Part shown: positions 1-24,000 of the stretch, in pieces | How positions within the stretch are numbered: position 1 is the stretch's first letter | Layout of the letters: every line of letters starts with the position of its first letter | From: an uncultured Selenomonadales bacterium | Lineage (GTDB): Bacteria > Bacillota > Negativicutes > DSM-1736 > Dendrosporobacteraceae | Direction of reading: 5' to 3' | Length of the DNA stretch: 24,000 nucleotides | NCBI GenBank assembly: GCA_946407015.1 | Contig: CAMJML010000019.1 | Location: 40,831-64,830, forward strand | Translations under genes and position numbers: made by a program | Notes under the pieces: model-generated | What the model was told of the DNA's origin: nothing | Seen by the model: only the letters and a program-made list of their open reading frames with translations | Databases searched by the model: none

Positions 1-447
1 ACTTCAGATTGTCCATTGATTGATCCGATAATAGTGAATGAAGTTATTCACTATTATAAGGCAAACAAACAATACGATATAGTAACCAATGCCGGCAATG
101 ATCTCAAGCAGCGAACATATCCCCGTGGGCTTGATGTAGAAGTTTTTTCCTACCAAGCGCTGGAAAACGCCTACAGAAAGGCAGAAGAGACTTATCAGCG
201 TGAACATGTGACACCATATATTTATGAGAATAGCTTAAAAATTTATTATTATAAAAATAATGAAGATTATTCTTCATTTCGCTGGACATTGGATACCAAA
301 GATGATTTTATCCTAATTAAGGAAATTTACCGGCATTTATATAAAGGAACCCACGATTTTTACTTGTTTGATATTTTGAGACTATTGAAGCAATTTCCAA
401 GTTTAAGCAAAATAAATGAGCATATTGAACAAAAAAACTATAAGTAA
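1..447 (+). CDS. SpsF-like cytidylyltransferase-fold sugar biosynthesis protein, C-terminal part (5' end outside window)
   Basis: Frame 1 is open from base 1 (TSDCPLIDPIIVNEV...), so the listed ORF 16..447 is only the part after an internal Met. The motifs DCPLIDP, YPRGLDVEVF and REHVTPYIY resemble SpsF/COG1861-type proteins as I recall them. It lies directly upstream of a NeuB/PseI-type synthase. Confidence 0.65.
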   Translation, partial: TSDCPLIDPIIVNEVIHYYKANKQYDIVTNAGNDLKQRTYPRGLDVEVFSYQALENAYRKAEETYQREHVTPYIYENSLKIYYYKNNEDYSSFRWTLDTKDDFILIKEIYRHLYKGTHDFYLFDILRLLKQFPSLSKINEHIEQKNYK

Positions 448-461
448 AACATGGGGGATTT

Positions 462-1511
462 ATGCAAAAAACAATGAAAGTGAAAGATCGAATTATTGGA
501 AGTGAATCTCCGTGTTATATCATTGCGGAAATGTCGGCTAATCATGCTGGAGATATCAATAGAGCCATTGAAATTATTCATGCAGCAAAAGCTAGTGGTG
601 CCGATTGTATTAAGTTACAAACATATACGCCTGATACGATCACGATTAATTGCAATAATGATTACTTCAAAATAAAAAACGGCATTTGGCAAGGAGAAAC
701 CCTTTATCAATTGTATAAAAAAGCCTTTACTCCTTGGGAATGGCAAGGAATACTTAAAGAAGAAGCAGATAAATTGGGTATAAACTTTTTGTCAACTCCA
801 TTTGATAAGACTGCTGTAGATTTTTTAGAAGAATTAGGAATTAATTGTTATAAAATTGCATCATTTGAGTTAGTCGATATACCGCTTATTAAATATACGG
901 CCGCTAAAGGCAAACCTATAATTATGTCAACTGGAATGGCGTCGCTTGGAGAAATAGAGGAAGCCGTAAACGCTGTACGGTCTGAAGGAAATAATGAATT
1001 ATGTTTATTAAAATGCTCTAGTGCTTATCCAGCTATTTCAGATGACATGAATCTTAAAACAATTTCAAATTTAAAAGAAACATTTGACCTGCCAGTCGGT
1101 CTATCAGATCATTCTATGGGCTCAATTGGTGCAGTTACAGCAGTAGCTCTGGGGGCTAATGTAATTGAAAAGCACTTTTGCCTGAGTAGAGAGATTGAAA
1201 ATCCCGATGCTTCATTTTCGATGGAACCTCATGAGTTTAAGAGTATGGTTGACGATATACGAACAGCCGAGAAAGCTATTGGTAAAGTCAGTTATCAGTT
1301 GTCTGAACGTGAAAAACCGAGTATTATTTTTCGGAAATCCATTTTTAGTATTAAAGATATTAGAAGAGGTGAATCGCTGACAGAAGACAATATTCGAGTT
1401 ATTAGACCAGGGTACGGTTTAGCTCCTAAGTATTATCACCAGATAATCGGTATGAAAGCGACCAAAGATATTCTACTAGGGACGCCTATTGAATGGAAAT
1501 TGATTGAATAA
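462..1511 (+). CDS. pseI: Pseudaminic acid synthase / NeuB-family nonulosonic acid synthase (SpsE-like)
   Basis: 349 aa. N-terminal IIAEMSANHAGD...CIKLQTY fits the NeuB TIM-barrel signature. The C-terminal region (IFRKSIFSIKDIRRGESLTEDNIRVIRPG) looks like an SAF domain. A GGGGGA RBS lies 4 nt upstream. The neighbours are PseG and PseC. Confidence 0.85.
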   Translation: MQKTMKVKDRIIGSESPCYIIAEMSANHAGDINRAIEIIHAAKASGADCIKLQTYTPDTITINCNNDYFKIKNGIWQGETLYQLYKKAFTPWEWQGILKEEADKLGINFLSTPFDKTAVDFLEELGINCYKIASFELVDIPLIKYTAAKGKPIIMSTGMASLGEIEEAVNAVRSEGNNELCLLKCSSAYPAISDDMNLKTISNLKETFDLPVGLSDHSMGSIGAVTAVALGANVIEKHFCLSREIENPDASFSMEPHEFKSMVDDIRTAEKAIGKVSYQLSEREKPSIIFRKSIFSIKDIRRGESLTEDNIRVIRPGYGLAPKYYHQIIGMKATKDILLGTPIEWKLIE

Positions 1512-1546
1512 TAAATTTAGAAGATTTCTACGAGGAAGGTAGCAAG

Positions 1547-2179
1547 ATGAAGATTTCAGTTATTGTTGATTCTGCTGATAGCTGGTTTGTCGAGTATGGG
1601 AAAAAGCTTTGTGATCGATTAAGTGCTGATCAGCACGATGTAGTATTTAGCACATCTATAGATAGAGATGGAGATATTGCTTTTTTTCTAAGTTGCCGAG
1701 AAATTATTCCAGCCAGTAAATTGAAGTTACATAAAAGTAATATTGTCATACATGCAGGTGATTTACCTAAGGAAAAAGGCTGGTCCCCAATGTCATGGAC
1801 AATACTTCAAGGGAAAAATGAAATTGTTCTTTCATTATTTGAAGCCATTGATAAAGTCGATAGTGGGAAAATATATATGAAAGATAAGATTAGTTTTAGA
1901 GGAGATGAGTTATTGCCTGAATTACGAGAAAAAATGGCTCAAAAAATATTGGAAATGGCAGTGAATTATGTAAAGTCGTATCCGATAGAAGGGTTAGAGC
2001 AAGAGGGCGAAGAAAGTTACTATCGATTAAGAACACCGCAAGATAGTGAATTAGATATAAATAAATCTCTTAACGATCAATTTAACTTGATGCGAATAGC
2101 GGATAATGAAGCGTATCCTCTATTTTTCTGGAAAAACAATCAAAAATATATACTCAAAATATTTAAAGCAGAAATTTGA
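1547..2179 (+). CDS. Formyltransferase-fold protein (Fmt N-terminal-domain-like), possible sugar N-formyl/acyl transferase
   Basis: 210 aa. The segment IVIHAGDLPKEKGWSPMSWTILQG resembles the HxSLLPxxRG...I catalytic segment of formyltransferases. RBS GAGGAAGG. The gene sits between pseI and pseG. Confidence 0.55.
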   Translation: MKISVIVDSADSWFVEYGKKLCDRLSADQHDVVFSTSIDRDGDIAFFLSCREIIPASKLKLHKSNIVIHAGDLPKEKGWSPMSWTILQGKNEIVLSLFEAIDKVDSGKIYMKDKISFRGDELLPELREKMAQKILEMAVNYVKSYPIEGLEQEGEESYYRLRTPQDSELDINKSLNDQFNLMRIADNEAYPLFFWKNNQKYILKIFKAEI

Positions 2180-2200
2180 AATTTGGTGAGAGGACAGTAA

Positions 2201-3292
2201 ATGCTTAATATTGCATTCAGAGTCGATGGCGGGAAGTCTACAGGGTTAGGACATCTTGTGCGTTGCTTATCTTTAGCTCGCACATTCAGGTCAGCTGGCT
2301 ATAATGTCTATTTTATCAGTAAGTTAGCTGAAGGGATTGGATTAGTCCGCAACGAGCGATTTGATGTTTTTCCCATTCCTTCTGTCGAGCAAGTAACAGA
2401 AGGCTTTTTTTATGGAGATGAAGTTCATTTAGCCGAAGAAGCCAAGCGTATGGCGACAATATTAGCCGATACTCAGACCGATGTCTTGATTATCGATTCG
2501 TATAATGTTAATAAAGACTATTTCTTGACACTAAAGAGCTGTACGAAAAGGATAGTCTATATCGATGACATTAATAAATTTAACTATCCAGTAGATATAG
2601 TCATTAATGGGAATATCACAGGTGAATACCTGAGTTATGAGAAATATACGGATACACAGGTGTTGTTGCTTGGTCCTAACTATAATATGATTCGCGACGA
2701 ATTTAGTAAGCTGCCTGGACGTAACTTAAGCACAAATGTAAATGAAGTGCTGATTACTACCGGTGGGTCAGATCCATACAGGATTACCGATAAGTTATTA
2801 GGGTTTTTGCTAACAAGTCATCAGTTTATAGATTTGCGCCTGAATGTTTTAGTTGGGAGTGGTTTTTCTCAGGTTGAGTATTTAAGCAATTTAAGTTATC
2901 AACATGATAATATTTTTCTTTATGCTAACTCATCTATTGTTGATCGTGCATCGAATATCATGTATTCGAATCTTTCAACAATAATGCTACGGTCTGATAT
3001 TGCAATATCAGCTGGTGGAAGTACGCTCTACGAATTGGCTGCTTGTGGTACGCCTACCATGGCTTTTATTATGGCGGACAATCAAGAATTTATAGTGACG
3101 AAGATGGCTGAAATGGGATATATAAAAAACTTAGGGTGGTATAGCGGACTGAAAAAAGAGCAAGCTCTTGGGCAATTTCTCCAGCTTATGAATGATTTTG
3201 AACTACGTCGACAAATGAGTTGTAGGGGACAGACCTTGATTGATGGTAAAGGAAATCAGCGGATCGTTAAGGCTATTATGGAAGATTTATAA
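2201..3292 (+). CDS. pseG: UDP-2,4-diacetamido-2,4,6-trideoxy-beta-L-altropyranose hydrolase (PseG/SpsG-like, GT-B fold)
   Basis: 363 aa. The N-terminus IAFRVDGGKSTGLGHLVRCLSLA is the typical PseG/SpsG start. A C-terminal GGSTLYELAACGTP motif is present. RBS GAGAGGA. Confidence 0.8.
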   Translation: MLNIAFRVDGGKSTGLGHLVRCLSLARTFRSAGYNVYFISKLAEGIGLVRNERFDVFPIPSVEQVTEGFFYGDEVHLAEEAKRMATILADTQTDVLIIDSYNVNKDYFLTLKSCTKRIVYIDDINKFNYPVDIVINGNITGEYLSYEKYTDTQVLLLGPNYNMIRDEFSKLPGRNLSTNVNEVLITTGGSDPYRITDKLLGFLLTSHQFIDLRLNVLVGSGFSQVEYLSNLSYQHDNIFLYANSSIVDRASNIMYSNLSTIMLRSDIAISAGGSTLYELAACGTPTMAFIMADNQEFIVTKMAEMGYIKNLGWYSGLKKEQALGQFLQLMNDFELRRQMSCRGQTLIDGKGNQRIVKAIMEDL

Positions 3293-3314
3293 ATCTAGGA
3301 AGGTGAAGTCTACA

Positions 3315-4466
3315 ATGGGAGATACATTTTTGCCATATGGCCGTCAATGGTTAGATGAAGATGATATTAATTCTGTAATTGAAGTGCTACAATCGGATTA
3401 TTTAACAACTGGTCCTAAAATTGCGCAATTCGAAAAAGAATTTGCACAATATGTTGATGCAAAATTTGCTGTGGCTCTTGCGAACGGAACAGCTGCATTG
3501 CATGCAGCATGCTTTGTAGCTGGCATAACAAAAGGTGATGAAGTTATTACGACACCGATCACTTTTGCAGCTTCTGCTAACAGCGTGCTATATTGTGGTG
3601 GTACACCAGTTTTTGCTGACATAAACCCATATACCTATAATATAGACCCAGCTCAAATTCGCAAAAAGATTACTAGCAAAACAAAAGCTATTATTCCAGT
3701 ACATTTTGCTGGGCAACCTTGCTATATGGATGAAATCAGCGAAATTGCACAAGAATATGATTTGGTCGTGATCGAGGACGCAGCGCATGCTTTAGGCGCA
3801 GATTATAAAGGAAGGCGCATTGGAAGCATTTCTGATCTGACAACATTTAGCTTTCATCCCGTTAAGCATATTACAACGGGTGAGGGTGGGATGGTTACAA
3901 CAAATGATGAGAAACTGTATAAGAAACTGTTGTTATTTCGAAGCCATGGAATTACCAGAGAGAAAGAATCTCTTCGGTGCGATCAAGGCGCCTGGTTCTA
4001 TGAGCAGCTAGATTTAGGCTATAATTATCGAATGACCGATATTCAGGCTGCATTGGGACTTAGTCAACTGCGTAAGTCAAATCGCTTTTTAGAAAGACGT
4101 CGAGAAATAGCTGCTTTGTATAATGAAGCTTTTGCTGACATAGAAAGCCTCATTATTCCTTTCCAGGCTAATGAGTGTCACTCCAGCTGGCACCTATATG
4201 TTATTCAATTAAAGCTAGAGAAGCTTAGCATTGCCCGAAAAGGTTTTTTTGAAGCTATGCTAGCAGAAAATATTGGTGTCAATGTTCACTATATCCCTGT
4301 TTACAAACATCCCTATTACCAAGATAACGGATATCGAAATACAAAATGCCAATATAGTGAGCAGTATTATGAGAGAGCAATAACGCTGCCTATTTTCCCG
4401 AAGATGTCAAATCAAGATGTTGCAGAAGTAGTTAAAGTTATTAAACAAATACTTGGAAGATCTTAG
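3315..4466 (+). CDS. pseC: UDP-4-amino-4,6-dideoxy-N-acetyl-beta-L-altrosamine transaminase (DegT/DnrJ/EryC1 family)
   Basis: The ORF 3240..4466 is trimmed to the ATG at 3315, which follows RBS AGGAAGGTGAAG. This start gives MGDTFLPYGRQWLDEDDI..., the canonical PseC N-terminus. The PLP-lysine context SFHPVKHITTGEGG is present. Confidence 0.85.
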   Translation: MGDTFLPYGRQWLDEDDINSVIEVLQSDYLTTGPKIAQFEKEFAQYVDAKFAVALANGTAALHAACFVAGITKGDEVITTPITFAASANSVLYCGGTPVFADINPYTYNIDPAQIRKKITSKTKAIIPVHFAGQPCYMDEISEIAQEYDLVVIEDAAHALGADYKGRRIGSISDLTTFSFHPVKHITTGEGGMVTTNDEKLYKKLLLFRSHGITREKESLRCDQGAWFYEQLDLGYNYRMTDIQAALGLSQLRKSNRFLERRREIAALYNEAFADIESLIIPFQANECHSSWHLYVIQLKLEKLSIARKGFFEAMLAENIGVNVHYIPVYKHPYYQDNGYRNTKCQYSEQYYERAITLPIFPKMSNQDVAEVVKVIKQILGRS

Positions 4467-4563
4467 CTCAGACTGCTCATCAATGTTGGCCCAGGCAAAT
4501 CAGAGCCACAATCTATCTTCAGCTATTACGTGCAGGCTAAGTACGTATTCTTATTTTTTATAA

Positions 4564-4604
4564 CATAACCACTCAAGCAGGCGCAGCTTACTTGAGTGGT
4601 TATG
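4564..4604. terminator. Hairpin between convergent pseC and crp/fnr genes
   Basis: A 14-bp perfect stem CATAACCACTCAAG / CTTGAGTGGTTATG encloses a 13-nt loop. TTTATT follows on the + strand. The stem abuts the stop codon of the minus-strand gene. Confidence 0.6.
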
Positions 4605-4605
4605 T

Positions 4606-5298
4606 TTATTCCGCCTCCTTTTGTAATCGTGGCAGGTTCAAAATCTTCACCGACGTCCGGTAAAACTCAATTATTCCATCATCGCGCATGCGTCCGAGTT
4701 CGCGGGACAGGGCGGTGCGGGAGACACTGAGAAAGTCAGCTAATTGGTTGCGCTTTAGCGGCAGGGTAAAGGTCAGGGTTTTGTTTTCTTTATATTGTTC
4801 CAGCAGGTAAACGGCTATTTTTTTACGCATGCTTTTAATGGAAAGATACTCGGTTTTTCGGTTGAGCATGAGTGCTTTTGTCGAGATGATCACCAGCAGG
4901 TTTTTGACTAACTGGTTCTGGCTGGTGCACACATTGGCGCATTTGCCGATAATTTTTTCCGGGTCGAGAAATACGGCCGAGCAGGGGGTATGGGCAAGCA
5001 CGGAAGCCGGCCAGGTGTTTTGGGGTGAAAAAGCGATGATTTCGCCGAAAAGATCGCCTTGGACGAGGTTGGTCATCACAATGCGGCTGCCTGAGGCTGT
5101 TTCTTTGAGTACTTCGGCCTCACCGCTCAGCAGGATACCTAAGCCGGTGAACGGAGTTCCCTGGACGGTGATGTAGCTGTTCTTGCTGTAATGCTGTACT
5201 CTAGGCTTTAGGCAATCCCACATGACGGCTAAGGATTCGGCAGGAATATGCTGAAACAGGGCGGAAGTGAAGAGCTGTTTAATTAATTTATTATCCAT
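4606..5298 (-). CDS. Crp/Fnr family transcriptional regulator
   Basis: 230 aa. It has an N-terminal cNMP-binding-like beta-roll (GDLFGEI) and a C-terminal HTH (RNQLADFLSVSRTALSRELGRMRDDGII). RBS AGGTGA lies 6 nt upstream of the ATG. Confidence 0.85.
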   Translation of the reverse strand: MDNKLIKQLFTSALFQHIPAESLAVMWDCLKPRVQHYSKNSYITVQGTPFTGLGILLSGEAEVLKETASGSRIVMTNLVQGDLFGEIIAFSPQNTWPASVLAHTPCSAVFLDPEKIIGKCANVCTSQNQLVKNLLVIISTKALMLNRKTEYLSIKSMRKKIAVYLLEQYKENKTLTFTLPLKRNQLADFLSVSRTALSRELGRMRDDGIIEFYRTSVKILNLPRLQKEAE

Positions 5299-5318
5299 AA
5301 CAGATCACCTGATAATTT

Positions 5319-5334
5319 GGTAGCCATGGCTACC
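5319..5334. promoter_or_regulatory. Perfect 16-bp palindrome GGTAGCCATGGCTACC in the divergent intergenic region (candidate Crp/Fnr-type operator)
   Basis: Read directly from the sequence. The core GTAGC-N4-GCTAC has the 5-N4-5 geometry of FNR-type sites. It lies 8 bp upstream of the regulator's RBS and 67 bp upstream of the 4Fe-4S gene start. Confidence 0.4.
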
Positions 5335-5346
5335 GATTTTTATTTT

Positions 5347-5363
5347 CTATTGTATTACAATAG
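5347..5363. promoter_or_regulatory. Perfect 8-1-8 palindrome CTATTGTA-T-TACAATAG, containing a TACAAT -10-like hexamer
   Basis: Read directly from the sequence. It lies 38 bp upstream of the ATG at 5401. Confidence 0.3.
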
Positions 5364-5400
5364 GGTCAGGAAAACAAACAGAAGATTGGAGGGGCTAGTC

Positions 5401-6072
5401 ATGCTAACCCGTAAAATAAGTAAGATTGATGAAGAAAAGTGCATCGGTTGTGGAATTTGTACGCAAACCTGTCATGAGGGCGCGCTGAAGTTAGTCAATG
5501 GAAAAGCCAAACTGGTTTCGACCACCCAATGTGACGGACTGGGGCGGTGCTTGCCGGTCTGTCCGCAAGGAGCCATCACACTGGAGGACCAGCCTGTCGC
5601 AGATATTCCGGCTGCTGTACCGATGCAGCCAGGCTTTGGCTGTCCCGGCAGCCGGGCAGCCAGGATTGAACGCGATAACGCTCAGCCAGCTGAGCGCGTC
5701 GCAGTTCAATCCCAGTTGCAGCAATGGCCTTGTCAGATTAAACTGGTACCTCCAGCAGCACCCTATTTTAACCAGGCAGATCTGCTGATTGCCGCTGACT
5801 GTACTGCTTATGCGTATGCCAATATGCACCAGGATTTCATGCAGGGAAAAATCACCCTGATCGGTTGTCCAAAGCTGGATGAAGGCAATTATGCGGATAA
5901 ATTGGGTCAAATCTTCCAGGCTAATCACATCAACAGCATTACCGTTGTACGGATGGAAAAGCCTTGCTGCGGCGGCTTAGTCCATGCAGCTCAGCAGGCA
6001 CTGCTGCATAGCGGGAAAGAGATTCCGTTTCAGTTTGTGGTGATTGGGATTGATGGCAGAATTCTTGAGTAA
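5401..6072 (+). CDS. 4Fe-4S dicluster domain protein with a conserved Cys-containing C-terminal domain (FrdX-like iron-sulfur protein)
   Basis: The ORF 5317..6072 is trimmed to the ATG at 5401, which follows RBS GGAGG. CIGCGICTQTC and CDGLGRCLPVCP are ferredoxin-type motifs. The C-terminal segment LLIAADCTAYAY...LIGCPKLDE...KPCCGG is conserved in proteins I recall next to Crp/Fnr (HcpR-type) regulators. Confidence 0.75.
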   Translation: MLTRKISKIDEEKCIGCGICTQTCHEGALKLVNGKAKLVSTTQCDGLGRCLPVCPQGAITLEDQPVADIPAAVPMQPGFGCPGSRAARIERDNAQPAERVAVQSQLQQWPCQIKLVPPAAPYFNQADLLIAADCTAYAYANMHQDFMQGKITLIGCPKLDEGNYADKLGQIFQANHINSITVVRMEKPCCGGLVHAAQQALLHSGKEIPFQFVVIGIDGRILE

Positions 6073-6093
6073 GGGATTTTAGGGAACGATATT

Positions 6094-6339
6094 GAACCAC
6101 AGAGGGCGCAGAGGACACAGAGGGGTACGGGGGCGCAATGCTATTGCGCCTGGGGTTTATGAATCCGAGGTAGTATGTTGTATGCTTGCTAATTCGTAAT
6201 CCTATTGTTTAAGAACGAAATAATTTAATAGTGGGAAAAGGTTGACCTCAGCCAAGGCTGAGGTTTTTTCTATAAAAAAATCGCAATAAGATTACGACTC
6301 AAAAATCCCACTGTGTCCTCCGTGTCCCCTCTGTGGTTC
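6094..6339. repeat. Copy A of the 9-bp-module inverted-repeat element (MITE-like nested palindrome, about 246 bp)
   Basis: Left arm: GAACCACAGAG GGCGCAGAG GACACAGAG GGG (6094-6125). Right arm: CCCACTGTGTCCTCCGTGTCCCCTCTGTGGTTC (6307-6339). An inner inverted repeat pairs CGTAATCCTATTG (6195-6207) with CAATAAGATTACG (6284-6296). There is a hairpin GGCGCAAT-GCT-ATTGCGCC at 6132-6150. Confidence 0.65.
6246..6269 (+). terminator. Hairpin plus T-run at the centre of repeat copy A
   Basis: CCTCAG-CCAAGG-CTGAGG is followed by TTTTTT. Confidence 0.5.
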
Positions 6340-6516
6340 GATTCCGTTGCAGATATAATTCGCCGGGCCTGGGAATATATATTGGGTAATATGCCTTAGG
6401 GGTAAAAGCACCTTTTAAACAATTGGGGAATAGGCTGACATTGATGAACATTGCTCATGCACGCTGCGTTTTCGTTCACATAGAATGCCTTGGGGGCTAC
6501 AAGAAAGGAAGATGGT

Positions 6517-7896
6517 ATGTTAACCAGCATTGTCATGTTAACCTACAATAAAATTGCCCATACCCAAACTTGTATTGAGAGTATCCGTGAGTACACGGAG
6601 CAAGGGACTTATGAATTGATTGTTGTGGATAATGGATCGACCGATGGAACACTGGAATGGCTGCAGCAGCAGCCTGATATTCGTGCCATTCTGAATACTG
6701 AAAATCAGGGTTTTCCTAAAGGCTGTAACCAGGGAATCGCCATTGCTAATGGCGATAGCATTCTCTTATTAAACAATGACACCATTGTGACCCGCAACTG
6801 GCTGCCGAACCTGACCACCTGTTTATTTAGCAGCCCTGATATCGGAGCGGTTGGGGCAGTAACCAATAATTGTTCGTATTCCCAATCCATACCGGTCAAT
6901 TATCAGAATACCCCTGAGATGCAAAGCTTTGCTGCGGCCTACAACCAGTCTGATCCGGCCAAGTGGGAAGAACGCTTAAAGCTGGTTGGCTTCTGCATGC
7001 TGATTAAAAAGAGTGTGGTCGATGAGGTTGGTTTATTAGATGAGGTATTCACTCCAGGCAATTATGAAGATGATGATTACTCGCTGCGCATCCGGTTGGC
7101 CGGTTACCGGCTAATGCTCTGCACCGATACCTTTATCCATCATTTCGGAAGTATTTCTTTTAAAGATAATAATGCGTTGTTTGCCCAATTGCTGCGTGAT
7201 AATGCTAAAAAGTTTGAAGATAAATGGGGATTTAATCCGGTCTACTCCACCTTTATGCGCAACGAAATTGTTGCGATGATGGACCCGGTGTCAGAGCGGA
7301 CGATGCGTGTGTTGGAGGTTGGCTGCGCCTGTGGCGGAATCCTGCTCAAAATCAAGCATACCTTTAAGGAGGTTGAGCTTTACGGTATCGAATTAAATGA
7401 AAATGCGGCACGCAGTGCCCGGCTTATTGCCGATGTGACGGTCGGGGATATTGAACAGCTGCAGCTCAATTATCCGGCGGAGTTTTTTGATGTCATTATT
7501 ATGGCTGACGTATTGGAGCATATGGCAGACCCTTGGAAAATCCTGAAACAACTGCGGAATTATTTGCGTTCTGACGGCAAAGTCGTTGCCAGTATCCCGA
7601 ATGTCATGCATTTTAGCGTCATCCGGGATATGCTGAATGGGTTTTGGAATTATCAGGATGCCGGTATTTTGGACCGGACGCATCTGCGCTTTTTTACCTT
7701 GCATGAAATCGGCAAAATGTTTGGCGAATGCGGTTTTACCAATCTCGTTTTTAACTTTACCAGCATTCCGGCTTCTGAAGGGGATTTGAAGTTTATCAAT
7801 GACCTGGCCGAAATTACCAACAAGAATTTGATTAGCCAATATATGTCTTATCAATATCTGGTTAAAGCCTCGAAAATACCGGAAGCGGCTCCATAA
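6517..7896 (+). CDS. Glycosyltransferase family 2 fused to a class I SAM-dependent methyltransferase domain
   Basis: The ORF 6490..7896 is trimmed to the ATG at 6517, which follows AAAGGAAG. The N-terminal half has VMLTYNK...VVDNGSTDGT...EDDDY (GT-A, DxD). The C-terminal half has VLEVGCACGG (SAM motif I) and DVIIMADVLEHMADP. Confidence 0.8.
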   Translation: MLTSIVMLTYNKIAHTQTCIESIREYTEQGTYELIVVDNGSTDGTLEWLQQQPDIRAILNTENQGFPKGCNQGIAIANGDSILLLNNDTIVTRNWLPNLTTCLFSSPDIGAVGAVTNNCSYSQSIPVNYQNTPEMQSFAAAYNQSDPAKWEERLKLVGFCMLIKKSVVDEVGLLDEVFTPGNYEDDDYSLRIRLAGYRLMLCTDTFIHHFGSISFKDNNALFAQLLRDNAKKFEDKWGFNPVYSTFMRNEIVAMMDPVSERTMRVLEVGCACGGILLKIKHTFKEVELYGIELNENAARSARLIADVTVGDIEQLQLNYPAEFFDVIIMADVLEHMADPWKILKQLRNYLRSDGKVVASIPNVMHFSVIRDMLNGFWNYQDAGILDRTHLRFFTLHEIGKMFGECGFTNLVFNFTSIPASEGDLKFINDLAEITNKNLISQYMSYQYLVKASKIPEAAP

Positions 7897-7913
7897 GCCG
7901 CTTCCTTATTTTT
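7881..7913 (+). terminator. Rho-independent terminator overlapping the GT2-MT stop codon
   Basis: A 9-bp stem GGAAGCGGC / GCCGCTTCC with a 7-nt loop is followed by TTATTTTT. Confidence 0.7.
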
Positions 7914-7916
7914 CCC

Positions 7917-7945
7917 TTGCATTTTATGGCTATAAAAACTATAAT
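7917..7945 (+). promoter_or_regulatory. Sigma-70/SigA-type promoter TTGCAT-N17-TATAAT
   Basis: The -35 is at 7917-7922 and the -10 at 7940-7945, with an exact 17-nt spacer. The predicted TSS is near 7952. Confidence 0.6.
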
Positions 7946-7952
7946 TTACTGT

Positions 7953-8190
7953 AAGAACCTATTGCTTAGGTCTGTGGTTGAAAGTCGATGCCAGTCGCAG
8001 GCGAAACGATCCACGTAAGGAGTCCAAAAGCGGCTCTGATCATGGTGCGGCTTAGAGGTAAGACCTGCCGGGAATCTTGTACATATTTTATTGCCCGAGA
8101 GTTGAAGTAGTGAGGGGATAGTTCCTAGTAGCGAAACTTCCAGCAGGCGGGTGTGGGGTCAAAGACCAGGTCGGCTAAGCAGTGGTCCTT
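7953..8190 (+). ncRNA. Candidate structured 5' leader or cis-regulatory RNA domain of unknown class upstream of the zinc-ribbon gene
   Basis: About 270 nt separate the predicted TSS from the ATG at 8220, with no ORF. Bases 7953-7969 pair with 8175-8190: 14 Watson-Crick pairs, 1 G-U, 1 mismatch and 1 bulge. This closes a GC-richer domain of about 240 nt. I could not assign a known riboswitch or RNA family. Confidence 0.4.
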
Positions 8191-8219
8191 AAAAATCATA
8201 AGGTGAGGGGATTTCTTTA

Positions 8220-8507
8220 ATGGCTTTCCAGGACAGAACTCTTAAGTGCAAAGACTGTGGATCAGATTTCGTTTTCACAGCAGGAGAACAAGAGTTTTAC
8301 GCAGAAAAAGGCTTTGAAAACGAACCAGCACGTTGCCGTGCATGCCGCGATGCGAAAAAACGGAGTCGTGAAGGTGGCGAAGCTCGTCCACAACGCGAAA
8401 TGCACGAAGTTGTCTGCGCACAATGTGGTGTAACAACACAAGTGCCTTTTAAGCCTCGCAATGATCGTCCTATTTACTGCCGCGATTGTTTTAATGCGAA
8501 TAAATAA
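8220..8507 (+). CDS. Small zinc-ribbon protein (two CxxC...CxxC units)
   Basis: 95 aa. The pairs are CKDCGSDF...CRACR and CAQCGVT...CRDCF. RBS AAGGTGAGGGG. Confidence 0.75.
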   Translation: MAFQDRTLKCKDCGSDFVFTAGEQEFYAEKGFENEPARCRACRDAKKRSREGGEARPQREMHEVVCAQCGVTTQVPFKPRNDRPIYCRDCFNANK

Positions 8508-8531
8508 CCAAACCGAATATTTGCTGATAGC

Positions 8532-8553
8532 GCCCGGGATTCCCGGGCTTTTT
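8532..8553 (+). terminator. Rho-independent terminator
   Basis: GCCCGGG-ATT-CCCGGGC is followed by TTTTT. Confidence 0.75.
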
Positions 8554-8656
8554 ACTTTTCTGACACTAGGCGTCAAATAATTGACACTTTCGCTTTGATT
8601 TTGAAGATGAATAATGAATACTGTCCATTTTGTCGCGCTATAATGTAAAAAAGTAC

Positions 8657-8686
8657 TTGATTGATAATACACCCCCTATGTATAAT
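8657..8686 (+). promoter_or_regulatory. Candidate promoter TTGATT-N18-TATAAT for the first binding-protein gene
   Basis: Hexamers read directly from the sequence. The spacer is 18 nt. Confidence 0.45.
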
Positions 8687-8727
8687 TATTTATGTGAATG
8701 CAATACATATTTGAGGGGGTTCTTATT

Positions 8728-9507
8728 GTGTCAAAAAAGGTGATCGCCTTGATCGTGCTGGGCATGTTTGTACTGGCACTTGGCCTGGCCGGTTGCGGCG
8801 GCCAAAAACAACAGCCGGCTGCACAGGCTAAAGTATTAAAAGTGGGTTCTGATACTGCGTTTGCTCCATTTGAGTTCCAGGATGAAAAAACCAAAGAATA
8901 TGTTGGTTTTGACATGGACTTAATCAAAGCAATCGGGAAACAAATGGGTTATGAAGTGCAAGTTCAAAGTATGAACTTTGACGGACTTATTCCTGCATTA
9001 GAGGCCGGCAATATTGATGCCACTATTTCGGCTATGACCATTACGGATGAACGGGCTCAAAAAGTAAACTTCTCCAAACCATACTACAAATCCGGTTTAA
9101 CCATGGTTGTTAAAACCAATAACGACAGTATTAAATCCTTCAAAGACCTGGAAGGAAAAAGCATTGGCGTTCAAATCGGTACAACCGGTGCCGATGAAGC
9201 TAAAAAAATCAAAAACGCAAAAATTCGTGAGTTCAATACCGCTCCTGAAGCCATCCTGGAACTTAGGGCCGGTGGCGTAGATGCCGTCATTAATGATATG
9301 CCGGTTAATGAATATTATCTGGCTCAAGGTGGCAGCAAAGATGCTAAAAGTGTTGGCGACCGTTTGACTTCCGAAGATTATGGTATTGCGACTGCTAAGA
9401 AAAATACCGAATTAAACGAAAAAATCAATAAAGCCTTAGAAGAGCTGAAGAAAAACGGTGAATATGAAAAAATCTATGTAAAATGGTTTGGTAAAAAACC
9501 TGAATAA
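8728..9507 (+). CDS. Amino acid ABC transporter substrate-binding lipoprotein (polar amino acid, family 3), paralog 1
   Basis: The ORF 8698..9507 is trimmed to the GTG at 8728, 8 nt after RBS GAGGGGG. This gives MSKKVIALIV...LGLAGCGG (signal peptide plus lipobox), parallel to the paralog. The SBP_bac_3-like body has FAPFEF, GFDMDL and NFSKPYY. Confidence 0.85.
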   Translation: MSKKVIALIVLGMFVLALGLAGCGGQKQQPAAQAKVLKVGSDTAFAPFEFQDEKTKEYVGFDMDLIKAIGKQMGYEVQVQSMNFDGLIPALEAGNIDATISAMTITDERAQKVNFSKPYYKSGLTMVVKTNNDSIKSFKDLEGKSIGVQIGTTGADEAKKIKNAKIREFNTAPEAILELRAGGVDAVINDMPVNEYYLAQGGSKDAKSVGDRLTSEDYGIATAKKNTELNEKINKALEELKKNGEYEKIYVKWFGKKPE

Positions 9508-9516
9508 TCGGGCTAC

Positions 9517-9550
9517 AAAACCCGGCACAGAATTGTGCCGGGTTTTCTTT
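9517..9550 (+). terminator. Rho-independent terminator
   Basis: AAAACCCGGCACA-GAAT-TGTGCCGGGTTTT is followed by CTTT. Confidence 0.8.
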
Positions 9551-9742
9551 GTCCAGGAAGCTATATTCATTGGAATGAAGTTCATGAATAAATTATGAAC
9601 GAAATATACAGAAAGAAAGACGACTTTTCATCCAATTTGGCGCACCGGATAGCTAATGAAGGGATTAGACAGGTAGTGCAAGGAAATCGTCTATTATTCA
9701 GATTAATCTAACAATACGGGGGGATTTGCAGGCAGTCTGTAC

Positions 9743-9770
9743 TTGCTGAGTACTATATTTATAGTATAAT
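9743..9770 (+). promoter_or_regulatory. Candidate promoter TTGCTG-N16-TATAAT for the second binding-protein gene
   Basis: Hexamers read directly from the sequence. Confidence 0.45.
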
Positions 9771-9802
9771 TATTAAAGAATTACATCTAGGGGGTACATA
9801 TT

Positions 9803-10573
9803 TTGTCGAAAAAAATTGCAGCGTTGTTAATCGTTGTCTTGGTGTTCACACTTGGCTTGGTTGGCTGCGGTAAGCAGACCAATACCAGTACGGCCAAAGT
9901 CCTTAAAGTTGGTGCTGAAACCACTTTCCCACCTTTTGAGTTTCAGGATGAAACCAGCAAAGAGTATGTTGGCTTTGACATTGATCTAGCCAAAGCAATC
10001 GGGAAACAAATGGGTTATGAAGTGCAAATTCAAAACATCGGTTTCGACGGTTTAATCCCTGCACTGGATGCCGGGAATATTGATCTGATTGCATCGGCTA
10101 TGTCCATTACGGACGAGCGGGCCAAAAAAGTGAATTTCTCCAAGCCATACTATAAATCCGGTTTATCGATTGTGGTTCAAAGCAGCAATAACACCATTCA
10201 CAGTTTTAAAGATCTTGAAGGCAAAAAAATTGCCGTTCAGATTGGCACCACCTCAGCGGAAGAAGCTCGTAAAATTACCAATGCTCAAGTTCGTGAGTTC
10301 AACAGCAATTCCGAAGCTTACATGGAATTGAAAAACGGCGGTGTGGATGCCGTTGTGAACGACTTACCGGTAAATTCTTACTATTTAACTAAAACCGGCG
10401 GTAAAGATGCCAAGCTGGTAGGCGAAGTAGCTAACGCGGAAGATTATGGTCTGGCGACAGCGAAGAAAAATACTGAACTGAATGAAAAAATTAATAAAGC
10501 CTTAGATGAACTCAAGAAAAACGGTGAATACGATAAAATTTATGTAAAATGGTTTGGCAAAAAGCCTGAATAA
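9803..10573 (+). CDS. Amino acid ABC transporter substrate-binding lipoprotein, paralog 2
   Basis: 256 aa with a TTG start after RBS AGGGGG. The signal peptide and lipobox are TLGLVGCG. It is collinear with paralog 1 along its whole length. Confidence 0.85.
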   Translation: MSKKIAALLIVVLVFTLGLVGCGKQTNTSTAKVLKVGAETTFPPFEFQDETSKEYVGFDIDLAKAIGKQMGYEVQIQNIGFDGLIPALDAGNIDLIASAMSITDERAKKVNFSKPYYKSGLSIVVQSSNNTIHSFKDLEGKKIAVQIGTTSAEEARKITNAQVREFNSNSEAYMELKNGGVDAVVNDLPVNSYYLTKTGGKDAKLVGEVANAEDYGLATAKKNTELNEKINKALDELKKNGEYDKIYVKWFGKKPE

Positions 10574-10584
10574 ATAAGTAAGCG

Positions 10585-10616
10585 AACCCGGCGGATGACG
10601 CCGGGTTTATTTTTTA
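10585..10616 (+). terminator. Rho-independent terminator
   Basis: AACCCGGCG-GATGA-CGCCGGGTT is followed by TATTTTTT. Confidence 0.8.
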
Positions 10617-10754
10617 TGCTTATGCTGGTTACGGGCTTTTCTGAGCATAGATCAGTGAAATCTTGTATTCAGAATACAGTATATTTATAAGACCACGAAA
10701 TAATAAAGATACACACCGCCTGGATTCTGGGGTATAATGATTTTATATAGGAGG

Positions 10755-10798
10755 CAAAGAAGCTTAAGGCGTATTTTGTGCGCTTTTAAGCTTCTTTG
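10755..10798 (+). other. 13-bp perfect hairpin (CAAAGAAGCTTAA / TTAAGCTTCTTTG) downstream of a TATAAT box; possible attenuator or small transcript end
   Basis: Stem read directly from the sequence. The loop is 18 nt and can extend through GCG/CGC pairing. TTGTTTG follows. A TATAAT lies at 10733-10738. Confidence 0.3.
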
Positions 10799-10851
10799 TT
10801 TGTCTGCCGTTTGGAAATTTTTTGTAAGGATGGGAGGGGTGTAATAAAAGG

Positions 10852-10880
10852 TTGACATGTCCTTTCCGTGTGCATATAAT
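10852..10880 (+). promoter_or_regulatory. Consensus promoter TTGACA-N17-TATAAT for the permease/ATPase operon
   Basis: Both hexamers match consensus perfectly and the spacer is 17 nt. Confidence 0.7.
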
Positions 10881-10942
10881 CATTATGTGTATTTATATTC
10901 AATAAAATTAGGTAATTATTAATAAATTAAGGGTGAAAGTGA

Positions 10943-11608
10943 ATGAATTTTGATTTTGATTTGATTGTCCGTTCCTTTCCGCTGCTGTTGATGGGAGCAG
11001 GAGTGACCATTCAGATTAGTGCGCTGAGCGTTAGCTTTGGCTTACTCATCGGGATGTTTGTAGCGATTGCTCGCTTATCCAAGCTTTGGCCTGTTAAATT
11101 TCTCGCCGGAATTTATGTTGATTTTATCCGCGGAACTCCGCTGTTGGTTCAGATATTTATTATCTATTTTGCTCTGCCTATGATTTTAGGCACCCGGATT
11201 GATCCGTTTATTGCGGCCATCACGGCATGCAGTATTAACAGTGGTGCTTATGTGGCTGAAATCTTCCGGGCCGGTATCCAATCCATTGATAAAGGACAGA
11301 TGGAAGCCGGACGCTCCTTGGGAATGACTTGGGCGCAGACGATGCGGTATATCATTCTGCCGCAGGCTTTTAAACGGATTATTCCGCCTCTGGGCAACGA
11401 GTTTATTGCCATGCTGAAAGATTCTTCGTTGGTTTCGGTGATTGGGTTTGAAGAGCTTACCCGCCGCGGCCAGCTGATCATAGCCCGTACTTATGGCTCC
11501 TTTGAAATTTGGCTGACGGTAGCCTTTATCTATCTCATCATGACACTGACAATTTCCCGCTTGGTTGATTTTCTGGAGCGGAGGTACAAAATTGATGATA
11601 AGCATTAA
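10943..11608 (+). CDS. Amino acid ABC transporter permease (His/Glu/Gln/Arg/opine family)
   Basis: 221 aa and multi-helix. It has the EAA-loop-like segment [25 protein letters not shown] typical of this permease family. Confidence 0.9.
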
Positions 11609-12314
11609 AAATATTCACAAAAAATTTGGCAATCTCCATGTGCTCAAAGGCATCAACGCTTCTGTACAGGAAAAAGAAGTGGTCGTGGTCATCGGTCCGA
11701 GCGGATCAGGAAAAAGCACCCTGCTGCGCTGTATTAACTACCTGGAGGAGCCCACTGAAGGCGAAATTATTGTAGATGGGATTCCTCTTACCAATCAGTC
11801 CAACATTAATAAGGTCCGCGAGGAAGTGGGGATGGTTTTCCAGCGGTTCAACCTGTTTCCCCACATGTCGGTTATGGAGAACATCACCTTAGCGCCAATT
11901 CAAGTGCGGAAGATGGCTAAGGCCGACGCTGAAAAAATTGCCCTGGATTTGCTGGTCAAAGTCGGACTGGAGGATAAAGCCAGAGCTTATCCTGAACAGC
12001 TTTCCGGTGGGCAGCAGCAGCGGGTAGCCATTGCCCGGGCATTGGCTATGCGGCCGAAAATCATGCTGTTTGACGAACCAACTTCGGCGCTGGATCCGGA
12101 AATGGTCAATGAGGTTTTGGAAGTTATGAAAACGCTGGCCCGTGAAGGGATGACCATGGTGGTGGTAACCCACGAGATGGGCTTTGCCCGCGAGGTTGGC
12201 GACCGGGTCATTTTCATGGATGAAGGCAAGATTGTCGAAGAAGGAACACCTGAGGCGATCTTTAGTCATGCTCATGAAGAGCGGACCAAGTCTTTTTTAT
12301 CCAAAATATTATAA
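11595..12314 (+). CDS. Amino acid ABC transporter ATP-binding protein
   Basis: The ORF 11565..12314 is trimmed to the ATG at 11595, which follows GGAGCGGAGG and overlaps the permease 3' end. Walker A is GPSGSGKST, the signature is [15 protein letters not shown], and Walker B is [11 protein letters not shown]. Confidence 0.9.
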
Positions 12315-12325
12315 GCTGGTATTCA

Positions 12326-12354
12326 TTGACAATTATAACCAGAAGTGCTATACT
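12326..12354 (+). promoter_or_regulatory. Promoter TTGACA-N17-(TGc)TATACT for csp
   Basis: The -35 is perfect, the spacer is 17 nt, and an extended -10 TG is present. Confidence 0.65.
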
Positions 12355-12413
12355 CATATTCGTGGCCCAGAATTATGGTGCGCCAGTTTATTTTTTCTAG
12401 GAGGAGTTTCAGA

Positions 12414-12614
12414 ATGATTGGTAAAGTTAAATGGTTCAGCGCGGAAAAAGGTTATGGTTTTATTGAAAGAGAAGACGGTGGCGATGTATTCGTTCATTTC
12501 TCCGCTATCCAGGACCAAGGTTTCAAAACTTTAACTGAAGGTCAATCCGTAGAGTTTGACATCGTTGAAGGCGCTCGTGGTCCTCAAGCTGCTAACGTTA
12601 CAAAGTCAGCTTAA
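12414..12614 (+). CDS. Cold shock protein (CspA family)
   Basis: The ORF 12345..12614 is trimmed to the ATG at 12414, which follows RBS AGGAGG. It gives 66 aa, [20 protein letters not shown]...DVFVHFSAI, containing the RNP1 and RNP2 motifs. Confidence 0.9.
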
Positions 12615-12633
12615 TTCAATAAACAGCGATCCT

Positions 12634-12658
12634 GCCCGGCTCATGAAGCCGGGCTTTT
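12634..12658 (+). terminator. Rho-independent terminator of csp
   Basis: GCCCGGC-TCATGAA-GCCGGGC is followed by TTTT. Confidence 0.8.
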
Positions 12659-12681
12659 GATTTTATTGAGGAACCCAATTT

Positions 12682-12790
12682 TAACCGCGAAGTACTTGAA
12701 GGACTCAAAGGGGTACGACAATTTCTGGCGCGATATTATCGCGCCGGTTTTTTTGCATTCCCTTAGCGTACGTTGAGTCTTTTGTGGTTA
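12682..12790. repeat. Copy B of the 9-bp-module inverted-repeat element (variant core), enclosing a terminator-like hairpin
   Basis: Left arm: AACCGCGAAG TACTTGAAG GACTCAAAG GGGTACG (12683-12717). Apex hairpin: GGCGCGAT-ATT-ATCGCGCC followed by GGTTTTTTT (12727-12754). Right arm: CCCTTAGCGTACGTTGAGTCTTTTGTGGTTA (12760-12790). Confidence 0.55.
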
Positions 12791-12889
12791 TAAATTGAAC
12801 TTGTCTAAATATTTGTAACTTTTTGATAGGATTTTTTTGTTTTTTGGAGAATAATATAGCTATAGGATACAGGAAAGGGGATGGGTACT

Positions 12890-13426
12890 ATGGCAACATT
12901 TACAGTAAGAGGAAAGAACATTGAAATTACACCAGCATTAAAAGACTATGTAGAAAAACGGGTAGGCAAAGTCACAAAATACTTTGACGCCGTTGGAGAA
13001 ATTACTGTAATCCTGACTGTTGAAAAAGGCCGACATATTGTTGAGGTAACAGTTCCGCTAAATGGTATGTTACTAAGAGGTGAAGAGTCCACCACCGATA
13101 TGTATGCTTCCATTGATCTTGTGCTTGATAAACTGGAAAAACAAATTGAAAAATATAAAACCAAACTGGCCCGTAAATTACGCGCAGGGGTTATGAAGCC
13201 TGATATTGCGGCCAGCTCACTGACTCCGGCTCTGGACGGCGATGAATTCCCGCTGGTTAAAACCAAACGGTTTGCCGTGAAGCCGATGGATGTTCAAGAA
13301 GCCATCATGCAAATGAACCTGATCAACCATGACTTCTACGTATTTACCAACGCCGAAACCGAAGATGTCAACGTAGTCTATCGTCGCAAAGACGGTGCCT
13401 ATGGCTTGATCGAACCAGAACTCTAA
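12890..13426 (+). CDS. hpf: Ribosome hibernation promoting factor, long form
   Basis: The ORF 12881..13426 is trimmed to the ATG at 12890, about 9 nt after GGAAAGGGG. This gives MATFTVRGKNIEITPALKDYVEKR, the canonical HPF/YvyD N-terminus. The C-terminal dimerisation domain is FAVKPMDVQEAIMQMNLINHDFYVF. Confidence 0.9.
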   Translation: MATFTVRGKNIEITPALKDYVEKRVGKVTKYFDAVGEITVILTVEKGRHIVEVTVPLNGMLLRGEESTTDMYASIDLVLDKLEKQIEKYKTKLARKLRAGVMKPDIAASSLTPALDGDEFPLVKTKRFAVKPMDVQEAIMQMNLINHDFYVFTNAETEDVNVVYRRKDGAYGLIEPEL

Positions 13427-13444
13427 AAATCAATCAAGATAGAT

Positions 13445-13478
13445 ATAGCCCGTACCATGTTAAGATGGTATGGGCTAT
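13445..13478 (+). terminator. Hairpin after hpf
   Basis: A 14-bp stem ATAGCCCGTACCAT / ATGGTATGGGCTAT (one G:T pair) encloses loop GTTAAG. A weak T-tract TTATGTTT follows. Confidence 0.55.
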
Positions 13479-13534
13479 TTATGTTTCGCTAGAATGCTGT
13501 TAAGCACAGAGTAAGCAGAAGAATAATAAAAATT

Positions 13535-13565
13535 AAGCGCGATCCACTGTCGCGCTTGTTTTTTT
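13535..13565. terminator. Bidirectional terminator-like hairpin
   Basis: AAGCGCGA-TCCACTG-TCGCGCTT is followed by GTTTTTTT on the + strand and preceded by AATAATAAAAATT. It can therefore also serve the minus-strand small ORF. Confidence 0.65.
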
Positions 13566-13614
13566 GTAACTATTCTGGCTTTCTGCGGGGAAGCGTTTGT
13601 TTTATGGATTGCTT

Positions 13615-13815
13615 CTAGCGGCAGCGGCGTGTCAGGGTAATTTCGGCCTCGGTAGCCAATTCCAATTCACGGGCTTTTTGGCTAAACTCCATTCGGGAAA
13701 TAATGCCTTTCTCGATCAGCAGCTCAATGAGTGTGGCAACGGCTAGTGTATTTTTGTAATCCACTTCTTTTAAGTCGGCAATTTGGCCGAATAGTTCAAT
13801 GGTCTCCATCTTCAT
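13615..13815 (-). CDS. Small hypothetical protein (66 aa, predicted helical)
   Basis: A strong RBS AGGAGGAG lies 3 nt upstream of the ATG. The gene has its own downstream terminator. I recognise no family. Confidence 0.5.
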   Translation of the reverse strand: MKMETIELFGQIADLKEVDYKNTLAVATLIELLIEKGIISRMEFSQKARELELATEAEITLTRRCR

Positions 13816-14137
13816 GATACTCCTCCTGCCTACTACTTAGTATCAGTATACCCAAATCCAGGAAAAATCATTCGTGGGGATTTAAACTTTAAAATTAAAT
13901 GTCAAAGTAGTCATAATTTACAAAATAAACTAAAAAGGTATACATATTAACTTATTATTGACAAGTCCTAGTTTTTTAATTATCTTAAGTATATATTTTA
14001 AGTGGACTCTTGCCGCGGAATGTTGCGGCATTTCATTTTCCGAGTTTTTGAGGAAATTTTTTCAATATTCATTATAATTAATGGGCTTCTGATGGTTCAC
14101 CGGATACGTAGACTAGATAGAATGGGGCAAGTAAGGC

Positions 14138-15664
14138 ATGACAGACAGAAAATTTACACGTCGTAATTTCATTAAGGCTTTAGGCGGGGCAAGTGTGGTT
14201 GGTGCCGGCGCTGTTGTGGCCGGCTGTGCCAGCGAACCGGCCGGTGGCAAAGGGTGGATGCCCAATCAATATAATGTTGCGGCCAACTGGCCGGTACAGG
14301 TTAAAGGCCGGGTGCCGATTGACAGCAGCAATCCGGCAATTGACCGGGATGACACCAAGTGCATTCTCTGCGGTCAGTGCCTCGAAGTGTGCAAAAATGT
14401 GGTGTCCGTATATGGCTACTATGAATTGCCGATCCAAAATGACATTACCTGTATCCATTGCGGCCAATGTACCATGTGGTGCCCGACAGGAGCCATTACC
14501 GAACGCAATGAGATCAAGAAGGTTCAAGCCGCATTAGCGAGTGCCGATCAGCATGTTATTGTGCAAACAGCGCCGGCCATCCGGGTGGCTTTGGGCGAGG
14601 AGTTCAATTTACCGCCAGGCAGCTTAGTGCAGGGCCAGCAGGTAACCGCCTTAAAAAAGGCCGGTTTTGATGCGGTCTTTGATACCAGTTGGAGTGCTGA
14701 TCTTACCATTATGGAAGAAGCCTCCGAGTTGATTAAGAGGCTGACCACAGGTAAAGCTTTGCCGCACTTTACTTCGTGCTGCCCGGGCTGGGTAAAGTTT
14801 GCCGAATATTTCTATGCCGACTTACAGCCCCATCTTTCCTCCTGTAAATCGCCACAGCAAATGCTGGGTGCTGTGGCTAAATCATACTATGCCAAAGAGA
14901 AAGGAATTGCGCCTGAACAAATTTTTTCCGTGGCAGTCATGCCGTGCACGGCGAAAAAATTTGAATGCCAGCGCCCGGAAATGAATGCGGCCGGCATTTT
15001 ACGGGGTAATCCGGCTATCCGTGATGTTGATGTTGTTTTAACAACCCGTGAGCTGGCCAATCTGTTAAAGTCGAATGGCATTGATCTGAGCCGCTTGGTC
15101 GACACACCTTATGATTCAGTACTTGGCGAGAGTACCGGAGCGGGAGTGATTTTTGGCGCCACCGGCGGGGTGACGGAAGCGGCGGTACGGACCGCTTACT
15201 ATCTGGTTACCCGTCAAGATCCGCCGGCTGCATTGCTGCAATGGGAAAATGTACGGGGATTGAAGGGCGTTAAAGAAGCCAGTGTTGAGCTTCCAGGGGT
15301 CGGGACAGTCAAAGTGGCGGTTTGCCACGGCCTCAGGGATGCCCGGGTGGTTCTCGAAAAGGTCCGCAAACAGCAGTCCGACTGGCACTTTATTGAGTTT
15401 ATGGCCTGCCCGGGCGGCTGTATTGGCGGCGGCGGTCAGCCCCGTACTTCGCTGCCGCCTTCGGATGAGGTACGCAAGGCCAGAATGGCAAATCTTTATA
15501 AGCTGGATGGAACAGCCGTCAAGCGGGCCAGTTACCAAAATAAAGAAGTGATGGACTTATATCAGAAATTTTTGCATGCTCCGCTCAGCGAGGAGTCGGA
15601 AAGCCTGCTGCATACCCATTATGTTGATCGTAGTCATCAACTAAAACCTAAAGAGAAAGTGTAA
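14138..15664 (+). CDS. Tat-exported [FeFe]-hydrogenase, large subunit fused to a small-subunit-like C-terminal domain; possible lipoprotein
   Basis: 508 aa. The Tat motif is TRRNFIK, followed by an h-region and VVAGC (lipobox-like). There are two 4Fe-4S motifs (CILCGQCLEVC, CIHCGQCTMWCP). The H-cluster motifs are FTSCCPGW, MPCTAKKFE and EFMACPGGCIGGGGQP. The C-terminal DLYQKFLHAPLSEESESLLHTHYVDRS parallels the separate small subunit at 19086. Confidence 0.9.
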   Translation: MTDRKFTRRNFIKALGGASVVGAGAVVAGCASEPAGGKGWMPNQYNVAANWPVQVKGRVPIDSSNPAIDRDDTKCILCGQCLEVCKNVVSVYGYYELPIQNDITCIHCGQCTMWCPTGAITERNEIKKVQAALASADQHVIVQTAPAIRVALGEEFNLPPGSLVQGQQVTALKKAGFDAVFDTSWSADLTIMEEASELIKRLTTGKALPHFTSCCPGWVKFAEYFYADLQPHLSSCKSPQQMLGAVAKSYYAKEKGIAPEQIFSVAVMPCTAKKFECQRPEMNAAGILRGNPAIRDVDVVLTTRELANLLKSNGIDLSRLVDTPYDSVLGESTGAGVIFGATGGVTEAAVRTAYYLVTRQDPPAALLQWENVRGLKGVKEASVELPGVGTVKVAVCHGLRDARVVLEKVRKQQSDWHFIEFMACPGGCIGGGGQPRTSLPPSDEVRKARMANLYKLDGTAVKRASYQNKEVMDLYQKFLHAPLSEESESLLHTHYVDRSHQLKPKEKV

Positions 15665-15675
15665 GGAGGGAGCGC

Positions 15676-16509
15676 ATGTCTAAAGGCGTTTTAGTTGATA
15701 TCACAAAATGTATTGGCTGTGGGAGCTGTACCGTAGCGTGTAAGATGTGGAATAAATTAGAATATGATCAAAATGTTTCCTCGATTGGTGAGACAGCCAA
15801 GCTCAACGATAAAAACTGGACGGTAGTGACCCGGACTTCTGCTCAGGATAGCAAAGGCCAGGCTGTTTGGCGTTTTGCCAAGCAGCAATGCATGCATTGC
15901 CTGGAGCCGGCCTGTGCATCGGCCTGTTTTTCACGGGCTTTGCAGCGCAATGCCGATGGTGCTGTGGAATATTACCCAGACCTTTGTGTGGGTTGCCGCT
16001 ATTGTATGATTGCCTGTCCGTTTGATGTGCCCAAATACGAATGGAGTAAAGCGGCACCGCTCATTACCAAATGCCAGCTTTGCTCAACGCGGGTGGCCAA
16101 AGGGGAAGCGCCGGCCTGTGTGGCGGTATGTCCCACCGGTGTCATGAAGTTTGGTGACCGCCAGGAGCTGTTGCAGGAAGCCCATCAACTCATTCGCCGG
16201 GAAGACCTGTATCTGAAAACCGTTTACGGTGAAAAAGAAGTAGGCGGTACATGCTGGCTGTATATTTCCGATATTCCGTTTGATCAGCTTGGCTTTAAGA
16301 GTGGTCTGGGGTCTGTGGCACTGCCTTCTTATACGCACAGCTTTTTAAAAAATGTTCCCATCATTGCGTTAGGGTGGGGTGTATTGCTGACCGGGATGTC
16401 GTTCTATGCCCGGCGCCGCAATGAGCTGGCTAAAGCCAGGCAAGAGCGGTTAGCAGGAAAAAATGGTGAGGGGGATGCAGATGCAGACGACTTCGATGAA
16501 GAGGCTTGA
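15676..16509 (+). CDS. 4-cluster iron-sulfur subunit with a C-terminal membrane anchor (HybA/NrfC/FdnH-like)
   Basis: 277 aa. The Cys groups are CIGCGSCTVAC, CMHCLEPACASAC, CVGCRYCMIACP and CQLC...CVAVCP. There is one hydrophobic helix (VPIIALGWGVLLTGMSFYA), then a charged tail. RBS AAGGAGGG. No signal peptide is present. Confidence 0.85.
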   Translation: MSKGVLVDITKCIGCGSCTVACKMWNKLEYDQNVSSIGETAKLNDKNWTVVTRTSAQDSKGQAVWRFAKQQCMHCLEPACASACFSRALQRNADGAVEYYPDLCVGCRYCMIACPFDVPKYEWSKAAPLITKCQLCSTRVAKGEAPACVAVCPTGVMKFGDRQELLQEAHQLIRREDLYLKTVYGEKEVGGTCWLYISDIPFDQLGFKSGLGSVALPSYTHSFLKNVPIIALGWGVLLTGMSFYARRRNELAKARQERLAGKNGEGDADADDFDEEA

Positions 16510-17659
16510 GCTGTTTGGCTGGAAGTTTACCATCACACCTGCCCGCAAAATCTTAACGATTATCGCCGCTTTAAGCATTGGGGCCATGGCAATCCGCCTG
16601 ATTACCGGCTTCAGTTTATTGACGAACTTGAATGATGACTGGCCCTGGGGGCTTTGGATTGCGTTTGACGTACTGACCGGGGTGGCATTAGCCGGAGGCG
16701 GCTATTCCACGGCTTTAATCGTGCATATTCTGCACCGCGACAAATATCATCCGGTAGCCAGGGGGGCGCTGTTGACATCCTTGCTGGGCTATATCCTGGT
16801 TATGGCCGGCTTATTTCTGGATATCGGTCAATGGTTTAATTTCTGGCGTCCCTTTGTTTCCTGGGGACATGCGTCGGTATTGTTTGAAGTCTTCTGGTGC
16901 ATCAGCATTTATACGACCATCCAGGTCCTTGAGTTCGGGGAAATTGTTACCGAGAAAATTGGTCTTCGGCTGCACCGGTTTTTCAAAAAAATCCTTCCTG
17001 TGCTCATGATTATCGGGGTGGTATTCCCGACCCTGCATCAGTCCTCTTTGGGCGCGTTGTTTTTGATTGCCGTCCACAAGGTATATCCATTATGGTGGAC
17101 GGAGTATCTGCCGGTATTTTTCCTGATGTCGTCTTTCTTCATCGGGCCGGCCATGGTCTGTGTCGAGTCAGCCTTGGCGGGGAAGTTTTTTGGTCATAAG
17201 GTTTCGCTTAATGTCCTGACCGGCCTGGCCCGCATTAGCGGTCGGATGATGGTATTGTACTTGGGGCTGAAAATTTATGATTTAATTGAACGGGGGCAAT
17301 GGCAGTTAGCCTTTTTAGGCAATCTTGAAGGCAATATGTTTTTGCTGGAAATGATTGCCGGGGTTGCGCTGCCAATCGGGATTGTCTTCAGCCGCTATGG
17401 CAAGACTCGCAAAGGGTTGCTGGTATACGGAGTATTGACCAGCGGCGGGGTGATCCTCAACCGGATGAACACGGTATTTACCTCAATGGTCAGTTATTCA
17501 AGCGGGGCCTACTTCCCGTCCATCTGGGAATTTATTGTTAGTATCGGCTTGATTGCAATTGGCTGTTTGTTATATAGTTTTATTGTTGAGAACTTTAATA
17601 TTTTCGATCATCATCCGTCTCAGCCTAAAGATGAAAATACGAAAAACCTGTCAGCATAA
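16481..17659 (+). CDS. NrfD/HybB/PsrC-family integral membrane (quinone-interacting) subunit
   Basis: The ORF 16463..17659 has candidate ATG starts at 16463, 16475, 16481 and 16496. I chose 16481, which is 6 nt after GAGGGGG. The protein is polytopic (about 8-10 hydrophobic helices by eye). The start overlaps the end of the FeS gene, suggesting translational coupling. Confidence 0.8.
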   Translation: MQTTSMKRLELFGWKFTITPARKILTIIAALSIGAMAIRLITGFSLLTNLNDDWPWGLWIAFDVLTGVALAGGGYSTALIVHILHRDKYHPVARGALLTSLLGYILVMAGLFLDIGQWFNFWRPFVSWGHASVLFEVFWCISIYTTIQVLEFGEIVTEKIGLRLHRFFKKILPVLMIIGVVFPTLHQSSLGALFLIAVHKVYPLWWTEYLPVFFLMSSFFIGPAMVCVESALAGKFFGHKVSLNVLTGLARISGRMMVLYLGLKIYDLIERGQWQLAFLGNLEGNMFLLEMIAGVALPIGIVFSRYGKTRKGLLVYGVLTSGGVILNRMNTVFTSMVSYSSGAYFPSIWEFIVSIGLIAIGCLLYSFIVENFNIFDHHPSQPKDENTKNLSA

Positions 17660-17670
17660 AAAAGCAAAAA

Positions 17671-17709
17671 AAGCAAGGGGGAAATGCACATTTCCCCCTT
17701 GCTTTTTTT
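17671..17709 (+). terminator. Strong rho-independent terminator separating the two hydrogenase operons
   Basis: A 14-bp stem AAGCAAGGGGGAAA / TTTCCCCCTTGCTT encloses loop TGCACA and is followed by TTTTT. Confidence 0.85.
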
Positions 17710-17813
17710 AGTTGCAAAACAAAGTTATCTTTTATAATAGTATTTATAAGATTCAGGCAATTTGCTACAATGAAGTTGCATTTTGAATACTCGTTCCGCT
17801 GAGGAGGCTTGTC

Positions 17814-19073
17814 ATGAAGGGATTTCAAGCTAATGAACAAACGAACATTATTGAAATTAACCGTAAGAAATGTAAAGGCTGTGATTCGTGCAAATCCTTC
17901 TGCCCGTCAGCTGCTATTCAAGGCAAATATGGAGCTATTCATTCGATTAATTCGGAACAATGTATATTTTGCGGACAATGTTTAATCAATTGTCCGTTTG
18001 GTTCAATCGAAGATACTGTCGATGCTGTGGAATCTGTTATAGCTAAGCTGCGCAATCAACAATTGACCGTTGTGGCGACGATTGCGCCGTCTGTCCGGGT
18101 CGCGATCGGCGAAGAGTTTGGCATGAAGCCGGGTACTTTAGCGACAGAACAGCTCTATGGAGCCTTAAAGCAAGCCGGGTTTAAAATTTTTGACACCAAT
18201 TTTGCCGCTGACCACACCATTATGGAGGAAGGCAGCGAGCTGATCGCTAAAATCCGCCATTATCTATTAGGAGAGCCGGCCGAGCATGAATTGGGTGCTT
18301 TGCCGCAGTTTACATCTTGCTGTCCGGGCTGGGTTCGTTATGTCGAACTGTATGCGCCGGAAATCCTCCCGCATTTGTCTTCCGCCAAATCCCCGATGAT
18401 GATGGCCGGAGCACTGGCTAAAACGTACGGTGCTACGGATATTTGGCATGTCCGGCCGGAAAACATGGTTGTTGTTGGAGTGATGCCCTGTACCAGTAAA
18501 AAATTTGAGGCCTCCCGGCCTGAGTTTAGCAGTGCGGCGCATTATTGGCAGCAGCGTGGCGGGACGGCACATTATCCTGATGTGGACGTTGTGCTGACAA
18601 CCCGTGATCTTGCCCGGCTATTTAAAAAGCTGAATATTGATCTCAATCAGGTAGAACCCTTTACGGATGCCGACAATCCATTGGCTCAATACAGCGGTGC
18701 CGGCACGATTTTCGGCAACACCGGCGGCGTGATGGAAGCCGCCCTCAGAACAGCTTATTTTGTGATTACCGGACAAGAGCTGCCTTTTCTGGAATATACG
18801 CCGGTGCGCGGTCTCAAAGGCCTGAAAGAGGCTGAGGTTACACTGAAGGATGCCAAGACCGGCAAGGTAATTAACTTAAAGGTGGCGGTTGTCCATGGCA
18901 TCAAAGAAAACTTGAAACCAGTGATCGAGCAAGTGGCGGCCGGGCGATCTCCTTACCATTTTATTGAGGTCATGAACTGTCCGGGAGGCTGTGTCAACGG
19001 GGGAGGTCAGCCTATTAATCCGATGGGAACCTCCTGGACCGGAAACTGGAAAGCGTTATTACCTTGGACATAG
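17814..19073 (+). CDS. hydA: Periplasmic-type [FeFe]-hydrogenase large subunit (no signal peptide)
   Basis: 419 aa. There are two 4Fe-4S motifs (CKGCDSCKSFCP, CIFCGQCLINCP). The H-cluster motifs are FTSCCPGW, MPCTSKKFE and EVMNCPGGCVNGGGQP. RBS GAGGAGG. The protein ends shortly after the H-cluster motif, as in Desulfovibrio HydA. Confidence 0.9.
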   Translation: MKGFQANEQTNIIEINRKKCKGCDSCKSFCPSAAIQGKYGAIHSINSEQCIFCGQCLINCPFGSIEDTVDAVESVIAKLRNQQLTVVATIAPSVRVAIGEEFGMKPGTLATEQLYGALKQAGFKIFDTNFAADHTIMEEGSELIAKIRHYLLGEPAEHELGALPQFTSCCPGWVRYVELYAPEILPHLSSAKSPMMMAGALAKTYGATDIWHVRPENMVVVGVMPCTSKKFEASRPEFSSAAHYWQQRGGTAHYPDVDVVLTTRDLARLFKKLNIDLNQVEPFTDADNPLAQYSGAGTIFGNTGGVMEAALRTAYFVITGQELPFLEYTPVRGLKGLKEAEVTLKDAKTGKVINLKVAVVHGIKENLKPVIEQVAAGRSPYHFIEVMNCPGGCVNGGGQPINPMGTSWTGNWKALLPWT

Positions 19074-19085
19074 GAGGGCAAGCCA

Positions 19086-19397
19086 ATGGCACATTATGAT
19101 TATGTAGAAAAAGCGGTCAATGTATCCAGGCGGGAATTTCTGGGGATGGTCGGAGTTGCCGGGGCTATTCTCTGGACAGGTGCCTATGCCGCAACCGATC
19201 TAGTGCAGGACCGCAATAAATATATTAAGATGCGGGCCCAGGGAATTTATAAAGATGACGTGAAGGCCAAAGTCAGGCAAAGTCATCATAATCCGGGGCT
19301 AAAGGACATGTATCAGAAATTTGCCGGTCAGCCGCTCAGCCCTTTGGCGGAAGAGTTGTTTCATACCCGCTATATTGACCGGACAAGGCTAGGTTAA
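19086..19397 (+). CDS. hydB: [FeFe]-hydrogenase small subunit with Tat signal peptide
   Basis: 103 aa. The Tat motif is SRREFLG, followed by an h-region ending AYA. The C-terminal DMYQKFAGQPLSPLAEELFHTRYIDRT matches the small-subunit signature. RBS AGGAGGG. Confidence 0.85.
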   Translation: MAHYDYVEKAVNVSRREFLGMVGVAGAILWTGAYAATDLVQDRNKYIKMRAQGIYKDDVKAKVRQSHHNPGLKDMYQKFAGQPLSPLAEELFHTRYIDRTRLG

Positions 19398-19427
19398 TGG
19401 ATTAATCAAAATTAGGGTGGTGATCTG

Positions 19428-20132
19428 ATGAGTCATCCTGAACAAGGACTGCGGGTCCTTAAACATTCCTTGCGTTCACGGCTGTTTCACTGGGGTTTGA
19501 TTTTAGGCTTTATGCCGGCTGCCATTACCGGGTTTATTCTGTGGCTCAAACTCGGCAGCGATGATTTTGTAAATTTGGCCATGAAGATTCATATTGTTGG
19601 GGCGGTCATTTTTACGGTGTCTTCCTTGCTGTATGTAATAGTTGCTTTTGACCGGGTAATCGCTTTTGTGAGGCTGATTTGGACCTGGGATGACCGGGAC
19701 ATCGGCTGGATGCTGACCGGGGGCGGGTATCCGCAAAAGATGCTGCTGGGTAAGGAAATTGATGTACCGCCGATGGATAAACTGAATTCAGGCCAGAAAA
19801 TTTTTGGGATTTGCGTGTCGATCGGCGGCCTGCTGCTCATTGTGACCGGCTGGATCTTATATTCCTTTATCCCGCTGGCACCCAAGGCTTTTATTCATGG
19901 AGCGGATTTGGTGCATATGGCTTTCGGGGTATTCTTAGGGCTATTCATGTTTGTGCATATTTTTCTGGGGCTTTATAACTGGAGTGAGTTTAAAGCCATG
20001 TTCGGCGATGGTACCCAGCTGCTTAGTGAAGTGGAGCATCATAATCCGCTTTATGCGGCTAACAAGTTGGAGAGGGCAACCCATCCTGATGCGGATGAGC
20101 CAATCGGGGTGCCTAGTTGTAAAGTTGAATAG
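19428..20132 (+). CDS. b-type cytochrome membrane subunit (HyaC/FdnI-like, 4 helices)
   Basis: 234 aa. Hydrophobic helices carry conserved His in LFHWGL, KIHIVG, LVHMAFG and FVHIFLG. RBS GGGTGGTGA. Confidence 0.8.
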   Translation: MSHPEQGLRVLKHSLRSRLFHWGLILGFMPAAITGFILWLKLGSDDFVNLAMKIHIVGAVIFTVSSLLYVIVAFDRVIAFVRLIWTWDDRDIGWMLTGGGYPQKMLLGKEIDVPPMDKLNSGQKIFGICVSIGGLLLIVTGWILYSFIPLAPKAFIHGADLVHMAFGVFLGLFMFVHIFLGLYNWSEFKAMFGDGTQLLSEVEHHNPLYAANKLERATHPDADEPIGVPSCKVE

Positions 20133-20142
20133 CATTTGTGAA

Positions 20143-20165
20143 ACCAGCTTGCGGGCTGGTTTTTT
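20143..20165 (+). terminator. Rho-independent terminator of hydrogenase operon 2
   Basis: ACCAGC-TTGCGG-GCTGGT is followed by TTTTT. Confidence 0.8.
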
Positions 20166-20185
20166 GTTTTGGGGAGTGTTTAGTT

Positions 20186-20321
20186 TGGTGCTGTGCCTTT
20201 TGTAGTTCGTTGGGGATGGCGGCGGGGAATTCTGCCGCTACGGACGTTCCTTACGCCGTTACCGGCAGCCAAGCTGCCGACGGCTGTAGTCACAAGTCCC
20301 GCGGCAGAAATCCCCGCCGCC
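20186..20321. repeat. Giant palindrome unit 1 (degenerate core, 21-bp outer stem)
   Basis: The outer stem pairs GGCGGCGGGGAATTCTGCCGC (20218-20238) with GCGGCAGAAATCCCCGCCGCC (20301-20321), with 1 mismatch. The inner left arm is identical to unit 2. The inner right arm has diverged by substitutions and small indels. Bases 20186-20279 form a direct repeat of 20411-20498. Confidence 0.75.
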
Positions 20322-20364
20322 AGTGCCGTGGGTTTATCTTTTTTAATACCTTTTCCTCCAGTAG

Positions 20365-20385
20365 CCTTTGTGTCCTCTGCGATTC
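20365..20385. repeat. Solo right-arm fragment of the 9-bp-module repeat family
   Basis: CCTTTGTGTCCTCTGCGATTC has the reverse complement GAATCGCAGAG GACACAAAG G, which matches the arm modules of copies A and C. Confidence 0.4.
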
Positions 20386-20410
20386 AATAATCATTCCTTT
20401 GTGCTTAATA

Positions 20411-20558
20411 TGGTGCCTTTTTAGTTCGCTGGGGGTGGTGACGGGGAATTCTGTCGCTACGGACGTTCCTTACGCCGTTACCGGCAGCCAAGCTGCCGGT
20501 AACGGCGTAGGGAACGTCCGTAGCAGTGGATTTTGCTGCCGCCGGCAATAAGCGAACT
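20411..20558. repeat. Giant palindrome unit 2 (33-bp near-perfect stem, 3-nt loop, within a roughly 136-bp imperfect palindrome)
   Basis: Bases 20456-20488 (GCTACGGACGTTCCTTACGCCGTTACCGGCAGC), loop CAA, and 20492-20524 form 32 Watson-Crick pairs plus one T:G (20470:20510). The outer flanks AGTTCGCT (20423-20430) and AGCGAACT (20551-20558) also pair. Confidence 0.8.
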
Positions 20559-20660
20559 TAGTGTGTCAAGCCCTTTTTTAATTTCTCGTTTTTATCTTGT
20601 TCATATATTATCGATTCAACATGCATATACTAACTTTATGGATTCGGGGAATGGACGTTT

Positions 20661-20689
20661 TTGACTTATTGGGATTTGTCTGTTAAAAT
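20661..20689 (+). promoter_or_regulatory. Promoter TTGACT-N17-(TGt)TAAAAT for secA
   Basis: Hexamers and the extended -10 TG were read directly from the sequence. Confidence 0.55.
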
Positions 20690-20749
20690 TCTACAATAGG
20701 GATAATAATGCATATTATTAAAAATGTGCCAATTTGGGAGTGATACTGG

Positions 20750-23260
20750 TTGTTTAGTTTTATTAAAAAGCTTTTTGGCGATGATAATGAAAAAGAAATC
20801 AAGCGCATGATGAAATATGTGGAACAAATCAATACTTTTGAACCGGAACTGCAGAAAATGAGTGACGGATCATTGGCCGGCAAGACCGGTGAGTTTAAGC
20901 GCCGCTTAGAGCAGGGAGAAACGATTAACGATCTGCTGCCTGAAGCTTTTGCAGTGGTGCGGGAAGCATCTCGCCGGGTTTTGGGTATGAGACACTTTGA
21001 TGTACAGCTTTTGGGCGGTATTGCGCTGCATGAAGGCCGGATAGCCGAGATGCGTACCGGTGAAGGAAAAACGCTGGTGGCTACGCTGCCGACCTATTTA
21101 AATGCCTTAAGCGGTCAAGGGGTGCATGTCATAACCGTCAATGATTATCTGGCCCGCCGCGATAGTGAGTGGATGGGAAAGGTTTATCGCTTTTTAGGCC
21201 TGTCTGTCGGCCTGATTGCTCACGGTCTGGATTTCCCTGACCGGAAGATGGCCTATAATTCGGATATTACTTACGGTACCAATAATGAGTTTGGTTTTGA
21301 CTACCTGCGGGACAATATGGTGATTTATCCCGAGCAAATGGTGCAGCGGGAACTCAACTATGCCATCATTGACGAGGTGGATAGTATCCTGGTCGATGAA
21401 GCGCGGACACCGCTCATTATTTCCGGTCCCGGGGAAAAATCCACGGACCTTTACTATGTTTTGGCTAAAGCAGTCATCAAGCTAAACGAAGGCGACGACT
21501 ATACCATTGACGAGAAAGCCAAGGCTGTTGCGCCAACCGAAGCCGGTATTGCCAAAATTGAAAAAATCTTAAACATTACCAATCTTTATGATAATTCCAA
21601 CATTGAAATGTCTCATCATTTTAATCAGGCACTGAGAGCCAAAGCTATCATGAAGCGGGACCGCGATTATGTGGTGCGTGAAGGCGAAGTTATCATTGTT
21701 GATGAGTTTACCGGCCGCTTGATGTTTGGCCGCCGTTACTCCGATGGGTTGCATCAAGCCATCGAAGCCAAAGAAGGCGTGAAAATTGAACGGGAAAGCC
21801 AAACCCTGGCCGCCATTACCTTCCAAAATTATTTCCGCATGTATAAAAAACTGGGTGGTATGACTGGTACGGCTAAGACCGAAGAAGCTGAGTTCCGGAA
21901 AATCTATAACCTGGATGTTATTGTGATTCCTACCAATAAACCGGTGCTGCGTCAGGATTTCCCGGATGTCATTTACAAAACCAAACGGGCCAAGTACAAA
22001 GCGGTTATCAATGAGCTTGCCGAGCGCTTTGCCAAAGGCCAGCCTGTTTTGGTGGGAACAACATCGATTGCCCAATCTGAAGATTTAAGTGACATGCTGA
22101 AAAAGCGTGATATTCCTCATAATGTTCTGAATGCCAAATATCATGAAATGGAAGCGCAAATCGTGGCTGGAGCGGGTCAGCCTGGTGCTATTACCATTGC
22201 CACCAATATGGCCGGACGTGGTACCGATATTGTGCTGGGTGAAGGTGTTTCCGAACTGGGCGGTTTGCATATCATTGGTACTGAACGCCATGAGAGCCGG
22301 CGGATTGACAATCAGCTGCGCGGACGGTCCGGCCGTCAGGGCGACCCTGGTTCCTCCCGTTTCTATTTATCACTGGAAGATGAGCTGATGCGTTTATTCG
22401 GTTCAGACAATATAGCCAATATCATGGATAAGTTGGGCATGGAAGAGGATGAGCCGATTGAACACAGCCTGATTACCCGTTCCATTGAGCAGGCGCAGAA
22501 GAAAGTGGAAGCGCGCAACTTTGATATCCGTAAACACGTGCTGGAATACGACGATGTCATGAACCAGCAGCGGGAAGTCATCTACGGTCAGCGCCGCAAA
22601 ATTCTCATGGGCGAGAATATGCGCGAAAATATCTTCCATATGATCGAAAAAATTGTGGATAAGGCTATGGAAGTGTATGCCAATGATAAATTATTCCCGG
22701 AAGACTGGGATTACAGCGGTCTGATCGAATACTGCACCAACTTCTTTGCGCCCGAAGGACGCCTGGTTCAAACCGACCTGGAGAAATTGAGCCGTGAGGA
22801 ATTGCAGGAAGAACTGATGAAAGTGGCCGAGGAAGCCTATAGCTCCCGGGAAGTGCTGTTCGGCGAAGAAAGCATGCGGGAACTGGAAAAAGTCGTTATG
22901 CTCAAAGTGGTGGACGGCAAATGGATGGAGCATCTGGACCATATGGATATGCTGCGCGAGGGGATTGGTTTGCGCGCTTACGGTCAGCGTGATCCGTTGA
23001 TTGAATATAAGATCGAAGCGTATGACATGTTCCAGCAAATGATCGAGAACATTCAGGAAGATATCGTAAAATACATTTTCCGGGTCAATATTGTGACCCA
23101 GCCGGAAGACCATCTGCAGCAAGCCAAGGCCAACCATGGCGAAGAAGAGGCTGAACCGGCTGCCAAACAGCCGCACGTCAACAAGGATCAAATCGGCCGC
23201 AACGAAACCTGCCCATGCGGTTCAGGCAAAAAATACAAACACTGCTGCGGGACGAAGTAA
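20750..23260 (+). CDS. secA: Preprotein translocase ATPase SecA
   Basis: 836 aa with a TTG start 9 nt after GGGAG. The motifs [33 protein letters not shown] and [10 protein letters not shown] are present. The C-terminal zinc site is [14 protein letters not shown]. Confidence 0.95.
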
Positions 23261-23270
23261 GAACAGGTTT

Positions 23271-23387
23271 AACCGCAGAGGACACAGAGTACGCAGAGGG
23301 AAATCGGAGGAATTAGAACGCGGTCGTAACCGCGTTAAGGATCATTAAGATCTTAAATCCTCTGCGATCTCTGCGTACTCTGCGGTT
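23271..23387. repeat. Copy C of the 9-bp-module inverted-repeat element, between secA and prfB
   Basis: Left arm: AACCGCAGAG GACACAGAG TACGCAGAG GG (23271-23300). Central hairpin: AACGCGGT-CGTA-ACCGCGTT (23317-23336). Right arm: CCTCTGCGATCTCTGCGTACTCTGCGGTT (23359-23387), followed by CATAAGTTTTTAT. Confidence 0.65.
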
Positions 23388-23417
23388 CATAAGTTTTTAT
23401 CTTAAGGAGTTGAGACA

Positions 23418-24000
23418 ATGCTTTTGGAAGATTTACGGGTGCAAATTGCCGATATGGAAAAGAAGCTTGACGAAATGAGGGCTTCACTTTGACATAGCCG
23501 GCAAAGAAGAGAAAATTGCCGAGTTAGAGTATAAGATCAGCGAGCCGGGCTTTTGGGATGCTCCTGAGCAGGCCCAGCAGGTGATGCAAGAGCTGACAGG
23601 AATAAAAGACGCCGTTCAGCAATACAATAGTTTGTATGAACAGCATAGCGATATGGCTATCTTATGGCAGCTTGGCATGGAAGACAATGACGAGAGTGTC
23701 TACGCGGATGTCGTCGCTTCTCTCAAGTCCATTGCCAGGGATATTGAACAGTTGGAATTAACGCTGATGCTGTCCGGCGAATATGACGCCAATAATGCCA
23801 TCTTGACACTGCATGCCGGAGCGGGTGGAACTGAAGCCCAGGACTGGGCGCAAATGCTATTGCGCATGTATGTCCGCTGGGCGGAGAAAAATGGTTTTAA
23901 AGTGGAAACCATGGACTTTCTGGCCGGTGATGAAGCGGGTGTGAAAAGTGCAACCCTGTTGATCTCAGGCCGCAATGCTTATGGCTATTTAAAATCAGAA
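23418..24000 (+). CDS. prfB: Peptide chain release factor 2, with programmed +1 frameshift; 3' end outside window
   Basis: RBS AAGGAG. Frame 0 (23418-23489) encodes MLLEDLRVQIADMEKKLDEMRASL and then meets an in-frame TGA at 23490-23492. The +1 frame from 23491 reads DIAGKEEKIAELEYKISEPGFWDAPEQAQQ...TLHAGAGGTEAQDWAQML and is open to base 24000. Confidence 0.9.
23477..23493 (+). promoter_or_regulatory. prfB recoding site: internal SD-like GAGGG, then CTT TGA C
   Basis: The canonical CUU UGA C slippery/stop context is at 23487-23493. GAGGG lies 5 nt upstream. Confidence 0.85.

Follow-up and report, generated by a model that had tools for sequence, protein, structure and literature searches.

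The 24,000-nucleotide stretch of DNA from an uncultured Selenomonadales bacterium analyzed here (the window) contains a family of modular hairpin repeats, whose reality our analysis confirms. Each element consists of two arms inverted around a variable core, and each arm of AACC followed by, usually, three heptamers. In the window lineage, the heptamer is CRCAGAG, and two free bases separate one heptamer from the next; in other lineages, the spacer can be a single base. Arms measure 27–31 nt and elements 70–130 nt, with the exception of composite copy A (244 nt). Our preferred interpretation, which we regard as probable though far from assured, is that the copies are small, non-coding palindromic elements that are gained or lost as discrete units, and that their heptamers are recognition sites for a putative trans-acting factor.

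Modular arms in the window

Copy A begins with AACC at 6095 and ends with GGTT at 6338. Its left arm (6095–6122, plus strand) comprises AACC and three 9-nt modules, with the heptamers CACAGAG, CGCAGAG, and CACAGAG separated by gg and ga. A GGGTACG linker and a GGCGC..GCGCC hairpin (6132–6150) follow (together 6123–6150, plus strand), an arrangement that, as previously claimed, copy B has in common with copy A, and that also occurs in elements of related genomes. Specifically, at several sites an arm is followed by GGGTACG or GGGTAC, and the core typical of the genus is GGGTAC(G), then a GCGCRAT..ATYGCGC hairpin, then, sometimes, a T-run. Farther inside copy A, an unstranded inverted repeat (6195–6207 / 6284–6296, spanning 6195–6296) brackets the native terminator of the upstream 4Fe-4S protein gene, a hairpin at 6244–6265 plus a T-run to approximately 6271. 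The right arm (6307–6338, minus strand) carries a 2-nt register slip, and its orthologue in two related loci (L354 and L356) is the element's right arm.

Copies B, C, and D are assigned no strand. Copy B is a complete element extending from AACC to GGTT (12683–12789), with a GGGTACG linker and a core containing a GC hairpin and T-run (12725–12755). Its arms (12683–12711 and 12761–12789) are decayed: their modules read CGCGAAG, CTTGAAG, and CTCAAAG. The CAGAG core that the preliminary description took to be shared is thus not present in copy B. Copy C (23271–23387) is likewise complete, with a left arm at 23271–23298, a central hairpin at 23317–23336, and a right arm at 23360–23387. The solo arm occupies 20354–20387 on the minus strand (TTGAATCGCAGAG GA CACAAAG ...). 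Beyond copies A, B, and C, the window contains a fourth, strongly decayed copy, D (approximately 13501–13590), which reads TAAGCACAGAG TAAGCAGAA ..., then a hairpin and T-run (13534–13565), then ...TTCTGCGGGG. Copy D is too degenerate for the arm PWM, but it has intact orthologues in two relatives (L336 and L339).

In all, the window holds 7–9 arms, every one of them intergenic. The pattern CRCAGAG-NN-CRCAGAG, with at most two mismatches, occurs nine times compared to 0.22 expected from shuffles, and AACCRCAGAG, with at most one mismatch, occurs eight times compared to 1.55 expected. A repeat search of the window lists the arm pairs of copies A and C as inverted repeats. We scored the arms with a PWM trained solely on arms from relatives, for which shuffled sequence gave a mean of 2.2 bits and a maximum of 13.8 bits. 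The left arm of C (50.2 bits), the left arm of A (49.7 bits), and the right arm of C (44.6 bits) score high; the left arm of B (18.1 bits), the solo arm (17.9 bits), and the right arm of B (14.8 bits) are weaker, and all exceed the shuffle maximum. At 12.5 bits, the right arm of A falls slightly below that maximum, and we accept it as an arm because it is orthologous to the right arm in relatives. Relative to shuffled controls, the predicted folds have z scores of -9.5 (A), -4.7 (B), -8.8 (C), and -3.5 (D). The three copies and the solo arm of the preliminary description are thereby upheld; their sequences lie where it placed them, and pattern counts and PWM scores exceed those of shuffles, with the right arm of A resting on orthology.

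What is conserved in these structures is the heptamer. Three modules are the commonest number, found in 162 of the 254 arms from all loci; 88 arms contain two, and four contain four. A single arm is a series of three direct heptamer repeats and is not palindromic, so folding requires a pair of arms. In paired arms, the heptamers match between the two arms. Spacer complementarity in true pairs, compared to that in randomly re-paired arms, is 0.27 versus 0.28, 0.47 versus 0.50, 0.40 versus 0.27, and 0.40 versus 0.39. Because the spacers are no more complementary than under random pairing, the conserved objects are the heptamers, and the stem is interrupted at regular intervals.

Gene context and orthologous sites

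Every copy in the window is intergenic and lies 3' of a plus-strand gene, as the preliminary description had stated. We assigned genes on the basis of ORFs and of the Pfam annotation that orthologues carry. Copy A follows the 4Fe-4S protein gene, copy B follows csp, and copy D follows hpf, which encodes the ribosome hibernation factor. A cytochrome-b-type gene and secA flank the solo arm. Copy C lies between secA and prfB, beginning 10 nt past the secA stop codon and ending 31 nt before the prfB start.

Copies B and D sit 3' of fully formed native terminators. Specifically, the csp intrinsic terminator (12634 to 12654 or 12658, plus strand) lies outside copy B and marks the context into which that copy was inserted, and the hpf intrinsic terminator (13445 to 13478 or 13485, plus strand) lies upstream of copy D. 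The GC hairpins and T-runs in the cores of B and D are themselves terminator-like. Copy C has no U-run, and the terminator in copy A is the native one of the upstream gene. In relatives, the core carries a T-run, an A-run, or no run, and its direction is mixed. Because the run varies in strand and presence, the terminator property is optional and has no consistent orientation. Thus, the earlier proposal of terminator modules may apply to copies B and D but not to C; judging from these sequences, a terminator role would hold only for some copies and would not be general to the family.

Comparison with related genomes shows that the copies are discrete units. Syntenic loci were found by exact-sequence look-up of the window Csp and HPF proteins, and the relatives include Sporomusaceae strain FL31 (BIFV01; PMC6406122). 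In a SecA scan, the nearest relative was Pelosinus baikalensis, whose SecA is 80% identical to that of the window, which places the source among the Negativicutes (Sporomusaceae). Among the relatives, each of the sites of A, B, C, and D occurs in both a filled and an empty form (for A, empty or remnant). The empty orthologous sites proposed as a check in the preliminary description thus exist.

At the B site, the empty form in FL31 (L337) and in L342 reads ...GAGAGAACGATGTTTTT joined directly to CAATGTTAATAAATTTG, that is, ...ACGATGTTTTT followed at once by CAATG.... In L345, which is filled, ACGATGTTTTT is followed by an element running from AACCGCAAAG to CTCTGTGGTT and then by CAATATCAATAAATTTG. 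The comparison of filled and empty forms defines the unit as exactly AACC...GGTT, situated between the T-run and CAAT, with no duplicated target. When the two flanks of copy B were joined (100 + 100 nt) and the 200-nt query was compared by BLAST, it aligned to the empty genomes over 201 nt at 92% identity. An element occupies the D site in the window, L336, and L339, and the site is empty in L337, L338, and L342; the elements in L336 and L339 are intact and orthologous to decayed copy D. At the C site, the window sequence GGTTT[AACC..GGTT]CATAAG corresponds to an empty GGTTT/TATAAG in a Massilibacillus MAG (L156). L354 and Pelosinus (L122) have an element at this site too, the Pelosinus copy with CACAAAG modules in a mixed 8/9-nt register. 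The filling of the secA–prfB site in two genera may reflect long retention for function rather than mobility.

At the A site of L354 and L356, a terminator (AACCTCAGCC..GGCTGAGGTTTTTT) comes straight after the stop codon, and the element follows it. The same terminator lies directly 3' of the stop codon in FL31 (L353), where the A site is empty or a remnant. In the window, by contrast, the left arm of copy A is upstream of the native terminator, unlike the relatives' element, which is downstream. Because only the right arm is orthologous and the left arm precedes the terminator, copy A is a composite that encloses that terminator. All the layers of the nested palindrome previously ascribed to copy A are present, but they form a composite around the upstream gene's own terminator. 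The gap between the cytochrome-b-type gene and secA also differs: relatives have a full element or its right half, and the window has a unique insert of approximately 400 nt, specific to its lineage, that holds the solo arm.

The insertion target is intergenic and 3' of a T-run (TTT/YA, the slash marking the junction), and it typically lies just downstream of a gene's own terminator. Among 251 arms, the 5' flank is T-rich, with T at position -1 in 53% and at -2 in 62%. No target-site duplication was present at three clean junctions, and no flanking direct repeat of at least 2 nt was present at 26 further elements inspected.

Arm density is uneven. L354 has 14 arms at eight sites in 20 kb, and FL31, with the same synteny, has two to three partial arms. 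Arms at the same site also differ between genomes, for example CACAGAG in L339 compared to CGCAAAG, CTCAAAG, and CGCGAAG in L338, L345, and the window; from these differences it follows that old copies decay, mostly via transitions. Since the elements are discrete, present or absent at orthologous sites, and uneven in density, they are not conserved regulatory parts of the neighboring genes, a possibility that the preliminary description had named as one that would refute its reading. The B-site copy, precisely absent in FL31, is decayed in its nearest relative. Because of that decay, the B-site loss could stem from slippage and not from enzymatic excision. Specifically, hairpin-stimulated replication slippage at the TT microhomology could cause precise losses, and the direction of change, gain or loss, could be either.

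These comparisons weigh heavily on the idea that the copies are native RNA-level modules, such as terminators, attenuators, or mRNA-stabilizing 3' hairpins, conserved by descent and never inserted. The position of all window copies 3' of a plus-strand gene, the GC hairpins and U-runs in B and D, and the very stable predicted folds agree with such a role, as does the fact that copy C is the sole structure between secA and prfB, at a site filled in two genera. Empty orthologous sites for all four copies largely refute it, however, and B and D stand behind terminators that are already complete. The core direction is mixed in relatives, and spacer bases display no covariation that would keep them paired. 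Finally, Rfam 15, searched at gathering-score and permissive settings, returned no family, and the window copies had no match of any kind; the matches obtained elsewhere were generic long-hairpin miRNA precursor models, on Bacteroides (L203) and phage (L024) copies only. We consider a native RNA origin decidedly unlikely.

Arms in phages and other phyla

The arm also occurs far outside this lineage. A scan of IMG/VR for AACCRCAGAG-NN-CRCAGAG yielded at least 120 contigs. In the 9-nt register, at least 125 distinct matches were obtained; among the matches listed, 97 have a third module and 13 have an inverted terminus, which we counted within 300 nt. In the 8-nt register, there are 127 distinct matches, 59 with a third module and 50 with an inverted terminus. 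By comparison, the 10-nt register control gave 13 matches (none with a third module and one with an inverted terminus), and a scrambled core of the same composition gave 44 distinct matches (one and none, respectively). Because the scrambled core still produced 44 matches, we trust the third-module and inverted-terminus criteria over the raw counts. By these criteria, both the 8-nt and the 9-nt register are genuine. Thus, the strict 9-nt register first described is a property of the window; in the wider family, a register of 8 nt occurs just as often, and one of 10 nt does not rise above chance.

The arm-rich contigs belong to genuine tailed phages and include terminase, portal, and capsid genes, between which arms are found. 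They carry arms at gene boundaries, sometimes directly at start codons, and many per genome. Relative to genes, solo phage arms are sense in 87 cases and antisense in 65, which is no clear strand bias, with the qualification that ORF calling is crude in GC-rich contigs. Other phage cassettes, specifically T4-type PeSLs and the start-associated sequences of mycobacteriophages, may be comparable to the family arms, which punctuate gene boundaries. Those cassettes, however, are specific to phage clusters and oriented with transcription, whereas the family arms are shared with chromosomes and have no clear strand bias.

In phages, an ATGA start/stop overlap precedes approximately 14% of arms, most of them in the T-T-E frame. 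This position raises the prospect that the modules are translated, as x-T-E or x-A-E repeats. The modules contain no stop codon in any frame, and the change from CACAGAG to CACGGAG is synonymous in the T-T-E frame, as a coding repeat would predict. In the window, that idea is contradicted, since all copies are intergenic, past stop codons and terminators. Moreover, arms occur in both orientations, an 8-nt register cannot hold a reading frame, and the frame of the arm differs between homologous phage genes (L033 versus L079). A coding repeat is exceedingly improbable.

BLAST comparison with plasmid and chromid records revealed the spread of the family in cellular replicons. Gemmatirosa kalamazoonensis has several compact or nested elements within 40 kb. 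Bacteroides finegoldii and B. ovatus carry elements, one example being a perfect 31-bp stem after nadC (z = -12.8). In Pseudoalteromonas shioyasakiensis, the arms form a tandem array. Nostocales and Oscillatoria have complete or solo elements. Outside these records, a Thermodesulfobacteriota MAG has one copy. Near-identical arms are therefore shared by Bacillota, Bacteroidota, Gemmatimonadota, Cyanobacteriota, Pseudomonadota, and many phages, in hosts whose GC content ranges from 35% to 73%. In 5,426 complete E. coli genomes, no arm was present. This cross-phylum spread could reflect horizontal transfer via phages, or it could reflect a shared host factor.

One further possibility is that the repeats arise locally, through a process independent of sequence. 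Slippage could, for example, expand a heptamer beside AACC, with fold-back copying as the next step, and the likeness between phyla would be convergent, as for STRR and GGGNATC repeats. Dispersed heptamer arrays with a preferred unit number, specifically of GGGNATC, are a precedent in Xanthomonas and Nostoc (PMC4692102). Consistent with local expansion, related phages differ in module number, two versus three (L111 compared to L006 and L101), and a single architecture accommodates both 8- and 9-nt registers and many heptamer variants. Convergence does not readily account for an identical heptamer plus AACC in unrelated phyla at frequencies far above the scrambled control, nor for the appearance and disappearance of both arms and the core together as one unit. 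We judge local generation to be very unlikely.

The family has sisters. A heptamer of CACGGAT in the same architecture is present in 84 phage contigs, often beside CRCAGAG arms, and additional heptamers, CACGAAG, CACCAAG, CGCGAAT, and CACGGGG, occupy the AACC-CRC frame. Within an arm, each subfamily keeps to a single kind of heptamer, and the heptamers differ between lineages. It is possible, if rather doubtful, that all of these belong to one broad superfamily, defined by a T-rich flank, AACC, and three CRC-initial heptamers whose last four bases vary (AGAG, GGAT, GAAG, CAAG, GAAT, and others), present in at least five phyla and many tailed phages, and served by a new recognition or mobilization system that co-evolves with the heptamer. 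Candidates for such a system include a transposase of a new class, acting on hairpins or single-stranded DNA, and a phage-carried, polymerizing DNA-binding protein.

A restricted, lineage-specific heptamer is equally what co-evolution between a protein and its sites would produce if the arms were arrays of binding sites for a host DNA-binding protein, with indels representing site turnover and not transposition. A nucleoid-associated protein, a partition or repressor protein that polymerizes on heptads, or gyrase would be candidates, and the role would be organization of the chromosome or phage genome. Conserved heptamers with free spacers of 1–2 nt, the abundance of three-module solo arms that stand alone, and the lack of strand bias relative to genes also suit this idea. 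Possible analogues are heptad operators (those of the omega repressor of pSM19035, a ribbon-helix-helix protein) and 7-2-7 NarL sites, in which consecutive 7-bp units occur in direct and inverted orientation. In both, spacing is less than one helical turn, and the units are conserved and the spacing bases free, as in the family arms. Such operators are few and lie upstream of specific genes, whereas the family comprises hundreds of dispersed polymorphic hairpins, and the sequences are dissimilar. Furthermore, transitions accumulate unchecked in copies such as B, D, and the left arms in L338 and L345, which are neither purged nor repaired, and close relatives differ several-fold in copy number. 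We found no candidate protein, and the identical heptamer in Bacteroidota, Gemmatimonadota, and Bacillota would demand that these phyla share one. We therefore regard host-protein sites as an unlikely explanation, and we continue to favor discrete elements that are gained and lost.

Known repeat classes and a possible mechanism

The preliminary description called the family MITE/REP-like. That label is appropriate insofar as the copies are discrete, dispersed, present-or-absent units; it fails in that there is no target duplication and no REP foot, and the arm is not palindromic. The family is thus one of small, dispersed, REP/MITE-like palindromes, yet it is a member of neither class.

REPs are defined by an unpaired GT[AG]G or CGTC foot, a unit of 20–40 nt that is palindromic on its own, and flanked RAYT genes (PMC3733652, PMC6006769). 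Like REPs and REPINs, the family is high in copy number, intergenic, and mostly 3' of ORFs; its units are singlets or inverted doublets, the latter folding into long hairpins; it generates no target duplication; and it co-evolves within genomes. Its recurrent linkers (GGGTACG, the GCGC hairpin) resemble BIME mosaics. In contrast to REPs, its termini are AACC and GGTT with no GT[AG]G or CGTC foot, and its single arm is not the imperfect palindrome that a REP unit is. Some copies contain CCAC...GTGG, but its polarity is the reverse of that in a "double-foot" REP, and CGC variants lack it. Moreover, the arm sequence spans phyla, whereas REPs are species- or genus-specific. No curated REP, including classes 2.6 and 3, is similar (Quentin et al. 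2018, PMC6006769); the "CnGA foot" structures of class 3 looked promising, and the curated table (PMC6006769) holds no similar sequence. No flanked RAYT gene was found, and tblastn with a Y1 transposase against 3.9 Mb of loci returned two IS200 copies only.

Analogous to MITEs such as Correia, RUP, ERIC, Nezha, and Chunjie, the elements are small and non-coding, have terminal inverted repeats, and are polymorphic in presence and absence. MITEs also occur in phages of their hosts (doi 10.1101/2024.01.18.576219), as does this family. The differences are that the family has no target-site duplication, that its arms are internally repetitive, that its interior is not conserved outside the genus, and that it crosses phyla. 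Most MITE families (97.4%; doi 10.1101/2024.01.18.576219) do not extend beyond one genus, so an arm conserved across phyla needs a special explanation. In approximately 5 Mb of loci, we recognized no mobilizer, gene or IS, flanked by arms. Specifically, 15 arm pairs lie 0.5–3.5 kb apart, and the nine longest ORFs that they enclose (at least 180 aa), judged by eye, resemble ordinary phage genes.

For PATEs derived from IS200/IS605, one would expect ends like the subterminal hairpins of a resident IS200/IS605 and duplication-free insertion 3' of a fixed tetra- or pentanucleotide; the family shows no duplication and has a T-rich 5' flank, but its target is only loosely defined. A Y1 transposase 3 kb from csp in L355 was considered as a mobilizer and rejected; it is an ordinary IS200 equivalog, and its ends are not similar to those of the family. 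STRR, SDR, and GGGNATC repeats likewise have units of 7–9 nt in a preferred small number, lie between co-oriented genes, and occur in distant phyla, but those arrays are contiguous and tandem, with neither an AACC terminus nor inverted pairs around a core. Some STRR-type arrays are explained by a G-quadruplex, which the family sequences cannot form. We also considered and set aside the DnaA box, attC, piggyBac-type TTAA, a T7-like promoter, and StyLTI (CAGAG), which are a poor fit to the CGC variants, the non-TTAA termini, and the chromosomal inverted pairs. Literature searches with literal variants of the arm string returned nothing relevant, the one match being a B. fragilis PCR primer inside such a repeat, and we found no description of the family in the databases and literature searched.

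We propose that a trans-acting protein would read the heptamers; the most plausible candidate is a transposase or recombinase whose substrate is folded single-stranded or cruciform DNA. By analogy with RAYT on REPINs and TnpA of IS200/IS605 on its ends, the putative factor would move or copy the element. The proposed single-strand or cruciform route would explain the lack of duplication, as in IS200/IS605 and REP/RAYT. Once inserted, an element would be transcribed as a long, imperfect 3' hairpin, and a core with a GC hairpin and U-run could act as a back-up terminator or as a block to 3' exonucleases. Elements would hence be tolerated or mildly useful.

Small dispersed palindromes are understood through their partner enzymes: RAYTs in the case of REPs and IS transposases in the case of MITEs. 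Locally, this family looks like both (dense, intergenic, polymorphic, and hairpin-forming), yet it breaks both sets of rules. In practical terms, the elements create spurious ORFs, and they add hairpins and terminators 3' of genes. They could, in addition, be markers that link phages to hosts. The family is more than a local curiosity, and there is a substantial chance that it is an undescribed, widely distributed superfamily. If a dedicated factor does read the heptamers, the arms would represent a new system for mobilizing or organizing DNA, one with a very simple, possibly re-targetable code.

Sister families and arms in phage contigs

The CRCAGAG family has a sister family. Specifically, 84 phage contigs (L048, L037, L422 and loci L421-L498) carry arms built from the heptamer CACGGAT, which retain the architecture of the CRCAGAG family, namely AACC followed by three modules. 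CACGGAT arms at times adjoin CRCAGAG arms. Less common heptamer variants are CACGAAG, CACCAAG, CGCGAAT and CACGGGG.

Among the arms in phage contigs L003-L121, approximately 14% start 5-11 nt past an ATGA start/stop overlap that is itself preceded by a Shine-Dalgarno sequence (e.g., L011, L027, L033, L042, L079 and L109). Most of these ATGA-associated arms are in the frame T-T-E-x-T-E (29 vs 6). Contigs L033 and L079 possess homologous genes in which the arm lies in different frames. In contig L048 (minus strand, ~1659 nt from the end), a small hairpin insertion splits one arm and GCAG is duplicated; the split arm reads, in order, AACCGCAG, ccccgaaagtcttcggggt and GCAGAACGCAGAG. This arrangement recalls mobile hairpins of very small size.

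Tandem and duplicated loci

On the Pseudoalteromonas shioyasakiensis megaplasmid CP076682.1 (locus L202, 2850-3700), at least four units are arranged in tandem, each consisting of a family element and a conserved spacer of ~105 nt. An EAL-domain gene flanks the array on one side and a dptF-containing locus on the other. In the relative CP053389.1 (locus L352), an inverted duplication (3420-7427 vs 8530-11401) encompasses the ABC-transporter, csp, hpf and hydrogenase block whole, family elements included.

The window contains duplicated genes of its own. Two tandem SBP_bac_3 paralogues (8698-9507 and 9803-10573) share 78-87% DNA identity, and relatives possess one or two such genes. Similarly, two [FeFe]-hydrogenase-like paralogues (14138-15664 and 17814-19073) contain stretches that are ~72-80% identical.

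The insert upstream of the secA gene

Between the cytochrome-b-type gene and secA, where relatives have a family element, the window instead harbors a lineage-specific insert of ~400 nt (20180-20560), and the window's solo arm sits within it. The insert possesses a direct repeat of 81-87 nt (20193-20279 / 20413-20498, 93% identical) and a near-perfect 33-nt palindrome at 20456-20524. No homologue of the insert was found among the fetched loci.

RNA motifs and the 4Fe-4S gene terminator

On the plus strand, the window carries a raiA RNA motif (7961-8183) with a small zf_Tbcl-type gene downstream; the motif is full-length and scores 192 bits against Rfam RF03072, whose gathering score is 101. 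The csp 5' region (12265-12657, plus strand) matches the cspA thermoregulator model below threshold (57 bits vs a gathering score of 78).

The 4Fe-4S gene's own terminator (6244-6265), with orthologues in strain FL31 (L353) and two other relatives (L354 and L356), starts with AACCTCAG and ends with CTGAGGTT. It has the AACC/GGTT termini that characterize the element family. The shared termini may be a coincidence, or the terminator may be an ancient derivative of the family.

Follow-up and report, generated by a model that had tools for sequence, protein, structure and literature searches.

The perfect palindrome at positions 20456-20524 of the window (the whole 24,000-nt stretch of DNA from an uncultured Selenomonadales bacterium analyzed here) is quite likely the product of a quasipalindrome template switch, which would have rewritten the second of two tandem copies of a hairpin element located between the genes for cytochrome b and SecA. 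This interpretation is based on a comparison of the two copies with each other, with the corresponding spacers in other strains of the same species and with related hairpins at unrelated loci of other Bacillota.

The variable part of the cytochrome b-secA spacer is enclosed by two conserved blocks. On the left, a terminator scan placed the intrinsic terminator of the cytochrome b gene at 20140-20171 of the + strand (stem 20140-20163 and a T-run), and both its stem and its T-run are kept in all relatives compared. On the right, the promoter and leader block of secA (20612-20749, + strand), in which a promoter scan found TTGACT and TAAAAT spaced by 17 nt at 20661-20689, is nearly invariant in five related genomes and sets the right limit of the variable spacer. 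The initial annotation had located both hairpin units between this terminator and this promoter, and the two scans bear it out. The DNA between the two blocks is free to vary, and the cytochrome b-secA synteny itself is common to all relatives examined; a possible boundary of the hydrogenase island, also raised in the initial annotation, gains no support. By exact-protein look-ups, the window belongs to an uncultured member of the Sporomusaceae (Negativicutes), and the hydrogenase clusters at at least 90% with Sporomusaceae bacterium FL31 and bacterium BFN5.

Unit 1 (20212-20328, + strand) is an intact hairpin module of ~118 nt, which reaches 143 bits with R1, the covariance model of three intact units, and 130 bits with the family model R2, and has the same form as both units elsewhere in the species. 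Its outer stem on the + strand (20217-20238 / 20301-20322), earlier described as 21 bp long, is real and comprises 22 nt with 95% complementarity; a conserved asymmetric core follows at about 20239-20300 of the same strand, and a T-rich run (TTTATCTTTTTT, 20333-20344, + strand; from the unit alignment) begins ~10 nt past the hairpin. Unit 2 (20431-20551, + strand) is the second copy of the module, 219 bp from the first, with an intact 5' half and a 3' half that appears overwritten, as judged from its alignment with unit 2 of another strain (L013, see below) and from its R2 score. The two units form an 81-nt direct repeat (20199-20279 = 20418-20498, 93% identical), and the longest run of identity between them, previously given as 43 nt, is confirmed as an identical tract with a corrected length of 44 nt (20236-20279). 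A long-range inverted repeat of 62 nt, with arms 82% complementary, is also present.

The palindrome within unit 2 (69 nt, strand-neutral) consists of arms 20456-20488 and 20492-20524 with a CAA loop, and all of its annotated properties were recovered: a 33-bp stem with 32 Watson-Crick pairs and a single T:G pair (20470:20510). It is nested, as had also been proposed, in an imperfect palindrome of ~136 bp (20423-20558), which in the + strand centroid fold is closed by an outermost 8-bp stem, AGTTCGCT / AGCGAACT (20423-20430 / 20551-20558). The arm pattern was matched in 0 of 100 shuffles of the window. Folding of both strands, a check suggested at the outset, gave -196.9 kcal/mol (z -13) for the + strand of the 375-nt region and -169.7 kcal/mol (z -8) for the - strand, i.e., an advantage of 27 kcal/mol for the + strand, and in the lineage of the window G:U pairs occupy four stem positions on the + strand. 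Thus, the G:T bias reported initially holds in this lineage; over the whole family it vanishes, G:U and A:C accounting for three cells each, and since it is not a property of the family, it constitutes weak evidence for a + strand RNA.

The comparison set consisted of contigs from a dozen public runs that have the same cytochrome b or SecA protein. In their flanks, these contigs match the window at 99.5-99.95% identity, and three spacer alleles are found among them and the window. The long imperfect allele is represented with both units in JGI 3300044606 (L013), where the right arm of unit 2 is imperfect as in unit 1 and is followed by a T-run; contigs of ERR8665802 (L018) and SRR26782606 (L021) start with the imperfect right arm of unit 2, and two ENA contigs (L006 and L016) include unit 1 and the beginning of unit 2. 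The perfect palindrome has been observed in a single assembly, that of the window, and not in the other assemblies of the species. The short allele, observed in six runs (SRR18006926-31), lacks exactly 304 bp, and its junction reads GGGGAATT-CTGCCGC-CGGCAATAAG, with a 7-nt microhomology. Contig breaks at CTGCCGC hint at a branch of the assembly graph, and the short and the long allele may coexist in SRR18006930 and SRR18006931. SecA and cytochrome b proteins of the short-allele strains are identical to those of the window; because these strains have lost the 304 bp, the hairpin array is dispensable.

The direction of change in unit 2 can be read using unit 1 as a paralogous outgroup. The right arm of unit 1 (ACGGCTGTAGTCACAAGTCCCGCGGCAGAAATCCCCGCCGCC) is imperfect in every strain, including that of the window, and closely matches the right arm of unit 2 in the other strains, the whole units being about 88% identical. 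The occurrence of an imperfect right arm in unit 1 of every strain and in unit 2 of the others shows that the imperfect form is older than the duplication. By this comparison, unit 2 of the window is derived and unit 1 is the intact form, which reverses the polarity of the initial annotation: the right arm of unit 1 had been taken as decayed, and it turns out to have the conserved form of the family, while the perfect palindrome is the altered version. The perfect palindrome is probably a very recent and strain-specific acquisition. Of the two options offered initially for its existence (very recent or maintained), the first is upheld by its derived, strain-specific character, and the second loses ground with the loss of the conserved 3' core and an R2 score of 58 bits vs. 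126-130 bits for intact copies (unit 1 of the window and unit 2 of L013).

An alignment of unit 2 with its L013 counterpart, together with k-mer tracing, delineates a tract of 26 nt (20499-20524, + strand) that is new relative to other strains. Apart from a single base, it equals the reverse complement of 20456-20481, and it takes the place of the conserved core ACGGCTGTGGTCACAAGTCCCGCGACAGAAAACCCCGTCACC. In this alignment, 69 nt of the L013 unit correspond to 38 nt in the window, of which the first 26 are the new tract, and the 12 nt that follow (AGTGGATTTTGC) are likewise unique to the window strain. The exact R2 scores are 58.3 bits for unit 2 of the window vs. 126.4 for the intact unit 2 of L013, and the window copy has no counterpart of the T-rich run that unit 2 has in other strains. 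It still has the left outer arm GGTGACGGGGAATTCTGTCG; the matching right arm CGACAGAAAACCCCGTCACC is present in other strains only. The left arm GGTGACGGGGAATTCTGTCG differs from that of unit 1 at three positions, each accompanied by a compensatory change in the right arm of the other strains.

These features suggest the following course of events, in which the replication mechanism is what we infer. During an error of DNA synthesis in copy 2, the nascent strand would fold back at the tip of the hairpin, where GCTGCCG may pair with CGGCAGC, would copy its own left arm over ~26 nt and would then rejoin the template further downstream. Such fold-back copying would overwrite the conserved 3' half, the right outer arm and the T-run, converting a quasipalindrome into a perfect palindrome with a 33-bp stem; the lone T:G pair could have arisen by substitution afterwards or reflect a template that differed at this base. 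The point of entry fits this scheme, GCTGCCG and CGGCAGC being present at the tip. The return junction (CCGTAGC directly before AGTGGATTTTGC) is not derivable from an L013-type allele by one clean switch, and the change thus calls for additional small deletions or for an ancestral flank of another kind. Where copies 1 and 2 differ in a compensatory manner, the cause may be the same arm-templated correction or, alternatively, selection for pairing. The palindrome, with its 33-bp stem and 3-nt loop, stays well under the sizes lethal in E. coli, which makes a recent origin with temporary survival plausible. Overall, one of the two hairpin copies has probably been inactivated in the window strain by template switching, as far as its sequence tells.

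The route from an imperfect to a perfect palindrome by template switching is already known; the hairpin family itself is unnamed. Template switching both makes and repairs hairpins and has been proposed to maintain stems and to mimic compensatory evolution (PMC8794818), and in Proteobacteria imperfect inverted repeats are preferentially corrected to perfect ones, a proposed cause of the excess and conservation of perfect repeats (PMC5941160). The case described here would share with quasipalindrome template switching studied in E. coli (PMC8794818, PMC5941160) the one-step conversion of imperfect to perfect, new bases that are the reverse complement of the opposite arm, and multi-base "compensatory" changes without selection. 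It differs in that the 26-nt tract and the 33-bp stem are long for this class of events, in the unclean return junction, and in its outcome, a conserved motif being destroyed rather than a stem repaired.

Two other explanations of the palindrome have to be weighed against a template switch in the cell. The first, which we consider unlikely, is an artefact of assembly or library preparation, i.e., that the true unit 2 is imperfect and that fold-back chimeric reads, or mis-assembly at a hairpin-prone repeat, generated the perfect form. Template switching at hairpins also occurs with the polymerases of library preparation, the palindrome is seen in the window only, and several short-read contigs of the same species break within or beside the units, which points to a region that is hard to assemble. 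Nevertheless, the palindrome lies internal to its contig, and the collinear downstream flank resumes after 26-33 nt, so that two switches would be needed. The joining k-mers (e.g., GCAGCCAAGCTGCCGGTAAC) are absent from both strands of the imperfect allele and hence must presumably have been present in the reads, and the next 12 nt are also strain-unique. Furthermore, the window strain differs from every other strain at the nearby flank 20168-20195, which makes it an independent lineage that could hold an allele of its own.

The second explanation, that the perfect 33-bp stem has been selected, whether as an RNA hairpin, as a super-terminator or insulator between the hydrogenase operon and secA, or as a binding site of a dimeric protein, appears very improbable. 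It would account for the stable fold of the + strand (the above-mentioned -196.9 kcal/mol and z -13), for the sole non-Watson-Crick pair being G:U on that strand, and for a position between two transcription units. Against it, other strains with identical SecA and cytochrome b proteins have an imperfect unit or none, the palindrome displaces sequence that is invariant in the family, the T-run is lost, and a real, conserved terminator is present upstream. A template-switch origin of the palindrome thus continues to be the preferred reading of the locus.

By its sequence, the short allele is a deletion derivative and not an empty site, since the 5' outer arm of unit 1 (GGTGGCGGCGGGGAATTCTGCCGC) is retained in it, and the hairpin copy in a sister species (L025) has a 5' arm homologous to this one. 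Both endpoints of the deletion coincide with copies of CTGCCGC on the + strand, the left at 20232-20238 and the right at 20536-20542; the latter falls within TGCCGCCGG, a sequence similar to the 3' end of the outer arm in the L025 copy. In this lineage, slippage between the two CTGCCGC repeats would have deleted 304 bp, with the 5' outer arm of copy 1 as the sole remnant. This would parallel slipped-strand deletion at inverted repeats (PMC7999016), with 304 bp lost between 7-nt direct repeats located in the arms of the 62-nt, 82% complementary inverted repeat; the difference is that here we deal with a natural polymorphism in metagenomes, and not with an experimental measurement. The hazard posed by palindromes rises with longer and more similar arms and with shorter spacers (PMC7999016).

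The opposite direction, in which the ancestral state would be an empty site, preserved in the short allele, and a MITE or PATE would have entered it with a TGCCGC target duplication, is quite unlikely. The TGCCGC/CTGCCGC motif does bound the extra DNA in the manner of a 6-7-bp target duplication, relatives hold short elements at the same spot, and in the SNP phylogeny the deletion strain branches as sister to the remaining strains. Because of this sister position, phylogeny alone leaves short vs. long unpolarised; outgroup rooting of the strain tree was dropped, as the sites were saturated and the polarity equivocal. Yet the short allele already contains the homologous 5' arm of the module, the presumed insert would have to hold an exact complement of the host flank as well as a second copy of 45 nt of that flank, the 304-bp segment has no terminal inverted repeats, and nhmmer does not call the short allele an element of the CACAGAG family described next.

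This second repeat family is defined by inverted arms of three CRCAGAGNN nonamers each with a small GC hairpin between them, ~120 nt in total, and it is abundant (seven copies per 20.7 kb in L011). In the window, copies are located at 6091-6341, 12679-12791 and 23267-23391. In BFN5, L011 and L025 the cytochrome b-secA spacer harbors an element of ~120 nt with inverted nonamer arms, of which FL31 has one arm left, and in the window a solo right-end arm of this MITE-like family occupies 20348-20389 (+ strand; pattern match with two mismatches), 20 nt past unit 1. A solo arm of another repeat family between the units had been anticipated in the initial annotation and was found at 20365-20381, the nhmmer match being weak (E 0.04-0.1); the idea of a hotspot for repeat elements is borne out by the MITE-like CACAGAG elements that relatives hold at the same place. 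As for the hairpin units, nhmmer recognizes neither them nor the short allele as members of this family, and for lack of such support a descent of the short allele from a CACAGAG element by degeneration was dropped. The L025 copy of the hairpin is flanked by degenerate nonamers; the copies in L031, L027 and L029 have no such arms.

The hairpin itself proved to be a dispersed family, in agreement with an earlier conjecture: the covariance model and a core pattern both detect it at unrelated loci. In the sister species represented by L025, R1 gives a full-length match of 81 bits (E 5e-13; 107 bits with R2) between two genes for solute-binding proteins, a locus unlike that of the window, and the closest relative, L011, has no copy there. 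A gapped core pattern applied to metagenomes recovered L031, L029 (partial) and L027, the last of which is in or near Zhaonellaceae and has an insertion of ~65 nt at an internal loop, and further members with decayed cores reside at unrelated loci in L032 and L034. Within one species of Zhaonellaceae with identical MazG, the mazG-wecB spacer measures 51, 99, 302 or 344 nt, and the hairpin, its core partly decayed, is present in the two long spacers only (302 and 344 nt). The filled sites in Zhaonellaceae are accompanied by direct repeats of ~25 nt, which are made of local heptamer-repeat DNA and do not represent a short target duplication. The hairpin is absent from loci orthologous to the neighborhood of L031 (beside a YkwD gene). 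Taken together, the family appears to be low-copy and sporadic in the DNA examined, and it is present or absent between close relatives.

Across eight sequences, there is hardly any variation in the core C.TACGCCGTTACCG ... CGACGGCTG.G...CAAGTCCCGC, which is asymmetric, while the outer and apical stems differ in sequence and keep their pairing. Paired cells amount to 93.8% vs. 85.0% in shuffles (33-49% in slid controls), and 13 of 33 pairs are changed on both sides vs. 6.9 in shuffles, with 0 of 500 shuffles reaching the observed values. Searches for further copies or known relatives gave negative results within their respective scopes. An R2 scan over 286 kb of other loci revealed no further copy; each species sampled shows a single hairpin locus. 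The exact pattern ACGTTCCYTACGCCGTTACC, which misses the GCTCC variant of L025, had three chance matches in coding sequence among genome contigs and none in metagenome and viral contigs, and the gapped core pattern had none in viral contigs. Comparison of both units with plasmids and phages by blastn yielded no match. In Rfam 15, no family reached its gathering score, matches to families resembling miRNA precursors and to Hammerhead_HH9 being far below, and ARAGORN detected neither tRNA nor tmRNA. A protein search with the concatenated translations of the ORFs in the units was likewise empty, and the exact ORFs are absent from the protein collection; the absence of protein matches speaks for no spurious ORF calls elsewhere and gives no sign of a gene origin.

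The nature of the hairpin is, like the replication mechanism, a matter of inference, and with slightly better than even confidence we favor a selfish hairpin-forming element (acting as single-stranded DNA or carried as passenger RNA) over a small-RNA gene. This preference is in line with several observations: no promoter-like site precedes the copies and no terminator is called at them, no gene neighbor is conserved, presence/absence variation between strains or sister species is seen in every lineage examined, tandem duplication and decayed copies occur, strains with the short allele dispense with the array while their cytochrome b and SecA remain identical, and there is no family-wide excess of G:U. 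Against this preference stands the low copy number (each species sampled shows one locus, and the 286 kb of other loci none), and neither a target duplication nor a transposase was found in the loci examined; moreover, a structured RNA could equally well explain the asymmetric invariant core and the insertion tolerated at an internal loop in L027.

A structured small RNA or 3'-UTR element, encoded on the + strand and containing a core that binds a protein or ligand, is a possible though less favored alternative, under which one of two gene copies would have been knocked out naturally in the window strain. It would explain why the asymmetric core and its bulges are conserved, why the outer and apical stems covary, why an insertion of ~65 nt is tolerated at an internal loop of L027, and why the core is kept between Negativicutes and Zhaonellaceae; moreover, the copies are oriented as the upstream neighbor gene in the window, L025, L027/L032/L034 and L031. 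Arguing against an RNA gene are, once more, the missing promoter-like site ahead of the copies, the absence of called terminators at the window units, L031, L034 and L025, the lack of a conserved gene neighbor, the variable presence between strains and sister species in every lineage examined, the decayed cores of L032 and L034, the balanced G:U and A:C counts of the family and the negative Rfam result. The units also do not have the form of intrinsic terminators, the T-run being separated from the hairpin of unit 1 and missing after unit 2. Resemblances to RNase P CR-I/CR-V, the tRNA T-arm, twister and the hairpin ribozyme were set aside as involving short motifs, for which Rfam and ARAGORN give no support, and so was an integron attC site, since no R''/R' boxes and no nearby integrase are present.

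Comparison with known families of bacterial repeats brings out both likeness and difference. The enterobacterial ERIC/IRU elements are imperfect palindromes of ~120-130 nt that are intergenic, lie beside genes of the same orientation and contain a conserved core, all of which applies to the hairpin, and they further share with it variable internal insertions, a patchy presence among strains and a transposase that is not known. The hairpin differs from them in having no sequence similarity, a Bacillota host, an apparently much lower copy number and a center that is its most conserved part and asymmetric. REP/REPIN-RAYT systems are comparable as GC-rich intergenic hairpin repeats, with each outer arm of the hairpin containing a small palindrome of its own and thereby creating the look of an inverted doublet; in REPINs, however, the arms are conserved and the spacer is variable, whereas here the center is invariant, the arms vary and the copy number is low; no RAYT gene was seen in the loci examined. 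PATEs of the IS200/IS605 type have similar hairpins in direct orientation ~200 bp apart, and recognition in the form of single-stranded DNA would be compatible with a hairpin that is strand-specific and asymmetric. The hairpins of PATEs are, however, subterminal and ~20-30 nt long, the window hairpin being 4-5 times longer than known LE/RE hairpins; in addition, the boundary of the indel in the window cuts a hairpin arm, and neither a conserved target tetranucleotide nor a Y1 transposase was identified in the DNA examined. As for MITEs, the 304-bp segment has a boundary inside a hairpin arm and no terminal inverted repeats, and the low copy number in the DNA examined, together with the lack of defined ends, argues against a classical MITE. 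The MITE- or PATE-like character suggested in the initial annotation is therefore not substantiated, as no target duplication, high copy number or transposase has come to light.

Overall, the locus represents a natural allele series within one species, comprising an imperfect hairpin, a perfect palindrome and a deletion, and provides a view of palindrome-driven mutation at work in a wild bacterial population. It also calls for caution in the interpretation of conserved structures, since perfect stems and "compensatory" changes can come from templated mutation without selection, as argued in PMC8794818. A more far-reaching reading, which we put forward only tentatively, is that the ~118-nt hairpin constitutes an undescribed structured element of Bacillota, RNA or single-stranded DNA, characterized by an invariant asymmetric core of ~50 nt, covarying outer stems, low copy number, and gain and loss among relatives. 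If this reading were true, the preservation of the core from Negativicutes to Zhaonellaceae would imply a conserved trans-acting partner, and the window strain would provide a natural experiment in which one copy is intact and the other has been inactivated by template switching. A census of this conserved hairpin motif, which falls outside Rfam and occurs in distant Bacillota, could reveal a new small RNA or a new hairpin mobile element along with its partner protein.

The 28 nt directly 5′ of unit 1 (window 20168-20195), the intact copy of the ~118-nt hairpin element, read GGGGAGTGTTTAGTTTGGTGCTGTGCC in the window vs. GAGGGAAATGTTAGAGTTAGTACTGTGCC in all other strains, as seen by comparison of the window with contigs L001 and L013. 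The kilobases around these positions differ by <0.5% between the window and the other strains, and the sharp divergence of the 28 nt constitutes a localized burst of changes adjoining the hairpin.

The window has two adjacent sets of [FeFe]-hydrogenase genes (14138-17659 and 17814-20132), which are paralogous and share repeats D4-D6 at 73-80% identity. Both sets are present in the Sporomusaceae relatives BFN5 and FL31, and only the second is found in L025, the sister species with a hairpin copy at another locus, and in another relative, L011. The hydrogenase block is flanked in the window by hpf (12881-13426) and secA, two genes that adjoin each other in Bacillus. Between the two gene sets, two 21-bp arms separated by 2 nt form a perfect inverted repeat (17666-17709; AAAAAAAGCAAGGGGGAAATG / CATTTCCCCCTTGCTTTTTTT), bordered by A- and T-runs on its two sides, an arrangement resembling a bidirectional terminator. 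Further downstream, past secA, the sequence CTTTGAC occurs early in a release-factor gene (23487-23493), where we take it to resemble the site of the classic +1 programmed frameshift in prfB.

Another pair of similar genes, encoding solute-binding proteins, is arranged in tandem at 8698-9507 and 9803-10573, with DNA identity of 78-87% (repeats D1 and D2); the hairpin copy of L025 is located in the spacer of the orthologous pair. Known RNA motifs were also matched, namely a full-length raiA motif RNA on the plus strand of the window (7961-8183; Rfam RF03072, 192 bits vs. a gathering score of 101) and a c-di-AMP riboswitch on the minus strand of the hairpin-bearing metagenome contig L031 (1183-1406; RF00379, 81.6 bits). 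This riboswitch lies upstream of a YkwD/CAP-domain gene, the 3′ flank of which is the site of the L031 hairpin copy.

A very abundant MITE-like intergenic family, about 100-250 nt in length, is represented in the window by copies at 6091-6341, 12679-12791 and 23267-23391 and by a putative solo arm at 20348-20389. Each end carries three tandem CRCAGAGNN nonamers, inverted relative to those of the opposite end, and the ends enclose a small GC hairpin (e.g., GCGCGATGTTATCGCGC) and an A/T-rich stretch. The family is present also in L022, L013 and L018, reaches 7 copies per 20.7 kb in L011, and occupies almost all intergenic spacers of related Sporomusaceae contigs. Tandem heptamer arrays were noted in L032 (12 sites in 20 kb), L033, L034 and L027, and at 10300-10460 of L038. 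In the Zhaonellaceae contigs, the majority of intergenic spacers hold GGYGACT arrays, nearly always on the coding strand, with CAGCTAK and GGCTGAC arrays in their place in Zhaonella formicivorans. These heptamer arrays are reminiscent of the intergenic TAACTGA direct repeats described for Beggiatoaceae (PMC4679880).
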